Shown in pieces: positions 1 through 64,000 of a stretch of 64,000 nucleotides of DNA. The position numbers were made by a program, and so were the translations under genes. This stretch comes from a bacterium (GTDB lineage: Bacteria; Patescibacteriota; Minisyncoccia; UBA6257; JAUSGH01): positions 10,907 through 74,906 of the forward strand of contig JAUSGH010000001.1 in the NCBI GenBank assembly GCA_030649055.1. Direction: 5' to 3'. The number at the start of each line of letters is the position of its first letter. The first letter of the stretch is position 1. The notes under the pieces were generated by a model that ran no database searches, had not been told where the DNA came from, and saw nothing but the letters and a program-made list of their open reading frames with translations.

Positions 1-113
1 GCTTGATGCGGGGAACTCAGCCCTTCCAGACGTTCCCACGCTTGGGTGCTCAATCCCGGGCGACTTGATCCCAAGCAGAACGGTTGCCGAGTCGAAAGAC
101 AAGGTAACCGTTT

Positions 114-2597
114 CTATTTCCCATGACACTTCTTATATTTAATAGGATGTTCGCTCGCATCCTTCGCTCCGCACGGGCACGGGTCATTTCTCCCGATTTT
201 CTGACCAGGGTTGAGCGTATAGGGTTTAGCGTTTGGGATAACTGCAGGGCTCTGAATCTTTTTTTCTACTATACCCTCAACGCTAGACGCTAAACGCTCT
301 CTATTCGCACTCACCCACTCCTCAAACGTGGCGAGCAGCTGTTTGAACATAATGTGCCCCTCCCGTTTGTATTCAACAAGTGGGTCGTGCTGACCGTAGG
401 CACGGAGACGCACGGCGTCGCCCAATGCTTCCATGTCGGAGAGATGGTTCATCCAAATCATGTCCAGCATTGCCAACACGGTTGGCAATGCGGAATCAGG
501 AATTTTGAATAATGAATCAGGAGCCGCGGGCGTTTCGCTGTCGTGATTTATAATTCCTAATTCATGCTTCTCCAGCATCTCCTGCCTCTTCCTATATATA
601 GTAAGCCGCTGGCGGTTTAGGACGTCGTCGTACTCCAGCAAGTGTTTGCGGGAATCAAAGTGAAATCCTTCAACGCGGGATTGCGCCTCGCCGATGGCTC
701 GGGAGATAAGCCCTGCGCTGATGGGCATATCATCGGGAACGCTGAGGCGTTCCATAAGGCGCTTCAAGCGGTCGCCGGCAAAAATGCGCATCAGGTCATC
801 TTCCAGTGAAAGGAAAAATTGTGAGGAGCCCGGGTCCCCTTGCCGGCCGGCGCGTCCACGGAGCTGGTTATCAATGCGGCGCGCTTCGTGCCGTTCGGTG
901 CCGATGACGTGCAACCCCCCCGCGTCGCGCGCTTTCTGCGCTTCTAAAATCTCCGGCGGGTTTCCGCCCAGAATAATGTCCACACCACGGCCGGCCATGT
1001 TTGTTGCAACCGTAACTGCTCCGAGCCGTCCCGCTTGCGCGATGATGGCGCCCTCACGCTCGTTATTTTTGGCGTTCAGCATTTCGTGGCTAATGCCGGC
1101 GCGCTTCAGGCGGCGTGAGAGCTCCTCGTTCTTTTCAATGGAGACTGTGCCGATCAATACCGGCTGGCCTTTTTCGTGGCGCGCTTTGATGTCGGCGATA
1201 ATCGCATCGTGTTTCGCTTCAACGGTTTTGTAAATAAGGTCCGCCTCGTCATTGCGTATCATTTCGCGATTGGTCGGAATGGTGACCACTTCCAGTTTAT
1301 ACACCTTATCAAATTCTTCGGCGGATGTTTGTGCGGTACCGGTCATGCCGCCGAGTTTGTTGTACAAACGGAAATAGTTTTGAATGGAAATCTGCGCATA
1401 GGTGCGTGATTCCTGGTTCACGCGTACGCCTTCCTTCGCCTCTATTGCCTGGTGCAATCCGCCGGAAAAACGCCGTCCTTGCATGAGCCGTCCGGTGAAC
1501 TGGTCAACGATGATAATTTCTCCGTCTTTTGAAACATAGTCACGGTCGCGAAGGTAAAGGCCGTACGCTTTTAAGCTTTCTTGCAAGTAGTGCGTGAGGC
1601 GGAGGTTTTCGGGCGCGTAGATATTTTTGATATTCATCACCTGCTCCACCTTGTCGATGCCGGCATCGGTGATGTCGGCGGAGTGCATTTTCTCGTCAAC
1701 AAGGTAGTCCACGCCTTTTTCGAGGCGTGCGACAACGCGCGCGAATGTTTTGTAAAGCTCGCTTGATTCGCTGTCGGGCGCGGAAATAATAAGCGGAGTG
1801 CGCGCCTCGTCAATTAAAATGCTGTCCACTTCGTCGATAATGGCGTAGTGCCAGCCGCGCTGCACCTGCCGCAAAAGGTTGTTTTCCAGATTATCGCGGA
1901 GATAGTCAAAACCGAATTCGTGGTTGGTGCCGTAGGTAATGTCGGCGGCATATGCTTCACGCCGTGAAATCGGCCGGAGATATGCCTCTTGCACCAAGTA
2001 CGCGCCGGTTACGTCGCGTTCTTTATCTAACAAGGCCGACTCCGCGTGTTCGTGTTTCTGATCATTTGAATTTGTTTCGGATTTCGGATTTCGGATTTCG
2101 GATTTTGCGTGCAAATATGTGGGGTCGTATATCACGGCGCCTTCGTGAATAAGACACGCGACACTCATTCCGAGCGCACGATAAATCTGTCCCATCCAAA
2201 CGGCGTCGCGTTTTGCGAGGTATTCGTTGACGGTAACGACATGCACGCCCTCCCCTTTTAGCGCGTGCAGATACGCGGGTGCGGTTGCGGCCAAAGTTTT
2301 TCCTTCACCGGTGCGCATCTCAACAATTTTTCCCTGGGCAAGCGCGATGCCGCCCATGAGCTGCGCGTCATAATGGCGCTGTTTCAATGCGCGCTTTGCG
2401 GTTTCGCGCACAAGCGCGAACGCGCGGGGTAGAAGTGCCTCTATGGGTTCTCCTTTCCGGGCGCGTTCTCGAAGTTTTTTGCTTTCATTCAACAGAAACT
2501 CATCACCGAGCGGAGCGATCTCCGCTTCCAGCGCGTTGATTTCCGCAACGGTTTTTTTGAGTTTTTTTATTGGGCTAAACAAACCAAAAAAGTTCAT
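114..2597 (-). CDS. secA: Preprotein translocase ATPase SecA
   Basis: 827 aa translation has the SecA DEAD-motor motifs (MGGIALAQGKIVEMRTGEGKT, TVNEYLAKRD) and a C-terminal CPCG zinc-binding tail. Confidence 0.95.
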   Translation of the reverse strand: MNFFGLFSPIKKLKKTVAEINALEAEIAPLGDEFLLNESKKLRERARKGEPIEALLPRAFALVRETAKRALKQRHYDAQLMGGIALAQGKIVEMRTGEGKTLAATAPAYLHALKGEGVHVVTVNEYLAKRDAVWMGQIYRALGMSVACLIHEGAVIYDPTYLHAKSEIRNPKSETNSNDQKHEHAESALLDKERDVTGAYLVQEAYLRPISRREAYAADITYGTNHEFGFDYLRDNLENNLLRQVQRGWHYAIIDEVDSILIDEARTPLIISAPDSESSELYKTFARVVARLEKGVDYLVDEKMHSADITDAGIDKVEQVMNIKNIYAPENLRLTHYLQESLKAYGLYLRDRDYVSKDGEIIIVDQFTGRLMQGRRFSGGLHQAIEAKEGVRVNQESRTYAQISIQNYFRLYNKLGGMTGTAQTSAEEFDKVYKLEVVTIPTNREMIRNDEADLIYKTVEAKHDAIIADIKARHEKGQPVLIGTVSIEKNEELSRRLKRAGISHEMLNAKNNEREGAIIAQAGRLGAVTVATNMAGRGVDIILGGNPPEILEAQKARDAGGLHVIGTERHEARRIDNQLRGRAGRQGDPGSSQFFLSLEDDLMRIFAGDRLKRLMERLSVPDDMPISAGLISRAIGEAQSRVEGFHFDSRKHLLEYDDVLNRQRLTIYRKRQEMLEKHELGIINHDSETPAAPDSLFKIPDSALPTVLAMLDMIWMNHLSDMEALGDAVRLRAYGQHDPLVEYKREGHIMFKQLLATFEEWVSANRERLASSVEGIVEKKIQSPAVIPNAKPYTLNPGQKIGRNDPCPCGAKDASEHPIKYKKCHGK

Positions 2598-2695
2598 AGC
2601 ACGAGCTTAACACTAAAAAGGCGATTTTGCTATTGACGGTGAGGTTTTGTTGGTATAATATGTTCCTTAGTATTGGCTATGTTCGGGAGGACATC

Positions 2696-3274
2696 ATGGC
2701 AGAGGAAACACCTATGACGCCGGAAGGCGCGGTGACACAACCGGAGGAGATGGCCATGACGCGGCCGAAGCTGGACGAGCCGCCGCGGCTCGTGAAGGTC
2801 AACGGTGAAGACCGCTCGCGCCCGGGGTGTGGACTCTACGGAGAGTGGGGCGAATACGGCCTGAAGCATGCCATTGTCTATTTTCTGGACAACTTGCTCG
2901 CCGGCAACTTCGACGAGCTCCCCGCTCCGCACATCGTCTTCGGCCCTATCACGTTGAAGCTGCGTCGGCACGTGGGATGTGATGGCGAGTACATCGCCTA
3001 CGGTGAGCCGATGAACGACGAACGGCCGGATTGGTTCGTGGGTAGGACGCGGAAGCTGAGATTTGAGGTTGAGCTTCTGTCTTCTTCTGGCGTCGACGTG
3101 CTGGAATACAACCTCCGGAAGTTCGCGCTGAATAAGAGCTGGCGGGTGCTCGCGGTGTTCTTCGGTCCTGCCCGCACGCTGCGGATCTGGAAGAAGGAAG
3201 ACGGAGGGTATGGTCTGGAGACCTACGGCCTTCCGAAGACCGAGGAAGAATGGAACTGGCATCCGCACAGTTAG
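2696..3274 (+). CDS. Hypothetical protein (GC-rich orphan)
   Basis: ATG at 2696 sits 4 nt after a GGAGG RBS. The opposite-strand ORF 2630..3295 is Arg-rich and looks like a shadow ORF. A convergent terminator hairpin follows. Confidence 0.55.
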   Translation: MAEETPMTPEGAVTQPEEMAMTRPKLDEPPRLVKVNGEDRSRPGCGLYGEWGEYGLKHAIVYFLDNLLAGNFDELPAPHIVFGPITLKLRRHVGCDGEYIAYGEPMNDERPDWFVGRTRKLRFEVELLSSSGVDVLEYNLRKFALNKSWRVLAVFFGPARTLRIWKKEDGGYGLETYGLPKTEEEWNWHPHS

Positions 3275-3305
3275 CGCCCCTGTCAGACGGGGCAAGAAAC
3301 TGAAA

Positions 3306-3336
3306 CGGGAGTGGTCGCCTCAGGCGACCACTCCCG
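3306..3336. terminator. Bidirectional intrinsic terminator hairpin
   Basis: Perfect 14-bp inverted repeat cgggagtggtcgcc-tca-ggcgaccactcccg between convergent genes. Confidence 0.7.
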
Positions 3337-3366
3337 TTACTCATTTTCGCGTAATCCCCTACGGGA

Positions 3367-3675
3367 TTATTTCTGTTTAGAAAGTATATTTTTCAACTTA
3401 TCCTTTACTTCGGTGACCGCGACACGGATGTCCCAATCTTCATGCTCGGCGCGCGCGATGTTTTTACTCGTCGCGTCCAGATTCACCTCCGCGCGATACA
3501 CCGGGCCCTTCGTGTGATGTTTTGTGGTGCGCGCGATTTCAACAATCGCAATCACGCTCGTGCCGTTGCGCTCGTGCCGTTGCACGAACTTATCAAGCGA
3601 CCCGATTTTTTCGTTGATGTACTCGATCATCGCGGGCGTGAGGTCAAGGTTGGTTGCTTTGATGTTTATTTTCAT
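3367..3675 (-). CDS. hpf: Ribosome hibernation promoting factor (RaiA/YfiA family)
   Basis: MKINIKATNLDLTPAMIEYINEKIGSLDKF...VEIARTTKHHTKGPVYRAEVNLD is typical of HPF. I placed the start at the internal ATG giving about 103 aa. Confidence 0.85.
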   Translation of the reverse strand: MKINIKATNLDLTPAMIEYINEKIGSLDKFVQRHERNGTSVIAIVEIARTTKHHTKGPVYRAEVNLDATSKNIARAEHEDWDIRVAVTEVKDKLKNILSKQK

Positions 3676-3736
3676 GGAGTGGTGGGTGCTTTTATTCGCG
3701 TTATTTTTATCGTCCAATTCGCGATATTCGCGAACA

Positions 3737-4717
3737 CTATACGTAAATGACTTCTTCCTCAAGAACTATACCAAATTTTTTCTTTACTTGCGACTTTACA
3801 AGTTTAATCAGCGACTTCACATCGCTTGCCGAAGCGTCCAGCACGTTCACGATAAAGTTCGGATGTTTGGGTGAAATCATCGCGCCGCCATAGCTTACGC
3901 CTTTGACGCCGCTGGCTGCAATGAGATACGCGGCAGGTACTACAGGAAACGGATCATTCTTTACTGGAATCGCCGACCCACGCAGACTAAACGCTGACTT
4001 ACGCAGAGCTTCCGCGTAGTTCCGCGTGCGTTCCGCGTAAATCTGCGTCACTGGGACATTTTTGAATATACTGCCGATGTTCGGATAATCCATCGGATGC
4101 CGCTCTTCGCGGTAGCGGATTTTTTCGGCAACTGTCCTTGCGATGACAGCCGGGTCCCCCGTCTTCATTTGCAGCGTTGCTTCCAAAATTATTTCTTCGC
4201 CGTCGTTAATTTTGAAGATGCTGTTGCGGTAGCCAAAGGCACATTCATTTGCCATGCGGTTCATGAGGCGCGGTTCTTTTTTTGCAATGTTCAAACTCGC
4301 GACTTCAAACACCGCATCTTTTGTTTCCCCGCCAAATGCGCCGGCGTTTCCTCGGATGGCGCCGCCAACGGTGCCGGGAAGCCCGCCCGCCCACTCCAAC
4401 CCGGCGAGTCCGTGGATGGCAGCGAAGTCTACAAGTTCGCGCATGAGGACACCCGCGCCGACACGGATTTTTGTTTCATCGGCGGAGATGTGCCCAACGG
4501 CGGGCTTGATGACCAAGCCATCGAATCCTCCGTCATTGATGAGCAGGTTTGTTCCCCCACCGAGGATAAAAATGTCGCGTTTTTTTCTCTTGATTTTTCT
4601 CCATTCTTTGAGCGCGGCAATAATTTCATCGGCCGATGCCGGTTCACAAAAGTACCGCGCGATGCCGCCGATTTTGTAATTACTATAGAGGCTTAATTTT
4701 ACGTCGTGACGGAACAT
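3737..4717 (-). CDS. murB: UDP-N-acetylenolpyruvoylglucosamine reductase MurB
   Basis: FAD-binding GGGTNLL motif, GLAGLEWAGGLPGTVGGAIRGNAGAFGGE and SYGGAMISPKHPNFIVN motifs. Confidence 0.9.
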   Translation of the reverse strand: MFRHDVKLSLYSNYKIGGIARYFCEPASADEIIAALKEWRKIKRKKRDIFILGGGTNLLINDGGFDGLVIKPAVGHISADETKIRVGAGVLMRELVDFAAIHGLAGLEWAGGLPGTVGGAIRGNAGAFGGETKDAVFEVASLNIAKKEPRLMNRMANECAFGYRNSIFKINDGEEIILEATLQMKTGDPAVIARTVAEKIRYREERHPMDYPNIGSIFKNVPVTQIYAERTRNYAEALRKSAFSLRGSAIPVKNDPFPVVPAAYLIAASGVKGVSYGGAMISPKHPNFIVNVLDASASDVKSLIKLVKSQVKKKFGIVLEEEVIYV

Positions 4718-4931
4718 GATTGAAATAAAAAAGAAAAAGAAGCACTGGCTTCCTTCGTGCGACAGTTACAATGTACGCGCGTTGATTCTATGCCCTGAGC
4801 GACTGCCAGTGGTGACCTCCAATTCTATTTGTGTTGAACGAGTGCGCAGCCGGCAATCGCTCGGGAGACGGAATCAAGAACGCAATGCGTTCATTTATAT
4901 TATAATGCACGAACACCGTGCGAAGCAAACT

Positions 4932-4958
4932 AAAAACCTGTCTTGCGACAGGTTTTTA
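4932..4958. terminator. Bidirectional terminator hairpin
   Basis: aaaaacctgtc-ttgc-gacaggttttt, with an A-run before and a T-run after. Confidence 0.7.
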
Positions 4959-5058
4959 GCCAAATAGATTGGTGCGATTCCCGAGTTGATATCATCGCCT
5001 GGGAACACGACACTCATTCAAAAGTACTATAGCAGAGGAAGGGGTGCATTGTCAATAG

Positions 5059-5448
5059 CTAGAAAATATTCTCGTAATAATTTATTAGAAAATTATTTCC
5101 CAACTCTGTCAAGTACTCCGGAAAAAGCTGAACAGCGGCGACGTCCGCCCTCCATCCCCTCTCCCCTACTTGCTCCGGGTACTTTAATGCGTAGAATTCC
5201 GCGATCTTTTTGAACTTCTTTACCTTCGCCGAGGTCATATTGTCCTCCGGCTTTAACGCGGCTCCCCCGCCAGTAAGCAAGGTCTTTACCTCTATAAATA
5301 GAAGCAACCCATCTTTCGCCTTTGCAACGATGTCGATTTCACCGAATTTTTGCCGGTAGTTTCTTGCGATGATTTTGCAGCCACTTTTTACGAGGTGCTC
5401 TACGGCAAGCTCCTCGCCGAGATCACCGATGGTTTTGGTTGATGTCAT
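5059..5448 (-). CDS. yraN: YraN/UPF0102 family endonuclease
   Basis: GDLGEELAVEHLVKSGCKIIARNYRQKFGEIDIVA...LLFIEVKT matches UPF0102. Start trimmed to the internal ATG (MTSTKTIG). Confidence 0.75.
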   Translation of the reverse strand: MTSTKTIGDLGEELAVEHLVKSGCKIIARNYRQKFGEIDIVAKAKDGLLLFIEVKTLLTGGGAALKPEDNMTSAKVKKFKKIAEFYALKYPEQVGERGWRADVAAVQLFPEYLTELGNNFLINYYENIF

Positions 5449-5504
5449 ATGCGTTACAGTGTTTGACGGCAAACACTCGTACAATCCTTCGACAAGCTCA
5501 GGAT

Positions 5505-6015
5505 AAATAAAACAATAAAGCAATGAATCAAAAAAGCAACACAATGTTTACCGTCAAACAATGTTTACCGTCAAACATTGTTTCAGGCGAGGATGTTTGC
5601 CGGCAAACATTTGAAATGTATCAAAAGCCACTAAAAATACGGCAAGAGTACTGTTAATACGGCAAAACATGCTACTTTGCCGTATTTGTTTTATATTTTC
5701 GGTGAAATTGTTTCACGTCAAACACGCAGACAAGAAAACAATAAAGCAATAAATCAAAGAAGCGACAGATGTTTGCCGTCAAACAATTGTTTGACGGTAA
5801 ACAATTGTCTTGGGTGGAGGACATCGAAAAAACGTGATAAAGTGTTTGCCGTCAAACAATTGTTTTGGTAAAAATGACAAAAGTGTAGGTTTAATCAACC
5901 GATTGGATTATGGAGAAATTGCCTAGAAAGTAGGCTATAAAATGTTTAACAGATTGTTTAACGCCATGTAAATAAGTCAATCGGATAGGTTTAATCAACC
6001 GATTGGATTAAAAAA
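5505..6015. repeat. Cluster of iteron-like or operator-like direct and palindromic repeats in a 650-bp non-coding gap
   Basis: tgtttaccgtcaaaca is repeated in tandem three times at 5548-5598. Two roughly 70-bp imperfect direct repeats lie at 5507-5578 and 5737-5808. A perfect 22-bp palindrome ccgtcaaacaattgtttgacgg lies at 5777-5798. aggtttaatcaaccgattggatta occurs at both 5887 and 5988. Confidence 0.6.
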
Positions 6016-6112
6016 CACCCGTGAAACAAATTATACTGTAAAACAATATTGTGCGACAGATATGTAAAGTGTAACGGCCAGCTCGAGGTTGTCGGGCTGG
6101 CCGTCGTGTAGA

Positions 6113-6661
6113 TCACTTCTTGCTGTTCGCGATGCGGTGCTGCTCGAGCCGTTCGGCGGCAGCAAGGATGGAAAGCCAATACTGCATGAGTTCCGCGGTA
6201 TCGTCGCTGCCGCCGGGCCGGCAGTCCAGGATGCGCTTTAACGCGGCGATGAGCTCTCGGCGTGTTTCGCCGTCAAACTCTTCGACGGCGATCGTTTTGA
6301 CGCGTAGCGCTCCGGCAATCATATCTGCGACAACGCTCGCATCCTTTTCGTCTACACCGCCATAGGCACAGATGGATGATTCCAGCATCGTGCCGATGCG
6401 CAGATTGTGGACACACGCAATCGCGTCAAGGTCTCCCTGCAGCTGCGCGCCTTTGAGGAGGACATCCGGCGGCGACATGATATTTCCGACGTACGCATGA
6501 AGTTCCTCGTGTGTCATGTGCTGGAGCGAATTCTGCCGTTTGTACAGCCACCAGTGAGCGCGTTGGCACCAGTAGTAGATACCGCTCATCGCGAGCACGA
6601 GCAGTGCGAGCCCGACGACCGTCTGTCCGAACGGTGTGAGGAGCCGATACAAGGTATCCAT
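6113..6661 (-). CDS. Hypothetical membrane-anchored protein (N-terminal TM helix)
   Basis: 182 aa ORF with a hydrophobic N-terminal helix (VVGLALLVLAMSGIYYW). Last gene of a GC-rich three-gene minus-strand cassette. Confidence 0.5.
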   Translation of the reverse strand: MDTLYRLLTPFGQTVVGLALLVLAMSGIYYWCQRAHWWLYKRQNSLQHMTHEELHAYVGNIMSPPDVLLKGAQLQGDLDAIACVHNLRIGTMLESSICAYGGVDEKDASVVADMIAGALRVKTIAVEEFDGETRRELIAALKRILDCRPGGSDDTAELMQYWLSILAAAERLEQHRIANSKK

Positions 6662-6714
6662 GTGACCTCCGTAATGGAATGGCGGTGAATAACTGATTAC
6701 AGTATAACGCTATT

Positions 6715-6760
6715 ATTTAAAAAAAGAAAATCGCCGGCTCCCGGGAAGGGGAGTCGGCGA
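6715..6760 (-). terminator. Intrinsic terminator for the minus-strand cassette gene
   Basis: Hairpin cgccggctccc / ggggagtcggcg followed on the minus strand by a T-run (plus-strand ttaaaaaaagaaaat). Confidence 0.55.
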
Positions 6761-6779
6761 TCGGTGCGTTCGTGGGGTG

Positions 6780-7064
6780 CTAGCGTCCGCTGGGCGACCA
6801 CTTCGTCAGCGGCTCCAGCTTGTAGATGACGATGGCGCCATCCGCGGGATGGAAGCAGGGGAGGAACCCTTTCTCCACAAGCCACGCGGCGCGCTCCTGG
6901 AACTTGCACTGGGCAAGGAGCGCCCTGCTGCACTGACCGGGAGGGAGGTTGAACCGCTCGTGCTCCACGAGCGTCAGCCCGTCCTTCAGACGCTCCCGTA
7001 CTCCGCGCCAGGTGAAGATGCTCTGGCCGATCTTGGTCGGGTTAGGAACGGCGTTTCTGGGCAT
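6780..7064 (-). CDS. Hypothetical protein (94 aa)
   Basis: ATG at 7064 is preceded by a GGAGA RBS. Trimmed from the longer ORF 6780..7325. GC-rich. Confidence 0.45.
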   Translation of the reverse strand: MPRNAVPNPTKIGQSIFTWRGVRERLKDGLTLVEHERFNLPPGQCSRALLAQCKFQERAAWLVEKGFLPCFHPADGAIVIYKLEPLTKWSPSGR

Positions 7065-7129
7065 CCCATTTCTCCTTCTGACAAACCGAATGGCGGAGGA
7101 CTCCGGACAGTTCTGTTTACTCCTTTCTG

Positions 7130-7531
7130 TTAGGCGACCGCAGTAACATCCGGCGCCACGAGGTTCACGATGCTCTCGGCATCCTTGAGGAAGCCGTAGA
7201 CATTCTCCAGTGCGAATGGGATGTCGAAGCGCACTTCGTTGAAGCTCCAGTCGGCGCTGAGGTTTTCGTTCAGGTCGTGGAAGACCCTCAGGAGCAGCTG
7301 CCATGCCTCCCGAGTTGCGTCCCACGCCAGCTTCTCACTGAGCGTAGTGGGATTTACCCCAACGACGTCAAGGTAGAGTACGCACCGGTGTGCATCACCG
7401 CGGTGACGTTCCACGGTGAACGTGCGCCGCAGGATGCCCTTCGTTGCGTGGTGCTGCGGCCCATTGTCGGTCACCACATCCCTGTTGAGCTGTACGCAAA
7501 TCGCGACAGCTCCGGTAATCCGTTGCATCAT
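7130..7531 (-). CDS. Hypothetical protein (133 aa)
   Basis: ATG preceded by an AGGGGA RBS. First gene of the GC-rich cassette, divergent from the dksA-like gene. Confidence 0.45.
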   Translation of the reverse strand: MMQRITGAVAICVQLNRDVVTDNGPQHHATKGILRRTFTVERHRGDAHRCVLYLDVVGVNPTTLSEKLAWDATREAWQLLLRVFHDLNENLSADWSFNEVRFDIPFALENVYGFLKDAESIVNLVAPDVTAVA

Positions 7532-7632
7532 CGCGATTCCCCTGAAATGAGAACCTGCTGTTTATAGTCAGCTTACACAAGCCAACCGATTACTAGGAAG
7601 TAGTATAGCAATTCATTAGCATTTTGTCAATA

Positions 7633-7661
7633 TTGACTTCGCTTGGCGTGGACAATAATAT
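7633..7661 (+). promoter_or_regulatory. Sigma70-like promoter for the dksA-like gene (leaderless-type spacing)
   Basis: TTGACT at 7633-7638, 17-nt spacer, TAATAT at 7656-7661. The ATG at 7671 is about 10 nt downstream and has no RBS. Confidence 0.5.
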
Positions 7662-7670
7662 AAACGATAT

Positions 7671-8015
7671 ATGGCATTCACTAAAGAACAATTTGCAATT
7701 TTACGGTTGAAGTTGGAGGAGACGCTTGCCGATATTAAAGACGAGCTGAAAGGCGTTGATGGGAAAGTGACGGATATGGGCAGTGACAACGATCATCTTG
7801 AAGAAGAAGAGGATGAGGCCGAGGAGTTTTCCGTAAACGTTGCGATTGCGGGTGGATTAAAGGATCGTCGCGAGAATGTTGAAGTCGCGCTCCAGAAAAT
7901 GGCTGAAGGGAAATATGGGAAATGCGAGAAGTGTGGCATGGACATCGGCATGGACGTGCTCATGGCCGACCCTGAATCGCGACTTTGCAAGCATTGTAAG
8001 GAGGGCGCGAAATAG
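7671..8015 (+). CDS. DksA/TraR family C4-type zinc-finger protein
   Basis: C-terminal CEKCGMDI...CKHC zinc finger, acidic coiled-coil N-terminal region, 114 aa. Confidence 0.75.
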   Translation: MAFTKEQFAILRLKLEETLADIKDELKGVDGKVTDMGSDNDHLEEEEDEAEEFSVNVAIAGGLKDRRENVEVALQKMAEGKYGKCEKCGMDIGMDVLMADPESRLCKHCKEGAK

Positions 8016-8046
8016 CTTTAAAAATTATAGGAGAAAACGAAAGGTG

Positions 8047-8076
8047 CAAAACGCCTTTCGTTTTTTCTATACAAGA
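8047..8076 (+). terminator. Intrinsic terminator
   Basis: cgaaaggtg-caaaa-cgcctttcg followed by TTTTTT. Confidence 0.7.
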
Positions 8077-8078
8077 AG

Positions 8079-9629
8079 ATGAAAAACTTTTCAAAACTGT
8101 ATTCCGCGGAACTTGACGGCATTGACGCGCGGCTGATTGAAGTGGAGACAGACGTGAATGTGGGGCTCCATAGTTTTGCCATCGTCGGACTCGCGGATAA
8201 ATCCATTTCTGAGGCAAAAGAGCGTGTGAACTCCGCGTTAAAAAATATCGGTGCCAAAGCTCCGAACCGCGAAAATCGGAAAATCGTTGTGAACCTCGCG
8301 CCGGCGGATGTAAAAAAAGTCGGTTCGCACTACGACCTTGCGATCGCCCTTGGGTATCTTTTGGCTACCGGTCAGATTGCGCCCGTTGATACGAAGAGCA
8401 AACTTTTTCTTGGCGAACTTTCACTTGAAGGAAATCTTCGGCCGGTCGGCGGGGTGCTGAACATGGTGCGCGCGGCAGCAGCGAAAGGGTTTGATGAAGT
8501 TTTTGTGCCAAGCGCGAATGCCCGCGAAGCGGCGATTGTGGAAGGCATCGCCGTGTACCCTGTTGTTGCCTTGCGCGAGCTCGTTTCGCATCTTGAAGGG
8601 AAGGCGGGGATTGAGGCGCAGCCGAAAACCGAAATCATGGACGCGACCACGGGTATGGTGGACTTCGCGGAAATTAAAGGCCAAGCGTACGGTAAGCGCG
8701 CGTTGACCATTGCCGCGGCCGGTGGACACAATATTTTTATGGTCGGCGCTCCCGGTGGGGGAAAGACCATGCTCGCGGAAGCGTTCGCCGGAATTTTGCC
8801 TCCGCTCACGACCGAGGAGGCGCTGGAGGTGACGCAAATATACAGCGCCGCCGGCATGCTTCGTGAGGCGCCATACATTTCCGCGCGGCCGTTCCGCTCG
8901 CCGCATCACACGGCATCTCCCGTGGCTGTCATCGGCGGGGGAACGAACCCACGCCCGGGTGAAATCAGCTTGGCGCATCGCGGCGTGCTTTTTCTTGATG
9001 AGATTCCGGAGTTCCGCCGTGACTTGTTGGAGGCATTGCGCCAGCCGCTGGAATCCGGAAAAGCGCATATTGCCCGCGCCAACGGCAACACCGTGTTTCC
9101 GGCGCGGTTCACGCTTGCCGCGGCAATGAACCCATGTCCTTGCGGCTACCATGGCGACGAAGAAAAGGCGTGTACTTGCGGCGCGCATGAAGTGCTCCGC
9201 TATCAGAAAAAAGTATCCGGTCCATTGCTTGACCGCATTGACATCCAAATCCGCGTGCCGAGAGTGAAACCGGAGGAGCTGCGCGCAAAACTTGTGTCCG
9301 GCGAAACAAGCGCGGAGGTCCGCGCAAAAGTCATTGCCGCGCGCGGAGTGCAAGCTGAACGGTTTGCGCGGCTGGCAGTGAAGGCAAAACACCGCCCTCG
9401 CGTGAACGCGGAGATGACTTCAAAACAGTGCGACGACTATATTGTATTTACCGCCGAAGCGGAAAAGTTTTTAAACACCGCGCTCAAAGGCGCCCAGCTT
9501 TCCGCCCGGGGATATTTCCGCGTGCTGAAGGTGGCGCAAACCATCGCGGACTTGGAAAACGCTGAGAAAGTTTCCGATGCACACCTCGCGGAGGCATTCG
9601 GGTACCGGCTACGGAATCAGGAGATGTAA
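8079..9629 (+). CDS. comM: Mg-chelatase-like AAA+ ATPase, YifB/ComM family
   Basis: Lon-protease-like N-domain, Walker A GAPGGGKT, CPCGYHGDEEKACTCG zinc motif. 516 aa. Confidence 0.85.
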   Translation: MKNFSKLYSAELDGIDARLIEVETDVNVGLHSFAIVGLADKSISEAKERVNSALKNIGAKAPNRENRKIVVNLAPADVKKVGSHYDLAIALGYLLATGQIAPVDTKSKLFLGELSLEGNLRPVGGVLNMVRAAAAKGFDEVFVPSANAREAAIVEGIAVYPVVALRELVSHLEGKAGIEAQPKTEIMDATTGMVDFAEIKGQAYGKRALTIAAAGGHNIFMVGAPGGGKTMLAEAFAGILPPLTTEEALEVTQIYSAAGMLREAPYISARPFRSPHHTASPVAVIGGGTNPRPGEISLAHRGVLFLDEIPEFRRDLLEALRQPLESGKAHIARANGNTVFPARFTLAAAMNPCPCGYHGDEEKACTCGAHEVLRYQKKVSGPLLDRIDIQIRVPRVKPEELRAKLVSGETSAEVRAKVIAARGVQAERFARLAVKAKHRPRVNAEMTSKQCDDYIVFTAEAEKFLNTALKGAQLSARGYFRVLKVAQTIADLENAEKVSDAHLAEAFGYRLRNQEM

Positions 9630-9632
9630 TCA

Positions 9633-9668
9633 AAAAGCCCCCGATGTTTTATCGGGGGCTTTTTGATT
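9633..9668. terminator. Bidirectional terminator
   Basis: aaagcccccgat-gtttt-atcgggggcttt followed by a T-run, between convergent genes. Confidence 0.7.
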
Positions 9669-9684
9669 TGATGTATAACATTAC

Positions 9685-10809
9685 CTACATTCCCAAAAAC
9701 GGCAGAATTGCTTTCAGTCCGTTGAATGATGTGGAGATGATGAGGTAGTTGCCGAAGATGCCGTAGTTGAATGACGCTCCGGGTTTTGTGAATGTTGCAT
9801 AGCGCGTAGGAACACCATTTACTTGCCCGGCCTTGAATTCGCCTTTCGCGCCCGGATCTTCAATGTAGAAAGGAGCAAGGTTAGCCGATTCAAGCCGGGC
9901 AAAGGTGGTTTGCGCGTCGCTCGGGATTGCCGAGGGCTTCAGCGCGGCAACGTACCCCGGCCAATGGCCGTTGTTGTCAAAATACGCGAAGCCGGAGAAA
10001 TCGTCGGCGATAAGATCTTTGATGGTGTTGGCGGCAAGTTCGGGTACGAGCGCGTTCAAGAAATCACCGAACGGAACTTGGCCGCCATTTGAAAAAACAG
10101 CGAGTTCGTCCATCACGTGCGGTGCGGTGTGATTCGTCACCTCGCGGACTGTCGCCGCCATAATTGCCTCGGCGGTTATTGAAGGAAGGTCGAGCTGTGC
10201 TTGTGATGGTAGCGGATTGGGAAAAAGGGAAACATGCGGCAGCGGTTGTGGCGCTGAAACCCTCGGCGTCACAACGGGCTCGGGTTCCGGCGCTTGCGGA
10301 GTGAATATAAGCGGGTAGACGACGTAATAACCCAAGAGTCCCAGCACGACGACGCCAACAATACTTCCGCCGATAATGGCGATAAGTTTTCCGGATGGGT
10401 TCCCTGAGATCGCAACGCCATCGGGAAGTTGACCAATGGTTCCCGGCGCAAACACGGGCGTTTCATCGTCCAGGTCTTCCAATCGGATTTTTTTTGCTTC
10501 AGCTCCGGCACCTCCTGATGCCGAAAGCGTTTCCGCGTCCGAGGTGAGCGAACGAATGCGTACTTCCGGTCCCGGCGGGGGAGGGGTTTTCATTTCAGAC
10601 GGCGCCATCGGCGTCGGAACAGTTGAAGGCATTCCGGACGGGGCAACGGGTGCCACGTGCTGAAAGTCGCGCGTCATCGGCGGCGGCGGAGGCGGAGTGG
10701 GTCGCGGAGGAACCAGCGGAGGCGGAATAGGACGAGGCGGGAAAGACGGCTGATTATTTGCTAATGACTTCGGCGGAAGATTATTAAGATTTGATGGGAG
10801 GTTGTCCAT
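9685..10809 (-). CDS. Hypothetical single-pass membrane protein with a Pro-rich N-terminus and an extracytoplasmic domain
   Basis: 374 aa. PPRPIPPPLVPPRPTPPPPPP tract, one TM helix (IAIIGGSIVGVVVLGLLGYYVV), C-terminal domain with no recognised motif. Confidence 0.6.
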   Translation of the reverse strand: MDNLPSNLNNLPPKSLANNQPSFPPRPIPPPLVPPRPTPPPPPPMTRDFQHVAPVAPSGMPSTVPTPMAPSEMKTPPPPGPEVRIRSLTSDAETLSASGGAGAEAKKIRLEDLDDETPVFAPGTIGQLPDGVAISGNPSGKLIAIIGGSIVGVVVLGLLGYYVVYPLIFTPQAPEPEPVVTPRVSAPQPLPHVSLFPNPLPSQAQLDLPSITAEAIMAATVREVTNHTAPHVMDELAVFSNGGQVPFGDFLNALVPELAANTIKDLIADDFSGFAYFDNNGHWPGYVAALKPSAIPSDAQTTFARLESANLAPFYIEDPGAKGEFKAGQVNGVPTRYATFTKPGASFNYGIFGNYLIISTSFNGLKAILPFLGM

Positions 10810-10810
10810 A

Positions 10811-10938
10811 CCCTGTGCTACAACTTCGATTTACCCTGTGCCACAACTTACATACGCAATTTTTGGAAGATACCTTACCTATTGAGGCGTTCGCAATGGC
10901 CATTTCCTCAATCACGTATGATTTGTTGTGGCACAGGG
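10811..10938 (-). promoter_or_regulatory. Structured 5' UTR element with mutually exclusive pairings at the start codon
   Basis: Three copies of a 14-mer. ccctgtgctacaac at 10811-10824 abuts the ATG. ccctgtgccacaac at 10834-10847 and its reverse complement gttgtggcacaggg at 10925-10938 can form alternative hairpins. A nested hairpin attgagg/cctcaat lies at 10881-10913. Confidence 0.5.
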
Positions 10939-11053
10939 TTTAAGTTTGTAATATACTTCAAGCATTTTTGAGATATCAACGCTTTGTTATAAATCCCAAA
11001 ATATCGCCTTGGCGTGCCCTACGATCGAAGTTGTCGCACGGGGCATATTTTTT

Positions 11054-11336
11054 ATTGTAACATAGAACCCATCTCAAAATATGCCTGGCCGCGATACTGG
11101 TCAATTTCGCCCGTCGCAAGGAGCGAGGACGAGAGTGTATCCACTGTGATACTCCGAGTCCGTTGCGACACTGCGACGGGCGAAATTGGCCGTATCCCGA
11201 AGGGTTGCGGTAGTTTTTGCACGATGCGGCGTTACTCCTCGGAGTTGTAGCGCTGGGGCTACAAACTCCTTCGTCGCGCCTTGCATCGTGCAAAAACTCC
11301 TCGCAACGCGGCTCAGGGATATTTTGAGATGGGTTC
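11054..11336. mobile_element. MITE-like element with 18-bp terminal inverted repeats and flanking TA
   Basis: TIR gaacccatctcaaaatat at 11054-11071 versus atattttgagatgggttc at 11319-11336. Flanked by TA on both sides (11052-53 and 11337-38). The interior holds nested inverted repeats (11093-11107/11162-11176; 11211-11226/11283-11296). No credible ORF. Confidence 0.45.
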
Positions 11337-11402
11337 TAATTGACGCCAACCCTCTATTCCTTTATATTATTATGCAGTGCAGGCAGCAACGGGAGGTGAG
11401 CG

Positions 11403-11747
11403 ATGACGTGGGAAGAATTTCTGAAGCCGGATCTCAAAGGGCGCGAGGCCGAGATCCGATGGGGTGTCGGGTCTGGCGAACGCGGGTGCATCGACAACAT
11501 CATCTACTACGCCAGGACCGGGGTCGTCTCTGTGTACTGGCGCCTCACCGCTATGCGCTGGGACGTGACAGCGCCGTGGCGGAAGGTGGGCGAGGAAAGG
11601 GGCGGTAACCTGGACGACCCCATCTTCCAGGTCGTCGGCGACCCGGAGAAGAAGGAAGACGGATCGGTGCTATTTCATTTTGGTGGTGGTGAGGTGGAGA
11701 TCTCTCCTCCTGAAGCCGACCGCCAGGCGAAGATCCTCTGTCCGTAG
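11403..11747 (+). CDS. Hypothetical protein (114 aa, GC-rich)
   Basis: Strong GGGAGG RBS 8 nt before the ATG. Confidence 0.5.
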   Translation: MTWEEFLKPDLKGREAEIRWGVGSGERGCIDNIIYYARTGVVSVYWRLTAMRWDVTAPWRKVGEERGGNLDDPIFQVVGDPEKKEDGSVLFHFGGGEVEISPPEADRQAKILCP

Positions 11748-11775
11748 GCAGCCGACGGTTGGTAGTAGTACAACG

Positions 11776-11830
11776 CGAAAACGCAAAGGCCCCGGTGGTA
11801 AATCCATCGAGGCCTTCTACGTTTTACGGA
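11776..11830. terminator. Imperfect long hairpin between convergent genes (candidate terminator)
   Basis: gaaaacgcaaaggcc ... ggccttctacgttttac imperfect inverted repeat. Confidence 0.35.
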
Positions 11831-11854
11831 TCAACTAGGGCTGTCATCCACGCG

Positions 11855-13966
11855 CTATCCCCGCGATTTCTCTTCCTGCCCCATGGCTTTCAAGGATAAC
11901 CCGATCTTCCCATGTTCGGAGCGGACAACTTTCACGCGCACGTGGTCGCCAAGTTTCAATACCTCCGTCACTGTTTTCACGAACCCCTCTTTCAATTCGG
12001 AGACGTGAATCATGCCGTCCTGGTCACCACCCAAATCCACAATCGCGCCGAATTCCAGAATCCGCACCACGTTGCCTTCCACGATATCACCGACTTTATA
12101 TTCCTTGGTGATGCCTTCAATTTCGCGCTTCGCGGCTTCGGCGATTTCGCTGGAAGCACCAGTGATGTACACGAATCCGGTCTGGTCAATGTCAATAGAC
12201 ATGACGCCGGTCTTGGCGATGATGCCGTTAATCATTTTGCCGCCAGGCCCTATGATGAGCCCGAACTTCTCCGGATCCATCGGCATGATGATGATTGCCG
12301 GCGCGTACTTGGAAAGCGTGGCGCGTGGCGCCGCAATTGTCTTCTCCATCGCGCTTAAGATGTGCAAGCGCGCGGCTTTTGCTTGCGCCAAGGTCTTCGC
12401 CGCCATCTCCACCGTGAGTCCCTGGATTTTCACATCAAGCTGAATGGCGTTCACGCCGTCGCGTGTACCAGCGATTTTGAAATCCATGTCGCCATAGTGG
12501 TCCTCCGGCCCCTGGATGTCCGTCAGCACTTTATATTCGCCGTTCGCTCCGGTCATGAGTCCCATCGCGATACCCGCCGCGAGTTTTTTCATCGGCACAC
12601 CCGCGTCCATTAAGGCCATTGAGCCGGCGCAGACCGTTGCCATGGACGATGAGCCGTTGGACGAAAGAATTTCCGAAACCAAACGGATGGCGTACGGAAA
12701 TGTTTCCTTTGACGGAAGCAAATTCACGATGGCTTTTTCCGCCAACGCGGCGTGCCCGATTTCGCGCCGTCCAGGTCCGCGCATGGGGCCCGTTTCGCCG
12801 ACGGAATATTTCGGGAAGTTGTAGTGCAAAAGGAAGCGCTTCTTTCCGGAGAAATCCATCGTCTCAACAAGCTGCTCGCCGGACGGCGGCGCAAGCGTCA
12901 CAACCGCCAATGCCTGTGTGTTGCCGCGGATGAAGAGCGCGCTACCGTGGAGGCGTTCAAGCACGTGTGTCTCGGTGTAGAGTTCGCGCACCTCGTCCAG
13001 TTTGCGGCCGTCCGGACGGCGCTCTTTGGTCAAAATCTGTTCATGGACAAGTACATCAACCATGTCCTCAAACAAGTGCTCCGCCATGCCGAGCGCCGCA
13101 GCGTCCGCCTCGCCTTCTTTCAAATGCTCCATGAGTCCGTCGTGCACAGTCGCCATTTGCTCCTGGCGGGCAACCTTTTCTTTGGTGTATACCGCGGTTT
13201 CAATTTTATCTTTCAGGTATGCCGCGACTTTCTTTTTCAACTCCTCGTCCGGTTCCACGAGCGGAAGCGCCGCTTTCGGTTTGCCGATTTCTTTCACCAT
13301 TTTTTCCTGCAGCGCGACAAGCTTCGCGATTTCTTTTTGCGCGAGGGTGAATCCTTCCACGGTCGCGTCTTCCGATGCTTCGCGGCCTTCAAGCTCAATC
13401 ATGTTGATGCGGTCTTTCGTTCCCGCAACAAATGCATCAAATTCCGGCTCAATCACGTCGGGGAGCTTTGGGTTGACCTGCAAGGCGCCGCCAAGACGCG
13501 CGATGTTTACTCCCGCGACCGGTCCGCCCCACGGAATATCCGAAATGGCGAGCGCGGCAGACGCGGCCATGAGCGCCGCGAAGGGATGGTCGTTTTCTCC
13601 GTCAAAAGAAAGCACGGTGAGAATCACCTGGATTTCACGGCGGATACGTTGGTCAAACAACGGGCGGATAGTGCGGTCAACGAGACGGCCGGCCAAAATG
13701 GCATCGTCCGGCGCCCTGCCTTCGCGGCGCATAAAGCGGCTACCGAGAATTTTCCCGACGGCATAAAAACGCTGTTCGTAGTCAACGGTGAGCGGCAAAT
13801 AATCTCCTTTTGAGGAATTTTTACTCATAACAGCGGTCGCCAAAACGGCGGTGTCGCCATAGTGGCAAATGACCGCGGCGTTTGTCTGCTCCGCGAGCCG
13901 TGAAACTTCAAGCGTGAGCGGTCGGCCCTGAAAATCTATCGTGAACGATTTTTTATTGAGATCCAT
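11855..13966 (-). CDS. pnp: Polynucleotide phosphorylase (polyribonucleotide nucleotidyltransferase)
   Basis: Two RNase PH domains, a KH domain and a C-terminal S1 domain (GDIVEGNVVRILEFGAIVDL). Start set at MDLNKKSF. Confidence 0.93.
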   Translation of the reverse strand: MDLNKKSFTIDFQGRPLTLEVSRLAEQTNAAVICHYGDTAVLATAVMSKNSSKGDYLPLTVDYEQRFYAVGKILGSRFMRREGRAPDDAILAGRLVDRTIRPLFDQRIRREIQVILTVLSFDGENDHPFAALMAASAALAISDIPWGGPVAGVNIARLGGALQVNPKLPDVIEPEFDAFVAGTKDRINMIELEGREASEDATVEGFTLAQKEIAKLVALQEKMVKEIGKPKAALPLVEPDEELKKKVAAYLKDKIETAVYTKEKVARQEQMATVHDGLMEHLKEGEADAAALGMAEHLFEDMVDVLVHEQILTKERRPDGRKLDEVRELYTETHVLERLHGSALFIRGNTQALAVVTLAPPSGEQLVETMDFSGKKRFLLHYNFPKYSVGETGPMRGPGRREIGHAALAEKAIVNLLPSKETFPYAIRLVSEILSSNGSSSMATVCAGSMALMDAGVPMKKLAAGIAMGLMTGANGEYKVLTDIQGPEDHYGDMDFKIAGTRDGVNAIQLDVKIQGLTVEMAAKTLAQAKAARLHILSAMEKTIAAPRATLSKYAPAIIIMPMDPEKFGLIIGPGGKMINGIIAKTGVMSIDIDQTGFVYITGASSEIAEAAKREIEGITKEYKVGDIVEGNVVRILEFGAIVDLGGDQDGMIHVSELKEGFVKTVTEVLKLGDHVRVKVVRSEHGKIGLSLKAMGQEEKSRG

Positions 13967-14118
13967 GGTTTGAGCGCGTTGGCGTCTCACCGGATCTCGC
14001 AGGTCAAGAATCAAGAATAAAGAATCAATTCACAATCGATTACTTATTCCTGGCTCCGACCGTTGCTATCTCGGCAATTCCGCTCGCGCAGTTATTTTTT
14101 AATTTTTTAATGTATGAC

Positions 14119-14697
14119 CTATACCTGACCTTTTTTTAATAATATCTTCGGAATGTCCTCAAGGGCGATAAACTCATCCGCTACCTCTTTTATTCTCGCA
14201 TTTGTACTGCGGCTGAATGCGGCAACCTCCACCGTGCGTCCTTTGCCCCACTTTAAGTATTCCACGAGCGGCACAAAATCGCCATCACCGGTCACAAGCA
14301 CCACTGCGTCCAAAAATTCCGCCATGCGAATGGCATCCACCGCCATGCCAACGTCCCAATCCGCTTTTTTCGCGCCGGAGGCAAAAATTTGGATGTCTTT
14401 CATGCGCAGCTCAATGCCCACACGGCGGAGCGCGTCAAAAAACGACGCCTCGGGGGTGAGTCCGGAGCTGCCTCGTCCCTCCGCTGGAGCTTGCACGGGA
14501 TGCGAGTCGTGTCCGCCTTCCACGTCGGATTTCACCACGTAGGCGATGGCGCGGATGAGTTTCCGCCCGGCAAGCAGCGTCTTTAAGAGCTCCTTATAAT
14601 TCACGCGTGAGCTGTAAAGATTCTTCGCCGAGTGATAAAGGTTCTGGATATCAATAAAGATTCCGACGCGCTGCTCTTTATTTTTGATTGCTGCCAT
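14119..14697 (-). CDS. NYN-domain (LabA-like) protein
   Basis: GIFIDIQNLYHS...VLVTGDGDFVPLV matches LabA/NYN PIN-like nucleases. Lies between rpsO and pnp. Confidence 0.7.
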   Translation of the reverse strand: MAAIKNKEQRVGIFIDIQNLYHSAKNLYSSRVNYKELLKTLLAGRKLIRAIAYVVKSDVEGGHDSHPVQAPAEGRGSSGLTPEASFFDALRRVGIELRMKDIQIFASGAKKADWDVGMAVDAIRMAEFLDAVVLVTGDGDFVPLVEYLKWGKGRTVEVAAFSRSTNARIKEVADEFIALEDIPKILLKKGQV

Positions 14698-14733
14698 AAA
14701 ATTTCTTACGTCCTACTTCTTACGTCTTATTTC

Positions 14734-14997
14734 TTATTTAAGCCCCAGCTTCTTTACTGTCGCAGTGTGCGCTTTGGCATCATTTTTTGCGAGATAGGCC
14801 AAAAGGCGGCGGCGCTTGCCGACCATCTGCAGGAGTCCGCGGCGGGAGGTGTTATCTTTCGGATTCTTTTTCAAGTGCGCCACGAGTTCGTCAATACGGC
14901 GGGAGAGAATGCCGATCTGCACGCCGGAAGAACCGGTATCAGTGTCGTGTATGGCATGCTCTTTTACGATGATTTTCTTTTTTCTTGGAGTTAACAT
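14734..14997 (-). CDS. rpsO: 30S ribosomal protein S15
   Basis: TGSSGVQIGILSRRIDELVAHLKKNPKDNTSRRGLLQMVGKRRRLLAYL. Confidence 0.93.
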   Translation of the reverse strand: MLTPRKKKIIVKEHAIHDTDTGSSGVQIGILSRRIDELVAHLKKNPKDNTSRRGLLQMVGKRRRLLAYLAKNDAKAHTATVKKLGLK

Positions 14998-15012
14998 ATG
15001 AGTTTTGGTAAT

Positions 15013-15064
15013 GGTTCGACTGTGCTCACCAAATAAATATTTCCTGAGCTTGTCGAAGGAATAC
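15013..15064 (+). repeat. Hairpin-plus-RBS intergenic repeat, copy A
   Basis: ttcgac-tgtgctca-ccaaataaatatttcc-tgagc-ttgtcgaa-ggaatac. Shares the core ataaatatttcctgag...tcgaaggaatac with copies at 16169-16220 (reverse) and 18833-18884. Confidence 0.6.
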
Positions 15065-15065
15065 T

Positions 15066-16160
15066 CTACTTTTTAAGTTTAAGAATAATGCGTTTCTCGG
15101 CGGGTTTCACTGTTGCAATATGGAACGTGTACGACTTGCCCAATTCAAGTTGCTTTTTCATTTCATCAACGCCTCCGAACTCCGACACGTGGATAAGGCC
15201 CTGGATATCCGCATCCAGCGCAACAAACGCGCCGAACGGATTGAACTTCGTGACGGTGCCTTGCACATCGGTGTCATCTTTGTATTTCTCCGGCACCTTG
15301 AGCCACGGGTCTTCCTGAAGGGCTTTGAGTGAAAGCGAAACGCGGCCGTCCTTGATTTCAAGGATTTTCGCTTTGATGGAATCATTCACTTTCACGATTT
15401 CTTTCGGGTTTTCAATGAGGCGATGGCTTAATTCCGAAATGTGGATAAGGCCTTCAATGTCCGGGTTGTCCGCGAAGCGTACAAACGCGCCGAAGTCCGC
15501 GACTCCCGAAACAATGCCTTCCACCATGTCGCCCACCTTATACTTCTCCAAAAGCTCCTTCACATTCGTGCTCATAGTCTCGCGCTCGGAGATGATGAGC
15601 TTGTTGGTGCGGGGATTGAGGTCAATGATTTTCACCTTCAATTCCTGACCGATGAATTTTTTGAGTTCCTCAAGAATCTTGCCTTTGTCGCCGTCCTCAA
15701 TGTGCGGATAGTGGTCCGGGGTCAATTGCGACACCGGCAAAAACGCTTTGACGTCGCCGATGGGGGCAATGAGTCCGCCGGAATTCGCCGCCGTAATTTT
15801 GACGGTAACAATTTCCCCGCGCTCCAACAGATTCTTGATGTCCTGCCACGCGCGTTGCTTGCCGGCTTCGGCGAGCGAGAGTTCGATATAGCCGTCGTCA
15901 TTTTCCGGATCAACGACCTTCGCGCTGACTTTATCGCCCGGCTTCAGTGCTTTCACGGCTTCCGCGGCGTTGGAATATTCGGCGCCGTACACAATGCCGG
16001 TGCCGAACCTGCCGAGATCAAAATAGGCGGACTTGGTTCCTTTGCTTAAAAATACTGCTTCAACGAGGTCGCCGTGCTTTAATGTAGCGAGCAGGCCAGA
16101 ATCGCCTTTCAAGAGCTGCGTAATGGGCGAATTCAACTTCTTCGGAATGGTAATGGGCAT
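15066..16160 (-). CDS. rpsA: 30S ribosomal protein S1 (four S1 domains)
   Basis: Repeated S1 motifs (GDMVEGIVSGVADFGAFVRF, GTVTKFNPFGAFVALD). 364 aa. Confidence 0.9.
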   Translation of the reverse strand: MPITIPKKLNSPITQLLKGDSGLLATLKHGDLVEAVFLSKGTKSAYFDLGRFGTGIVYGAEYSNAAEAVKALKPGDKVSAKVVDPENDDGYIELSLAEAGKQRAWQDIKNLLERGEIVTVKITAANSGGLIAPIGDVKAFLPVSQLTPDHYPHIEDGDKGKILEELKKFIGQELKVKIIDLNPRTNKLIISERETMSTNVKELLEKYKVGDMVEGIVSGVADFGAFVRFADNPDIEGLIHISELSHRLIENPKEIVKVNDSIKAKILEIKDGRVSLSLKALQEDPWLKVPEKYKDDTDVQGTVTKFNPFGAFVALDADIQGLIHVSEFGGVDEMKKQLELGKSYTFHIATVKPAEKRIILKLKK

Positions 16161-16168
16161 ATATATAT

Positions 16169-16220
16169 GTAGTCCTTCGACTTTGCTCAGGAACTATATA
16201 GTTGGTGAGCTTGTCGAACC
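16169..16220 (-). repeat. Hairpin-plus-RBS intergenic repeat, copy B (rpsA leader)
   Basis: The reverse complement reads ggttcgacaagctcaccaactatatagttcctgagcaaagtcgaaggactac and ends 9 nt before the rpsA ATG. The GAAGGA segment serves as the RBS. Confidence 0.6.
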
Positions 16221-16410
16221 ACTACAACCGTGAGGATGAAATTTACTTATAATGTCGCTTTTCGGCGCATCCCCGGCAGCCGATCCGCAATTACTCCAAA
16301 TGATAGCGGAGTCCGCTCAAAAATGCAAGCGCGTACTCTGTCATTGCGAAGGGCCGATAGCCATCGGCCCTGTGGCAATCTTACATTATAAAAACCCTAA
16401 AAATGGATTA

Positions 16411-16441
16411 GGGGCGGGTGAGCATTATACTCACCCGCCCC
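16411..16441. terminator. Strong GC hairpin terminator
   Basis: ggggcgggtgag-cattata-ctcacccgcccc, immediately downstream of the minus-strand gene 16452..17063. Confidence 0.65.
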
Positions 16442-16451
16442 CGTTGCTGTT

Positions 16452-17063
16452 CTACTGGCCGTTGTTGCCGGACTCACCGTTCCCGCCGCTCGTCGCCGCG
16501 GTCACGGGCTCGAGTGCCGGCTCGGTCGTCGCCAGAGCCGGTTCCGCCGCCGGCGTGGTCGTGGGCGGCTGCGTTGCCGCCGCGATCTGCGCCTGGAGCG
16601 CCTTGATGGTCTTCTGCGCGTTCGCCGCGCGTCCGTTCGCCTCGGCGAGCTTCCTGCGCGCCTCGCTGAGGTTGTTCTTCAAGTCGTCCTCCGCTCGCAA
16701 GTTCGTGTCCTTCAGCGCCTGAATCGTCTGCTGCGCTTTCAGCCGCTGGTCGTCCTTGCCGTGCTGGTAGGCCTCGTCCATGACGTCCCACAGGCTCTGC
16801 ATGGCCGGGACCTCTCCCGTGTTGGTGTTGATCGTCTGGCTCATGAGCCAGGAGAGGAGACCGTTGTAGTCGCCGACCTGGCGGATGACCTTCGCCTTCT
16901 TCCCGTCGAGCATCGTGATCTCGCTCCCCGGCACGTACTTGTGCGCGGGATTCTCGATGGTCATCGTGGGCACAAACTGCAGCAACCGGCCGCCCTCGTA
17001 CTGCTTGTGGGCCTCGCACCAGCCCGTCTCCACCACTAGGAACCGTCCAACCAAACTCTTCAT
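16452..17063 (-). CDS. Hypothetical coiled-coil protein with a Thr/Pro/Ala-rich C-terminal tail (GC-rich)
   Basis: AAGGAG RBS 9 nt before the ATG (MKSLVGRF). Central heptad-like region (LKAQQTIQALKDTNLRAEDDLKNNLSEARRKLAEANGRAANAQKTIKALQAQI). Confidence 0.5.
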   Translation of the reverse strand: MKSLVGRFLVVETGWCEAHKQYEGGRLLQFVPTMTIENPAHKYVPGSEITMLDGKKAKVIRQVGDYNGLLSWLMSQTINTNTGEVPAMQSLWDVMDEAYQHGKDDQRLKAQQTIQALKDTNLRAEDDLKNNLSEARRKLAEANGRAANAQKTIKALQAQIAAATQPPTTTPAAEPALATTEPALEPVTAATSGGNGESGNNGQ

Positions 17064-17309
17064 CACGACCCGCTCCTTTCCACCAAAATGGGTGAAACCA
17101 GATCTTTCGCGCAACCCGCCGAACGACGGATACTAACGCGAAATTAGATACAGTATACTCTTTCGCCGGAAAAAGTCAAGCCCCCATAGGCGTCGCGCTA
17201 ACGGCTCAACGGCGTATGCCCCGTTGAGCCGTTAAAAATTGAGGAACTAAGCGGCTTCTTAGTGTACCTTTTGCCCCACAAGCGGCAGGGTCGGCATCAG
17301 AAAGGAATC

Positions 17310-17353
17310 GTATATAAAAGGAAGCGGCCGCAGGTTTCAGGAACCTGCGGCCA
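17310..17353 (-). terminator. Intrinsic terminator for the Cys-rich gene
   Basis: gcggccgcaggtt-tcaggaa-cctgcggcc followed on the minus strand by a T-rich run. Confidence 0.55.
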
Positions 17354-17380
17354 CGGTGCTTGCGTCGTGCGCGTTGCGCA

Positions 17381-17992
17381 CTATGACTGCGCGTTGCCGA
17401 CGATCTTCTCGATCATCTGTGTGGTGATGATGCCCTTCGCTCCCTCGACGGCATCCAAGAGCTGATCGAGGCTACCCTTGTGCTGGTCGCAGCCGCCGAT
17501 CTTCGCTTGTATGCGGTCGGGTTCGTAACTGCGGTAGTCCAGCCGGGCACCGCTCTTGAACATCGCGACGACGCGTTCGCCCGCCGCCTTGCACTGGACG
17601 AACGCGGCGATGTTGTTGTAGAGGTTTTCCGGTCCGCCGCAGACGAAGCAACCCGGGGTCTGGTCGAGGCCGATGCCTCTCACCCAGAAGAACTCGCCTT
17701 CGCCATCCGGCCGCTTGTCCGGCTTGCCGTGGGAAGGGGTGCCGCGACGCGGATGCGGCTGGAGTTCGGGGTAGATTGTCTTTTCGGCGTCGTTGCCGAA
17801 TCCGATGGGCGACTTCGTGATGCCTTCCCCCAGAATGACACAACCCTTCTCGCACTCCCCGCAGTTCCACGTTGCCGCGCCACCGCCGGACGCCATGCTG
17901 TAGCCGGAACGGTAGCCGCAGTAGGGACAGCCGAACTCTTTCATCTCAGCGAAGCTGACTGCGATGATGTCAGCGGATTTGTTCTCACTCAT
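17381..17992 (-). CDS. Hypothetical Cys-rich (zinc-ribbon-like) protein, GC-rich
   Basis: GAGGAG RBS. CPYCGY...CGECEKGC and CFVCGG...C motifs. 203 aa. Confidence 0.5.
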   Translation of the reverse strand: MSENKSADIIAVSFAEMKEFGCPYCGYRSGYSMASGGGAATWNCGECEKGCVILGEGITKSPIGFGNDAEKTIYPELQPHPRRGTPSHGKPDKRPDGEGEFFWVRGIGLDQTPGCFVCGGPENLYNNIAAFVQCKAAGERVVAMFKSGARLDYRSYEPDRIQAKIGGCDQHKGSLDQLLDAVEGAKGIITTQMIEKIVGNAQS

Positions 17993-18192
17993 CGCCAGAT
18001 CTCCTCAAAAGAGGGTCTTCCCAAATGCGCCTCGTTAGAACATCTAACGATGCTGGCATAATAGCACGCAATATATTGATTTGTCAAGCGCCGTGAAATC
18101 TCGCATTGCGTGCGTTGCTTAATCGAAAAAATTTTGCTACTCTTCCATATATACTAGTGGCTAAACCCTAGTCGCTAGTGGCTTCTATATAT

Positions 18193-18786
18193 ATGGTCAT
18201 CAACTGGTACGGTGAAGGATGTTTCAAGGTTGCGAGCGGCCCGCTGACGCTGGTTTCCGATCCCTTTGAATCCGGTAACGGATTAACACCGCCGCGGTTT
18301 AAGACCGACTTGGTGTTGAAGACCGGCGGCTACGGCGCGTACGCGTCGGAAAAAGACGCGGAAGCACGGTTGGTTTCAGGCCCTGGCGAATACGAGGTGA
18401 AGGGGATTGAGGTTTCCGGCTACCCATCAGGGGTGGGCGCAGTATATATGGTACGCATGGAAGAAATGCGCCTTGTGTTTCTTGGTGGACTGTCAGCCGA
18501 ACTTACCGCCGACGTCCAGGAGCAGCTCATCGGCGCGCATATACTATTTGTTCCCGCGGGAGGTTCTCCGCAGCTGGAAGCGAAGGATGTCGCGACGCTC
18601 ATCAAAAAACTTGAGCCGAAAATCGTCATCGCGTCATTTTTCAGGATTCCGGAGTTAAAGCGCAAGGCCGAAGATTTGAAAGAGCTTGAAAAATCGATGG
18701 GGCAAAAATTTGAAATTGTTGATAAGCTGACCATCAAAGCGAAAGAAATCGGCGAGGGGTTGCGGCTCATTGCTATGAAGCTATAG
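18193..18786 (+). CDS. MBL-fold metal-dependent hydrolase (UPF0173-like)
   Basis: MVINWYGEGCFKV N-terminus and HILFVPAGG motif are typical of the small beta-lactamase-fold hydrolase family. ATG at 18193 preferred over the GTG at 18178. Confidence 0.6.
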   Translation: MVINWYGEGCFKVASGPLTLVSDPFESGNGLTPPRFKTDLVLKTGGYGAYASEKDAEARLVSGPGEYEVKGIEVSGYPSGVGAVYMVRMEEMRLVFLGGLSAELTADVQEQLIGAHILFVPAGGSPQLEAKDVATLIKKLEPKIVIASFFRIPELKRKAEDLKELEKSMGQKFEIVDKLTIKAKEIGEGLRLIAMKL

Positions 18787-18832
18787 CAATGAAATGTCTA
18801 ATTCCTAATAACTAATTTCTAATTACGGTAGC

Positions 18833-18884
18833 GCTTCGACGGGCTCAGCACATAAATATTTCCTGAGTGGAATCGAAGGAATAC
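18833..18884 (+). repeat. Hairpin-plus-RBS intergenic repeat, copy C
   Basis: cttcgacgggctcagcacataaatatttcctgagtggaatcgaaggaatac. Its AAGGA lies 10 nt before the ATG at 18891. Confidence 0.6.
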
Positions 18885-18890
18885 AATAAC

Positions 18891-19289
18891 ATGAGGCGTT
18901 GGATAGAAGACATAAGAAATTCCGATGAGGCGACAAAGCAGCGCTGGGTTATTGGGTTTACGGTTGCGACATCAAGCATCGTTGTGGCATTGTGGATGGG
19001 ATACGTTGCCTTGCAAGTTCCGGACATCACGCAACCGAAAGCGAGATTACTTGCGAACGCGGGAATAGCGGCGCGGACAATAACCGCCCCGCCTAAAACA
19101 GCGGGCGTCACGGAAACATTTACGGCGGGAGCGGGTGCCATCGCGGACGGCATCGGTTTGCGGTTGAGTCGCGGCATCGCGATGGTGAAAGGGATTCTTG
19201 GTCCCTCAAACACCATCGAGGTGCGCGGAGTAAAACAAGATTTTATACTGAAAGGCGTGGAAGCTGTGCCGGAGACGGAGTTTCCGTAA
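18891..19289 (+). CDS. Small membrane protein (hypothetical)
   Basis: MRRWIEDIRNS... followed by a TM helix (WVIGFTVATSSIVVALWMGYVAL). RBS provided by repeat copy C. Confidence 0.5.
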   Translation: MRRWIEDIRNSDEATKQRWVIGFTVATSSIVVALWMGYVALQVPDITQPKARLLANAGIAARTITAPPKTAGVTETFTAGAGAIADGIGLRLSRGIAMVKGILGPSNTIEVRGVKQDFILKGVEAVPETEFP

Positions 19290-19385
19290 TGTCCGTAGTC
19301 GGACGTCCGAAGACCGGCAGCCGAGTCAGCCGCCTCGTCTTCGGTCAAGCGCAGCGATCGAACATCCGTCATCCAACTTAAACTC

Positions 19386-21809
19386 ATGGACAACGTAGAA
19401 AAACGAGAAATAACCCAGGAGCTTCGCGATTCGTATTTGGATTACGCGATGTCGGTCATTGTGTCGCGCGCGCTGCCGGATGTGCGCGACGGTTTGAAGC
19501 CCGTACAGCGGCGTATTTTGTACACCATGCACGAGCTGGGACTTACCTCCACCGCGAAGTTCAGAAAGTGCGCGAAAATCAGCGGCGACACGACCGGCAA
19601 CTACCACCCGCACGGCACGGTCGCGGTCTACGACGCCTTGGCGCGCATGGCGCAGGATTTTTCGCTGCGTTACCCGCTGATTATCGGCCAGGGAAATTTT
19701 GGATCGATCGACGGCGATCCGCCGGCGGCTGAACGTTACACTGAGGCGAAACTTTCCAAAATCGCGGACGAATTGCTTACCGATATTGATAAAGAAACCG
19801 TGGACTGGCAGCAAAACTATGACGGCGTGCGCATGGAGCCGAAATATTTTCCGGCGAGATTGCCGAACATGCTGTTAAACGGCGCCGTTGGTATTGCCGT
19901 CGGCATGGCAACCAACATCCCCCCGCACAATTTGACGGAAGTGGTGGACGCGACGCTGCACACGATTGATAATCCCGATGCCACCGCTGAAGACCTGATG
20001 AACTTTGTGAAAGGGCCGGATTTTCCGACGGGCGGAATTATTTACGACCGCAAAGCAATCACCGCCGCTTACATCGCCGGCCGGGGTGCCATGACCATCC
20101 GCGCGCTTGCGGAAGTAAAGGAGCGCAAAGGCGCGAAAGGCGAGCAGTACAACATTGAAATCACGGAGATTCCGTACCAGGTGAATAAATCCGAGCTTAT
20201 CGTAAAGATGGCGGAACTCGTGACTGAGAAAAAAATTGACGGTATCCGCGACATCCGCGACGAGTCCGACAAGGACGGTATGTCCATTATTGTTGAATTG
20301 AAAAACGACGTACCTCCGCAAAAGGTATTAAACCAGCTCTATCAATACACCGACCTGCAAAAAGATTTCCATTTGAACCTCTTGGCCTTAGCGGACGGCC
20401 TGCAACCGCGGGTCATGTCCATCAAGGACGTCATCGCGGCATACATTGCTCACCGGAAAAACATGGTGCGCCGCCGCGCGGAGTTTGATTTGCGGAAAGC
20501 CGAGGAGCGCGCGCATATTTTGACCGGTCTCGTGAAGGCGTTGGACGACATTGACGCGGTGATTAACACCATCAAGAAATCCGAAGATCGGAACGCCGCG
20601 CACGCGAACCTGATGAAAAAGTTTAAGTTTTCAGAGATTCAGGCGAACGCGATTTTGGAAATGCGTTTGCAGACGCTGGCCGCGTTGGAACGGGAAAAAC
20701 TTGATGCCGAACTGAAAGAAAAGAAAGCGCTTATCGCGGAACTGCAACTTCTCCTAAAAAGCGCGGCAAAAATTTTGGGCGTCATTAAAAAAGAATTGAC
20801 CGAGTTGAGGGAAAAATACGGCGACGAACGGCGCACGAAAGTGGTGGTCGGGGGACTCAAAGAATTCCGTCAGGAAGACCTCGTGCCGCAGGAAGACGTG
20901 GTGATTACGCTTTCTCATGGCGGCTACATCAAGCGCGTGCTGCCGGAGGCGTTTAAGAGCCAGCACCGCGGGGGCAAGGGACTCATCGGATCGGACGTTG
21001 CCGAGGAAGATTTCCTCCAGCATTTTATTTCCGCGAACACGCACGACAACATGCTCTTTTTCACGGATCGCGGAAGAGTATTTCAGACAAAAGCGTATGA
21101 AATTCCTGAGGGTTCGCGCACGTCAAAGGGAAAGTCCGTGCATAACTTTTTGGAAATTTCTCCGGAAGAAAAAATCAGCGCGGTCATCAGTTACACCAAC
21201 GACGACAAGGGCTACCTGGTAATGGCGACGAAAAACGGCATGGTCAAAAAGACCGCGCTTACTGATTTCGGCAATGTCCGCCGCACCGGCATCATCGCGA
21301 TTCGCCTCAAAAAAGGCGATGAGTTGAATTGGGTTATGCTTTCGTCGGGTGGTGATGAGTTGCTGATCACAACCGCGAATGGTCAGGGTATTCGTTTCAA
21401 AGAATCACAAACCCGGCCGATGAGCCGTACGGCAAGCGGCGTTCGCGGTATCCGCCTCAAGGGGAGCGACCACGTGAGCGGATTGGAAATTGTGAAGAAA
21501 GAAACAAAAGACGCGCGTCTCTTAACCGTCATGGCAAACGGCTATGGCAAGCAAACGGAGGTGAAGGAATATAAAACGCAGAATCGCGGAGGATCGGGTG
21601 TCCGCGCCGCGAAAATTACGGCAAAAACCGGACCGCTGATTTCCGCGCATCTTGTTTCAGACGAAACGGAACTTTTAGTACTTTCAGCAAAAGGACAAAT
21701 CATTCGCACGTCATTGGAAAGCGTCCGCCAAGCCGGCCGCGCCACGCAAGGCGTCCGGATTATGAGCTTGAACGCGGGAGATCATTTGATAGGAGTCATC
21801 TGCCTTTAG
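19386..21809 (+). CDS. gyrA: DNA gyrase subunit A
   Basis: [31 protein letters not shown] and the active-site Tyr region, plus C-terminal beta-pinwheel repeats. 807 aa. Confidence 0.93.
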
Positions 21810-21827
21810 TTGTGGTAATATTGTAGT

Positions 21828-23117
21828 ATGTCTCGTCGGCTTTTGATTACATTGGGAGTTTTGGCGCTCATCGTCGTCCTTTTTGTATTGGTGTTTACCG
21901 GAGTCATCCCCGGTCTCCGAAAGGACATCACCGCGAATAAAGTCGCGCTTTCCATGTGGGGCGTGTTTGACGCGCCGGATGCATTCAGCGCGGTAATAAA
22001 CGCGTATAAAGCGCAAGCGCCGAATGTGTCAATCGCGTACAAGCAATTTGCTCCGGAGGATTATGAGCGTGAACTGGTGAATGCGTTGGCGGCGGGGAAG
22101 GGGCCGGATATGTTCATGGCGCATAACACCTGGCTCCCGAAACACTATGACAAAATGCTTCCGCTGACCGGCGAATCGCTACCCATCGCGACATTTCGGA
22201 ATCTGTTCCCGCGTGTCGTGGAGCAGGACTTCGCGCCGGACGGCCTCATCTATGCCCTTCCTTTATATGTAGACTCTCTGGCGCTCTTCTATAATAAGGA
22301 CGCGTTTGATAACGCGGGCCGTGCCGTGCCGCCGAAAAATTGGGAACAAGTAAATGCCTTGATTCCCAAACTCCGCGCCATTGACCGGAGCGGAAAAATT
22401 ACGAAAGCCGCGGTTGCTATCGGCGGTTCGCCTAAGAGCATCAACCGCGCGACGGATCTGCTTTCGCTTATTATGATGCAGGGCGGCGCGCCGATGGTCT
22501 CCGAGGGTTTCGGCGGCGCGCAGTTTGCCGTGAAAGGGGCGGCTGGGTTGGATTTCTATACGCAGTTTGTTGATCCAAAAAGCCCGCTCTACACATGGAA
22601 TGACCAACTGCACTATTCACTGGACGCATTCGCGGAGGGGAGCGTGGCGATGATGTTTAACTATCAGTACAACATCGCCGCGTTGAAGCAGAAAAATCCG
22701 TTTTTGATGTTCGGCGTCGCCGGAATGCCGCAGCCACGCACCGCCGCGAATCGCGTTGATTACGCGAACTACTTTGGGCTTGCGGTTTCGGGACGTAGCC
22801 GCAACGCAGCCGCGGCGTGGGATTTCATCAAGTTTTTGACGACAAACGAAAATGTTTCCGCGGCGTATCTTCGGGCAAACGGCCATGCGCCGGCGCTTCG
22901 TGTGCTTATTGACGCGCAGAGCGATGAGTCCGACGCCGGCGTGTTCGCGAGGCAGGCATTGACCGCGCGGTCATATCCGCAAATTGACAATACCGAAGTG
23001 GAGCGCGTCATGGGCGAGTTGATTGAGAACGCCATTTACGGAAAACTTCCGAAGGACCGGGCTTTGCGGCAGGCAGAGGATGCGATAACGACGCTGATTA
23101 GGGAACGGGCGAAGTAA
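21828..23117 (+). CDS. Extracellular solute-binding protein (ABC family-1, sugar type), orphan
   Basis: N-terminal TM/signal anchor and a fold typical of maltose/oligosaccharide-binding proteins. No permease or ATPase genes adjacent. Confidence 0.65.
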   Translation: MSRRLLITLGVLALIVVLFVLVFTGVIPGLRKDITANKVALSMWGVFDAPDAFSAVINAYKAQAPNVSIAYKQFAPEDYERELVNALAAGKGPDMFMAHNTWLPKHYDKMLPLTGESLPIATFRNLFPRVVEQDFAPDGLIYALPLYVDSLALFYNKDAFDNAGRAVPPKNWEQVNALIPKLRAIDRSGKITKAAVAIGGSPKSINRATDLLSLIMMQGGAPMVSEGFGGAQFAVKGAAGLDFYTQFVDPKSPLYTWNDQLHYSLDAFAEGSVAMMFNYQYNIAALKQKNPFLMFGVAGMPQPRTAANRVDYANYFGLAVSGRSRNAAAAWDFIKFLTTNENVSAAYLRANGHAPALRVLIDAQSDESDAGVFARQALTARSYPQIDNTEVERVMGELIENAIYGKLPKDRALRQAEDAITTLIRERAK

Positions 23118-23195
23118 TCCCCTTGTCATTCTGAAGCCGATAGCCATCGGCTGAAGAATCTCAGAGATCCTTCGCTCCGCTCAGGATGACACAGC

Positions 23196-23738
23196 ATGCG
23201 TATATTTATGAAAAAATTTTTTATCACATCAAGCATCGCCTTTCTCGCAAACACGTCAATCGTGTCCGCTGCCGGAATCGTTCCGCAGTGCGAAGGCGTC
23301 ACCTGCTCCATCTGCGATCTCATTAAGCTCGCGCATAACGTGATTCAGTATGCTATTCAACTTTCGTTCGCGCTCGCCGTGGGAATGGTGGTGCTTGGTG
23401 GCTATTATCTGATTACCGCCGGCGGTTCGGAAGAAAAAGTGACGCAAGGGAGAAAAATTGTATGGTACGCGGTAGTGGGACTGGGCATCGTGCTCTCGGG
23501 TTGGGTGCTTATCAATACCATGTTTCAGATTCTCATTAAGTCGCCGTCACCGCGGCCATGGAATGATATTCCCGATGATTGCGGATTGCCCGGAGTAGTG
23601 AATACGATGTCGGCGCCGCCGGTGGTTGGGGCGTCCGGCGCGTTGGAGCCTCAGGGTCCATCGAGCGATCTCATGACTAACCCGAACGACGAAATCAATC
23701 AGCGTTTTCGCGCGCCCGGGGGCGGCGGGAGTTTGTAA
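23196..23738 (+). CDS. Pilin-like small membrane protein, paralog 1 (TrbC/VirB2-like architecture)
   Basis: Signal peptide, CxxC, then two TM helices bracketing a LITAGGSEEKV...GRKIVWYAVVGLGIV motif, and a Gly/Pro-rich tail. The start could be the ATG at 23208. Confidence 0.5.
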   Translation: MRIFMKKFFITSSIAFLANTSIVSAAGIVPQCEGVTCSICDLIKLAHNVIQYAIQLSFALAVGMVVLGGYYLITAGGSEEKVTQGRKIVWYAVVGLGIVLSGWVLINTMFQILIKSPSPRPWNDIPDDCGLPGVVNTMSAPPVVGASGALEPQGPSSDLMTNPNDEINQRFRAPGGGGSL

Positions 23739-23792
23739 AGCCCGCACGCTTGCTTAACGGCGGCAGAACAATGTGTTAGGGTAAAATAAATC

Positions 23793-24227
23793 ATGCTTAA
23801 TCTTCTCGTCAAAACTGCGCACGCGATTACTATCGCTAACCCGTTGGGATACAATACGATTTCCGATCTTATTTGCGGCATCGCTGCCGCGTTGGCGGTG
23901 ATTGCCGGAGCTATAGCGGTGATTATGGTGCTCTACGGCGCGTTCCAGATTTTGACCGCCGGAGGAGAACCAAAAAAGTTCGAGGAAGGCAGGCACACCA
24001 TTATTTACGCCGCGATCGGTCTCGCGGTGGTACTTCTTGCGAGCGGCATTGTTTCGCTGGTAGGAAATATTTTAGGTGACGCCGGAATACAAACGGGAAT
24101 CTTCAGCTGCGGACGGGGCGCGCCGACACAAAATATCCCCGTTCCCATCGTTCCGGAACGTAATCCGTTGTGGGGTAATGACTTCCCAATACCGTCATTA
24201 GATGAGCGTTCTACATTGCGTTTATAA
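23793..24227 (+). CDS. Pilin-like small membrane protein, paralog 2
   Basis: ISDLICGIAAALAVIAGAIAVIMVLYGAFQILTAGGEPKKFEEGRHTIIYAAIGLAVVLL shares the architecture of paralog 1. Confidence 0.5.
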   Translation: MLNLLVKTAHAITIANPLGYNTISDLICGIAAALAVIAGAIAVIMVLYGAFQILTAGGEPKKFEEGRHTIIYAAIGLAVVLLASGIVSLVGNILGDAGIQTGIFSCGRGAPTQNIPVPIVPERNPLWGNDFPIPSLDERSTLRL

Positions 24228-24322
24228 CGCATCCCGGGCACTTTCGCTGTTTTTTAGAAACGGATATGTTATATTGAAACCATAGCATTTTACCGAAAGG
24301 TCGATTATTCACAACATTCAAC

Positions 24323-24694
24323 ATGAAAAATACATTAAATAAATTGGCTGTCGCGGGGGTGGTGGTGATGGCGCTTGCTCCGCTCGCGAGCTTCGCGATT
24401 GTCGGCGTCAACCCGACGCTCCCGTCGGCTGATCTCACTCTCGGAAAGGTAACGACTCTCATTGGCACGATTGCCAACTGGATATTCGCCATTTTCCTTG
24501 CCGTCGCGGTGGTGTACATTCTCTACGCGGCGTATTTGTACTTGAAAGGAGAAGAGGCGGAAATTGAAGAGGCGAAAAAGCGTCTTATCGCGGCAGCGAT
24601 TGCCATCGCAATCGCGTTACTCGCAAAAGGTATTCAACCGTTGGTGGAGAACTTGCTCGGAAGCCAAGGGCAAGGAGGCGCAGGAATCCTTTAG
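24323..24694 (+). CDS. Pilin-like small membrane protein, paralog 3
   Basis: Signal peptide, two TM helices and a LYLKGEEAEIEEAKKRL linker. Same family layout as the two upstream genes. Confidence 0.5.
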   Translation: MKNTLNKLAVAGVVVMALAPLASFAIVGVNPTLPSADLTLGKVTTLIGTIANWIFAIFLAVAVVYILYAAYLYLKGEEAEIEEAKKRLIAAAIAIAIALLAKGIQPLVENLLGSQGQGGAGIL

Positions 24695-24712
24695 TAGCAA
24701 GTGTTGCAAATC

Positions 24713-24750
24713 AAAAACTCCCTTGATGTTCATCGGGGGAGTTTTTGATT
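24713..24750 (+). terminator. Intrinsic terminator
   Basis: aaaaactccc-loop-gggagttttt. Confidence 0.6.
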
Positions 24751-24785
24751 TTAGTGATATTATGTTATGATGGCGGGGAAAGCAT

Positions 24786-24871
24786 GCCCTCGTGGTGCAA
24801 CTGGCAGACACGCAGCGCTTAGGACGCTGTCCCCTAAAGGGTTGGAGGTTCAAATCCTCCCGAGGGCACCA
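24786..24871 (+). tRNA. tRNA-Leu (anticodon TAG), class II with long variable arm, CCA encoded
   Basis: Acceptor gccctcg/cgagggc, anticodon stem cagcg/cgctg with loop cttagga, T-arm ggagg-ttcaaat-cctcc, 3' acca. Confidence 0.75.
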
Positions 24872-24895
24872 ATAAACCAAGAACACGTTCGTTAT

Positions 24896-26668
24896 ATGAA
24901 CATCCCATTGATTTATCTTTTTAGAAAAATGTGGCGATACGCCGAAGATAACCGGCGCAACGTGGTGTTGTATATCTCCATGTTTGTGCTGGCGAATCTT
25001 ATAAGCGCTCTTGAACCGCTTATCGTCGGCGTATTTCTGAATGCCGTTCAGTCGGAGGGAGTGCGCGCGGAGAATGTCCCACACCTTTTTCTTCTCCTTT
25101 GCTTGCTCCCGCTTCTTGAAGTAACATTCTGGTCTTTGCACGGACCGGCGAGAACGATTGAGAATAGGAACGCCTTCATTGTTCGCGCGAATTATAAAAA
25201 CTATCTTTTGCGCGGCGTCATCGCTCTGCCCATTGAGTGGCATACCGACCATCATTCCGGAGATACGATTGATAAGATTGATAAAGGAACTGAGGCGCTA
25301 TTCGGTTTTTCAGAACGGACGTTTGAAGTGCTGCAAACGATTATTATGTTAATCGTTTCGTTTGGCGTGCTGTTCTTCTACGACCGCGTCGCGGGAATTG
25401 TGGCGCTCACGATTAGTGCGCTGACGTTTTATATCATTGCACTTTTTGACAGGAAACTTGTGCCGGGATACAAACGCGTGAACCGTATGGGGAACACTAT
25501 TTCCGAGAAAGTTTTTGATGTCTTGAGTAACGTGACGACCGTGATTATCCTTCGCGTCGAATCGCTTGTCCTCGCATCCATCGACACATTCATCCGGAAA
25601 CCGTTCGCGCAGTATAATATCAACAGCAAATTGAACGAATGGAAATGGTTTTCCGCGGCATTCCTCGGGCGGATGGCGGTTGTTGTAGTGGTCGGTCTGT
25701 ATCTCTTTTCGCGTCTCGGGACGGGGAGCATTCTTATCGGCACGATTTACATTCTCTATGGTTATGCAAATCAGATACGCGAGGCATTCTTCAAATTTTC
25801 ATTTCTCTATAACGACATTGTCCGTTATCGGACATCGGTCAGTAACGCCGAAGAGCTTTCGGAAAATTTTCGCGACGCCGGCGTGTCCGCGGGAAGACAA
25901 CTTCCTGGAGAATGGTCGGTTATCGCGGTCGACGGATTATCGTTCTCATACCATGCGGAAGATGGCGCAACCCTTCACTTGGATAACGTCTCCTTGAGTG
26001 TGCGCAAGGGAGAACGCATTGCGTTTATCGGTGAAAGCGGCGGAGGAAAAAGTACGTTCCTCAAGGTCATGCGCGACCTTTACCACCCGAGGACGCTTGC
26101 GCTAACGGTGGATGGAACACCGATGCCCGAAGGGTTTCTCGCGATTAGCGACTCAATCTCCCTTATTCCGCAAGATCCGGAAATATTCGCAACCACCATA
26201 CGGGAAAATATTACGTTGGGCGTTGATTACACGGATGAACACGTCGGCGCGTTCACCGACATGGCCGCATTTACTGACGTGGTCAGGCGTCTTCCGAAAG
26301 GGCTGGAGTCGTCAATCGTGGAGAAGGGGGTGAACTTGTCCGGAGGTGAGAAACAGCGCCTTGCACTGACGCGCGGACTTTTGGCGTCCGTTGACAAAGA
26401 TATTGTGCTGCTGGATGAACCGACGAGCAGCGTTGATTTTCATAATGAGCTCCAAATCTACGAGAACATATTTAGCGCGTTCCCAAATAAAACGATTATT
26501 TCCTCCGTGCATCGCCTGCATTTGCTGTCGCTTTTCAACTCCGTCTACTTTTTGCGGGACGGAAAAATCATCGCTGCGGGTTCATTTGAGGAGCTGAAAA
26601 AATCATCGCTCGAGTTTCAGGAGTTGTGGGAACAATACATCCGTACGAGAGATGCCTCGGTGTTGTAG
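24896..26668 (+). CDS. ABC transporter permease/ATP-binding fusion protein (MsbA-like exporter)
   Basis: Six-TM N-domain plus NBD with Walker A GESGGGKST, signature LSGGEKQRLALTRGL and Walker B ILLDEPTSSVD. Start trimmed to the ATG at 24896 because the longer ORF overlaps tRNA-Leu. Confidence 0.85.
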   Translation: MNIPLIYLFRKMWRYAEDNRRNVVLYISMFVLANLISALEPLIVGVFLNAVQSEGVRAENVPHLFLLLCLLPLLEVTFWSLHGPARTIENRNAFIVRANYKNYLLRGVIALPIEWHTDHHSGDTIDKIDKGTEALFGFSERTFEVLQTIIMLIVSFGVLFFYDRVAGIVALTISALTFYIIALFDRKLVPGYKRVNRMGNTISEKVFDVLSNVTTVIILRVESLVLASIDTFIRKPFAQYNINSKLNEWKWFSAAFLGRMAVVVVVGLYLFSRLGTGSILIGTIYILYGYANQIREAFFKFSFLYNDIVRYRTSVSNAEELSENFRDAGVSAGRQLPGEWSVIAVDGLSFSYHAEDGATLHLDNVSLSVRKGERIAFIGESGGGKSTFLKVMRDLYHPRTLALTVDGTPMPEGFLAISDSISLIPQDPEIFATTIRENITLGVDYTDEHVGAFTDMAAFTDVVRRLPKGLESSIVEKGVNLSGGEKQRLALTRGLLASVDKDIVLLDEPTSSVDFHNELQIYENIFSAFPNKTIISSVHRLHLLSLFNSVYFLRDGKIIAAGSFEELKKSSLEFQELWEQYIRTRDASVL

Positions 26669-26673
26669 GCGCC

Positions 26674-27582
26674 TTATCTCCGTCTTCCGTGAAAACTTTT
26701 ATGAATTTCTTTCAGTTCTTTGTTGGTGAGGTGGGTATACACTTGCGTCGTTGAAACATTGCTGTGTCCGAGGAGTTCCTGCACCGAGCGGAGATCCGCG
26801 CCGTTCACGAGGAGGTCGGTGGCAAAAAGATGGCGCAAGCCATGCGGAGTGAGTCGCTTCCCGACAATGCCGGCTTTCTTGCCATAGTAATGAATAAGCC
26901 GCTGCACGGTGCGCGGAATGATGCGCCCCAACACCTTCGGCTGCTTCGCTTTGCTCATGCTGACAAACAGCGCTTCGTCGGCATCACCGCGCCCGGCGAG
27001 ATATGTGTCAACGGCTTTCCTTGCGCGGTCGGAGATAAACACTACGCGTAGCTTGTCTCCTTTGCCGCGCACGGTGATTTCACCTTGCTTGAAGTTAAGG
27101 TAGCGGCTTAATTTGCAAAGTTCCGAAACGCGCAGTCCCGTGGAGAAAAGCATTTCAAGAATTGCGCGATCGCGGAGCGCGCGGAGATCGGTGCCCGAAG
27201 GCGCGGCAAGCAGGCGTTCCAGTTCGGCATATTCAATAATTTCAATTTGCCGGTCGCCGAGCTTTGGGAGTTCTATTTTTTCGGGAGAGGGAACAACGTA
27301 ATCCTGCTTCGCGAGATATTTCAGAAAATTGCGGATAGCGATGACGTAGTAGCTTTGGGTGCTTTTCTTGAGCGGCTCGCCGGATGGGGCGCTGGTGCGG
27401 GCGAGCGCGAGGCGAAAATCCTTTATTTTATCAAGGGTGAAATTACGCAACGTCGTGACGCCGGACTGCTTGATGAAATGACGCAAATAGCGCTCGTAAT
27501 TCTCGCGCGTTTTTGGCGAGCGGTTTTTCTCAACTTCAAGGTAGTCCAGATATTCTTTTAAAAGTTTTTCAATCTCGATCAT
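26674..27582 (-). CDS. Tyrosine site-specific recombinase XerC/XerD family
   Basis: C-terminal catalytic region HGLRHLFATDLLVNGADLRSVQELLGHSNVSTTQVYTHL with R..HxxR..Y. Start set at MIEIEKLLKEYLDYL. Confidence 0.8.
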   Translation of the reverse strand: MIEIEKLLKEYLDYLEVEKNRSPKTRENYERYLRHFIKQSGVTTLRNFTLDKIKDFRLALARTSAPSGEPLKKSTQSYYVIAIRNFLKYLAKQDYVVPSPEKIELPKLGDRQIEIIEYAELERLLAAPSGTDLRALRDRAILEMLFSTGLRVSELCKLSRYLNFKQGEITVRGKGDKLRVVFISDRARKAVDTYLAGRGDADEALFVSMSKAKQPKVLGRIIPRTVQRLIHYYGKKAGIVGKRLTPHGLRHLFATDLLVNGADLRSVQELLGHSNVSTTQVYTHLTNKELKEIHKSFHGRRR

Positions 27583-27721
27583 TATCTTCAGTATACATTG
27601 TGCGACACATGGGGAACATGTATTGAGTATCGAGTATTGAGAAGTGAGTATGGGATGCATACGCTCAGCATTTGTTTGGCATACTGTCTTCTCTATACTC
27701 AATACAGCATACTTCGCAAAG

Positions 27722-27749
27722 TTGCATCTTTTTGCGTATCGCGTATAAT
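27722..27749 (+). promoter_or_regulatory. Sigma70-like promoter upstream of ftsH
   Basis: TTGCAT, 16-nt spacer, TATAAT. A second extended -10 TGTATAAT lies at 27773-27780, only 10 nt before the ATG. Confidence 0.5.
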
Positions 27750-27790
27750 TTACGGAATACCGCAAGCACGTTGTATAATGAAGTCATCGT

Positions 27791-29626
27791 ATGAATTCAC
27801 TCTATAAAAACATCTTCTGGTCCATTACCACCCTCTTGACGGTCGCGATCGTTTTTTCGCTTTTCGCGGAAACAGGAAAAAAGTCGGACGCGTGGAGTAT
27901 GGATCAGCTTGTGGCGAAGCTCAACGCCGGCGCGGTGGAGAAGGTGACCGTGAACGGGCAAGATATTGCTGTTGATTTAAAAGACGGAGGCAAAGCGACG
28001 GCGCGCAAAGAAGATGAAGCGGGACTCACGGAAACACTCAAGAACTTCGGGCTTGATCCGCGCTCACTCCAGGGTGTGTCGTTCGCGGTGCAGGAAGAAT
28101 CCGGCACGCGTTTTTGGCTGGGCATTTTGATCCCGACACTCCTCCCCGTCATCATTATCGCGTTTATTTTTTGGTATATGTTCCGCCAGGCGAAAGGGGG
28201 AGCAAGCCAGGCGTTCACCTTCGGGCGCGCGAATTTGCGGTTATCTTCGCCGTTCAAAAATCGCGTGACGTTTAAGGATGTCGCGGGTTTGAAAGAGGCA
28301 AAGCAGGAGCTGGAGGAAGTCGTGGATTTTTTGAAGAATCCGAAAAAGTTTTTGGATATTGGCGCGCGGATTCCGAGAGGAGTCTTGCTTATGGGCCCTC
28401 CAGGCACAGGAAAAACGTTGCTTGCGCGCGCGGTGAGCGGCGAGGCTGGTGTGCCGTTCTTTCATATTTCCGCCTCGGAATTTGTGGAGATGTTTGTTGG
28501 CGTAGGCGCCGCGCGTACGCGTGACGCGTTTGAAACGGCGAAAAAAGCCGCGCCGTCCATTTTGTTTATTGATGAAATTGATGCCATTGGGCGCGAACGC
28601 GGCGCGGGCGTGGGCGGAGGGCACGACGAGCGCGAGCAGACACTCAATCAGATTCTTGTGGAAATGGACGGTTTTGACCGAGACACAAAAGTCATTGTGC
28701 TTGCGGCAACCAACCGGCCTGACGTGCTGGACTCGGCCCTGCTTCGTCCGGGTAGATTTGACCGGCGCGTGGTGCTGGACTTGCCGGACATCGCCGACCG
28801 CGAACAGATTTTGAAAATCCATTCAAATAACAAGCCGATGGATCGCATGGTGGATTTGCGGAAAATCGCCGTCCGCACGCCGGGATTTTCGGGGGCGGAC
28901 CTCGCGAACTTGGTGAACGAAGCCGCGATTTCCACGGCACGGAAAAATAAGCGCATCATCGGGCAGGACGAACTGTATAATTCCATTGAAAAAGTGATGC
29001 TGGGGCCTGAACGGCGTGGGCGAGTTATTTCTGCAAAAGAAAAAGAGATTACGGCATATCACGAAGCGGGTCATGCCCTTGTCGCCGCGAGTTTGAAAGA
29101 TTCCGACCCGGTGCATAAAGTGTCTGTCGTGAGCCGCGGGAATGCCGGCGGATATACATTGAAGTTGCCGTTGGAGGAAGTGCATTTGCGCACGAGGACT
29201 CAGTTTTTGACGGATATCGCGATGATGATGGGAGGTTATGCCGCCGAGGAACTGATGTTCGGCGAGATGTCCACCGGCGCATCTAGTGACCTGCGGCAGG
29301 CGTCGGAACTCGCGCGGCGGCTCGTGATGCAGTATGGCATGAGCGAAAAGCTCGGGCCACAGACCTTCGGAGATATGCAGGAGCTGATATTCTTGGGACG
29401 TGAAATCTCTTCCACGAAAAATTATTCCGAAGCCGTCGCGGAAAAAATCGACGATGAGGTGAGCGCGTTTATTTCGCGCGCGTATAAATCCGCGCAAAAG
29501 ATTCTCTCCTCGCGCCGGAAAGTGCTGGAAGCAATCGCGAAGCGGCTGTTGGAAAAGGAAATTTTGGAACAGGAGGATTTCTACGCATTGCTTAAGCCTT
29601 TTAACTTGAAGCCGGTGACGGTGTAG
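27791..29626 (+). CDS. ftsH: ATP-dependent zinc metalloprotease FtsH
   Basis: Two N-terminal TM helices, AAA+ Walker [17 protein letters not shown] zinc site. Confidence 0.95.
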
Positions 29627-29635
29627 TGCGCGTTT

Positions 29636-29722
29636 TGTCATTCCGGACCTGATCCGGAATCCAGCTCGCTAGGCTCTGGATTCCCGCTGGAGTTTATCCG
29701 CCTTTGGCGGGCGGGAATGACA
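29636..29722. mobile_element. MITE-like palindromic intergenic repeat, copy 1 (TGTCATTCC...GGAATGACA)
   Basis: 87 bp. Its reverse complement is about 90% identical to the copy at 37481-37566. Compound palindrome with internal hairpins. Lies directly after the ftsH stop. Confidence 0.6.
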
Positions 29723-29810
29723 CATAATCGATGGCTCGCTTGTTTTCCGCAACGCATTGCGTTACTTTTGATATGGTTCTTCTCGGGTGGTTTTTGTACG
29801 GAGGTAACCC

Positions 29811-30551
29811 GTGGGTCCGCATCGTCGGAGATTGCTTCGTCGCGCGGTGCGGCAGGCAAAGATTATCTCGTTTGATGCCGACGGAACACTGGTGGATTCG
29901 CGCATAACCGCGGTTCCGATCCACGCGGAGCTTGCGTCGAAGTATGGCCTCGCGACACCGGCGCCGTATGACGGGTGCTCCATTCCGGCTTGGCTTACAG
30001 CGCAAGGGCTAACGCCCCGCGCGCGCCGGCAGTACCTCAATGAGTGTCGGAAGATGGAGGAGGAGCGGCGTCCGCGGATATTCCCTGGCGTGAACGAACT
30101 CGTGCGGAAACTTAAGGACGCGGGGAAGTGCGTCGGAGTGATGACAAACCGTCCGGCGGAGGTACGGGGTTTCCGGATGTTCTGGAATTCCGGGCTCGAC
30201 CTGAACCTTTTTGATTTCTTCGCGACCTACGATCCGCATCCGCGGCGCGTTATGTGGATGAAGCGCTTGTGGCTCATGCGGAACATGCCCGATCATCACG
30301 TATCCGCTGCGTTCCCGAAGCCGGATAAGCGGGCATTTGATCCGATTTACCCGTGGATCGCGAAACTTGGTGCGAGTCCGGGTGAAGTCATCCATGTCGG
30401 CGATTCCATTCCGGATATCGTGGCGGCTCGCGAGAACTACTTCATGCCCATCGGCGTCCTCACGGGCGCGGTGCGGCACAAGAGCATCTTCTTTGAGCAC
30501 GGGGCGCAGTTTGTGCTCCCGTGTGTCACTGATGCGTTGAACGATCTCTAA
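29811..30551 (+). CDS. HAD-superfamily hydrolase (GC-rich)
   Basis: FDADGTLVDS (motif I) and GDSIPDI (motif IV). GTG start 6 nt after GGAGG. Confidence 0.65.
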   Translation: MGPHRRRLLRRAVRQAKIISFDADGTLVDSRITAVPIHAELASKYGLATPAPYDGCSIPAWLTAQGLTPRARRQYLNECRKMEEERRPRIFPGVNELVRKLKDAGKCVGVMTNRPAEVRGFRMFWNSGLDLNLFDFFATYDPHPRRVMWMKRLWLMRNMPDHHVSAAFPKPDKRAFDPIYPWIAKLGASPGEVIHVGDSIPDIVAARENYFMPIGVLTGAVRHKSIFFEHGAQFVLPCVTDALNDL

Positions 30552-30629
30552 TGGACCCGGTTTGCTTAGGCATCCGGGTCCGCTCTATTTGAAAATATGT
30601 CGGCGAAGCAGTATGATATGAATGCAAAT

Positions 30630-30771
30630 GCGCCCGTAGCTCAATGGTTAGAGCACCGAGCTTCCAATCGGCAGCGAGGATGGAGTAAAGTTGTGGCAAT
30701 GCGCCTGTAGCTCAATGGTTAGAGCACCGAGCTTCCAATCGGCAGCGAGGATGGAGTAAAGTTGTGGCGTT
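30630..30771 (+). pseudogene. Two tandem 71-bp units, each a tRNA 5' half plus a 37-nt spacer
   Basis: Unit 1 at 30630-30700 has acceptor gcgcccg, and unit 2 at 30701-30771 has acceptor gcgcctg. Both read ..gtagctcaatggttagagcaccgagctt + ccaatcggcagcgaggatggagtaaagttgtggc and lack an anticodon loop 3' side, T-arm and 3' acceptor. Confidence 0.7.
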
Positions 30772-30844
30772 GGGCGTGTAGCTCAATGGTTAGAGCACCG
30801 AGCTTATACCTCGGTGGTTCCTGGTTCGAGTCCAGGCACGCCCA
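30772..30844 (+). tRNA. tRNA-Ile (anticodon TAT)
   Basis: Acceptor gggcgtg/cacgccc, D-arm gctc-aatggtta-gagc, anticodon stem ccgag/ctcgg with loop cttatac, T-arm cctgg-ttcgagt-ccagg. No CCA encoded. Confidence 0.7.
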
Positions 30845-30890
30845 CAAATTTATTACATCCGAGCGAACCGATTGCATGCTAAAGGCATGG

Positions 30891-30927
30891 ACCTCGGTGG
30901 TTCCTGGTTCGAGTCCAGGCAGGCGCA
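30891..30927 (+). pseudogene. Orphan tRNA 3' half (anticodon-stem 3' strand, T-arm, acceptor caggcgc)
   Basis: acctcggtggttcctggttcgagtccaggcaggcgca. Its acceptor strand is complementary to the gcgcctg of 5'-half unit 2, implying a tRNA split by about 150 bp that contains the intact tRNA-Ile. A third 3'-end copy (tccaggcacgcccacaaatttta) lies at 31361-31385. Confidence 0.65.
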
Positions 30928-31639
30928 CAAATTTTATAATCAGCTTAATTGTTGATTATAAAATTTTGCGCCCGGACTCGAATGGGAAAGGGGTCGGGAA
31001 AACGGGAGTTTTCCCGTGGAGGAAGTGGACCCTATCGCAATTCTTGCTCTCGGCGCGTTGCGCTCCGCGCGCGTGAGCACAAGAAGCGACGACGAGGTTG
31101 TATGCTCTTGCATACGCCGAGGAGGAGCGACGCCGTGATTCGCGCGCGTGGTGCGCAACCCTTCGGGAAGCCGCATCTTGCCGCACATCGCAACGTTGCT
31201 CGTCGATTCATGTATCCCAGGGGATACACTTCACTCCTCGCGCCTTGCGCTGCGCCTAGCAATCTGCGGCTTCGCGCCAGAGATAAGAATTGCGATAGGG
31301 TCCGAACCGCTGGGTTTCAAAGCGCAAGCCCCGCAATGCGGGGCTGAGCAGTGAGATGTCCAGGCACGCCCACAAATTTTAAAACCAGAAGGAGGCGCGC
31401 TGTGGAAAACCCTCTTGCGCCTATGTGTCGCGATTTGTTATATATAAATGGTATGAAAAATGGTCGGCAACAGTTTACGTATGTCATGATTACGACGTCG
31501 CTTACGCGGAGGTCGCTTTCTCTTCATTCGTAACGCAGCCGATTCATACGAACGAAACAAGAAAGAGGCCTTCGCGAAACCGGAGGCCTTTTTCGTTTCG
31601 GGGCAGATTTTGTGGTTCTTTGACAATTCGGAGGTCGTC

Positions 31640-32068
31640 ATGCGTTTCACCGACGGGGATAAACATGCCGTTGCGGTGCTTCGGCAGTTTGCCCAGGACT
31701 TTTTGGAGCCGGGCGGGCTCCATGGGCCGATCTACTATCTTGGACAAGATACGCGGCTCTATGTGCTTGGCATCGTGAAAGATGCGAGCAGAGCGGGTTA
31801 CCCGGAGCGGCAGGTGCTCATATTGGGGAGCGATCCGTTGCCAAAGGAGAAATTTCCCGACATTCCCCAAGGGTGCGAGTTGCGGCTCTGCACGTTCGCG
31901 GTGTTGAAGCGCCCGCCGACTCCCGAAGAGCGCGAGGCGGACAAGCGGGAAGGGAGTGGGGGCGAGGACGGCTTCACCTACGAGCTCCTGGAGTTCAAGG
32001 GATGGAGCGACCACACGGTGTTCTTCGCCGGAACGACGATTCGTTCCCGATCCGCGGGGTTTCTTTGA
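31640..32068 (+). CDS. Hypothetical protein (142 aa, GC-rich)
   Basis: GGAGG RBS 5 nt before the ATG. The opposite-strand ORF 31544..32092 is Arg/Pro-rich and looks like a shadow ORF. Confidence 0.5.
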   Translation: MRFTDGDKHAVAVLRQFAQDFLEPGGLHGPIYYLGQDTRLYVLGIVKDASRAGYPERQVLILGSDPLPKEKFPDIPQGCELRLCTFAVLKRPPTPEEREADKREGSGGEDGFTYELLEFKGWSDHTVFFAGTTIRSRSAGFL

Positions 32069-32083
32069 CACGGTAGTCGCGTG

Positions 32084-32123
32084 ACCCAGCACTCGCCAAA
32101 GGCGAGCGCTGGGTTGCTTTTTT
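32084..32123 (+). terminator. Intrinsic terminator
   Basis: acccagcactcgcc-aaa-ggcgagcgctgggt followed by a T-run. Confidence 0.65.
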
Positions 32124-32207
32124 AGAAAAATGTTACGCTATGCAGTTGGCATGAGCTGTATGCGCGGTATAATTAGATATTAGACATTAGGAATTAGGAA
32201 TTGAACC

Positions 32208-33359
32208 ATGTCCCTCATTGAACAAAAAGATACGTTCGGTCCCGAGTTGGTGCTCCGTGTATATGATGCCGCAATCGGCATGGAAGGATTTTTAGTAATT
32301 GATAACACTGCTATCGGTCCCGGAAAGGGAGGCATCCGAATGACGCCGGATGTAACAGTAGAAGAAGTGTTTCGTCTTGCGCGGACAATGACGTGGAAAA
32401 ACGCGCTTGCTGACATTCCGTTCGGCGGCGCGAAGGGCGGGATTGTTTGGCCGGGTGGTTCCGACGAACTCAAAAAACAATTCATTCAAAGTTTTGCGCG
32501 CGCATTAAAGCCCTTTATGCCGAAGCGGTACATTGCGGGGCCGGACGTGAACACCGGCGAGCGCGAAATGCAGTGGTTTGTGGAGGCAACCGGCAACTGG
32601 CGCACGGCAACGGGGAAGCCGGCAAATTATTGTATGACGGTCTTCGGGAAGAAAGGAGAAAAGTGCGGCATTCCGCACGAGTTCGGCAGTACCGGATTCG
32701 GTGTGGTGCACGCGACGCGCGTGGCGGCGGATCTCGCGGGCTTGGATATCAAAAAAGCGAGCGTTGCGATTGAAGGATTCGGCAACGTGGGGAGTTTTGC
32801 GTTTCAGTACTTGAAAGAACTCGGCGCGAACGTGGTCGCGGTTTCCGATAAGGACGGCGCAATCTATAACCCAAAGGGCTTGGACGGCGCGAAACTCATG
32901 GCGCTCAAAAACGCGGGGAAGTCCGTCGCCGCCTACGGCAACGGCGAAAAAATTTCGCATGACGAAATCTTCGGATTGCCGGTGGATATTTTGATTCCCG
33001 CGGCGGTAACCGATGTCATCAACGACAAAAATAAAAACTCCGTCAAAGCGAAAATCATCGTGGAAGGCGCGAATATTCCAATGCAGGAACGCATTGAAGA
33101 AGAATTATTTAACAAAGGCGTCATGATTGTTCCGGATTTTGTGGCAAATGCGGGCGGGGTTATTTCTTCATACGCCGAGTACCGCGGCTATAACCCGAAG
33201 CGTATGTTTGAGTTGGTGGAACGAAAAATTGTGAAGTCCGCAAAAGTAGTACTTGGCAAGAGCTTGAAAGAGCACCGTCCGGCGCGTGCCATCGGCGTGG
33301 AGCTCGCAATGGCGAAAGTGGAGGCGGCGGGAAAGAAACGTAAAATGACGTTCCGGTAA
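32208..33359 (+). CDS. Glu/Leu/Phe/Val dehydrogenase family protein (glutamate dehydrogenase-like)
   Basis: GPGKGGIRM...IPFGGAKGG substrate-domain motifs and a GFGNVG Rossmann motif. Confidence 0.8.
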   Translation: MSLIEQKDTFGPELVLRVYDAAIGMEGFLVIDNTAIGPGKGGIRMTPDVTVEEVFRLARTMTWKNALADIPFGGAKGGIVWPGGSDELKKQFIQSFARALKPFMPKRYIAGPDVNTGEREMQWFVEATGNWRTATGKPANYCMTVFGKKGEKCGIPHEFGSTGFGVVHATRVAADLAGLDIKKASVAIEGFGNVGSFAFQYLKELGANVVAVSDKDGAIYNPKGLDGAKLMALKNAGKSVAAYGNGEKISHDEIFGLPVDILIPAAVTDVINDKNKNSVKAKIIVEGANIPMQERIEEELFNKGVMIVPDFVANAGGVISSYAEYRGYNPKRMFELVERKIVKSAKVVLGKSLKEHRPARAIGVELAMAKVEAAGKKRKMTFR

Positions 33360-33370
33360 TATTGGTCATC

Positions 33371-33437
33371 TGTCATTCCCGCGGAAGCGGGAATCTAGAA
33401 TTTGTGGACTAGATTCCGGATCGAGTCCGGAATGACA
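33371..33437. mobile_element. MITE-like palindromic intergenic repeat, copy 2 (short variant)
   Basis: tgtcattcccgcggaagcgggaatctagaatttgtggactagattccggatcgagtccggaatgaca. Same termini as the other copies. A related mini-palindrome gtcatccgaggatgac follows. Confidence 0.6.
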
Positions 33438-33485
33438 AGTCATCCGAGGATGACAAGCAGGGAGTGGTGCTATAATGAAAATACA

Positions 33486-36400
33486 ATGACGCTATATTTT
33501 GGTCCGTCAAAATTCTTGCTTCTTTGCTTTCTTGCTTCTTTGCTTTTATTTTCCTCTGCGCACGCCCAGACCGCCGGCACGTGGGACTCGCGCGCGGCGG
33601 TTTCGGCAAGCGTGAGTCAATCCGCGAGCCTTCTCGCATACCCGGGTAGCGGCAATCTTATCTATCAGCGCCGTGGCGACGATAATACGTTCAATAGTTA
33701 CAGCATCTCCGGAGATTCGTGGTCGGCGCTTACCTCCGACAACTGCGGCGCAGGCATCGGCAACGGCTCATTTTTAGTGCGCGGCGATAGCGGATTTTTG
33801 TACGCCGCGTGTCCCGGCGGGAACGACACAACGGACTTCGTGCGCTATGATATCTCTGGCGCCGATTGGGAGGAGCGCGCAACCTCGCCTTCTGGTTTTG
33901 GAAACGGTGCTGCGGCGGTATGGGACGGCAGCGACTATATATACGCGCTTCCTGGCGATGCAATGGCTGCTTTTTATCGCTACACCATTTCTACTAATGT
34001 GTGGGACTCCATGACTGCCTCGCCGACGGGTGTTACCGGTGGCGGCTCACTTGCATATCCCGGGAGCGGCAACTTTATTTACGCTTTCCGTGGTAGTGAC
34101 CTCACAACATTCTACCGCTACCACATCACCGAAAACGACTGGTCACCCATAACCGCCGCGCCAGATACCGTTGGTGGCGGCGGCTCGCTTGTTGCTATCG
34201 ACACGTCAACAATCTACGCCTTGCGCGGTGAAGGGGGCGGTACGCCACGAACGGATTTCTGGAGCTACGGCATCTCCGGCGACAGCTGGACGGTGCTCAC
34301 CGTCGCCCCAGCGGCTGTCGGCGCAGGTGGATCTCTTGCCTATGTGTCCAATTCATCGGGAACATTTCTCTATCAGCTCCGCGGTAATGCGACTACGGAT
34401 TTCAATCGGTATACCATTTCCGTCGTAGCGGCGAGTACCGGCAGTTCGGCCGGCAGCTTCCTTCTTGCCGCTCGGCAAGACGGGGGACTTTCGCTTGCTC
34501 GCGCAACGCCACCCGCCTCGCCGACAAATGTCGTGGTGACGCCATTGCCGTGCAACGGCACCTGCGGCGCGACAATCGCGCTTTCATACGCCGCGCTTTC
34601 CGTGCATCGTGGGCGCCCGATGACGTTCGCGTTTATCGATGAATCCGGGAAAACATTGGGAAGCATCTACGAGCCGTACGCGAACGGAAAGTCATACACT
34701 ATGGAGCTCAAAAATCTTCCGCAAAACAGCCCATTAAACGGACGGCTTTGCGCGCAGTTCAGTCCTGGTGAGGGTTGCGCGAATGTCCAAAGCTGGACGC
34801 TCTGGTCGCTTGACGCCGCAAAAGTGAAATTAAGCGCCGCGCCTGAGGGTGACCGGTATCGTGTGCGCGTGGCAGTCCCTCCGTTTATGAATGAGGGGGT
34901 GGATGCGAGCGGCGTGCGTGTTGCGATAGAGGAGAACGGCGCGGTAAAACCCATGAGCATGAAAAACGGCCGCGTGCCGGCCGCGACGCTTGCGCAAGTC
35001 GTTACAACAATCGGTACGCACGAGACAATAACGCAGGTTGCGCCGTTCATAAACACCGCGATTACCCCCCCAGCGCCTTCCGGTGGACTTTCCGTGCCCC
35101 GTACTACGCTTGATGTTATTTCTATACTTCCCGTCATACAGGCGGCGCCGAAAACAGGGAGTGGCGGAATCTCCGTGCCGTCAAAAGCAGCTCCGTCGCC
35201 GGTGCCGGTGAAGGAGAGTTTGCCCGGAACATTACTCCAAAGATCCGGCGAGTGGGCAACCATGCTTGCGCCTGGCGAATATCGCATGGTCTTGACTCCC
35301 ATAAACGGCAAAGGCGTGCTCGGTGTTCCGCTTACACTGCCGCTGTCACTCAAACCCTTTGGCGAAGCGATGACACTTACGGCCGGCATGGAGGCGGAGG
35401 ATGGCACGCTCCGGACAATAATCGATGCGACCTCGAATCGTCTTGGGAATACCGGCATAGACATCATTGCGGAGCGTAAAGGAAGCGCCTTCGCGTTTCG
35501 CTCGACGGAGAAATCCGTTGAGGTACGCGTGTCACTTGTCGCGGCGCTCGCGAAAGCTGAAGAACATTTTGATTTTGTTTTTGCGTGCGCGCCCGGGGGA
35601 GGTAACTGCGCGGTAAAAAGCGTTGCCGCGCAAAAAGGGAATATTATCAACCGAGCGGCCATTGCGAAAAACAGCAACGGATTTGTGACGGTGAAAACGG
35701 AAGATGCGATTGCGACGGTGCGCGTAACCGAAGGGATAACGCAGATAAGCATTTCCGCGACCGGGGAGTTGAAGCGGCTGAGGAGCGAAGAATACGTCGC
35801 GTTAAACGCGCTTCGCGGCGGCACCGCGACATTTTCCGTTTCAGCGGCCGATGTACTTGGAAATACCGCGGCGATCCGCGACGTGCCGGTGAACATTCCG
35901 GGGAGCGAGGCGGCGATTGCCGCGTTTACCGTTACGTCCGCGGGCGATGAGGGTGACGTGGAAGCGCGTGGAGTTATTGATTATTCGAATTTCACCGCGC
36001 GCGGATTGCTACTTAATCTTTCGTTCGCCGAGGAAGGATTGAGCGTCGAGGGTACAGTGGCAAGTATTCCGCAGTTGGTGCAGTTGCTCGTCGCGCGCGA
36101 TGACGGGACGGGCGTACAATTCGCGCTTTCGTGCGAAGCCTCGCCACAGGCGGGCGAAGCCTCGCCGCAGGTAGGCGAAAAAACTTGCGGTATTGTCGCG
36201 ATCGCGGCGCCTCAAGGAACGCCGCTTGAAGTAGTGCCTGAAGAAAATCCGGACGGCACAATGCGCGCGGAGGCGGGCGGCATCACGCTGACGTATGATA
36301 CGCAAAACGCATTGCCGATGCTTGTCGGGGCGGATGCGGCGGGATTTTCCAATATTGAAATCCGCGCGCGCTACCCGTCATTCGGTCTCGGTAATTTCAC

Positions 36401-36689
36401 GGGAGTTATGATCGCGAATGAAGCGCGCGCCAGCGCGGCATTTTTTGGAGTCGGAAAATATTTAAATCTTTTTCCGGAGGTGATTGAAAAGGTTATTTTG
36501 GACCTTGCTCCGCTTATCATTAACTACATCGCGCCGCAAAACGCCGCTCCGATTATAGAAAGTGTAGAGGGATCGCGCATGGTGTCCCAGTCGCGTCCGG
36601 TACAGATTTTGCGGCAAGCATCCGAGGTTGGCGCGCCGGTGAGTCCGTTGCTCAACGCCATCCGTAATCTTTTCGGCGGCGAGCAGTAG
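33486..36689 (+). CDS. Large secreted protein with an N-terminal six-blade Kelch-like repeat region and a long Ala/Gly/Thr/Val-rich C-terminal region
   Basis: Signal peptide (LLLCFLASLLLFSSAHA). Six repeats of about 50 aa with Y[AQ][LF]RG...TDF.RY.IS...W, consistent with a beta-propeller. Start trimmed to the ATG at 33486 downstream of the MITE-like copy. Confidence 0.6.
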   Translation: MTLYFGPSKFLLLCFLASLLLFSSAHAQTAGTWDSRAAVSASVSQSASLLAYPGSGNLIYQRRGDDNTFNSYSISGDSWSALTSDNCGAGIGNGSFLVRGDSGFLYAACPGGNDTTDFVRYDISGADWEERATSPSGFGNGAAAVWDGSDYIYALPGDAMAAFYRYTISTNVWDSMTASPTGVTGGGSLAYPGSGNFIYAFRGSDLTTFYRYHITENDWSPITAAPDTVGGGGSLVAIDTSTIYALRGEGGGTPRTDFWSYGISGDSWTVLTVAPAAVGAGGSLAYVSNSSGTFLYQLRGNATTDFNRYTISVVAASTGSSAGSFLLAARQDGGLSLARATPPASPTNVVVTPLPCNGTCGATIALSYAALSVHRGRPMTFAFIDESGKTLGSIYEPYANGKSYTMELKNLPQNSPLNGRLCAQFSPGEGCANVQSWTLWSLDAAKVKLSAAPEGDRYRVRVAVPPFMNEGVDASGVRVAIEENGAVKPMSMKNGRVPAATLAQVVTTIGTHETITQVAPFINTAITPPAPSGGLSVPRTTLDVISILPVIQAAPKTGSGGISVPSKAAPSPVPVKESLPGTLLQRSGEWATMLAPGEYRMVLTPINGKGVLGVPLTLPLSLKPFGEAMTLTAGMEAEDGTLRTIIDATSNRLGNTGIDIIAERKGSAFAFRSTEKSVEVRVSLVAALAKAEEHFDFVFACAPGGGNCAVKSVAAQKGNIINRAAIAKNSNGFVTVKTEDAIATVRVTEGITQISISATGELKRLRSEEYVALNALRGGTATFSVSAADVLGNTAAIRDVPVNIPGSEAAIAAFTVTSAGDEGDVEARGVIDYSNFTARGLLLNLSFAEEGLSVEGTVASIPQLVQLLVARDDGTGVQFALSCEASPQAGEASPQVGEKTCGIVAIAAPQGTPLEVVPEENPDGTMRAEAGGITLTYDTQNALPMLVGADAAGFSNIEIRARYPSFGLGNFTGVMIANEARASAAFFGVGKYLNLFPEVIEKVILDLAPLIINYIAPQNAAPIIESVEGSRMVSQSRPVQILRQASEVGAPVSPLLNAIRNLFGGEQ

Positions 36690-36745
36690 CGATAGCGGCG
36701 AAAGGTCAGCTTGTATTCTGATGCGAAATAGATATTATAGAGGCT

Positions 36746-37471
36746 ATGAAACGCCATCGTTTTTTTATTGATCCGCGCGCCATTCAAGGACGCTTTGCGT
36801 ATATTGAGGACGCAAGTGTTTGCGGGCAGATAAGCAAAGTATTGCGGCTCCGCGCGGGGGATGAAGTGATCCTGCTCGACGGGCTTGGTTTTGAATACGC
36901 CGCGCGCCTCGTTGAGGTGAACGCGCGGAAAGCGCAGGCAGAAATTTTGCATCGGCAGATGAATAAAAATGAAGCGGAGCTCAAAATTACTTTATATCAG
37001 GCGTTGGTCAAGAAGGATAAATTTGAATGGGTGCTCCAAAAATGCACCGAAGTCGGTGTTACGCATTTTGTGGCCGTGCAAGCCGCGCGCAGTGAAAAAA
37101 CGGGCTTGAACGAGGAGCGCGCGAAAAAAGTGCTGAAAGAAGCCGCGGAACAGTCCGAGCGCGCGATCATCCCAGAACTTTCGGAAATAAAAACATTTGA
37201 GAGCGCGCTGCGCAAAGCTGTAACGCCGGATACGCCGACGATGATTCTTGACGCAAGCGGTGAATCGATCGTAAGCTCAAAAATGGCGCGCACGCGGTAC
37301 ACGCTGAACGTTTTTGTCGGCCCCGAAGGGGGATGGGATGAGGCAGAGCTTGAGGCGGTTCGAGGACTGATGCGCGAGGGGTATCCGTTGGAAATTGTGA
37401 ATCTTGGTCCACGCGTGCTTCGCGCGGAAACCGCGGGACTTGTGGCGGCGGGGATAGTGCTCAACCGATAA
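36746..37471 (+). CDS. rsmE: 16S rRNA (uracil1498-N3)-methyltransferase RsmE
   Basis: RsmE-type N-terminal PUA-like domain and C-terminal SPOUT motifs (VFVGPEGGW, LGPRVLRAETA). Confidence 0.8.
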   Translation: MKRHRFFIDPRAIQGRFAYIEDASVCGQISKVLRLRAGDEVILLDGLGFEYAARLVEVNARKAQAEILHRQMNKNEAELKITLYQALVKKDKFEWVLQKCTEVGVTHFVAVQAARSEKTGLNEERAKKVLKEAAEQSERAIIPELSEIKTFESALRKAVTPDTPTMILDASGESIVSSKMARTRYTLNVFVGPEGGWDEAELEAVRGLMREGYPLEIVNLGPRVLRAETAGLVAAGIVLNR

Positions 37472-37480
37472 AACGTTAAG

Positions 37481-37566
37481 TGTCATTCCCGCCCGCCGAA
37501 GGCGGATAAACTCCAGCGGGAATCCAGAGTTGGCGTGCTGGATTCCGGATCAAGTCCGGAATGACA
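37481..37566. mobile_element. MITE-like palindromic intergenic repeat, copy 3
   Basis: tgtcattcccgcccgccgaaggcggataaactccagcgggaatccagagttggcgtgctggattccggatcaagtccggaatgaca. Lies directly after the rsmE stop. Confidence 0.6.
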
Positions 37567-37576
37567 GATTAATCTC

Positions 37577-37606
37577 TTGACGTCCACGAAGCACCAGTGC
37601 TATATT
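37577..37606 (+). promoter_or_regulatory. Sigma70-like promoter for the tRNA cluster
   Basis: TTGACG, 18-nt spacer, TATATT. Gives a roughly 60-nt leader with the hairpin ggatgg..ccatcc before the first tRNA. Confidence 0.5.
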
Positions 37607-37675
37607 CGTACCTAGTATAAAGCATATAGGGGATGGTGGTGCAATTCCATCCGGATCCATGACCGTCCTACTTGG

Positions 37676-37747
37676 AGCGCATATGGTGCAACGGTAGCAT
37701 CTCCCTTCCTGACGGGGAGAGATGGAGGTTCGAATCCTCCTATGCGT
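37676..37747 (+). tRNA. tRNA, anticodon region ambiguous (CCT-Arg or CTG-Gln depending on the stem register)
   Basis: Acceptor gcgcata/tatgcgt (G1-U72), D-arm gtgc-aacggta-gcat, T-arm ggagg-ttcgaat-cctcc. The anticodon stem can be drawn as tccct/gggga with loop tcctgac, or as ctccc/cgggg with loop ttcctga. Confidence 0.55.
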
Positions 37748-37754
37748 TTTCTGC

Positions 37755-37865
37755 CGCGGGCGTAGTTCAATTGGTAGAACCTGAGCGTCTTCCTTCTTCG
37801 TTTGTAGCTAAGACCTGGAGAAGGTAATGATACCCAGATATGTCGGTTCAAGACCGACCGCCCGC
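37755..37865 (+). tRNA. tRNA-like gene with an insertion of about 40 nt in the anticodon region (candidate intron-containing or non-canonical tRNA)
   Basis: Canonical acceptor gcgggcg/cgcccgc, D-arm gttc-aattggta-gaac and T-arm gtcgg-ttcaaga-ccgac. About 60 nt lie between the D-arm and T-arm. They hold an 8-bp helix (37791-37798 paired with 37816-37823) nested inside a 5-bp helix ctgag/cccag. Confidence 0.5.
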
Positions 37866-37935
37866 TTTCCGCGATATCGCCCGGGACCTCACGGTTTCCG
37901 GGCGATGATCTTTTTGGTAACAAGCAAGGAGGCGA

Positions 37936-38445
37936 ATGATGTTCTGCCCTCGTTGTGGACACCGGATGGAAAGCCGCGAAAGGGTGTTTCTGGGTGGCGT
38001 CGTATTCTCCGAGTTCGGCTGTGTGCGATGCAACCGGGCATTCCTCACGAACACGCCACGCGTAAAGACGATGGATGATCGGTTCAAGCTCGGCGAGTCC
38101 ATGTGTACGTGGAAGGAAACGCTGAAGAGCCCGGTGATGCCATTGGGAGAGGCGAAGCGTCGCAGGGATGTGTGGACGGGCAAACGGATGCGTCGGCGTT
38201 GTGTGCCGCGCTTTTGCCCGAAGTGCGGCGCGCTGCTCGAGATGCTGCGCGAGTGCTACGAGCGTGGTCGTCCGCGCGCGGTCTACGGATGTCCGAGTCG
38301 CCGGAGTTGCGGCATGATCTACGTCCAGCCAGCCAAGTACTTCATGGAGCTCTCCGAAGTGGGCCGTGACTGGACGGAGTACAAGCGGTGGTGTATCCGG
38401 AAGAACCGGCAATTGTGCCGGGAAAAGGCGTCGAGACGGATCTAG
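37936..38445 (+). CDS. Hypothetical Cys-rich zinc-ribbon protein (GC-rich)
   Basis: AAGGAGG RBS. CPRCGH..CVRC and CPKCGALL..YGCPSRRSCG motifs. 169 aa. The opposite-strand ORF looks like a shadow ORF. Confidence 0.5.
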   Translation: MMFCPRCGHRMESRERVFLGGVVFSEFGCVRCNRAFLTNTPRVKTMDDRFKLGESMCTWKETLKSPVMPLGEAKRRRDVWTGKRMRRRCVPRFCPKCGALLEMLRECYERGRPRAVYGCPSRRSCGMIYVQPAKYFMELSEVGRDWTEYKRWCIRKNRQLCREKASRRI

Positions 38446-38452
38446 TGCGAGT

Positions 38453-38491
38453 ACGGGTCGGTTGCTTCAGGCGACCGACCCGTATCCTTTT
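38453..38491 (+). terminator. Intrinsic terminator
   Basis: acgggtcggt-tgcttcaggcg-accgacccgt followed by a T-rich run. Confidence 0.65.
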
Positions 38492-38515
38492 CGTGGTAGA
38501 ATAAGATAATAGGGT

Positions 38516-39532
38516 ATGCAAAAGATTATCTCATTTATTCTATCCGAAGCGCCAAATTTGAGGGGTGGCGAAGTGCTCGCGGTGCCGCAAAGTGAGAGCG
38601 CGCCGCACTATTTCGGCGCCTCGGTGCCGAAGCAGGTCCTTTTTGATAAAGAAGAACATGAAGTTGAGGGGCAAAAGGTGATGTTTGAGGTGAAGGCATA
38701 TCGTCCGGACGTGTTGCTGGTGGAAGGACAAGCCGAAGTTGAGGACATTTTCAGCGAAGAGGCGTTTAAACTCCGCGAGCGTCTCATTGATACGTGCCAC
38801 GCTATCACGAAGCGCCGTGGGGGAAAATTTGAATTCAGCGAAGAGTATTCGGTCGCAGTGGTGGGCGGTTACACCGGCGACCCTGAGCAATTTTTTACGC
38901 ACGCCGATAAGATTGCCGGATTTTTGAAATCCGAGCGGCTCCCACTGGACGAAAAAGAAGTTGCCTACACGCTTTCTTCGCAAATGAAATACGCGAAAGA
39001 CGACTTAGTCATCGTGGACTGGGACGGCGCGTTTATTTTTGATCCGAACGGAGAATACGAATCGGTCGTGGAGCTTTTGCAAATCGCCAACTTGCAGCTA
39101 TTGCGGTACCGCATTCTGGATTCGGATTTGGACGCGCGTCTTCAGAAAATTGGGAAGTTTATGCAGGCGACCATTGGAAAAAAGACGATGTTCCGCAATC
39201 GCGAACTGTCACAGGCGTTTCGCGACGTTATTGCCGTGCGTTCGCGCTCCGTCGCGGAATTTGAGGGCATCGATCGCGAAATCAAACTCATCGGCGACTG
39301 GTATTCGGCGCGCCTGTACGATTTCGTCGGGAAAAAGTTTAAGCTGGATACCTGGAAGGCGGATATTAAAGAAAAACTTGATTCGCTGGAAGACGTGTAT
39401 TCCATCGTCGCGGAAAATTTTAGTATCACGCGCCATCAACTCTTGGAGCTCATCCAAATTATTTTATTTTTCGTCTTGCAGGTCGGGTGGTTTGGACTAC
39501 TCATCCTCGAGTTTTTATACTTTACGAGGTAA
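38516..39532 (+). CDS. Hypothetical protein with a C-terminal TM helix (possibly DUF155/RMD1-like; family uncertain)
   Basis: 338 aa soluble domain followed by a hydrophobic tail (LIQIILFFVLQVGWFGLLILEFLYF). Confidence 0.45.
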   Translation: MQKIISFILSEAPNLRGGEVLAVPQSESAPHYFGASVPKQVLFDKEEHEVEGQKVMFEVKAYRPDVLLVEGQAEVEDIFSEEAFKLRERLIDTCHAITKRRGGKFEFSEEYSVAVVGGYTGDPEQFFTHADKIAGFLKSERLPLDEKEVAYTLSSQMKYAKDDLVIVDWDGAFIFDPNGEYESVVELLQIANLQLLRYRILDSDLDARLQKIGKFMQATIGKKTMFRNRELSQAFRDVIAVRSRSVAEFEGIDREIKLIGDWYSARLYDFVGKKFKLDTWKADIKEKLDSLEDVYSIVAENFSITRHQLLELIQIILFFVLQVGWFGLLILEFLYFTR

Positions 39533-39612
39533 TAGAAAGCGATACGTCTCCGTATGTGTTGGAAATTAAATACCGCCCAGCTCTCCTTTTTGGGAAAACC
39601 GGGCGGGCGTGT

Positions 39613-40938
39613 TTATTGCTGCGTTTCCGCGTCACAGAGTACGAGTAGCTGATCGAGCGTCACGATCGCTTTGCACAGTTGCGGCGTACTGATCACGAGT
39701 GGCGGCGCGATAACGATGAGGTTGCCGCGAACGGCGAACGATACGCCGAGCTTGCGGCCTTCGGCAACAAGCGTCTTCAGCGCCGGCGCGATTTTCGGCC
39801 AAGTCGACAGAGGTTCCTTGGTTTCGCGGTTCTTTACCAGTTCAAGAATTGCGAAAAGCCCTTCTCCGCGAACGTCGCCGATGGAACAGTGCTTCGTGGC
39901 AAGTGAGCGCAGGGCTTCGTGCATCTTGGCGCCAAGCGCGCGCGAACGAGTGATGAGTTGTTCGTCACGGTACGCGTCTATCGCCGCGACTCCTGCCGCG
40001 CACGCAAGCGGATGCCCGCTGTAGGTGAGTCCGGTTTGGAGCTTGCGGAAATCAAAGTACGCGGCGACTTCCTTGGAAACGATAACGGCGCCTAGCGGAA
40101 CATGTGCTCCGGTCAGACCCTTCGCAATCGTCATGATGTCGGGCCGTCCGGCCTCTCCATGCTTCTGCCACGCGAACCATTCGCCGACACGGCCGAATCC
40201 GCTCATCACCTCGTCGGCAATGAGCAGGACGCCGTACCGCGATGTGATTTCGCGCAGTTTCGGCCAGTACTCCGGAGGTGCCGCGATGCCATTTGTTCCT
40301 GCGGCCGGCTCCATGAGCACCGCCGTAACTTTAGACGACCCTTCTTGTGCGATGATTTCATCGATCGTCTCGGCGCAGAGGATGCCGCACGAATTGTACC
40401 GCGCGTGGAAAGGACAACGGTAGCAGTAGGGCGGCAGTACGTGGACAACCCTTAGGCCACCAGGAGGATATTCCGCTCCGCGGTCGTCGCCGGAAAGCTC
40501 CATCGTCGCGAATGATGCCCCGTGATAGGAGCGGTACCGCGTGATGATTTTCCCGGAAGTCTTTCCCGAAGCCCAGAGCGCCATTTTCACCGCGTTTTCA
40601 TTTGCGTCGGCTCCGCCGGTGGTAAAGAAGACGCGACCTCCCGCAAACCCCGAAACTTCCAGTAGTTTTGCGGCGAGTTCCGCGCGCGGATCAGACCCCC
40701 ACGCGGAGGTGACAAAGCACATTTTGTCGGCCTGTCGCTTGATGGCGGCAACCACTGCCGGATGCTGATGGCCGAGGTTGGAACATTCCGCCATGCTGGA
40801 CATGTCAATGTAGCGCTTGTTGTTCGTGTCCCAAAACACGGCGCCACTCCCCCCGACAATTGTCGGCCCGTTCCATTGCTCCTGCGCGGTCCATGTATGC
40901 ATCACCGATGCGCGTTCGATATCATTCCACTTATTCAT
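39613..40938 (-). CDS. Class-III PLP-dependent aminotransferase (GC-rich)
   Basis: Lysine motif TIAKGLTGAHVPLGAVIV and an ADEVMSGFGRVG segment are typical of the omega-aminotransferase/BioA family. Confidence 0.8.
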   Translation of the reverse strand: MNKWNDIERASVMHTWTAQEQWNGPTIVGGSGAVFWDTNNKRYIDMSSMAECSNLGHQHPAVVAAIKRQADKMCFVTSAWGSDPRAELAAKLLEVSGFAGGRVFFTTGGADANENAVKMALWASGKTSGKIITRYRSYHGASFATMELSGDDRGAEYPPGGLRVVHVLPPYCYRCPFHARYNSCGILCAETIDEIIAQEGSSKVTAVLMEPAAGTNGIAAPPEYWPKLREITSRYGVLLIADEVMSGFGRVGEWFAWQKHGEAGRPDIMTIAKGLTGAHVPLGAVIVSKEVAAYFDFRKLQTGLTYSGHPLACAAGVAAIDAYRDEQLITRSRALGAKMHEALRSLATKHCSIGDVRGEGLFAILELVKNRETKEPLSTWPKIAPALKTLVAEGRKLGVSFAVRGNLIVIAPPLVISTPQLCKAIVTLDQLLVLCDAETQQ

Positions 40939-41011
40939 CTATTCCTCCAATCTGTATTCGCTTGCGTTTCAGAACTGCTACCATGGTAACGGGTTCCATG
41001 GGGTGCGTCAA

Positions 41012-41052
41012 TCAATAAAAATAACCCCACAAAGCGGGGTTATTTTTATTGA
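41012..41052. terminator. 17-bp perfect hairpin terminator
   Basis: tcaataaaaataacccc-acaaagc-ggggttatttttattga. Confidence 0.7.
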
Positions 41053-41065
41053 TCCGGTATCCGGA

Positions 41066-41704
41066 TTATCGCGGAGTGGTGGTGGCAACCGTGGTTGTAC
41101 TAGTAGCAACTGTTGTTGTTGCCGGCGGAGTGTAGGTGATGACGGTTGCGATGCGGCTGAGCCGCGCTCCGTTAGTTCCAACTGAAATCACGGCGCCTAT
41201 TTGAATCACGCTTGAAGAATTTTTTACCAGCGACAATCCGTTAAATGTCGTTGGGGCAAGTTGAGTCGGGGTGAGGCCTGCAAGGTTATAATTCCACGCG
41301 ACGGTGCTATCCATATTGTTATAGCGGTAGAAGACGCCGAGTGTTGTTGTGCTACTCCCGTAGTTGTTGTTCTTTGATGCGCAGGGAGTGATAGTGATTG
41401 CTGTGATTGTGGAACCGTTCGGAACTGCGGCAAGACTTATGCCATATGATTCGCGACTTCCCGCGGCATTCGTGTAGTTGTAACTAGCCAGCCCATCGCA
41501 CGTCAGCTCATTGACGTTGTTGAAATGCCCTCTCCGCGCCGTGCTTATGCTTGGCATCCATCGAAGATATGTTCCGTCGGATGAAGGAAGGAGTGCATTG
41601 GTCGTGTCTGCGAATACCGAATAAACCGAAAAGAGGGAGGCAATACCTAAAAGTGCGATGCCGCTGATTAAGATTTTGTGTTTGACGTTATAGGTCGTTG
41701 TCAT
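41066..41704 (-). CDS. Hypothetical secreted or anchored protein with a Thr-rich C-terminal tail
   Basis: N-terminal TM/signal (ILISGIALLGIASLFSVYSVFA), C-terminal TTTVATSTTTVATTTPR. Confidence 0.5.
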   Translation of the reverse strand: MTTTYNVKHKILISGIALLGIASLFSVYSVFADTTNALLPSSDGTYLRWMPSISTARRGHFNNVNELTCDGLASYNYTNAAGSRESYGISLAAVPNGSTITAITITPCASKNNNYGSSTTTLGVFYRYNNMDSTVAWNYNLAGLTPTQLAPTTFNGLSLVKNSSSVIQIGAVISVGTNGARLSRIATVITYTPPATTTVATSTTTVATTTPR

Positions 41705-41886
41705 AAAAGTTTATTTTTTTATTAGTATTTCTTTCGTTGTGGAATTAATCGACCATATGTGAGATCCACGATTTAATTTGTGTAGTTGGAAGTATCCCTA
41801 TGCGTAACGCATCGGATGCGGAAAGTCTAACTTGTAAATTTTGGGATATGCTTGCATTCCGCCTCGGCAACCCCACAGACAAACTT

Positions 41887-41958
41887 GTGGACCCAGGGAG
41901 AATCGAACTCCCACCTCGGCAATGCGAATGCCGCGTAATACCATTTTACTATGGGCCC
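41887..41958 (-). tRNA. tRNA-Ala (anticodon CGC)
   Basis: The reverse complement gives acceptor gggccca/tgggtcc with a G3-U70 wobble (the Ala identity element), anticodon stem cggca/tgccg with loop ttcgcat, and T-arm gggag-ttcgatt-ctccc. Confidence 0.7.
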
Positions 41959-42021
41959 ATTAAGGACATACTAAGGGAAAGCAGCGTGACTGACAAGGTC
42001 TTGCCAACAGTTATAATCTGC

Positions 42022-42339
42022 ATGAAAGAAATCAGCCACATCGTAAAAAGTTTGCTACACGCCTCGGGTGTATTTTTATACATCCTTGGGATTGTGGGAT
42101 TACTCTCCAACGCGAAAGGAATGTTTGGTCCCACGGACCCGCCTTTCCCTCTTGCGCCGCTCTTTATGCTGTTGCTCTTCATTATATCGGCAACCATTAC
42201 CGGATCGTTGGTGCTCGGGAAACCAATCTATTTGTATCTGGAACACCGGAAAAAAGAAGCGTTTATTTTTCTTTGCTCCACGTTAGTATGGCTCACGTTC
42301 TTTCTCGCGGTGGTTGCGGCGGCGATGCTGGCATTTTAG
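42022..42339 (+). CDS. Small multi-TM membrane protein (hypothetical)
   Basis: 105 aa with three hydrophobic helices. Trimmed from ORF 41800..42339, whose N-terminus overlaps tRNA-Ala. The start is uncertain. Confidence 0.4.
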   Translation: MKEISHIVKSLLHASGVFLYILGIVGLLSNAKGMFGPTDPPFPLAPLFMLLLFIISATITGSLVLGKPIYLYLEHRKKEAFIFLCSTLVWLTFFLAVVAAAMLAF

Positions 42340-42430
42340 TTCAGTCCCCGGCCGCGCCACGAAGTTTTTGCGATGTGGTAATTGCGCGTCCGGCCGGCGC
42401 GTTCTATATTGGTGATGAACGTATATCTGT

Positions 42431-43528
42431 ATGAGTTCTGAGAATCCAAAACAAGAAAACGACGCGGAGAACACAGAAGAAGGGCATGGAGCAGCAGCGA
42501 AAGGCGCGGAGCGCAGTTTTTTTGATCTCGAAAACGTTGATCATGAGATCGTAAAAAAGTTTAAGCCGGAATTTATCGCGATGGGCGGCGAGCATATCGT
42601 TTATAGCATTCCGGAACATCCCGACGTTGTGGCAAAAGTGAACATTCTATCGGTGCGCAGGATTTTACACGAGAATCGGCGGGCGCTACAGCGCCCCGAC
42701 GCGCTCACTGATGGCGCGAAGCGATACATGGATAATTTTCTTCATGAAGAAGCGGAGAAGTATCAAGGAGTTAGGGCCTATTTTGGCGCTGAACACGCGC
42801 CGAATCAGAAAAAGTTTTTATTGAAGATTCCGATAACTAAAAACATATTGAAGGCTATCGGGGAAGAATCTTCCGGTGAGCTTGCAGAGGTTTGGGGCGT
42901 GGTGATGATTCAGAAGCGCGCCGAGCTGGAGGGGCCGGATCACTTCAGTTTGGCGACAAACGGATATCCGGAGCAAAGGGATATACCCGGCGGAGTTTAT
43001 CAGGCCGCGACCATGTGTTTGCTGTATGGCGACGAGTATTCGGGATTGTCGGGAAAAGAAGCATTGCTGGAATTGCTGGGAGAGGGTGGCGGAGACCTCA
43101 AGAACTTAATCGCGGCCGCGGAACAGGACGCCAAGCTTCGCGTGATGCTCAAGGATCTCGTCGAAAAACTTATTGTTTATTTTGAAAAAACCGGAGCGAT
43201 ATTTGACGTCGTCGGGAAGGATAACATCGCGATAATGAAGGAGGGAGGGGTTTGGACGTATAAGTTTGTAGACGCGATTTATCCCGAGGGGGTGGATGTT
43301 AGCGCTGACGCACGGAATGCTATTGTCAAGCTTGCGCGCAAGGAAGAGATTACGGACGTGGAGCGGAATGAGGTGTTGAATACCATAAACTTTGTCCGCA
43401 CCATGAACGGACTCGCCGAGTTTTTGGGTTCCGAGAAGCGGATAAATATTATTCCCGATGAGGTGTGGGATGGCGAGTCTAACTTTTCATACGTTGATTT
43501 CCAAAAAACCCTTAAAGAAGAGGATTAA
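42431..43528 (+). CDS. Hypothetical protein with protein-kinase-like motifs (atypical kinase fold?)
   Basis: Gly-rich loop plus VAK-like segment (MGGEHIVYSIPEHPDVVAKV), a catalytic-loop-like VVGKDNIAI and a DFG-like VDAIYPEG. By inference only. Confidence 0.4.
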   Translation: MSSENPKQENDAENTEEGHGAAAKGAERSFFDLENVDHEIVKKFKPEFIAMGGEHIVYSIPEHPDVVAKVNILSVRRILHENRRALQRPDALTDGAKRYMDNFLHEEAEKYQGVRAYFGAEHAPNQKKFLLKIPITKNILKAIGEESSGELAEVWGVVMIQKRAELEGPDHFSLATNGYPEQRDIPGGVYQAATMCLLYGDEYSGLSGKEALLELLGEGGGDLKNLIAAAEQDAKLRVMLKDLVEKLIVYFEKTGAIFDVVGKDNIAIMKEGGVWTYKFVDAIYPEGVDVSADARNAIVKLARKEEITDVERNEVLNTINFVRTMNGLAEFLGSEKRINIIPDEVWDGESNFSYVDFQKTLKEED

Positions 43529-43529
43529 T

Positions 43530-43981
43530 ATGTCTCAACCCAATGTCACTATCGGGTGCAGTATTATGTTGGAGCGGGACGGCAAGCTCTTGCTCATTAA
43601 AGAGGCTCGCCCGAACGTGCGCGGGAAATGGAATACTCCCGCGGGCACCTTGAGGGTGTAGAGACTCCTATTGAATGTGCGTTAAGAGAGGCAAAGGAAG
43701 AATCGGGTTACGACGTGGAGCTCACCGGCATACAAGCGGTGTATCACCGGCCGAGCGCGGACGAGTATATCATTGACTACTGTTTTTTGGCGCGTCCAAA
43801 GAGTTTGGTGACGTCGCCGCTCGCGGACGATGTGCTTGAAGCAAAATGGTTCACGCGCGAAGAAACTGAAAAATTACCGCGCGAATCGTTGCGTTCGGCG
43901 CGGAGCGCAAAGCGGTTGGAGGATTGGCTTGCCGGTGTGCGCCATCCGATTAGTGTTGTTGCGCAGCCCCCGCTTTCATAA
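43530..43981 (+). pseudogene. NUDIX hydrolase interrupted by a frameshift
   Basis: The N-terminal frame (MSQPNVTIGCSIMLERDGKLLLIKEARPNVRGKWNTPAG) ends with TAG at 43659-43661. The Nudix box GHLEGVETPIECALREAKEESGYDVEL continues in a second frame from about 43640. One base appears missing near gcgggcacc. Confidence 0.65.
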
Positions 43982-44010
43982 TCCTCTCGTGGGTTGTTGC
44001 GCCGGCAAAG

Positions 44011-44058
44011 TGTTTACATTATTAAAGCTTAAGCGCTGAAGATGTAAACATTTTTTTG
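44011..44058 (+). terminator. Intrinsic terminator
   Basis: gtttacat-22 nt loop-atgtaaac followed by TTTTTTT. Confidence 0.55.
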
Positions 44059-44151
44059 CGGTTGTTTTTCTTCTTCTTGCGTTTTTTCCGTTGCCGCGTA
44101 ATACTTTGTGCAGCACGACTCGGAATGTTCTATGTAAGGAAGGAGAACATC

Positions 44152-44751
44152 ATGGAGGAAACTTACCTCACGATTCTGCGCGACAAGGAGACAAAGACGG
44201 CGGAGTTCCGCTGGGCGGCTCACGGGTTGGCAAGACTGCTGATCCCGAAGGTGGTGGCGAAGCTTCCTATGAAGTCTCGCGCCATTGAGACGCCGATTGG
44301 CGCCGCGCAAGGCGCGTACGTCACCGACGACGTCATGGGGGTGCCTATCCTTCGCGCTGGCACCGCGTTCGTTCCCGCGTTGATGGATGTGTTGCCCGGG
44401 GTGCCGATCGGGTACCTGGGGATGGCGCGTGACGAGAAGACCGCAGAGGCAAGCGTGTACTGCGAGAAGCTGCCGCCGGAGCTTTATCACTACGCCGTCA
44501 TCATGGACCCGATGCTCGCGACCGGCGGAAGCGTCTGTCTGACGGTGGAGATCCTGAAGCACGCGGGCTATGACGAGAAGAACGTTTTCTTTGTCGGTAT
44601 GTTCGCGGCGCAGGTGGGGTTCGACAGGCTGAAGAACGTAATCCCCGAGGGGAACATCGTGGTGGCGTCAAACGGCGCGCAGCTCGATGAGCGGTTTTAC
44701 ATCATCGGTGGCTGCGGCGACTTCGGCGACCGGTACTGCGGGACAATGTAG
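44152..44751 (+). CDS. upp: Uracil phosphoribosyltransferase
   Basis: AAGGAAGGAG RBS. GAAQGAYVTDDVMGVPILRAGTAF, VIMDPMLATGGS and IIGGCGDFGDRYCGT motifs. Confidence 0.85.
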   Translation: MEETYLTILRDKETKTAEFRWAAHGLARLLIPKVVAKLPMKSRAIETPIGAAQGAYVTDDVMGVPILRAGTAFVPALMDVLPGVPIGYLGMARDEKTAEASVYCEKLPPELYHYAVIMDPMLATGGSVCLTVEILKHAGYDEKNVFFVGMFAAQVGFDRLKNVIPEGNIVVASNGAQLDERFYIIGGCGDFGDRYCGTM

Positions 44752-44761
44752 GGAGGACAGC

Positions 44762-44959
44762 ATGAACGCATTCACTTTGTGCCTCGCCATGACGGGGAAG
44801 CTCAGTCCCAAGAGGAGGAAGCAGATGGCTCGGATAGAGAAGCCGCGGTTGGGCAAGGTTACCACCACGCAGGATGGCGACCTCACTCGCTACAAGGTGG
44901 AGCTGAATCCGCCGAGGCCGCGGAAGCTGGTGATCAACTCGAAGCCGCGCAATAGATAG
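44762..44959 (+). CDS. Small basic hypothetical protein (65 aa)
   Basis: GGGAGG RBS 5 nt before the ATG. Lys/Arg-rich. Followed by a strong terminator. Confidence 0.45.
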   Translation: MNAFTLCLAMTGKLSPKRRKQMARIEKPRLGKVTTTQDGDLTRYKVELNPPRPRKLVINSKPRNR

Positions 44960-44975
44960 CGCGGAAGCAAGTGGT

Positions 44976-45010
44976 GGGGCAGGGAACGGCGAACGTTCCC
45001 TGCCCCTTTC
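44976..45010 (+). terminator. Intrinsic terminator
   Basis: ggggcagggaacg-gcgaa-cgttccctgcccc-ttt. Confidence 0.7.
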
Positions 45011-45075
45011 CATTTGTAGATTTCTATACTATGTTATGTGCAGTGCGTGGTTGGACATTCCTTGAAGGAGGACTT

Positions 45076-45651
45076 ATGTTCGCGGGAAATTGGTTGCTGC
45101 TCTCGGTCATCGCTGACCAGAAAATCGGGCAGGCGCACATGGTCTATGTGCGGCATGATTCGGACGGAAAGTACGCAGCAGGGAAGGAATACGTATTGCC
45201 GGACGGGAGGCGCTGCACGGTGCGGTGTACTATTCCTGGCGATACATATGCCGGCGAACTTCTCGGCCGCATCTACGCGATGAAGATCGATGGCGAGGGT
45301 GGCGTGTGGCACGATCTCGAATGGCTGCTGCTCAACGTTCGCGAGTTGGGCGTGGAAGACGGGAAAGCGCAGGCGGAGCATGAGCGCACCATAAAGGCGG
45401 CGCGAGACAAGGAGGTGATGAAGGCGGTGGGCGCCGGAATTGTCGCGTTGGAACAGAAGGTAGATGCTTTCAGGCGCGACAGCGAGGAGCGTGAAGCCGC
45501 GTACAAGGCGAAGCTCAAGGAGCTCAACTGGACGATCTATTGCCTGCGGCACAAGTCGCAGCCGAAGGTGTCAAAGGAAGTGCGCCGGGAACTCGGCAAG
45601 GCGGCTACCCAGATCTACGAAGGCAGGCGCAACAAGAAGAACAAGAAGTAG
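45076..45651 (+). CDS. Hypothetical protein (191 aa)
   Basis: AAGGAGG RBS. Start trimmed so the ORF no longer overlaps the upstream terminator. Confidence 0.5.
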   Translation: MFAGNWLLLSVIADQKIGQAHMVYVRHDSDGKYAAGKEYVLPDGRRCTVRCTIPGDTYAGELLGRIYAMKIDGEGGVWHDLEWLLLNVRELGVEDGKAQAEHERTIKAARDKEVMKAVGAGIVALEQKVDAFRRDSEEREAAYKAKLKELNWTIYCLRHKSQPKVSKEVRRELGKAATQIYEGRRNKKNKK

Positions 45652-45667
45652 AAGTGAACACGGGATA

Positions 45668-45696
45668 GTCACGCAATGCGTGACTATCCCGATCCA
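45668..45696 (+). terminator. Intrinsic terminator
   Basis: gggatagtcacgc-aat-gcgtgactatccc. Confidence 0.7.
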
Positions 45697-45807
45697 TTTT
45701 GTTATCCACAGCCAATAATGAGTAGGCGCCTGTTATAATAGAAAAGTACGGGGAAAACCCGTAAAGGTCGAGGATTTTTAGGTAATAATTTTCTTCAACT
45801 ACTATAT

Positions 45808-46488
45808 ATGTATGTACAAGGATGGGTTGATGTAATTGTGGTGTCGCTCCAGAACCTTTGGGCGTTGGTTATCGGATTCCTTCCGAACATGCTCGGCGCA
45901 TTGTTGGTCCTTCTTATCGGACTCATTGTCGCCGCCGGCCTTGAGCGTTTGGTAGAGCGATTGGTCTTCTATCTCCGCATTGACGCGCTTCTAGAGAAGA
46001 TGGGCGTCGGTGCGTACTTGCAGCGCGCGAATCTCCAGCTGAACGTCGGACACTTCTTGGGTAAGATTGTGTATTGGTTTATGGTTGTCGCTTTCTTATT
46101 GGCGGCATCAGACATCTTGAGCTTCACGGCATTGTCCGGATTCTTGCAGGATGTGCTCCTCTACATTCCGAACGTTCTGATCGCGGCGCTCATTCTGCTC
46201 GTTGCGGTGGTGGCAGCGAATTTCTTGAAAGGACTGGTGCTTGCATCAGTGCTTGGCGCGAAACTCCACGCGGCGAAATTCTTGGGAACAGCGACATGGT
46301 GGGTGGTGATGATCTTTGGACTTCTCACCTCTGCTGCGCAATTAAACATTGCGGTGGCGATCATCAATACGCTTATCACGGGAATGATCGCGATGCTGGC
46401 GCTTGCCGGAGGTCTTGCATTTGGCCTTGGCGGCAGAGACTCGGCCTCGCGTTGGATTGCGAAGATGGAAAACGAAGTGCGCCATTAA
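45808..46488 (+). CDS. Integral membrane protein with repeated TM helices (hypothetical; conserved-TM-helix-repeat type)
   Basis: Five to six hydrophobic helices. Repeated LxxLLVLLIGLIVAAGL-like segments. Confidence 0.5.
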   Translation: MYVQGWVDVIVVSLQNLWALVIGFLPNMLGALLVLLIGLIVAAGLERLVERLVFYLRIDALLEKMGVGAYLQRANLQLNVGHFLGKIVYWFMVVAFLLAASDILSFTALSGFLQDVLLYIPNVLIAALILLVAVVAANFLKGLVLASVLGAKLHAAKFLGTATWWVVMIFGLLTSAAQLNIAVAIINTLITGMIAMLALAGGLAFGLGGRDSASRWIAKMENEVRH

Positions 46489-46552
46489 AATGGTGCTTGC
46501 ATTGTTTGTGCATGCTGCGCTGTGAGGGTGCGGCACGCGCAAACGATTGAAC

Positions 46553-46585
46553 AAAAACACTCGCCTAGGCGAGTGTTTTTGTTTG
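46553..46585 (+). terminator. Intrinsic terminator
   Basis: aaaaacactcgcc-tag-gcgagtgttttt. Confidence 0.7.
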
Positions 46586-46629
46586 TCCCACCTTGCGGGG
46601 TTATGCACACCTTATACATGTCACCCCTA

Positions 46630-46657
46630 TTGACAGATTTTCATTGGTGGCTATACT
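46630..46657 (+). promoter_or_regulatory. Sigma70-like promoter for the 23S-5S rRNA unit
   Basis: TTGACA, 16-nt spacer, TATACT, about 340 nt upstream of the 23S 5' end. Confidence 0.55.
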
Positions 46658-47552
46658 AATGATTACACTGAAATGTTGACCTTAAAGCATAACCCCTGCG
46701 GCTCCTAGTCCTCCATAAAGAGGACAATTTCCAGAGCCGCGCACAGCGGCTTTTGTCGTTGTAAGGGGACCGGTGCTGACTGAAACGAACGGACATTGAT
46801 AAACAGGATCTGACAGAAAATTCTTTTTTGTCGGGTGCTCATAAGTAAATCAATGCAAATGAAAACGCAATTTCAAGAGTATTATCGAAAGCATTCAATG
46901 CTTCGATGATCGGTTTTACTGCTCAATATCTGCATGATGGCGGAGTATTGAGTACGCCTCGTTAAGTCGCCTCAGGCGACCGCGAGGTTGCACGCGTTGA
47001 ATTCAGAGCGTGTATAAGGGCGTATGGTGGATGCCTAGACACAAAATGGCGATGAAGGACGCAGCATAACTGCGATAAGCTTCGGGGAGGTGTGTAGCAA
47101 CCTTTGATCCGGAGATTTCCGAATGGGGAAACCCTGCGCGGTAAACCCGCGTAACGCATGCGATTAAACGCGCATGTGAGCAGACCCGCTGAAGTGAAAC
47201 ATCTCAGTAAGCGGAGGAATAAAAATAGATTAGATTCCCCAAGTAGCGGCGAGCGAAAAGGGAACAGCCTAAACTTTAGTGTGTGCAGCAATGTATACGC
47301 TGGAGGGTTGCAAGGGTAAGACATTTTTGCGTATCGCAAAGCTCTCGTTAAACAGGGCTGTGCGATTCGCGGAAGATTGGTTACAAATTGCTTCGTTAGC
47401 TGAAGCTTCTGGAAAGAAGCGCCAAAGTGAGTGATAGCCTCGTAAGCGAAAACAAAGCAACCAATTCGTTTTATTTCTTAAGTACCTCGAGACCACAACA
47501 TCTCGAGGGAATCCGCCAGTACTATCTGGTAAGGCTAAATACATTTTGTGAT

Positions 47553-47589
<37 letters not shown>

Positions 47590-49458
47590 CAGCCCGGCGA
47601 GGGCGCTGAAATAGTACCTGAAACCATATGTCTACAAGGACTAGAAGTCCAACCACTGAGCAATCAGTGGCGGACAACTAGGTGCCTATTGAAGAATGAG
47701 CCAACGACTTTACGTTTACTGCTTGTCTAAGTCGCTTCATGCGACGGAGGCATAGGGAAACCGAGTGTTAATAGCGCGTTCTCTTATTTATGACCGAGTA
47801 GCTGGTATGCTTCCAGCGTTCGGTCATAGATGAGAAGGCAGTAAGTGTAAGACCCGAAGCCAAGGCGAGCTTGCCCTGACCAGGATGAACCCGAGCGAAA
47901 GCGAGGGGGAGGTCCGAACCAGTTGATTGTGCAAAATCTTTGGATGAGTTGGGGTAAGAAGTGAAAAGCTAATCGAGCTTGGTAATAGCTGGTTCTCTCC
48001 GAAATAGTTTTAGGACTAGCGTTCCGCAAAAACCGTATGGGGGTAGAGCACTGGTTGATTCGTATTGGGGGAAACCTCGGCGCATCAGTCAAACTCCGAA
48101 TACCATACGGGACGCGGGATAGTCAGACTGTGGGGGCAAAGCTCCATGGTCGCGAGGGGAATAGCCCAGACCGTCGTCTAAGGTCCCTAAATTCTTGCTA
48201 AGTGTAAAAGGTAGTCATGCCCCAGAGACAGATAGGAGGTTGGCTTAGAGGTAGCCATCCTTTAAAGAGTGTGTAACAACTCACTATTCGATGGGTCGTG
48301 GCGCCAAAAATGTACCGGGGCTAAGCAAGATACCGACGACACGGGTGTCCATGACTTCGGTCGTGGACGCGGTAGGAGAGCATTCTGATTGCTGTGAAGG
48401 TTCATCCGTGAGGAGGACTGGAGCGTTCAGGAGTGAGAATGTTGGCATGAGTAACCATCAAATCCGATGAGAAATCGGATCCCCGAAAATCCAAGGTTTC
48501 CGTGGCAATGGCAATCAACCACGGGTTAGGCGATCCTAAGGCAATGGCGAAAACCGTAGCCGATGGGTAGCCGGTTAATATTCCGGCCCGCGCTTATTTG
48601 TGCGATGGGGTGACGGAGGAAAAAAGGTTGAGCGTCTCAATGGTTTGACGTCGCTGATGATAAGGAATGTGTTCTTGGCAAATCCGGAGCACTGTGTTTA
48701 ATCGCGAATTCCGCGCGTCGGCGTAAGGCCAAGTTTTACTTGGCTAATTCAACTGAAGAGCCTTCCAAGAAAAACCTCTAAGTTTAGGATAAGCGCATCG
48801 TACCGTAAACCGACACAGGTGGGTGAGGCGAGACGCCTCAGGGGAACGAGTGAGTCTTGGTCAAGGAACTAGGCAAAAAAGCGGCCGTACCTTCGGTATA
48901 AGGCCTGCCCGTCACGCCGCAAGGTGTGCATGGGCTGCAACAAAAGTACATTTGGCGACTGTTTATCAAAAACACAGCTTCCTGCTAACTCGTAAGAGGA
49001 TGTATAGGAGGTGACACTTGACCGATGCGAGAAGGTTAACGGTGGGTGTGTATTCGAAAGCAATTTTGGATATGCTCACTGCCCGAAGCCCTCGTCAATG
49101 TCAGCGGTAACTATAACCGTTCTAAGGTAGCGCAATTCCTTTCCGGGTAAGTTCCGGAGCGCATGAATAGTGTAACGATCGAATGACTGTCTCGACCAAG
49201 AGCTCGGTGAAATTGCGATTCCCGTGAAGACGCGGGATACCTGTAACGGGACGAAAAGACCCCGGGAGCTTTACTGTAGTTTGATATTGGCTTTAACGTT
49301 TTTCTGCGTAGCGTAGTGGCGAGGGTATGAAACCTGGTTTTCGGATCAGGTGGACCCGACAATGAAACAGCCATCTGGAAAATGTTAAAATCTAACCTTT
49401 ACGGCAAAAACGTATTGGGACAGTGTCTGATGGGCAGTTTTAATGGGGCGTTATCCTC

Positions 49459-49793
49459 AACAAAACGATTGACATCCGTTCAATCGAGGGGGTTAACGTA
49501 ATAAAAAATTCAGCTATATGCTGGGACATCCGTGCATCTTCAAGTACTCGGGCGCTTCGCGCTCAGTGAAAATCTTGAAGTGGCATCCGCCAGGTGGCGG
49601 ATCGACGGACAATCAGCAGGCAACCTCCGACGGACATCGGAGAGAGTCCTCAACGACTATACGCTGAACATCGTGATGTCACTCGCGATGAAGATATAGT
49701 CTGACCTCTGTGGCGACACAGAGAGTTGTGGTAGAAATGCCGCGCCGATCACCGGCAACTAAATTTTAGAGTTGCTGGCGATGTGTAACAAAT
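49459..49793 (+). other. ORF-less insertion of about 335 nt in 23S next to the P-loop region (candidate group I intron)
   Basis: Flanking sequence reads ...ggcgttatcctc | insertion | ctaaaaagtaacggaggag. The flanks together restore the conserved GGTCTCCTCCTAAAGAGTAACGGAGGAG. Boundaries +/- 2 nt. Confidence 0.55.
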
Positions 49794-50127
49794 GCCTAAA
49801 AAGTAACGGAGGAGTTTATTAAGGTTGGCTTAGCGCGAATGGAAACCGCGCTGGACGTGTAAACGCAAAAGCCAGCTTGACGGCAAGACCTACAAGTCGC
49901 GCCGGTGCGAAAGCAGAAGTTAGTGACCCGATGATCCGTCATAGAATGGTCAGAGACATCGGCTAAAAGTTACCCCGGGGATAACAGGCTAGTCTGGTCC
50001 GAGAGTTCCTATCGACGACCAGGCTCGGCACCTCGATGTCGGCTCGCCCTAGCGCGGAGGTGGAGAAGCTTCCAAGCGTATGGCTGTTCGCCATTTAAAA
50101 GGGCACGTGAGCTGGGTTCAAACCGTC

Positions 50128-50401
50128 AACGAAAAAGAACCTAGAGAAGACATCAACAAACGGCGGCGCTTTGCCGTAAGGCAAAGCTGAGAAGTTGACT
50201 CATATCGGTGAAGTCCTACAAAATCTTTAACCTGGGTTTTGAGGATAACCCCGAGGGAAGGTCCGATGAACGTCGGACCCCCGTAGAGACTTGATCGTAA
50301 GGGATCGGAATCCGGTTTTATAATCGGGTTAATACGTCAACCCTCCGATGAATATCGGAGTGATGGTATAGTCCAAACAATTAGTAATAATTGAGTATTG
50401 C
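50128..50401 (+). other. ORF-less insertion of about 274 nt in 23S at the I-CreI-type homing site (candidate group I intron)
   Basis: Flanks aaccgtc | insertion | gtgagacaggttagtc restore the conserved AACGTCGTGAGACAGTTCGG. Boundaries +/- 2 nt. Confidence 0.55.
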
Positions 50402-50826
50402 GTGAGACAGGTTAGTCTCTACCTGTTACAGGCGTGTGATGCTTGAGGGCAGTCGACCCTAGTACGAGAGGACCGGGTTGAACGAACCTCTGGTCTACCA
50501 GCTTTAGTACCAACTGAATCGCTGGGTAGCTAAGTTCGGAAGGGATAAGCGCTGAAAGCATATAAGCGCGAAGCCTAGCCCAAGATAAGGCATCTTTCCG
50601 CAAGGAAGCAGTCCGTAGAAGATTACTACGTTGATAGGTCGCAGGTGTAAGATCAGTAATGATTTCAGCCGAGCGATACTAATAGACTGTCACACGCTCT
50701 GAATTGAGCGCATGAAAGTAGCGTTCTCTGTAGAAATATAGAGGGCGCCAGTAAAACCGATCATCAAAGCATTGAACCCCCGCCTTTCGGCGGGGGGAAA
50801 GGGTTAGAAAAAACAACCTTTTTGTT

Positions 50827-50943
50827 TGCTGGTGTTTTGTTTCGATGTGTCCCACCTCTTCCCATTCCGAACAGAGTCGTGAAAGCATCGTGAGCCGATG
50901 ATACTAGCTGCTTCGGCGGCCGGGAAAGTAGGATATGCCAGCA
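50827..50943 (+). rRNA. rrf: 5S ribosomal RNA
   Basis: tgctggtg...cccacctcttcccattccgaacagag...ccgatgatact...gggaaagtaggatatgccagca. Confidence 0.85.
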
Positions 50944-50972
50944 ATCAAAAGGGTTGTTTTTGTAAAAAGATC

Positions 50973-51008
50973 AACGGCCTCGCTCTTTAATTAGAGCGAG
51001 GCCGTTGC
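50973..51008. terminator. Bidirectional terminator after 5S
   Basis: caacggcctcgctct-ttaatt-agagcgaggccgttg, a perfect 15-bp stem. Confidence 0.75.
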
Positions 51009-51027
51009 GCGTTGGCTGTGTTCGGCG

Positions 51028-51561
51028 TTACTTCTTTTCGTTCTTGTCCTTGTCCTCCCGATCCTTCTCCGCGGCGTCTTCTTTCTCCATTTCGTCCGTC
51101 GCCGCCTTCCACTCGTCGCCGGTGAGTGCGGTGAGCAGGAACCTCCATTCGGTGTTGAACTTCATCGCACACCACGCGAGTCTTGCGACGGTGTCGCGGC
51201 ATTCGGCGAGCTTGTCCTCTTCGTTCATGAGGTTGGGATTGCACAGGAGTCCGTAGGCGTGCACCCAGTGACGCTCGGTGCGCATGTAGAATTTCTCACA
51301 GTCGCGCAGTGCCGCCTTCGCCTCGTCCGTGAAGCGCGCGGGGTCCGCCTGCTTCTGGATGATGAGGAGGCACAGCACTTCCTCGCATGCCTCAGGAAGG
51401 CTCAGCCGGGCAGTCGAGGATATTCGCTGGAGCTCTGTGAATTCCTTGTACTGCGGAGACTTGGGGTTGTTCCGCTGGTCGCGCTTCTGCTCCTCTCCGA
51501 ACGCGGTCGCAGTGAGCATGGTGAGGGCGAGAACGAAACCGATGAGGGTACGTGCGCTCAT
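51028..51561 (-). CDS. Hypothetical secreted protein with an acidic/Lys-rich C-terminal tail (GC-rich)
   Basis: GGAGGA RBS. Signal peptide MSARTLIGFVLALTMLTATAFG. C-terminal EKEDAAEKDREDKDKNEKK. Confidence 0.5.
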   Translation of the reverse strand: MSARTLIGFVLALTMLTATAFGEEQKRDQRNNPKSPQYKEFTELQRISSTARLSLPEACEEVLCLLIIQKQADPARFTDEAKAALRDCEKFYMRTERHWVHAYGLLCNPNLMNEEDKLAECRDTVARLAWCAMKFNTEWRFLLTALTGDEWKAATDEMEKEDAAEKDREDKDKNEKK

Positions 51562-51678
51562 GGCGCATCCTCCGAAGGGAGACAATCAAAACACTAATCA
51601 GAACCATAACGGAACTCGTCGCCTTTGTCGAGCGTCTTTTGTTTTCTTGTTTTTTTGATTTCTTGGTAGAGTGAATGT

Positions 51679-52446
51679 ATGTCCAATCGCATCGTCAAAC
51701 AATTTCTCTACGGCATGTTCTATCTCCTCTCGCTCACGCTTATCGGCGGAAGCGTGTATTTGGGATATTTCAAACCCGCGGCGTCGTGTGTTGATAAGGT
51801 GCAAAATCAGGGAGAGGAAGAGGCGGACTGCGGGGGCCCATGTGTTGCCTGCGCCGTCCGGAAACTGCGGCCCATCAAGGTGTTGCCGTTGCAGTTGTTT
51901 GATATCGGCAACAACGCAAGCTCGGTGCTTGTGGAGCTTGAAAATCCGAACTTGAACTACGGAGCATCGCACATTGCTTATACCGTGACGCTGTATGACG
52001 CGCAAAACGCGGCGCTCACTTCATTCAACGGCGATACGTTCATTCACGCAGGCGAGGTAAAACTTATCGTATTTCCGGCGCTTGAGGTGCCATTCCGCGC
52101 TATCATGAGAGGCGATTTTGTGGTGCGCGATTCCGCGTGGCTCGCGGCGGGTGAGTTTCCGCGGCCGAATGTGGAAGTGCGTGAAGTGGTGACAAAACGT
52201 GAAGGAAAAACCGCAATCGTGGAAGGAGTGGTGCAAAATAATAATTCGTATGGCTTAAGACAGGCGGTGGTGAGCGCTGTTGCGATGAACCACGCGGGGC
52301 TTTTTGCGGACGCCTCACGCACGGTTCTCTTGGATATCCAGCCGTTTGAAGAACGCTTTTTTAAGATCGTAATCCCGCTGCTTGACGCTGATGCCGCAAC
52401 CCTTGATACTGCCCGTACGCGCGTGGTCGTGGATACGCGTCGATAA
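51679..52446 (+). CDS. Hypothetical membrane-anchored protein
   Basis: N-terminal TM helix (FLYGMFYLLSLTLIGGSVYLGYF), then CGGPCVAC, then an extracytoplasmic domain. Confidence 0.55.
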   Translation: MSNRIVKQFLYGMFYLLSLTLIGGSVYLGYFKPAASCVDKVQNQGEEEADCGGPCVACAVRKLRPIKVLPLQLFDIGNNASSVLVELENPNLNYGASHIAYTVTLYDAQNAALTSFNGDTFIHAGEVKLIVFPALEVPFRAIMRGDFVVRDSAWLAAGEFPRPNVEVREVVTKREGKTAIVEGVVQNNNSYGLRQAVVSAVAMNHAGLFADASRTVLLDIQPFEERFFKIVIPLLDADAATLDTARTRVVVDTRR

Positions 52447-52447
52447 C

Positions 52448-53524
52448 ATGCTTTCATATTTCAAGCGTCTTGATTGGGGCGTCACCGTTCCTGTGCTGGT
52501 GATGACCGCGGTGAGTTTGACTATGGTCGCGAGTATTGCTCCGCGGCTTTTTCCGATGCAGCTTGCGTGGTTCGGGATTGGCATTGCTGTGGCGGTATTG
52601 CTTGGCGTGAGCGACATACGTTCGCTCACCAATCATCGCGCCGTTGTCTACGGTTTATATATGTTGGCAATCGGGCTGCTGCTCGCCACGGCGCTTTTCG
52701 CGCCCACGATCCGCGGGTCGCGGAGCTGGTTAAGCTTCGGCCACGCGCAGTTTCAGGCATCCGAATTCGCGAAAGTGGCGCTTATTGTTCTTTTTTCATA
52801 TTTTTTTGCGAAGGGACACGCGCGCATCGCGCACGGCTCAACCATCCTTGTTTCATTTTTGTATCTTGCCTTGCCTGCGGCATTTGTCATGAAGCAACCG
52901 GACTTGGGATCGGCGCTGATCATGGGCGGTGTGTGGATCGGATATCTGTTTGCTTCAGGTATCAAGCCACGGCACGTGGGGTTGGGGCTTATTGTTGCCG
53001 TCGTCGGATTCATCATCGCGTGGAACGGATTTTTGAAACCATATCAGAAAGAACGCATTGTTGGACTTTTTGTGCCCGATCGCGACCCGCTGGGGGTAAA
53101 TTACAACGTTATTCAGGCAAAAATTGCCATCGGGTCCGGCGGATTTTTTGGCAAAGGATTTCGGCAGGGAACGCAGGTACAGCTGGGGTTTTTGCCGGAG
53201 GCGCAGACGGATTTTATTTTAGCCGCGCTTATTGAGGAGTGGGGACTAGTCGGGGCAATTATTCTGTTCGGCGCGTTTTTGTCGCTCATGCTCCGCATTA
53301 TTTGGATTGCGTTGGAATCGCCGAATAATTTTTCACGCCTCTTGTGTCTTGGGGCGATCATTTTATACCTTTTGCATTTTGTGGTGAATGTCGGTTCAAA
53401 TGTGGGACTGTTGCCCGTCATCGGAGTTTCGTTCCCATTTTTGAGCTATGGCGGCTCTAACCTGCTTGCAAATTTTATGCTTATCGGCATTATTCAAAGC
53501 ATCGCGGCGCGGAAGTCATTCTAA
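52448..53524 (+). CDS. SEDS-family peptidoglycan glycosyltransferase (RodA/FtsW)
   Basis: Ten-TM layout with conserved segments FQASEFAKVALIVLFSYF, GSGGFFGKGF, GFLPEAQTDFI and SYGGSNLLANF. Confidence 0.85.
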   Translation: MLSYFKRLDWGVTVPVLVMTAVSLTMVASIAPRLFPMQLAWFGIGIAVAVLLGVSDIRSLTNHRAVVYGLYMLAIGLLLATALFAPTIRGSRSWLSFGHAQFQASEFAKVALIVLFSYFFAKGHARIAHGSTILVSFLYLALPAAFVMKQPDLGSALIMGGVWIGYLFASGIKPRHVGLGLIVAVVGFIIAWNGFLKPYQKERIVGLFVPDRDPLGVNYNVIQAKIAIGSGGFFGKGFRQGTQVQLGFLPEAQTDFILAALIEEWGLVGAIILFGAFLSLMLRIIWIALESPNNFSRLLCLGAIILYLLHFVVNVGSNVGLLPVIGVSFPFLSYGGSNLLANFMLIGIIQSIAARKSF

Positions 53525-53525
53525 T

Positions 53526-54527
53526 ATGGGTTCTTTCTTGCGATATTGTTTTATTGCTATCACTGCGGCGTTTGTGCTTGCCAGTGCTGTATTTGTGCGC
53601 AGTTTGGCGGCGCCGGCTCGCGAAAACAAAGCGCAAATTTTCACCGTACTCCCGGGCGAGGGTTTGCGGGACCTCTCCGATCGTCTAGAGACCGAAGGAT
53701 TTATCCGCTCCGCGGGAAGTTTTCGCTTCTACGCGGTGCTTGTCGGTTCCGCGCACGCGCTGAAGCCCGGCACGTATGAAGTCACGTCCTCCGAAAGTGT
53801 TCCCGATATTGTGGAGCGGTTTGCCGAGGGGCCGCAAGACATCACGGTCACCATTCAAGAGGGAGGCACCCTCAAAGACGTTGACCGCATACTCGGCGAC
53901 CGCGGCATACTTACCGAAGGTGCCATTGTACAATTATCAGTGGCCGAATTCCGCGACCGTTACCCGTTCCTTAAAAATGTAAAATCGCTTGAAGGATTTT
54001 TATTTCCCGATACGTACAAATTCGCGCCGGGTTCGTTAGCGCGGGTAGTTACAGAAAAAATGCTGGATGTATTCGCGGTAAAGGCGTATCCCGAACTCGC
54101 GGCCTCCGGAAACGATTGGTACAAACATCTCATCATCGCCTCGCTCGTGGAAAAAGAAGTGCCCGACGTTGCGGAGGATCGGGCTATCGTCTCCGGCATC
54201 ATCGCGCGGCGGCTCAATATCGGCATGGGACTCCAAATTGACGCGACAATTGCGTACGCAAAATGCGGCGGAGCGCTTTTAACCTGCGGAGATATTCGCC
54301 TGGTGCGCGATGACTATGCCATTGCCTCGCCATATAATACCTATGCCCACGCCGGACTTCCGCCGACGCCGATTGCAAACCCGGGCGTTAATGCCATCCG
54401 CGCGGCCATAAACCCCAAGAAAACCGACTATCTGTTCTACCTTTCCGACCCAAAAACCAAACGCACCATTTTTAGCAAGGATTTTGAAGAACACAACGAA
54501 CAACGGGCGAAGTATCTTGGGCTATAA
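53526..54527 (+). CDS. mltG: Endolytic murein transglycosylase MltG (YceG-like)
   Basis: N-terminal TM helix, YceG-like domain with EGFLFPDTYKF and GLPPTPIANPG motifs. Confidence 0.8.
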   Translation: MGSFLRYCFIAITAAFVLASAVFVRSLAAPARENKAQIFTVLPGEGLRDLSDRLETEGFIRSAGSFRFYAVLVGSAHALKPGTYEVTSSESVPDIVERFAEGPQDITVTIQEGGTLKDVDRILGDRGILTEGAIVQLSVAEFRDRYPFLKNVKSLEGFLFPDTYKFAPGSLARVVTEKMLDVFAVKAYPELAASGNDWYKHLIIASLVEKEVPDVAEDRAIVSGIIARRLNIGMGLQIDATIAYAKCGGALLTCGDIRLVRDDYAIASPYNTYAHAGLPPTPIANPGVNAIRAAINPKKTDYLFYLSDPKTKRTIFSKDFEEHNEQRAKYLGL

Positions 54528-54550
54528 ATGGTACAATAAAGAACATATAT

Positions 54551-56134
54551 ATGACGACATTATCGGCACCAATGCAAAAACTGCTCACGGCGTTCCGCGT
54601 GTGGCGCGAGGTGACGCCAGTGGAAGAGGTCCCGAAAATCCACGTTGATGAAATCGCGGCGAAAATTGCCGCCTTTTACGAGAAGGTTCGGAACATCGTG
54701 GATTATCACGATGAGCACCTACTGCGGAAGCGGTTTATTTTGCGCGCGTTGAAACGCCGTCTCATTATGCAGCGTTCGGACGACATGGCCGAGGCGCTCA
54801 TCAAGGAAATTATCCGTTCGGGGCATTTGCCCAACGACACGATTCCACAGGGAAAGATTCCGGAAGTCCAGCAGTTGATTGACGGCATGCGCGTCGTAAC
54901 CGACCGCTTGCGAGGCCAAAATCCGCGCGAAGCCAGAGCGCTAGAAGAATGGCTTATTGAAATTGCCGCGAACTCCATTGAAGAAAATCTGGTGCCGCCC
55001 GCGAAAGACGCCATCCTTTTTGAACTTGCCTTCGCGACGGTGCGGAAAGATTGCGCGGTGACGGGGGCGGCATTAAGCGAGGATGAAATCGCGTTGCACC
55101 TCTTTGTCGCGCTCCAGCGGTCGCTGTTTCGCGTGGACGACGATCAGTTGTGCTATCGCTTATTCGCGTTTATTGCTCCGCAGTGGAAGCTGCTGCCAGG
55201 CATGGACGCCGAGCGCATTGCCATGGAACTTCCGGCATTGAAGAACAGCATCAACGCCGCGATGAAAAGCCGGCATATCGGCGCGTTTGAAAAACTGTGC
55301 AACCGATACAACACCGCCTTTTTTCTTATCGGAGACATTATTGAAGAGTACCAGACCATTGACGCGTTTACAGGCCTTTTGCAGGACGAAGCGGCGCTCA
55401 AAAGCGCAATCGCGCGGATGTACGCGCGCCGGTTTGAACGTGAGAGGCATCGCCTGCACCGCCTGGCATTCTTCAGTGTTCTTTCGTTTTTGCTTTCTAA
55501 AATCACCATCGCGCTAGCCGTGGAAATCCCGATTGAAACATACCTCACGCATAGCTTTTCCCTTACCAACACCATTTTAAACATCCTTTTCCCGCCGTTT
55601 TTGATGCTGATGATTGTCGCCGGTATCCGCATGCCGGGGAAGAAGAACGCGGAGCTTGCTACCGCCGCGGTTGCCGAAATCGTATACGAAGAAAAACCCC
55701 GCCGGTACTTTATCGTGATTCCGAAGCGCCACGGTATTGTTGTCGGGGCGTTTATGTACGGCACTTACCTCGCGCTCTTCGCGCTGTCCTTCAACGCGCT
55801 CTACCGTGTGCTCACGGCATTGCATTTCAACATCGCAAACATCATCGTTTTCGCGCTCTTTGTCTCACTGGTCTTGGCGGCCGGCGTGCGGATTAAAAAC
55901 CGCGCGCGCGACTTGAGCGTCGCGCCATTGAAGGCGACAGTCGCGTCGTTTATCCTTGATCTCTTTATTTTCCCGTTCATCACCGTTGGCCAATGGATTA
56001 TCTCCGGACTTGCGAAATTTAACGTGCTCGTGCTCGCGATGAACGCGGTCATTGAACTCCCGTTCCAATTTTTGGTTGAGTTTTTGGAAAACCTCCGCGG
56101 ATTTATTGAAAGCAAAAAAGACAAGTTGCGATAA
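54551..56134 (+). CDS. Hypothetical membrane protein (soluble N-domain of about 300 aa plus a C-terminal multi-TM domain)
   Basis: 527 aa. Several hydrophobic helices after residue 300. No recognised motif. Confidence 0.55.
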   Translation: MTTLSAPMQKLLTAFRVWREVTPVEEVPKIHVDEIAAKIAAFYEKVRNIVDYHDEHLLRKRFILRALKRRLIMQRSDDMAEALIKEIIRSGHLPNDTIPQGKIPEVQQLIDGMRVVTDRLRGQNPREARALEEWLIEIAANSIEENLVPPAKDAILFELAFATVRKDCAVTGAALSEDEIALHLFVALQRSLFRVDDDQLCYRLFAFIAPQWKLLPGMDAERIAMELPALKNSINAAMKSRHIGAFEKLCNRYNTAFFLIGDIIEEYQTIDAFTGLLQDEAALKSAIARMYARRFERERHRLHRLAFFSVLSFLLSKITIALAVEIPIETYLTHSFSLTNTILNILFPPFLMLMIVAGIRMPGKKNAELATAAVAEIVYEEKPRRYFIVIPKRHGIVVGAFMYGTYLALFALSFNALYRVLTALHFNIANIIVFALFVSLVLAAGVRIKNRARDLSVAPLKATVASFILDLFIFPFITVGQWIISGLAKFNVLVLAMNAVIELPFQFLVEFLENLRGFIESKKDKLR

Positions 56135-56225
56135 GTGGGATCACAAAGCGCAAATTGCCGAGTGCGTGTGTTATAATAAAGAAATGTGGCGCGGAAAGTG
56201 GGTCTTGACAAAAGTTTTAGGGCTA

Positions 56226-56255
56226 TTGACAAAACTTGACCCTTTCGCATATAAT
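56226..56255 (+). promoter_or_regulatory. Sigma70-like promoter upstream of rpoB with a roughly 190-nt leader
   Basis: TTGACA at 56226-56231, 18-nt spacer, TATAAT at 56250-56255. A second TTGACA lies at 56205. Confidence 0.5.
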
Positions 56256-56448
56256 TACTTTCATATTGTGAGTCACCAAAAATAAACGAAACTTTCCCGT
56301 TTGGGTGGGTTTTGTTTTGTGTAATACGGACAGTTTCTTATTCATGCAATAATAGCCGCTTTGCGGCCAGGGGACACCGCGGGTAAAATTCACCGCGCGC
56401 ATTGAGTGCAGTATTACCATTAAGACGTGACGCGTTCGTAGGGCTTTT

Positions 56449-59400
56449 ATGATTAAACAACTCCCCACGAAGGTTTTCTCAGCGCACAAAGGAGCTCTAG
56501 TGAAGCAGCCGAATTTGGTTGAGGTTCAGACAAATTCGTATCGCTGGTTTTTAGAAAAAGGCATCCGTGAATTGCTTGATGAGGTCTCTCCCATCAAGGA
56601 CTACTCGGGCAAAGAGCTTGAGTTGCATTTTACCGACTTCGCTTTTGACGAGCCGAAGTACGACGAGGCGTATTCACGTTTCAAAGATTTGACGTACGAG
56701 GCGACGTTAAGAGTGAAGGCGAAGCTCACAAACAACCGCACGAAAGGCGAACATGAGCAAGAAGTGTACTTCGGGGATTTTCCGATCATGACCGATCGCG
56801 GTACGTTTATCATCAACGGCGTGGAGCGCGTGGTGGTCTCCCAGCTCATCCGTTCGTCGGGCGTGTATTTCACCGCGAACGTGTGGCGTGGCCGGAAGCT
56901 GTTCGGCGCGAAAGTTATTCCGAACCGCGGCGCGTGGCTTGAATTTGAAACCGACGCGGACGGATTTATCGGAGTGAAGATTGACCGCCGTCGCAAGGCG
57001 CCGGTTACTGACTTGCTCCGCATTTTCGGAAACGTTTCAAACGAGGAAATTTTGAAGGCGTTTGCCGACGCGGACACCGGACCGATTAAGCACATTGCTC
57101 AAACACTGAAAAAAGACAGCGCGGAATCCGCGGACGACGCGTATTTGGAAATATATAAGCGTATCCGTCCGGGCGATTTGGCCGCGCCGGAAAACGCAAA
57201 GAGCTTGATTGACGCGATGTTTAACCGCAACGACCGCTACGATTTGTCGCTGGTTGGCCGGTTTAAGCTCAATGAGCGGCTGAAGTCATATGTTGGCGAC
57301 AAGATCCCCATGGGAGCGGAAGGCACTGCCTCGGGCAAAAAGGACGCGAATTCGCGTCTTTTGGGCTACGACGATTTGGTCCGCATCATTAAAGAAGTCA
57401 TCCGTTTGAATAACGACCAGAGCAATGAGCCGGATGATATTGACCATTTGGGGAACCGCCGCGTGCGTCCAGTGGGGGAATTGTTGCAGAACAAACTCCG
57501 CGTGGGACTCGCGCGCATGCGCCGCATTGTGCAGGACAGAATGTCCACGCTGGAGATTGACACCCTGACCTCCGTACAGCTCGTGAACGCGCGGCCGCTG
57601 ATTTCGGTGGTGAAAGAATTCTTCTCGTCCTCACAGCTTTCGCAGTTCATGGACCAAGTGAACCCGTTGGCTGAGGTGGAACACAAGCGTCGCATCTCCG
57701 CGATGGGTCCGGGCGGTTTGACTCGTGAACGCGCCGGATTTGAGGTGCGCGACGTGCACCGCTCCCATTATGGCCGCATTTGCCCGATTCAAACGCCGGA
57801 AGGCGCGAACATCGGTTTGGTGAATCACTTGTCAAACTATGCTCGTTTGAATGAATTCGGATTTTTGGAAACGCCATACGCGGTGGTCAAAAAAGGGAAA
57901 ATTACCACCGAGATCGTTTGGCTGAACGCGCTTGACGAAGAGAAAAAGAAAATCGCGCATGCCGGCGTGCCGGTGAACGATAAAGGAGAGATAGTGGGCG
58001 AAATTATTGAAGCGCGCGTGAACGGCGAGCCGGGTATTTGCCATCGTGACGAAGTGGACTTGATTGACGTGGCGCCGCAGCAATCCATCAGCGTCGCGAC
58101 CGCGCTTATTCCGTTTTTGGAGCACGACGACGCGAACCGCGCCTTGATGGGTTCTAACATGCAGCGGCAGGCGGTAGTTTCCGTTCGCGCCGACGCGCCG
58201 TATGTCGGCACCGGCATGGAGGACAAGGCCGCGCACGATTCGGGACACTTGGTGCTCGCGGAAGGCGACGGCGAAATTATGGAGGTTGATGCGACAAAAA
58301 TCGTGTTAAAGACGGCGAAGGGCATCACAACGACGCTCCTCAACAAGTTTAAGCGTTCCAACCAGTTCACCTGCATTTCGCAGCGCCCGCTGGTGCAGAA
58401 AGGGGAGTATGTGAAGAAAGGCGCGCTCTTGGCGGACGGTCCTTCCATTGAGAACGGGACCCTCGCCTTGGGACAAAACCTCCTCGTGTCATTTGTGCCG
58501 TGGGATGGAGGCAACTTTGAGGACGCCATCATTTTGTCTGAGCGCGTGGTGCAAAACGACCAGTTCACTTCCATTCATATTGAAGATTTTTATTGTGATG
58601 TCCGGGACACGAAACTTGGGCCCGAAATGACAACCCCTGACATACCGAACGTTTCCGAGGAAAAACTCCGTAATTTGGATGAAGACGGAGTGGTGCGCGT
58701 CGGCGCGGAAGTGAAATCCGGAGATATTTTGGTCGGCAAAATTTCTCCGAAAGGTGAAAGCGAGCTCACTGCCGAGGAGCGTCTGCTCCGGGCGATTTTC
58801 GGTGAAAAAGCGCGTGACGTGAAAGACACCTCGCTTACCATGCCGCATGGCAAATATGGACGCATTGTGGGCATCAAGATCTTCTCGCGTGAGCACGGCG
58901 ATAAGCTTGAGCCGGGTATCATCAAACGGGTGCAGGTGGAAATTGCACAGCTCCGCAAAGTCATGGCGGGCGATAAGCTCGCCGGACGCCACGGCAACAA
59001 GGGTGTTATCTCGCAGGTGCGTCCGGTGGAGGATATGCCGTATCTTGCCGACGGTACACCGGTGGATATCGTGTTAAACCCGCTTGGCGTTGCCTCGCGT
59101 ATGAACCTCGGGCAGATTTTGGAAACGCATTTGGGTTGGGCGGCGAAGACCTTGGGCTACCGCGCGGTGACCCCGGCGCTCTCGGGAGCGACCGACGCGG
59201 ATATTAAAGTGGAACTTAAAAAAGCAGGATTGCCCGAAAGCGGGAAAGTGACGGTGTACGATGGTCGTACCGGAAAACCGTTCAGCCAGCCGGTGACCGT
59301 GGGCATCATCTATATGATGAAGCTCAACCACTTGGTGGAAGACAAGATCCACATGCGCTCCATTGGTCCTTATTCGCTTATTACGCAGCAGCCGTTGGGA

Positions 59401-59691
59401 GGCAAGGCGCAATTCGGCGGTCAGCGCTTCGGCGAAATGGAAGTATGGGCGCTGGAAGGGTATGGCGCTGCGGCGACATTGCAGGAAATGTTGACCATTA
59501 AGTCCGACGACGTGGTTGGCCGTTCCGCCGCATACGAAGCCATCATCAAGGGCGAAAAGATTAAAGCTCCAAACATTCCCGCGTCATTCAATGTGCTCGT
59601 GTCTGAACTGAAAGCGCTTGGCTTAAACGTCGAATTATTGCGGCGCGAACTGACGGCTGAAGAAGAGGCCGCGCGCATGGAACAGAAATAA
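56449..59691 (+). CDS. rpoB: DNA-directed RNA polymerase subunit beta
   Basis: 1080 aa with conserved RpoB blocks ([35 protein letters not shown]). Confidence 0.97.
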
Positions 59692-59703
59692 AGCACTAAA
59701 TCT

Positions 59704-63300
<3,597 letters not shown>

Positions 63301-63331
63301 GGGATAGAGCATGGGAAGCAATGAAACAAAA

Positions 63332-63366
63332 AAGCATGGAAGCATATGGCGCCATGCTTTTTTGTT
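63332..63366 (+). terminator. Intrinsic terminator after rpoC
   Basis: aagcatgg-loop-ccatgctt followed by ttttgtttg. Confidence 0.6.
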
Positions 63367-64000
63367 TGCTATGTTTTGTTATACTTAAAGTAATATGCAA
63401 TTCCAGAATCAAAGAAGCAACCACCTTCCCAATTTATTGCTTTATTGCTTTATTGCTTTATTTCCCTGCCGCCGCTCATGCCTTCAACGGTCCGCCGCCG
63501 GGAAATCCGCCAACCGGTAACGGCTCCATTGTTACGGATGCCTCAAACCGCGTTGGGATTGGAACAGCATCACCCGACCAACTACTCACCGTTAAAAACG
63601 GAATGGTGCATGTCGCGAACGGCGCGACGCTTACGACAACTCCGGGAAGCACCGCTGGATATGGTCTTTTTATCGGCACCGATAACGCAACGGGCGAGTC
63701 GCGCATTCAAACCTATTGGAATACAGGCACGTCATTTTTGACTTTTCATACAAATACCGGCGGACTTGCAAGCGTGGAACGTGCGCGTATTGACGCAAAT
63801 GGCTTGACGACCACCGGCTTCAAACTTACCACCGGACCGGCAATCGGCTACGTTTTGACAAGCGACGCGACAGGTGTTGGCACATGGCAAGCAACGGCGG
63901 GTGATATCACCGGAGTTACGGCCGGAACGGGACTCACAGGAGGAGGAGTTTCAGGCACGGTTACGTTAAATCTTTCTACCCCCGTGACAGTCGCGAATGG
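63354..64000 (+). CDS. Secreted Gly/Thr-rich repeat protein, 5' partial (runs off the window); start uncertain
   Basis: This frame encodes a signal peptide ending AAAHA followed by NGPPPGNPPTGNGSIVTDASNRVGIGTASPDQLLTVKNG..., a fibre or adhesin-like low-complexity protein. The only in-frame ATG upstream of the signal peptide is at 63354, inside the rpoC terminator. Confidence 0.45.
   Translation, partial: MLFCLLCFVILKVICNSRIKEATTFPIYCFIALLLYFPAAAHAFNGPPPGNPPTGNGSIVTDASNRVGIGTASPDQLLTVKNGMVHVANGATLTTTPGSTAGYGLFIGTDNATGESRIQTYWNTGTSFLTFHTNTGGLASVERARIDANGLTTTGFKLTTGPAIGYVLTSDATGVGTWQATAGDITGVTAGTGLTGGGVSGTVTLNLSTPVTVAN

Follow-up and report, generated by a model that had tools for sequence, protein, structure and literature searches.

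The nearest concepts to the gene described here are the eukaryotic mascRNA, the tRNA-like domain of tmRNA and the YrlA module, the non-proteinogenic tRNA-Gly of Staphylococcus aureus, and engineered tRNA scaffolds. mascRNA and menRNA are tRNA-like small RNAs cut from MALAT1 and MEN-beta, and mascRNA is processed by tRNA enzymes and does not decode (PMC11693755). In S. aureus, non-proteinogenic tRNA-Gly isoacceptors act as glycine donors for the FemXAB peptidoglycan bridges (PMC7826273). Patescibacteria are known for insertions in their tRNAs and rRNAs, and the paper on patescibacterial tRNA introns reports group I introns only (PMC13011429). In the literature searched, tRNA-like genes of Patescibacteria that lack an anticodon or have an expanded arm are nowhere described. 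Here we report a genuine, conserved tRNA-shaped gene (gene C) in a candidate-phyla-radiation bacterium. It lies in a 64,000-nt stretch of DNA, analysed as a whole and called the window below, and judging by its surroundings there and in related contigs it appears to belong to a small operon of tRNA-shaped RNAs in one Harrisonbacteria-like lineage of Patescibacteria.

The gene content of the window is housekeeping (SecA, MurB, PNPase, S1, GyrA, FtsH, FtsW), and its 23S rRNA, 3.7 kb in length, includes a group I intron. The gene upstream of the array encodes RsmE, and the named relatives of this protein are Harrisonbacteria, Colwellbacteria and 'Patescibacteria group'. In related loci the order is RsmE, promoter, tRNA-like array, hairpin and zinc-ribbon gene. 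The window locus comprises the following features; those of the leader remnant, the parts of gene C (except the expanded arm) and the terminal hairpin were read directly from the sequence.

37577-37606, + strand: sigma-70-type promoter (TTGACG, 18 nt ending in TGC, TATATT), 10 of 12 consensus matches and a TG extension
37629-37658, + strand: leader-hairpin remnant GGGGAUGG fused to a T arm and 3' acceptor strand
37677-37749, + strand: gene B, 'tRNA-Gln(CUG)' according to ARAGORN, 51.6 bits with Rfam
37756-37866, + strand: gene C, tRNA-Gly-derived tRNA-like gene by our best reading, 111 nt without an encoded CCA
37756-37762 and 37859-37865, + strand: acceptor stem of gene C, GCGGGCG / CGCCCGC
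37765-37780, + strand: D arm of gene C, GUUC-AAUUGGUA-GAAC
37781-37837, + strand: expanded 'anticodon' arm of gene C, 57 nt, lineage-specific (it folds and is absent from all orthologs)
37842-37858, + strand: T arm of gene C, GUCGG-UUCAAGA-CCGAC
37866, + strand: discriminator U of gene C (U73)
37876-37915, + strand: terminator-like hairpin AUCGCCCGG...CCGGGCGAU and T run (37911-37915)
37939-38445, + strand: gene for a basic double zinc-ribbon protein of about 168 aa, with Pfam zinc-ribbon matches

Gene C lies one base to the right of the position given in the initial annotation (37756-37866 versus 37755-37865). U8 and A9 are found between the 5' strand of the acceptor stem and the D arm, and a variable loop of only 4 nt (AUAU) precedes the T stem. 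The minimum-energy fold is a cloverleaf (-42.3 kcal/mol, z = -3.8 compared to shuffled sequences) in which the arm forms an interrupted helix of about 20 bp with the terminal loop GUAGCUA; its segments are, in order, CUG/CAG, G-C, GUC/GAU, CCUUCUUC/GGAGAAGG and GUUU/AGAC. Folded in isolation, the arm is unexceptional compared to shuffles (z = -1.5). With permissive filters, the Rfam tRNA model RF00005 does match the gene, at 40.5 bits (gathering score 29; E = 2e-7 locally and 4e-5 over the whole window). Its alignment bypasses the anticodon arm: the 57 nt are handled as a local insertion that replaces 18 positions of the model. By default, ARAGORN does not detect gene C, nor does a filtered Rfam scan at the gathering threshold.

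The textbook acceptor, D and T arms that had been noticed earlier are thus borne out by sequence, cloverleaf fold and RF00005 score. The same holds for the overlong anticodon region: 60 nt had been claimed where about 22 are usual, and we count 61 nt between the D and T stems (the 57-nt arm plus AUAU). Of the two nested helices proposed for this region, the inner 8-bp helix exists (CCUUCUUC at 37792-37799 with GGAGAAGG at 37817-37824, including one G-U pair), but the outer 5-bp helix (ctgag/cccag) has only 4 of its 5 pairs and contains an A-C mismatch. Compared with a canonical tRNA, gene C possesses all elements of the top half, namely acceptor, D and T arms, U8, a D loop of the G18G19 type and the T loop; it contains no 5-bp stem with a 7-nt loop carrying U33, a purine at 37 and an anticodon conserved in orthologs. 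An encoded CCA is also missing in two of the three canonical tRNAs of the window.

The best reading of its origin, drawn from sequence comparison, is that gene C derives from a bacterial tRNA-Gly gene. Over its first 25 nt, gene C agrees with E. coli tRNA-Gly(CCC) at 24 positions, the one indel being an inserted U (the E. coli sequence was checked at 100% identity against annotated tRNA-Gly genes of 5411 RefSeq genomes). In the six complete gene C orthologs, the pairs G1-C72, C2-G71 and G3-C70 as well as U73 are invariant and pairs 4-6 covary, although chance alone would keep pairs 1-3 invariant with a probability of about 0.1, which makes this observation weak statistically. G10 is paired with C or U at position 25 (G10-Y25), and the variable loop is longer in L011, L016 and L020 (5 nt) than in the window and L001 (4 nt). 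These features fit the glycine identity elements of bacteria and the consensus of tRNA-Gly as given in PMC9976931. The glycine determinants C35 and C36 are absent, as no anticodon loop exists in the window, L001, L011, L016, L020 or L014. A degenerate top-half pattern run over 2.9 million viral contigs had a single match, a phage tRNA-Gly(CCC). Apart from this ordinary tRNA gene, the viral scans gave one match, a chance one within a tail-fibre gene. BLAST against phage records returned no significant hit (best a tRNA-Gly at E = 0.09, then the D arms of tRNA-His from T4-like phages).

To compare gene C between lineages we collected syntenic loci by way of homologues of RsmE and of the zinc-ribbon protein, followed to their contigs, and by one metagenome pattern scan. 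This gave L001 (identical to L002-L004 and L015), L011, L013, L014, L016/L017, L012+L019 and L020; the contigs L005, L010, L012 and L021 end before the array. The pattern of that scan, placed across the junction of genes B and C, matched two loci only, one of them new (L014), and a strict DNA pattern for D and T arms had no match in genome contigs. The resulting set holds six complete gene C orthologs, including that of the window, and one partial, all of them metagenomic and from one narrow clade. Each is given below with its length, the structure at the anticodon position and the distance from D to T stem.

Window: 111 nt, 57-nt interrupted helix with loop GUAGCUA, 61 nt
L001: 74 nt, 7-bp stem with loop AAGGU, 24 nt
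L011: 70 nt, CUCGC-CUUGU-GCGAG, 20 nt
L013: partial (the contig ends), CUCGC-CUUGU-GCGAG
L016: 70 nt, CUCGC-CUUGC-GCGAG, 20 nt
L020: 71 nt, GUCGU-UCGAG-ACGAC, 21 nt
L014: 60 nt, arm absent and replaced by a 10-nt linker, 10 nt

A 7-nt loop with U33 is found in none of these seven loci. The arm takes up 0-19 nt in the orthologs (mostly capped hairpins of 15-19 nt with 5-nt loops) compared to 57 nt in the window, and its length at this position is free to vary. ARAGORN labels the orthologs Pro, Thr, Ala or Ser, at random. Since the top half is kept while the arm varies between 0 and 57 nt, the extra ~40 nt of the window appear to reflect the expansion, in this lineage, of an anticodon arm that can be dispensed with, and not an intron. 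This is the outcome that the initial annotation had named as speaking for a local insertion and against its intron: the relatives are without the extra 40 nt. A dispersed repeat was rejected as the source of the expansion because the 36-nt insert occurs only once within the window. A chimera of gene C with gene A, another tRNA-like gene of the related operons, was rejected as well, the window arm being no more similar to the long arms of gene A than shuffled sequences are. One further possible ortholog (L019, 225-297) combines a canonical-looking loop (UUUACGA) with a bulged acceptor stem, and its loop suggests that the ancestor of gene C was an ordinary tRNA.

The top half, on the other hand, was aligned over 50 nt in the six complete orthologs, and in every one of them the 16 pairs of the acceptor, D and T stems are all standard (96 of 96 cells). 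Five pairs have changed on both sides (4-69, 5-68, 6-67, 11-24 and 51-63). In 500 column shuffles, neither the pairing nor the covariation score of the real alignment was ever reached, and sliding the 3' partner by 1-3 columns lowered the pairing to 35-52%. In the same comparisons the top half is 68-86% identical, whereas four-fold sites of the neighbouring RsmE and zinc-ribbon genes are only 43-63% identical. Full pairing and compensation next to four-fold sites this diverged indicate that the acceptor, D and T arms of gene C are under purifying selection with compensatory changes. The loops vary together as well: a D-loop GG goes with a T-loop UUC, and a D-loop AGCA with a T-loop UGC. This association is seen in the gene C orthologs, and over all tRNA-like genes of the loci the counts in its favour are 5 of 5 and 11 of 13. 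This suggests, from few and non-independent sequences, that the D-loop/T-loop elbow is maintained.

The other members of the operon show related peculiarities. A promoter of the form TTGAC[AG]-N17/18-TAnnnT is present at the equivalent place in seven loci (the window and six related ones). In L011 (2780-2981), L013, L016 and L020 it is followed by a leader hairpin of about 110 nt, without a match in Rfam, and by gene A, which has an extended anticodon arm of 45-50 nt. The window retains a 30-nt remnant of both, whose T arm and 3' acceptor strand read GGUGG-UGCAAUU-CCAUC-CGGAUCC; its operon has lost leader and gene A by deletion, and for this reason the lineage may be relaxing constraint. Gene B has the loop UCCUGAC with a C at position 33. 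In its orthologs, the 'anticodon' CUG is changed to CUU or the whole loop is swapped for a penta- or tetraloop, and in L013, L016, L011 and L020 between 20 and 90 nt are inserted in the D region. The acceptor/T minihelix of gene B is nevertheless 100% paired across orthologs, and 5 of its 12 pairs carry changes on both sides. Array members with a canonical CUCUAAA loop (anticodon CUA) occur in L014 and L019, and the array of L012+L019 comprises five units. The terminator-like hairpin behind gene C is kept in L001, L011, L014 and L016; it was missed by a scan for the terminator consensus because its loop is longer than 8 nt.

Directly downstream of the array we find the zinc-ribbon gene in every recovered locus that reaches upstream of that gene, and a functional link between this protein and the array may exist. 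Its family is rare (9 members among 5.8 billion proteins), and in GTDB species representatives, from which the clade is absent, no member was found, 133 pattern matches in genome contigs leaving 0 confirmed cases. Matches in Pfam and NCBIfam are limited to generic zinc ribbons, the AlphaFold model is poor (pLDDT 67), and no PDB entry matches at E < 1. The downstream neighbour of 338 aa is 83% identical to a protein of a Harrisonbacteria genome and shows a sub-threshold GalT-like match (E ~0.1). We rejected it as an array-specific partner, as it is conserved and widespread in Patescibacteria with more than 1100 homologues. A link to Glu-tRNA (C5 pathway) was likewise dropped because the adjacent class-III aminotransferase is not best matched by HemL. 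Genes for aminoacyl-tRNA transferases (Fem, MprF or similar) were not seen among the Pfam-scanned ORFs of the window, a set that takes in most of those with at least 160 aa.

We therefore favour, with moderate confidence, the explanation that gene C is a non-decoding tRNA-Gly-derived RNA of a small operon, whose top half is selected and whose arm is dispensable. Such an RNA would be unable to decode, as there is no anticodon stem-loop of 5 bp and 7 nt and the arm measures 57 nt (0-19 nt in orthologs). Among the alternatives that the initial annotation had offered to its intron, a tRNA-derived RNA is thus the one favoured by the evidence, as an RNA that does not decode. RNase P would probably generate the 5' end of the RNA by cleaving the transcript at G1, and the 3' end would probably be trimmed; as CCA is not encoded in gene C, it would probably be added after transcription. 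The product is likely to be L-shaped, with a long arm that cannot read a codon, and would probably work via its acceptor/elbow half. As our most specific guess, the likeliest role would be that of a glycine-accepting carrier or decoy outside ribosomal decoding, which is suggested by the invariant G1-C72, C2-G71, G3-C70 and U73 together with G10-Y25; lacking C35/C36, gene C might be glycylated weakly or not at all. It could also be the ligand of a protein that binds tRNA top halves, for which the neighbouring zinc-ribbon protein is one candidate.

Some of the same observations would fit a gene on its way out, i.e. a decaying duplicate of tRNA-Gly that has lost its anticodon arm, carries a 40-nt insert of junk and serves no function. 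The arm cannot be aligned between gene C orthologs and is lost in one of them, leader and gene A are also gone from the window operon, the arm alone is no stabler than shuffles (z = -1.5), and the acceptor stem of L019 225-297 is bulged. However, a neutral pseudogene would show broken stems, while here every acceptor, D and T pair is intact in six lineages, five of these pairs being compensated, against an identity of 43-63% at neutral sites. Promoter and terminator-like hairpin are conserved, too, and the changes in D and T loop are coordinated. We thus regard decay as unlikely for the gene as such; the window copy alone may be decaying.

It is less probable still that gene C is a tRNA scaffold for a payload, with a top half that would serve processing and stability only and the variable arm as its active part, for example as an antisense or protein-binding hairpin. 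Engineered tRNA scaffolds with a replaced anticodon arm are stable and correctly processed in E. coli (PMC3753655), and gene A of the relatives always carries its arm of 45-50 nt; yet in gene C the arms are wholly different between close relatives and one ortholog has none. A 14-mer in the 5' strand of the window arm (CGUCUUCCUUCUUC) is exactly complementary to two + strand ORFs (3190-3203 and 11648-11661), with 3 matches compared to 0.05 expected. This 14-mer is buried in the arm helix, though, and since each target codes for KKEDG in common codons, the complementarity may be a coincidence of codon usage.

Co-transcripts of tRNAs and mRNAs exist, e.g. thrU-tyrU-glyT-thrT-tufB in E. coli. Transcription might similarly run past the array into the zinc-ribbon gene, with the tRNA-like units marking sites of RNase P/Z cleavage in this transcript or forming its 5' structures, and so aiding its processing or stability; to this scenario we give little credence. 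The T run ends only ~20 nt upstream of the ribosome-binding site of that gene, for which no separate promoter was found, and the array adjoins it in every locus spanning both. A conserved hairpin with a T run intervenes between the two, however, and cleavage signals would need neither conserved D arms nor elbow coordination nor invariant positions 1-3 and 73.

Gene C had at first been taken for an intron-containing tRNA gene from which 36-40 nt would be removed in the archaeal or eukaryal manner to yield a decoding tRNA. Patescibacteria are rich in tRNA introns, but those published are self-splicing group I ribozymes (PMC13011429). The group I model RF00028, which does detect the intron of the 23S rRNA in the window (49461-49723), finds no match at 37650-37950 even at E <= 10, and 36-57 nt are far too short for such an intron. 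In its intron mode, ARAGORN reports a tRNA-Ile(AAU) with a 36-nt intron at position 33/34; after such splicing, 2 of the 5 pairs in the anticodon stem would be mismatched, and an A34 Ile anticodon would sit on a Gly-type body. A brute-force search for bulge-helix-bulge motifs (3-nt bulge, 4-bp helix, 3-nt bulge) gave 2 strict candidates compared to 1.4 in shuffles, both consuming bases of the D arm, and 26 compared to 24 when one mismatch was allowed. The insert-less orthologs mostly have no anticodon loop but pentaloop hairpins or no arm, and among the Pfam-scanned ORFs of the 64-kb window no tRNA splicing endonuclease or ligase was seen. Given these tests and the anticodon-less orthologs, the intron is unsupported and very improbable.

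Other RNA classes can be dismissed shortly: a type II (long-variable-arm) tRNA, likewise proposed at first, since nothing 5' of the hairpin can be fitted as an anticodon stem-loop and the variable region has 4 nt (AUAU); tmRNA, since ARAGORN finds none in the window and pair 3-70 of gene C is G-C; and YrlA or another bacterial Y RNA (RF02553), since the match stays at 19.4 bits (gathering score 69) and is an artefact that stretches from gene B, at its T arm, into the D arm of gene C.

More tentatively, the loci may represent an undescribed class, namely promoter-driven arrays of 2-5 tRNA-derived 'top-half' RNAs in this Patescibacteria lineage. In its members acceptor and T arms (mostly also D arms) and the elbow would be conserved, the anticodon arm (0-57 nt) or the D region (inserts up to ~90 nt) dispensable or expandable, the clade-specific zinc-ribbon gene always downstream of the array, and the RNAs aminoacyl (glycyl) carriers or protein ligands outside decoding. 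The zinc-ribbon protein might then compensate for the anticodon arm that these RNAs lack, by analogy to SmpB and tmRNA; taken as a whole, we consider this generalisation possible yet doubtful. Standard annotation misses gene C or mislabels such genes as tRNA-Pro, Thr, Ala, Ser, Ile, Gln or Pyl. Through such missed or mislabelled genes, tRNA inventories of Patescibacteria and inferences of codon reassignment can be corrupted.

Among known systems, bacterial tRNA-Gly, as in E. coli, shares with gene C the acceptor stem GCGGGCG/CGCCCGC, U73, U8 and A9, the D arm GUUC-AAU(U)GGUA-GAAC, G10-Y25, the 4-nt variable loop and a canonical T arm, whereas gene C has neither a 5-bp stem with a 7-nt anticodon loop nor C35/C36. 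Intron-bearing pre-tRNAs (PMC13011429 for group I) also carry extra sequence at the position of the anticodon arm, but gene C contains no bulge-helix-bulge, no ribozyme and no anticodon loop that could be restored. The tRNA-Gly of S. aureus offers an analogy for the role only, as a molecule with an aminoacylatable acceptor end and, plausibly like gene C, a task outside translation. It has a normal anticodon arm with a glycine anticodon and is charged by GlyRS, while the anticodon of gene C is gone; and the S. aureus system uses Fem, whereas no gene of the Fem type was seen among the window ORFs scanned.

The tRNA-like domain of tmRNA and the YrlA module (PMC4201824) have, like gene C, kept the top half and replaced the anticodon arm. 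tmRNA differs by its G3-U70 alanine identity and mRNA-like domain, and YrlA by 5' and 3' ends that lie within the Ro-binding stem. mascRNA is a cloverleaf, L-shaped mimic of tRNA; like gene C, it has kept the top half (acceptor, T and D arms) intact while its anticodon arm has degenerated. It is eukaryotic and derives from the 3' end of a long non-coding RNA, whereas gene C is a stand-alone bacterial gene that shares its unit, from promoter to terminator-like hairpin, with further tRNA-like genes. The engineered scaffolds of Ponchon and Dardel (PMC3753655) share with gene C an anticodon stem-loop swapped for an arbitrary hairpin; they are synthetic, and a natural payload in gene C is not supported because its arm is not conserved. 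If gene C is expressed and functional, natural bacterial tRNA bodies would exist that are selected without an anticodon, and they would reveal which parts of a tRNA are needed beyond decoding in organisms with minimal genomes. They would then be a natural counterpart to both the engineered tRNA scaffolds and the eukaryotic mascRNA.

Directly upstream of the tRNA-Gly-derived gene C, the window carries a second tRNA-like gene, gene B, in an array that is followed by a zinc-ribbon gene:

37629-37658, + strand: 30-nt fusion remnant of leader and gene A, all that the window retains of both
37677-37749, + strand: gene B, annotated as tRNA-Gln(CUG), with the loop UCCUGAC and C33
37939-38445, + strand: zinc-ribbon protein gene, basic product with two CxxC...CxxC zinc ribbons

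Comparing gene B with its orthologs, we found that the 'anticodon' loop differs among them (UCCUGAA, UCCUUAC) and in others is swapped for GGCAU or GUGA, while the D region of some orthologs holds inserts of 20-90 nt. Despite these changes in loop and D region, the acceptor/T helix covaries. Gene B is probably another non-decoding tRNA-like RNA, and its tRNA-Gln annotation may therefore be wrong.

The elbow (D-loop/T-loop contact) was tallied for all tRNA-like genes of the window and of the related loci L001, L011, L013, L014, L016, L019 and L020. D loops ending in AGCA go with T loops starting with UGC in all five cases, and D loops bearing GG go with UUC T loops in 11 of 13. The pattern may reflect an alternative elbow, with a C20-G55 pair beside G19-C56.

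In relatives, a conserved leader hairpin of ~110 nt (GGGGAUGG...CCAUCCC), for which no Rfam match was obtained, is followed by gene A, a tRNA-like gene with an extended anticodon arm of 45-50 nt. The leader and gene A region lies at:

L011 2780-2981
L013 2780-2984
L016 140-337
L020 30-234

Contigs L012 and L019, both from sample ERR15087765, share an identical 21-base end (L012 2934-2954, L019 1-21); joined, they form a single locus in which RsmE, the promoter and the leader are followed by five tRNA-like genes and the zinc-ribbon gene. The zinc-ribbon gene lies directly 3' of the array in every locus extending upstream of it. Its family, with homologues P0121-P0129, is confined to the clade (9 sequences), and neither a family nor a fold match was obtained for the protein. 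In two further contigs, L005 and L010, no tRNA-like array was seen downstream of the RsmE relative up to the contig end; degenerate TGCGGAT(G/A) repeats occupy this region (L005 3733-3884, L010 2727-2821).

Within the expanded arm of gene C, the 14-mer CGTCTTCCTTCTTC (37786-37799) has two exact reverse complements (3190-3203 and 11648-11661, +), both at KKEDG codons of + strand ORFs. The three matches observed compare with 0.05 expected from shuffles; the 14-mer could serve as an antisense seed, or the complementarity could be a coincidence of codon usage.

Elsewhere, the window contains rRNA genes and a canonical tRNA, the anticodon of which is uncommon among bacteria; no 16S rRNA was found within the 64 kb:

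30772-30845, + strand: high-scoring tRNA, anticodon UAU (Ile), 75.7 bits
47004-50703, + strand: 23S rRNA, 3.7 kb compared to the usual ~2.9 kb
49461-49723: group I intron in the 23S rRNA, 75 bits
50144-50394: second, weaker group I intron match, 26 bits, under threshold
50828-50943, + strand: 5S rRNA, after the 23S rRNA

The 23S rRNA is also expanded elsewhere, e.g. near 47320-47380.

One tRNA-like gene of the relatives, absent from the window, has the loop CUCUAAA, whose anticodon CUA would read UAG:

L014 1396-1466
L019 468-538, labelled tRNA-Pyl by ARAGORN

Its loop is canonical on a covarying anticodon stem of 5-6 bp, its T loop is of the UGC type and its D loop lacks GG. In these relatives, the gene may encode a tRNA of the amber-suppressor type.

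Follow-up and report, generated by a model that had tools for sequence, protein, structure and literature searches.

Two putative ORF-less group I introns in an unlinked 23S rRNA gene of a Parcubacteria-like chromosome

A single 23S rRNA gene was seen in the window, by which we mean the whole 64-kb stretch of DNA that was analysed, and two ORF-less group I introns very probably interrupt it (probability about 0.9); the chromosome appears to be that of a member of the Patescibacteria (CPR, Parcubacteria-like). The preliminary description had called the two insertions intron-like, and sequence, fold and comparative evidence now point to group I: a P3-P9 core with a P3/P7 pseudoknot and a P4-P6 domain, P1/P10 guide pairing, and an omegaG were all found. 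The ORF-less introns and the unlinked 23S gene are real, yet they are typical of the host lineage and represent one more example. Since the host is, with good support, a member of the CPR/Patescibacteria, the arrangement is much less unusual than it was first rated.

The 23S gene, described earlier as about 3.7 kb long, was 3700 nt by Rfam. The rRNA genes and their parts were located as follows.

47004-50703, + strand: 23S rRNA gene, 3700 nt including the introns (Rfam LSU_rRNA_bacteria, 2261 bits, model positions 1-2925)
47004-49457, 49795-50126 and 50401-50703, + strand: the three 23S exons (MAFFT alignment to the E. coli 23S)
49458-49794, + strand: intron 1, putative ORF-less group I intron at site L2262, 337 nt (RF00028, hand-drawn helices, covariation, MFE)
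50127-50400, + strand: intron 2, putative ORF-less group I intron at site L2593, 274 nt (RF00028 alignment, hand-drawn structure, covariation, MFE)
50828-50943, + strand: 5S rRNA gene, 124 nt 3' of the 23S gene (Rfam 5S_rRNA, 57.1 bits)

Global alignment to the E. coli 23S, which had been proposed for fixing the coordinates, showed (with the numbering offset checked) that the excess length of the gene consists mostly of two large insertions. Insertion 1 (49458-49794, 337 nt) lies after E. coli U2262, between ...GGGGCGUUAUCCU and CCUAAAAAGUAACGGAGG, at a point approximately 10 nt 3' of the P-loop residues G2251-G2253 and thus next to the P-loop, as stated before. Insertion 2 (50127-50400, 274 nt) lies after U2593, between ...GGGUUCAAACCGU and CGUGAGACAG. 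Both split universally conserved 23S sequence, and their flanks rejoin as claimed: the exons joined at U2262 (...UAUCCU/CCUAAAAAGUAACGG) and at U2593 (...AAACCGU/CGUGAGACAG) read as they do in E. coli and in intron-less relatives, of which loci L015, L032 and L059 show the joined-exon sequence, for example UAUCCUCCUAA. The sizes (about 335 and 274 nt) and flanks given earlier were sound, but each boundary had been drawn 1 nt 3' of the correct place, an ambiguity caused by the C on either side of each junction. In both insertions a U precedes and a G is the last base, as group I introns require at their 5' splice site and 3' end, and this fixes the introns at 49458-49794 and 50127-50400.

The second insertion had been assigned to a homing site shared by I-CreI and I-CeuI. 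The I-CeuI part of that assignment failed: the recognition sequence of this enzyme, which we take to map to approximately E. coli 1911-1936, corresponds to 49108-49133 in the window and runs unbroken there. The I-CreI part held, as U2593 is the insertion site of the Chlamydomonas reinhardtii Cr.LSU intron, which encodes I-CreI (PMC1995217).

Elsewhere in the 23S gene, hairpin expansions of 55 nt (47781-47835) and 97 nt (47300-47396) were observed. These look more like IVS or expansion segments than the two introns do.

A comparison of intron 1 with the Rfam model RF00028 (Intron_gpI), the check suggested in the preliminary description, gave 75.1 bits (E 3e-17), where the gathering score is 50, and its R and S core elements (UCAACGACUAUA and GAAGAUAUAGUC) agreed with the RF00028 consensus. 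When the helices were drawn by hand, all pairs of P3, P4, P5, P6, P6a, P7, P8 and P9 were canonical.

49489-49493, + strand: internal guide GGGGU of intron 1, forming P1 with the 5' exon AUCCU at 49453-49457
49509-49723, + strand: predicted catalytic core of intron 1, helices P3-P9
P3 of intron 1: 49509-14/49663-68
P4 of intron 1: 49519-24/49613-18
P5 of intron 1: 49529-33/49605-09
P6 of intron 1: 49619-20/49648-49
P6a of intron 1: 49625-30/49637-42
P7 of intron 1: 49655-60/49696-701
P8 of intron 1: 49670-76/49683-89
P9 of intron 1: 49706-12/49717-23

The intron has no obvious P2, its P5 extension is branched, and the P9.1/P9.2 hairpins at 49724-49794 replace the LAGLIDADG_2 gene of its relatives. 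The splice-site wobble pair is U49457:G49489, and omegaG is the last base, G49794. The folding energy (MFE) had a z-score of -5.4 against shuffled sequences. The guides of other L2262 introns fit the variant exons (positions -4 to -6) that they face, as in GGGCGA/UCGCCU, GGGGUU/AACCCU and GGGAC/GUCCU. The assignment of P1 rests on these guide and exon matches, because the comparison of cognate with non-cognate exons was noisy (mean 5.9 versus 4.9 contiguous pairs).

Intron 2 scored lower against RF00028, at 26.3 bits (E 8.7e-4 in a 4.3-kb search and 6.7e-5 in a 331-nt search), and so fell below the gathering score of 50 bits, which is an operational threshold and not a biological criterion; its alignment was full length, covering model positions 1-253. 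Relative to the model, a 40-nt insertion separates the 5' strand of P7 from the 3' strand of P3, and this is where subgroup IA introns have P7.1/P7.2. The hand-drawn structure comprised P1-P10, including P7.1/P7.2, with 72 of its 73 pairs canonical: P1 4/4, P2 8/8, P3 6/6, P4 5/6, P5 5/5, P6 3/3, P6a 7/7, P7 4/4, P7.1 4/4, P7.2 8/8, P8 7/7, P9 6/6 and P10 3/3. The P1-P9 group I architecture against which the insertions were to be judged could be drawn for both (with no obvious P2 in intron 1), with canonical core helices apart from that one pair in intron 2.

50160-50166, + strand: guide region ACG-GCGG of intron 2, P1 and P10
50168-50393, + strand: predicted helices P2-P9 of intron 2
P2 of intron 2: 50168-75/50180-87
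P3 of intron 2: 50194-99/50336-41
P4 of intron 2: 50205-10/50249-54
P5 of intron 2: 50213-17/50242-46
P6 of intron 2: 50255-57/50280-82
P6a of intron 2: 50260-66/50273-79
P7 of intron 2: 50288-91/50370-73
P7.1 of intron 2: 50293-96/50303-06
P7.2 of intron 2: 50310-17/50322-29
P8 of intron 2: 50343-49/50354-60
P9 of intron 2: 50378-83/50388-93

P2 and P5 are short, and GNRA loops cap P2 and P9. In P1, GCGG (50163-66) pairs with the 5' exon CCGU (50123-26), and in P10, ACG (50160-62) pairs with the 3' exon CGU (50401-03); omegaG is again the last base, G50400. The folding z-score (MFE) was -4.8. The P7, J8/7 and R/S elements of both introns agreed with the family consensus.

The long P1 loop of intron 2 contains GAACC(C) at 50137-50141, which was invariant in 8/8 of the closest relatives among the matches listed, and GAACC is complementary to GGGUUC in the 5' exon (50114-50119). 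The MFE fold also paired the P1 loop with J8/7; this contact was rejected, as it was no better than with shuffled loops across 9 relatives.

For comparison, one genome per bacterial or archaeal species was scanned for the 3' exon CGUGAGACAG... directly preceded by a G, so that genes lacking the intron could not be picked up, and at least 120 loci were obtained. Most loci among the matches listed came from Patescibacteria, namely Saccharibacteria and many Parcubacteria lineages, with smaller groups from Acidimicrobiaceae, Chloroflexota, Omnitrophota, Armatimonadota and others. Among the matches listed that had both anchors, the insertion lay exactly after U2593 in 103 of 104 loci and measured 213-1034 nt; all 103 end in G by construction, because the scan pattern demanded a G before the 3' exon. 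About half of these insertions were too short for a protein. A Saccharibacteria MAG (L078) has an ORF-less intron that shares 72% identity with intron 2 over 268 nt. The L2593 guide tracked the exon: among the matches listed, an ACCGU exon was accompanied by GCGG in 59/86 cases and an AACGU exon by GCGU in 16/17. At U2262, an intron was present in at least 12 loci among the matches listed, and seven of these introns have the core of the window's copy (GCUAUAUGCUGG..., UCAACGACUA..., GAUAUAGUCUGA and a P9 capped by a GCGA loop). The seven other introns of this kind (type A), as aligned, are 915-1172 nt long, and the window's intron is the only ORF-less type-A member among the matches listed from the at least 120 loci.

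Covariation was assessed on MAFFT alignments, with P6a and P8 of both introns and P7.1/P7.2 of intron 2 left out because they were visibly misaligned. For L2593 (n=17 introns), 92.4% of cells were paired, compared with 34-43% when the partners were slid by 1-3 columns, and for L2262 (n=8 introns) the values were 89.8% and 32-45%; this slid control favours the proposed structures because they were derived from the window sequence. Changes on both sides were found in 23/45 pairs at L2593 and 15/32 at L2262, and 0/500 shuffles scored as high as observed in either case. P2, P3 and P9 were the most informative helices at L2593, where P1, P6 and P7 never or barely varied. Related introns keep their helices through compensatory changes, and selection on the fold is therefore indicated.

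The claim that neither insertion encodes a homing endonuclease stands: there were no ORFs of more than 55 aa in either insertion, and a Pfam search of the small ORFs of both introns gave no match and no endonuclease remnants. The relatives place such genes differently at the two sites. Intron 2 shares a subfamily of L2593 introns with those of loci L062, L054, L036 and L011, whose P6 loop holds a LAGLIDADG_1 ORF (confirmed by Pfam for L054), exactly where intron 2 has the P6a hairpin GGUCCGAUGAACGUCGGACC. Among L2262 introns, loci L071, L084, L111, L017, L094 and L120 carry a LAGLIDADG_2-like ORF of 207-220 aa 3' of P9 (confirmed by Pfam as LAGLIDADG_2 for L084), and in L108 the LAGLIDADG ORF is truncated to 109 aa. 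The single-motif LAGLIDADG protein that marks the L2593 lineage is not encoded by the window's intron 2. Judged by its sequence, intron 2 is an ORF-less derivative of the L2593 ribozyme lineage and not a homing element, because its longest ORF has 28 aa and Pfam gave no match.

The surroundings of the 23S-5S unit bear on its expression and its host. Directly 5' of the unit are a protein gene and a terminator-like hairpin.

45808-46488: upstream neighbour, mechanosensitive-channel-like gene (Pfam match)
46556-46585, + strand: terminator-like hairpin AACACUCGCC-UA-GGCGAGUGUU followed by a U run, read from the sequence, after the channel-like gene
46630-46657, + strand: promoter-like TTGACA-16-TATACT, 11/12 consensus positions, approximately 350 nt 5' of the 23S start
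46894-46921, + strand: leader half of a predicted long-range processing stem, pairing with the trailer at 50749-50776
50749-50776, + strand: trailer half of the predicted 23S processing stem, pairing with the leader at 46894-46921

The TTGACA/TATACT promoter attributed to the 23S gene is present as a consensus match at 11 of 12 positions, although the region as a whole holds just as many promoter consensus matches as expected from shuffling. It is a strong sigma-70-like match in a sensible place, between the terminator-like hairpin (46556-46585) and the 23S gene, and may function as a promoter. Exact complementary 10-mers join 46894-46903 with 50767-50776 and 46905-46921 with 50749-50765, and leader/trailer complementarity of this kind is the usual bracket for the processing of 23S ends.

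Rfam found no SSU (16S) rRNA match in the whole 64 kb, which takes in 46 kb on the upstream side of the 23S gene and 13 kb on the downstream side, as first reported; four tRNAs were found elsewhere in the window. The 23S gene thus lies more than 1.5 kb from any 16S gene, the distance that defines unlinked rRNA genes. The window is a piece of bacterial chromosome with secA, pnp, gyrA, ftsH, yifB, rpoB and rpoC, and the rpoB and rpoC products are compact (1080 and 1198 aa). Its 23S is 66% identical to that of E. coli. The best 23S exon matches among those listed were a Colwellbacteria MAG (88%, middle exon), Jorgensenbacteria and other Parcubacteria. The local gene order (mechanosensitive-channel-like gene, 23S, 5S, an uncharacterised 255-aa protein [o51679] and FtsW/RodA) is common to dozens of CPR loci among the matches listed. 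By 23S similarity and gene order, the assignment of the host to CPR/Patescibacteria, Parcubacteria-like, is well supported.

Within that lineage the arrangement is ordinary. Among the matches listed, no 16S 3' end lay upstream of the 23S in 16/16 CPR loci with enough upstream sequence, whereas one did in 8/8 non-CPR loci, and Brewer et al. (2019, bioRxiv 10.1101/705046) count the Patescibacteria among the clades whose rRNA genes are all unlinked. According to Tsurumaki et al. (2024, J Bacteriol, PMC11270868), 82% of CPR 23S genes carry insertions, 45% of these insertions are group I introns (222 of them ORF-less), position 2593 is a named hot spot, and introns with and without an ORF at a given site hardly differ apart from the ORF itself. 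That paper cites Brown et al. (2015) for the absence of CPR rRNA insertions from transcripts. L2593 introns of bacteria were described as early as 2007 (Haugen et al. 2007, PMC1995217).

Both introns are presumably spliced, whether by self-catalysis or with the assistance of proteins. In the mechanism we propose, the 23S-5S unit would be transcribed from its own promoter, and the leader/trailer stem would bracket the 23S for end processing. Each intron would fold into a group I core, with P1 (exon U paired to guide G) setting the 5' splice site and P10 and omegaG placing the 3' splice site. Two guanosine-initiated transesterifications would then remove the intron and the exons would be ligated, so that conserved sequence would be continuous again both at U2262, 3' of the P-loop, and at U2593 (the CGU/CGUGAGACAG stretch).

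The two introns belong to two families that are found widely in the 23S genes of CPR and usually carry LAGLIDADG genes, placed according to family: LAGLIDADG_1 in the P6 loop at L2593 and LAGLIDADG_2 3' of P9 at L2262. The endonuclease genes were probably lost rather than never gained. The window's copies would represent the endonuclease-free state of the homing cycle, no longer mobile alone, a state that would fit the cycle of gain, degeneration and loss of homing endonuclease genes set out in PMC11270868. Such introns would persist because imprecise loss would harm the ribosome, and a working ribosome needs precise splicing.

Other explanations of the insertions are improbable to different degrees. 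They might be relics dead for splicing, or expansion segments, that are kept in the mature 23S; we consider this quite unlikely. Neither intron encodes a maturase or endonuclease, intron 2 is under the Rfam gathering score, and for Simkania an rRNA group I intron is reported to stay unspliced (L1931; a title cited in PMC11270868), all of which would suit a relic. Yet the core helices of both introns are intact and paired, their P7, J8/7 and R/S elements keep the family consensus, and compensatory changes in related introns indicate selection on the fold. An additional 274-337 nt in the universally conserved P-loop-adjacent and CGUGAGACAG sequence would probably not be tolerated, and transcripts lack the rRNA insertions of CPR as a class (Brown et al. 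2015, cited in PMC11270868).

It is highly improbable that the insertions are IVS cut out by RNase III without ligation, leaving a fragmented 23S as in Salmonella, Leptospira and Coxiella. A full group I core with covariation in both insertions, the U before and G at the end of each, and guides complementary to the flanking exons all argue against it, and unligated cuts at these points would split conserved helices; this evidence outweighs the structured nature of both insertions and the frequency of IVS in reduced genomes with a single rRNA copy, which may extend to CPR as well (PMC11270868). An assembly or binning artefact, for instance a chimeric rRNA contig joining intron-bearing fragments of other community members, has the slightest chance of all. 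The related data are mostly metagenome-assembled genomes, and rRNA regions are prone to mis-assembly; however, the guides fit their own exon variants (AUCCU for intron 1, ACCGU for intron 2), the exons, flanking genes and gene order all belong to the same Parcubacteria-like lineage, and the two-intron pattern recurs in many independent assemblies.

If the insertions are, as we prefer to read them, two group I introns, they might be more than neutral leftovers and be retained for a host function or for their own folding, although we regard this as unlikely. In one version, splicing could pace 23S maturation in a slow-growing episymbiont; in another, GAACC(C)/GGGUUC could be a previously undescribed exon-tethering pairing in intron 2; separately, the window's ORF-less L2262 intron may represent a minimal form of the type-A lineage that has not been described before.

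The two introns have little significance alone. They add to the CPR 23S introns one more well-resolved case, for which the splice sites are exact and the secondary structures complete, and they provide, twice within a single gene, an illustration of the homing cycle at its stage of endonuclease loss. In practice, annotation pipelines will call this 23S over-long or split, and no primer or probe that spans E. coli position 2262 or 2593 will work on genomic DNA. The L2593 ribozyme is compact at 274 nt, and it and its relatives might be used as small group I scaffolds of natural origin.

Among known systems, IVS processed by RNase III resemble the window's insertions in being structured extra sequence in a 23S gene; the functional rRNA does not contain it, or in the window presumably does not. 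As simple extended hairpins, IVS take the place of the tips of helices (9, 25 and 45) and are not known to break conserved strands near the PTC. They have no ribozyme core, guide or ligation, whereas the window's insertions have a group I core and guides and interrupt conserved sequence.

The intron sites of Coxiella burnetii (1917 and 1951) differ from those in the window (2262 and 2593), as do the intron lineages. The Coxiella L1917 intron is ORF-less, one Coxiella intron has no canonical omegaG whereas both window introns end in G, and a growth-modulating role has reportedly been proposed for the Coxiella introns. The likeness between the two cases is that in Coxiella, too, a single 23S gene of a reduced genome houses a pair of group I introns, Cbu.L1917 and Cbu.L1951 (PMC1995217, PMC11270868).

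Intron 2 shares its exact site, after U2593, with the chloroplast Cr.LSU intron of Chlamydomonas reinhardtii and with the introns of the thermophilic cyanobacteria Synechococcus C9, S. lividus C1 and Thermosynechococcus (Haugen et al. 2007, PMC1995217). It also matches the description of bacterial L2593 introns in that study (short P2, short P5, P7.1/P7.2), and its close relatives encode single-motif LAGLIDADG_1 proteins, as L2593 kin do. The Cr.LSU and cyanobacterial introns are 744-748 nt long with an endonuclease of 159-189 aa, whereas intron 2 has 274 nt, no ORF and a CPR host.

The separation of 23S-5S from 16S is the same here as in the unlinked rRNA genes already described (bioRxiv 10.1101/705046). 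The closest counterparts are the CPR 23S group I introns (Brown et al. 2015, as cited in PMC11270868), which occur in the same clade and gene, cluster likewise in the 3' domain around the peptidyl transferase centre, and include LAGLIDADG-bearing and ORF-less versions at one site, as here; the window's pair is the same in kind.

In some CPR genomes, site L2262 of the 23S rRNA gene (the insertion point after E. coli U2262) holds a second intron lineage, unrelated to the first, which was found at the following loci of our genome scan for the L2593-type 3' exon junction:

L007, 788-1038, intron of the second L2262 lineage
L073, 1230-1740, the same lineage
L061, 3779-4394, minus strand, the same lineage
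L047, 1008-1704, the same lineage

The core of this second lineage (CCGAGGGA...CCCGUAGAGACU...AUAUAGUCC) is similar to that of the family at L2593 (after E. coli U2593), and because of this resemblance the sequences hint that an intron moved between the two sites. L2593 is also home to two lineages, one starting with CAA...GGCGGC and the other with UCAG or UUAG.

In L2262 introns related to that of the window, a LAGLIDADG_2 endonuclease gene is placed 3' of helix P9 at these and other loci:

L084, 1961-2950, intron with LAGLIDADG_2 gene
L111, 1923-2882, minus strand, intron with LAGLIDADG_2 gene

In both, the LAGLIDADG_2 frame crosses the 3' splice site and ends at the TAA within the exon sequence CCUAAAA.

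In intron 2, the ORF-less L2593 intron of the window, the P1 loop is long and contains GAACC(C) (50137-50141), which is common to this intron and its eight closest relatives (8/8) among the matches listed. The motif is complementary to GGGUUC of the 5' exon (50114-50119), shortly 5' of the splice site; since the exon motif is invariant, a possible pairing of the two is beyond the reach of covariation.

Two further stretches of the window's 23S gene are extra relative to that of E. coli:

47300-47396, insert with secondary structure, 97 nt, at about E. coli position 291-295, folding z -4.1
47781-47835, 55-nt near-perfect hairpin near E. coli position 652-656, folding z -8.3

Neither matched the group I model, and both resemble expansion segments or helices of the IVS type.

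The following features lie 3' of the 23S-5S unit or elsewhere in the window:

50972-51007, 15-bp palindromic hairpin between the 5S gene and a convergent ORF (51028-51585, minus strand)
51679-52446, gene for a 255-aa protein
30772-30845, tRNA-Ile, anticodon UAU

The T run of the hairpin is confined to the minus strand, and thus the hairpin may terminate the convergent ORF; perhaps it also terminates the rRNA unit. The 255-aa protein had no match in a Pfam search; its gene comes immediately after 23S-5S, an arrangement that the window shares with more than 50 CPR loci, and as a neighbour of the rRNA unit it is conserved and specific to CPR. Decoding of AUA by tRNA-Ile(UAU) is an uncommon route among bacteria.

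In one MAG labelled Gammaproteobacteria (L116:45-502), the apparent L2593 insertion opens with a copy of CGUGAGACAG. Given this copy, the true insertion point is displaced by approximately 10-11 nt in the 3' direction, to around position 2604, which is another insertion hot spot named by Tsurumaki et al. 2024 (PMC11270868).

Follow-up and report, generated by a model that had tools for sequence, protein, structure and literature searches.

The opa genes of Neisseria carry tracts of about 7-28 pentamers. These CTCTT repeats lie in the region coding for the leader peptide, where slipped-strand mispairing shifts the frame at a rate of about 1e-3 per cell and generation (PMC3960869); with 1-4 pentamers, opa loci were scored as non-variable (PMC5953494). 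Phasome screens apply a cut-off of at least 3 copies for units of 5-9 nt, longer units being said to need fewer copies, and PhasomeIt takes the longest ATG-initiated ORF in the alternative repeat states as ON; the mutability of longer-unit repeats has been little studied (PMC5953494). Two further systems are described in the excerpts we used, with CT dinucleotide repeats in the 5' signal-sequence region of Helicobacter pylori oipA (excerpt of PMC10564699) and a tract in the signal-peptide region of Gardnerella nanH3 (excerpt of bioRxiv 10.1101/2020.09.16.300947).

We analysed a 64,000-nt stretch of DNA (hereafter the window) in which the gene of a tail-fibre-like surface protein, directly downstream of rpoC, carries an octanucleotide repeat at its 5' end (Table 1). 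Our main reading, to which we give a probability of roughly 0.45, is that this repeat is an opa-like slippage toggle of a surface fibre, caught in the OFF state; a role as a phase-variation switch overall is plausible but unproven. The initial annotation had proposed such a switch, and Neisseria opa is the right analogy for it, with a leader-region repeat whose unit is not a multiple of three (PMC3960869). As in opa, a unit of this kind stands just 3' of the start codon, in the signal-peptide core of a surface protein; the repeat is hydrophobic in every frame, the unit count sets the frame of the mature protein, and the sequenced allele can be assigned ON or OFF by arithmetic. Unlike the opa tracts, the fibre tract has an 8-nt unit in 3-4 copies; opa loci with as few as 1-4 units are scored as non-variable (PMC5953494). 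Its product is tail-fibre-like with no homology to the Opa beta-barrel (no family in Pfam), the resemblance being in switch design only, and its host is a bacterium of the Candidate Phyla Radiation (CPR) with leaderless-type starts, in which the tract is not conserved among orthologs and a single allele is known. With oipA and nanH3, as the excerpts present them, it has in common that a simple-sequence repeat near the 5' end of a gene for a secreted or surface protein creates in- and out-of-frame alleles; those two differ from the octanucleotide, with its single allele, in having mono- or dinucleotide units in many copies and ON and OFF alleles among isolates. The fibre tract is intragenic, with a unit of 5-9 nt in at least 3 copies, as PhasomeIt requires, on criteria calibrated on Neisseria and Campylobacter and applied here to a CPR bacterium (PMC5953494).

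Table 1. Coordinates of the features of the fibre locus and of the related module in the window.
Feature	Coordinates	Strand	Description
Sister module, Q7R85_00235 (1067-aa secreted protein)	33468..33546	+	TGcTATAAT (33468-33476), 9 nt, ATG 33486, degenerate 8-nt array
rpoC (RNA polymerase beta'), 1198 aa, upstream gene	59704..63300	+	ORF; homologs up to 98% identical, all with RNA_pol_Rpb1 domains
Intrinsic terminator hairpin of rpoC (A-tract, 14-bp stem, U-tract)	63318..63369	+	-23.3 kcal/mol, z = -5.3 vs shuffles
Extended -10 box TGtTATACT (putative promoter)	63377..63385	+	9 nt upstream of ATG 63395; TGtTATAAT in orthologs
TAA stop in the frame of ATG 63395	63386..63388	+	closes that frame upstream; in-frame TAA also just 5' of ortholog starts
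ATG, probable native leaderless-type fibre start	63395..63397	+	ortholog layout and -10 statistics; in the sequenced allele its frame is not that of the fibre ORF
41-aa ORF from ATG 63395, sequenced 3-unit allele (OFF product)	63395..63520	+	MQFQNQRSNHLPNLLLYCFIALFPCRRSCLQRSAAGKSANR, then stop
8-nt tandem repeat	63433..63464	+	TTTATTGC x3 perfect (63433-63456) plus TTTATTtC (63457-64)
Signal-peptide c-region PAAAHA (frame 0)	63465..63482	+	predicted cleavage between 63482 and 63483
Mature part, tail-fibre-like protein (frame 0)	63483..64000, runs off window	+	ORF and ortholog comparison

The NCBI record of the fibre ORF, "MAG: hypothetical protein Q7R85_00355, partial" (P0001), takes ATG 63321 as the start and comprises 345 aa up to the point where the ORF runs off its 75,261-nt contig, which holds the proteins MDO8584507.1 and MDO8584538.1; the ORF is intact over at least 345 aa. 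An ortholog of 923 aa has 60% identity with the window protein over 200 aa and hits PHROG tail-fibre families (1.6e-12) as well as two phage tail fibres of solved structure (8vbx_R, 6.7e-7; 7z47_D, 4.4e-6). On account of this identity and of the matches of the ortholog, the earlier designation of the product as a secreted, surface fibre-like protein holds; Pfam returned no family for P0001 or for the 923-aa ortholog. The mature part, exemplified by the peptide FNGPPPGNPPTGNGSIVTDASNR, begins at a junction that is invariant in two orthologs (A/FNGPPxGxPPxGxGSI, here and below with a slash at the predicted cleavage site). With a signal peptide and tail-fibre-like repeats, the protein would be surface-exposed and may take part in host or phage interaction, to judge from these matches.

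A search with RpoC found relatives that carry the orthologous fibre gene directly 3' of rpoC. In three of them (L104, L105 and L106), which are mutually identical downstream of rpoC, RpoC is 98% identical to that of the window, and in another (L107) it is 89% identical. A relative with 77% identity in RpoC (L110) has no fibre gene after rpoC, and the L109 sequence ends inside rpoC, neither being informative. Among the closest RpoC matches, those with a name belong to Candidatus Harrisonbacteria and other MAGs of the Parcubacteria group. As a separate observation, the 23S rRNA gene in the window is interrupted by a group I intron, and no 16S gene lies next to it. In L105 and L107 rpoC is followed by a hairpin and T-run of its own, then by TGtTATAAT, a spacer of 12 nt (L105) or 8 nt (L107) and the ATG of an ordinary signal peptide of 25-26 aa (MKFSVKKIICASGVLFFALTNATLA in L105, MRNLWRFSVTFGAVLFFGVNATTALA in L107). 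The module at ATG 63395 in the window, with its -10 box, TAA and 9-nt spacer, has the same layout. The annotated gene starts of L104 and of L105/L106 differ (10027 vs 9751); we ruled out a frameshift polymorphism, and since the DNA downstream of rpoC is identical the difference lies with the gene callers only.

Many genes of this genome lack a Shine-Dalgarno motif and show a -10 box shortly 5' of the ATG. When a stringent -10 match was required 4-13 nt 5' of the ATG, it was found at 8 of 32 gene starts vs 53 of all 1962 ATGs (2.7%; Fisher p = 1e-6), and gene starts are about 9-fold enriched in -10 boxes at this distance with no Shine-Dalgarno motif. ATG 63395 has the features of a leaderless or short-leader start, a -10 box plus 9 nt in an arrangement that recurs in the genome and in the orthologs. 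On this comparative and statistical basis, from which the transcription start is likewise deduced, we infer that it is the native, essentially leaderless start of the fibre gene. A consensus promoter/terminator scan of 63000-64000 found nothing, having missed the hairpin because of its loop limit of 3-8 nt (the hairpin loop is 12 nt) and the extended -10 box because of its two-hexamer promoter consensus; both features were established by folding and by comparison with the relatives.

The presence of an octanucleotide repeat at the 5' end of the fibre gene, reported in the initial annotation, was confirmed by the sequence, by Tandem Repeats Finder (63433-63462, period 8, 3.8 copies, 100% matches, score 60) and by shuffling. 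Its position and length had been given as 63434-63466 and 3.5 copies; the repeat is indeed there, but these coordinates are off by 1-2 bases and the tract is better described as three perfect units plus one 7/8 unit. Perfect tandem tracts were tallied if the unit was 4-20 nt long, the copy number 3 or more and the total length 24 nt or more. The window holds two of them, the fibre tract and a 7-nt x4.43 tract at 2075-2105, and the mean count was 0.00 in 100 global dinucleotide shuffles of the window and 0.01 in 100 local 60-nt-block shuffles; among 5000 shuffles of the T-rich segment 63420-63480, none (0/5000) yielded such a tract. Since shuffles at all three scales (global, local, segment) essentially never yield such tracts, the fibre tract is real and not a compositional accident. 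With about 3.75 copies it stands above the phasome-screen cut-off, as a borderline case at the minimum and at the lowest end of the copy numbers regarded as hypermutable.

The tract begins 38 nt 3' of ATG 63395 and codes for the hydrophobic core of the signal peptide. Because three units make 24 nt, or 8 codons, it encodes the same cyclic octapeptide, FIALLLYC, whichever frame is read. In the frame that leads on to the long ORF the sequence is YCFIALLLYF and then PAAAHA/FNGPPPG, in keeping with the earlier placement of the repeat within signal-peptide-coding sequence. The unit length is not divisible by three, and each gain or loss of an 8-nt unit therefore shifts the frame, as had been proposed; simulated unit numbers upheld this arithmetic.

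In these simulations, which started at ATG 63395 and in which n is the number of full units, the ATG was in frame with the fibre ORF at n = 1, 4 or 7 only. The n = 4 allele gives MQFQNQRSNHLPNLLLYCFIALLLYFPAAAHA/FNGPPPG, a 32-aa signal peptide joined to the conserved mature end and the open fibre ORF. This signal peptide consists of a positive n-region (MQFQNQRSNHLPN), a 13-residue hydrophobic core (LLLYCFIALLLYF) and PAAAHA/F with AHA at -3/-1; its maximum Kyte-Doolittle score (11-residue) is 3.0, and by inspection it has the properties of a Sec (type I) signal peptide. The n = 1 allele is in frame with a core that is too short (Kyte-Doolittle 1.39), and n = 7 gives a long core. At n = 2 or 5 the products are 112-120 aa in the wrong frame, and at n = 3 the product is 41 aa, such that one start codon gives truncated or full-length products at alternative unit numbers. 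From its sequence, the sequenced allele (n = 3) looks like an OFF variant that the insertion of a single unit would turn ON. We considered whether ATG 63395 might be rescued by transcriptional slippage or by programmed +1 frameshifting on the ribosome, and rejected both, the sequence having no slippery-stop context and no long homopolymer.

The mechanism that we propose would place a slippage-prone tract in the Sec signal-peptide core of a tail-fibre-like surface protein that evolves fast, in a CPR bacterium resembling Harrisonbacteria. The fibre gene would be transcribed from its own extended -10 box (63377-63385), and translation would begin at the essentially leaderless ATG 63395 and not at the ATGs of the terminator. 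Gain or loss of a unit would shift the frame, only n = 4 (or 7) would give a core of functional length, and at n = 3 the native start would lead to the 41-aa peptide and no fibre. Polymerase slippage on this leader-region repeat, with a unit not divisible by three, would toggle translation of the fibre as in Neisseria opa, the core staying hydrophobic in each frame. We infer that the present state was produced by slippage, and that such slippage may be reversible and frequent enough for a population-level switch.

A related array lies in the 5' coding region of Q7R85_00235, whose start at ATG 33486 was confirmed by the exact NCBI protein and whose promoter-to-ATG spacing is the same as that of the fibre gene. 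This array (TTGCTTCT TTGCTTTC TTGCTTCT TTGCTTTT; perfect at period 16 x2.12, 33513-33546) lies in frame within the signal peptide MTLYFGPSKFLLLCFLASLLLFSSAHA/QT, and encodes the core of this peptide with four TTGCTTNN units, the unit number that the fibre gene would have at n = 4. A syntenic ortholog of Q7R85_00235 with 52% identity (L111) has a conserved array of 3.9 units, and given this equal count at such a distance the array has been stable over long times. We set aside the idea that the fibre 5' region was copied from Q7R85_00235 as a cassette; alignment of the two is confined to the -10 box and the array and does not extend to the n-regions. Unlike the diverged sister array, the fibre tract has three units without a single difference, which suggests recent slippage events in the fibre gene.

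The most serious competitor of the toggle, doubtful as we consider it, is a one-off event with no switching role, in which one unit was lost from a functional 4-unit signal peptide or the tract arose by duplication; the fibre gene would then be recently inactivated, or the tract a neutral by-product of a genome prone to short tandem duplications. The 8-nt tract is absent from the fibre orthologs of L104-106 and L107, where no tract retained with variable length was found, and since neither ortholog carries it the tract is young and not a maintained contingency locus. Sporadic, strain-specific phase-variable loci are known, and for this reason the absence in orthologs weakens but does not exclude membership among phase-variable genes. 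The low copy number (only 3.75), the occurrence of related 8-nt arrays in non-coding DNA and the evolutionary stability of the sister signal-peptide array likewise favour a single event. So does a comparable perfect tract in the essential gene secA (AATCCGA x4.43, 2075-2105), which encodes KSEIRNPKSE in a lineage-specific insertion of SecA, so that this genome makes such tracts where switching is implausible. A model for such an event is the E. coli lacI CTGG x3 repeat, reportedly described as a frameshift hotspot by Farabaugh et al. in 1978, at which gain or loss of one unit is said to be far commoner than ordinary frameshifts, 3 copies already making a hotspot. Like the fibre tract it is a low-copy tandem repeat with a unit not divisible by three, and it has no adaptive switching role. 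Against a one-off event, no additional decay is seen in the downstream ORF across 345 codons or more, the units are perfectly identical and the defect is exactly one unit from ON. Moreover, two of the four significant tandem tracts in the 64 kb fall within sequence coding for the hydrophobic core of the signal peptide of a large secreted protein, and such cores account for far less than 1% of the window.

It is clearly unlikely that the annotated frame 0 is translated on read-through from rpoC, starting at ATG 63321, 63336 or 63354, which would leave the gene ON and make the units a harmless in-frame portion of a long N-terminal leader. No stop codon interrupts frame 0 between 63180 and the fibre ORF, the repeat included, PGAP picked ATG 63321, and a GGAAG stands 11 nt before ATG 63354; it is, however, not improbable that 22-44 codons ahead of the repeat should be open by chance. 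All three ATGs lie in or at the stem of the -23.3 kcal/mol terminator, and the N-termini that they would give have two hydrophobic segments and no canonical n-region. Both orthologs lack the extension, with an in-frame stop just before the leaderless ATG, and in each relative a terminator is followed by the gene's own -10 box. The initial annotation had taken 63354 for the only in-frame ATG and had linked expression to terminator read-through. Neither point held, given the three in-frame ATGs, of which NCBI chose 63321, and the orthologs, both of which start downstream of their own rpoC terminators, after a -10 box and an in-frame stop. With three ATGs in the hairpin and a conserved promoter/ATG module downstream that both orthologs appear to use, the sequence does not point to read-through-coupled expression. 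Since the frame of ATG 63395 in the sequenced allele does not lead into the fibre ORF, the gene reads as OFF from its own putative promoter and not as coupled to read-through. For annotation, the lesson would be that the public start was placed within the terminator of rpoC on account of a frame that is fortuitously open there, whereas the conserved leaderless start shows the deposited allele to be frameshifted.

Arrays related to the fibre tract are dispersed in this sub-lineage. The window has five loci with phased TTGNTTNN x3 arrays vs 0.00 expected, two of them being the fibre and Q7R85_00235 signal peptides, one lying directly upstream of the -10 box of gene 51679 and two in the palindrome-rich intergenic region 5445-6112. 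In L111, about 10 AAGCAAYR units stand just upstream of its promoter. With a stricter pattern, TTGCTTNNTTGCTT, there were 5 occurrences in the window and 6 in L111; it was absent from the 110 other loci examined, which included the rpoC regions of close relatives. This dispersed family of 8-nt T-rich arrays can be read either way, as raw material for switches or as a neutral slippage habit. A scan of viral contigs for three exact units returned a single jumbo-phage contig, with a T-rich 8-nt array in the hydrophobic segment of a small protein; we regard it as an instance of a general phenomenon and not as a relative.

An extension of the toggle to the whole family, which we hold to be quite unlikely, would make TTGCTTNN arrays frame-independent signal-peptide modules whose unit number switches surface proteins, together forming a phasome for host and phage interaction in an episymbiotic ultrasmall bacterium. 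Arrays after a leaderless ATG would then create secretion signals (fibre OFF, Q7R85_00235 ON), and copies upstream of promoters may tune transcription. It is very unlikely that the fibre tract is instead a DNA-level element of the lineage-specific dispersed TTGNTTNN family, serving protein binding or promoter architecture, with an incidental coding overlap. The excess of arrays in the window, the location of three of the five loci in non-coding DNA upstream of gene starts, the units just upstream of the L111 promoter and the lack of a match in the 110 other loci agree with such an element. The fibre and Q7R85_00235 arrays, however, lie 3' of the start codon and encode a textbook hydrophobic core, the latter array is conserved at the protein level in L111, and the family has no known binding protein or phenotype.

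Least probable of all is an assembly or consensus artefact that dropped one unit from an organism with 4 units and the gene ON: the sequence is a MAG consensus, and the contig breaks about 1 kb further on, inside the fibre gene, hinting at assembly difficulty or strain heterogeneity, but a collapse is not expected in a tract of 30-38 nt, far shorter than reads and typical assembly k-mers, and the large genes rpoB, rpoC, secA and Q7R85_00235 are intact, with no sign of an indel-prone assembly. Protein-guided scans of GTDB genomes and JGI metagenomes returned only distant fibre-repeat relatives and no conspecific sequence, look-ups by exact match returned no record for RpoC, for the 527-aa neighbour, for P0001 or for the 41-aa OFF ORF, and the 90% clusters of SecA and Q7R85_00235 are singletons.

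CPR bacteria (Patescibacteria) are regarded as living attached to the cells of a host, with surface fibres as candidate structures for this attachment and for recognition by phages. Our literature search found almost no published mention of phase variation in the CPR, and the toggle, if real, would be a known kind of mechanism in a phylum for which we found it hardly mentioned. If reads showed no heterogeneity at the tract, it would be an ordinary slippage mutation in a fast-evolving gene; if they showed mixed 3- and 4-unit alleles, the locus would become a concrete case of slippage-driven ON/OFF switching of a surface fibre in an uncultured ultrasmall bacterium.

The hydrophobic core of the signal peptide is built on an 8-nt array in a second large secreted protein of the window, the 1067-aa Kelch/beta-propeller-like Q7R85_00235. 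At its gene, TGcTATAAT is followed by 9 nt and then ATG 33486, and a perfect 16-nt x2.12 repeat, equivalent to a degenerate 8-nt x4 array, encodes the signal-peptide core in frame. The syntenic ortholog on locus L111, 52% identical, keeps an 8-nt x3.9 array (336-366). Phased 8-nt T-rich arrays also lie in non-coding DNA directly 5' of -10 boxes, once in the window and once on L111. This motif family was not found in 110 other fetched loci. We identified a further T-rich 8-nt array on L112, a jumbo-phage-like IMG/VR contig of 183 kb, in a small ORF whose hydrophobic segment it encodes; hydrophobic segments encoded by 8-nt microsatellites therefore also occur outside the window's lineage.

For the tail-fibre-like secreted protein Q7R85_00355, the start annotated by NCBI is ATG 63321, within the rpoC terminator hairpin and 21 nt past the rpoC stop, which is probably a mis-annotation due to the frameshifted allele. 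An A8 homopolymer in the signal-peptide n-region of the fibre ortholog did not vary among the three fetched contigs of relatives (L104-L106).

Coordinates of repeats, gene starts and RNA genes (window positions unless a locus is named)
Feature	Position	Strand	Detail
Perfect 7-nt x4.43 repeat in SecA	2075-2105	minus	gene 114-2597
Intergenic region upstream of YraN-like gene	5445-6112		650 nt
Two TTGNTTNN arrays in this region	5510-5539, 5728-5765	minus
71-nt x2.5 tandem repeat	30627-30845		95% matches
Intact tRNA-Ile(TAT) gene	30772-30845
Q7R85_00235 promoter/start/array region	33468-33546
23S-5S rRNA region	47004-50943
Group I intron in 23S rRNA	49461-49723
5S, after 23S rRNA	50828-50943
Non-coding array	51639-51668		TTGTTTTC TTGTTTTT TTGATTTC, then TGgTAGAGT and ATG 51679
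Non-coding array	L111 202-281		~10 AAGCAAYR units, 24-nt super-period, just upstream of TGTATAAT
T-rich 8-nt array	L112 850-902	minus	TTGCTTTA x3 then TTGTTTTG x3
A8 homopolymer in fibre ortholog	L105 9764-9771		GTAAAAAAAATT, encodes KK
Example starts with nearby -10-like box	21828, 23793, 27791, 33486, 36746, 38516, 54551, 63395

The 16-bp palindrome TGTTTGCCGTCAAACA (and variants) occurs at least 7 times in the intergenic region upstream of the YraN-like gene. This region also contains a perfect 17-nt x2.2 repeat (5541-5577) and two copies of a higher-order repeat of ~72 nt, and resembles a candidate operator or iteron cluster. Within the 71-nt repeat, two truncated tRNA-like units (acceptor/D-arm/anticodon-stem look-alikes) immediately precede the intact tRNA-Ile(TAT). 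No 16S adjoins the 23S/5S rRNA genes, an arrangement typical of CPR genomes.

Many gene starts in the window have a -10-like box 5-13 nt before the ATG and no Shine-Dalgarno motif, with such a box just upstream of 8 of the 32 gene starts against a background of 2.7%, and GGAGG-type motifs are present at a minority of genes (e.g. 6661 and 40938). This pattern suggests that leaderless or very-short-leader mRNAs are widespread in this CPR genome.

The SecA repeat (coding-strand unit AATCCGA, encoding KSEIRNPKSE) lies within what looks like a lineage-specific insertion, and slippage of one unit would frameshift this essential protein. The repeat shows that tandem tracts whose unit is not a multiple of 3 are tolerated by, or arise in, this genome outside genes of the contingency type.
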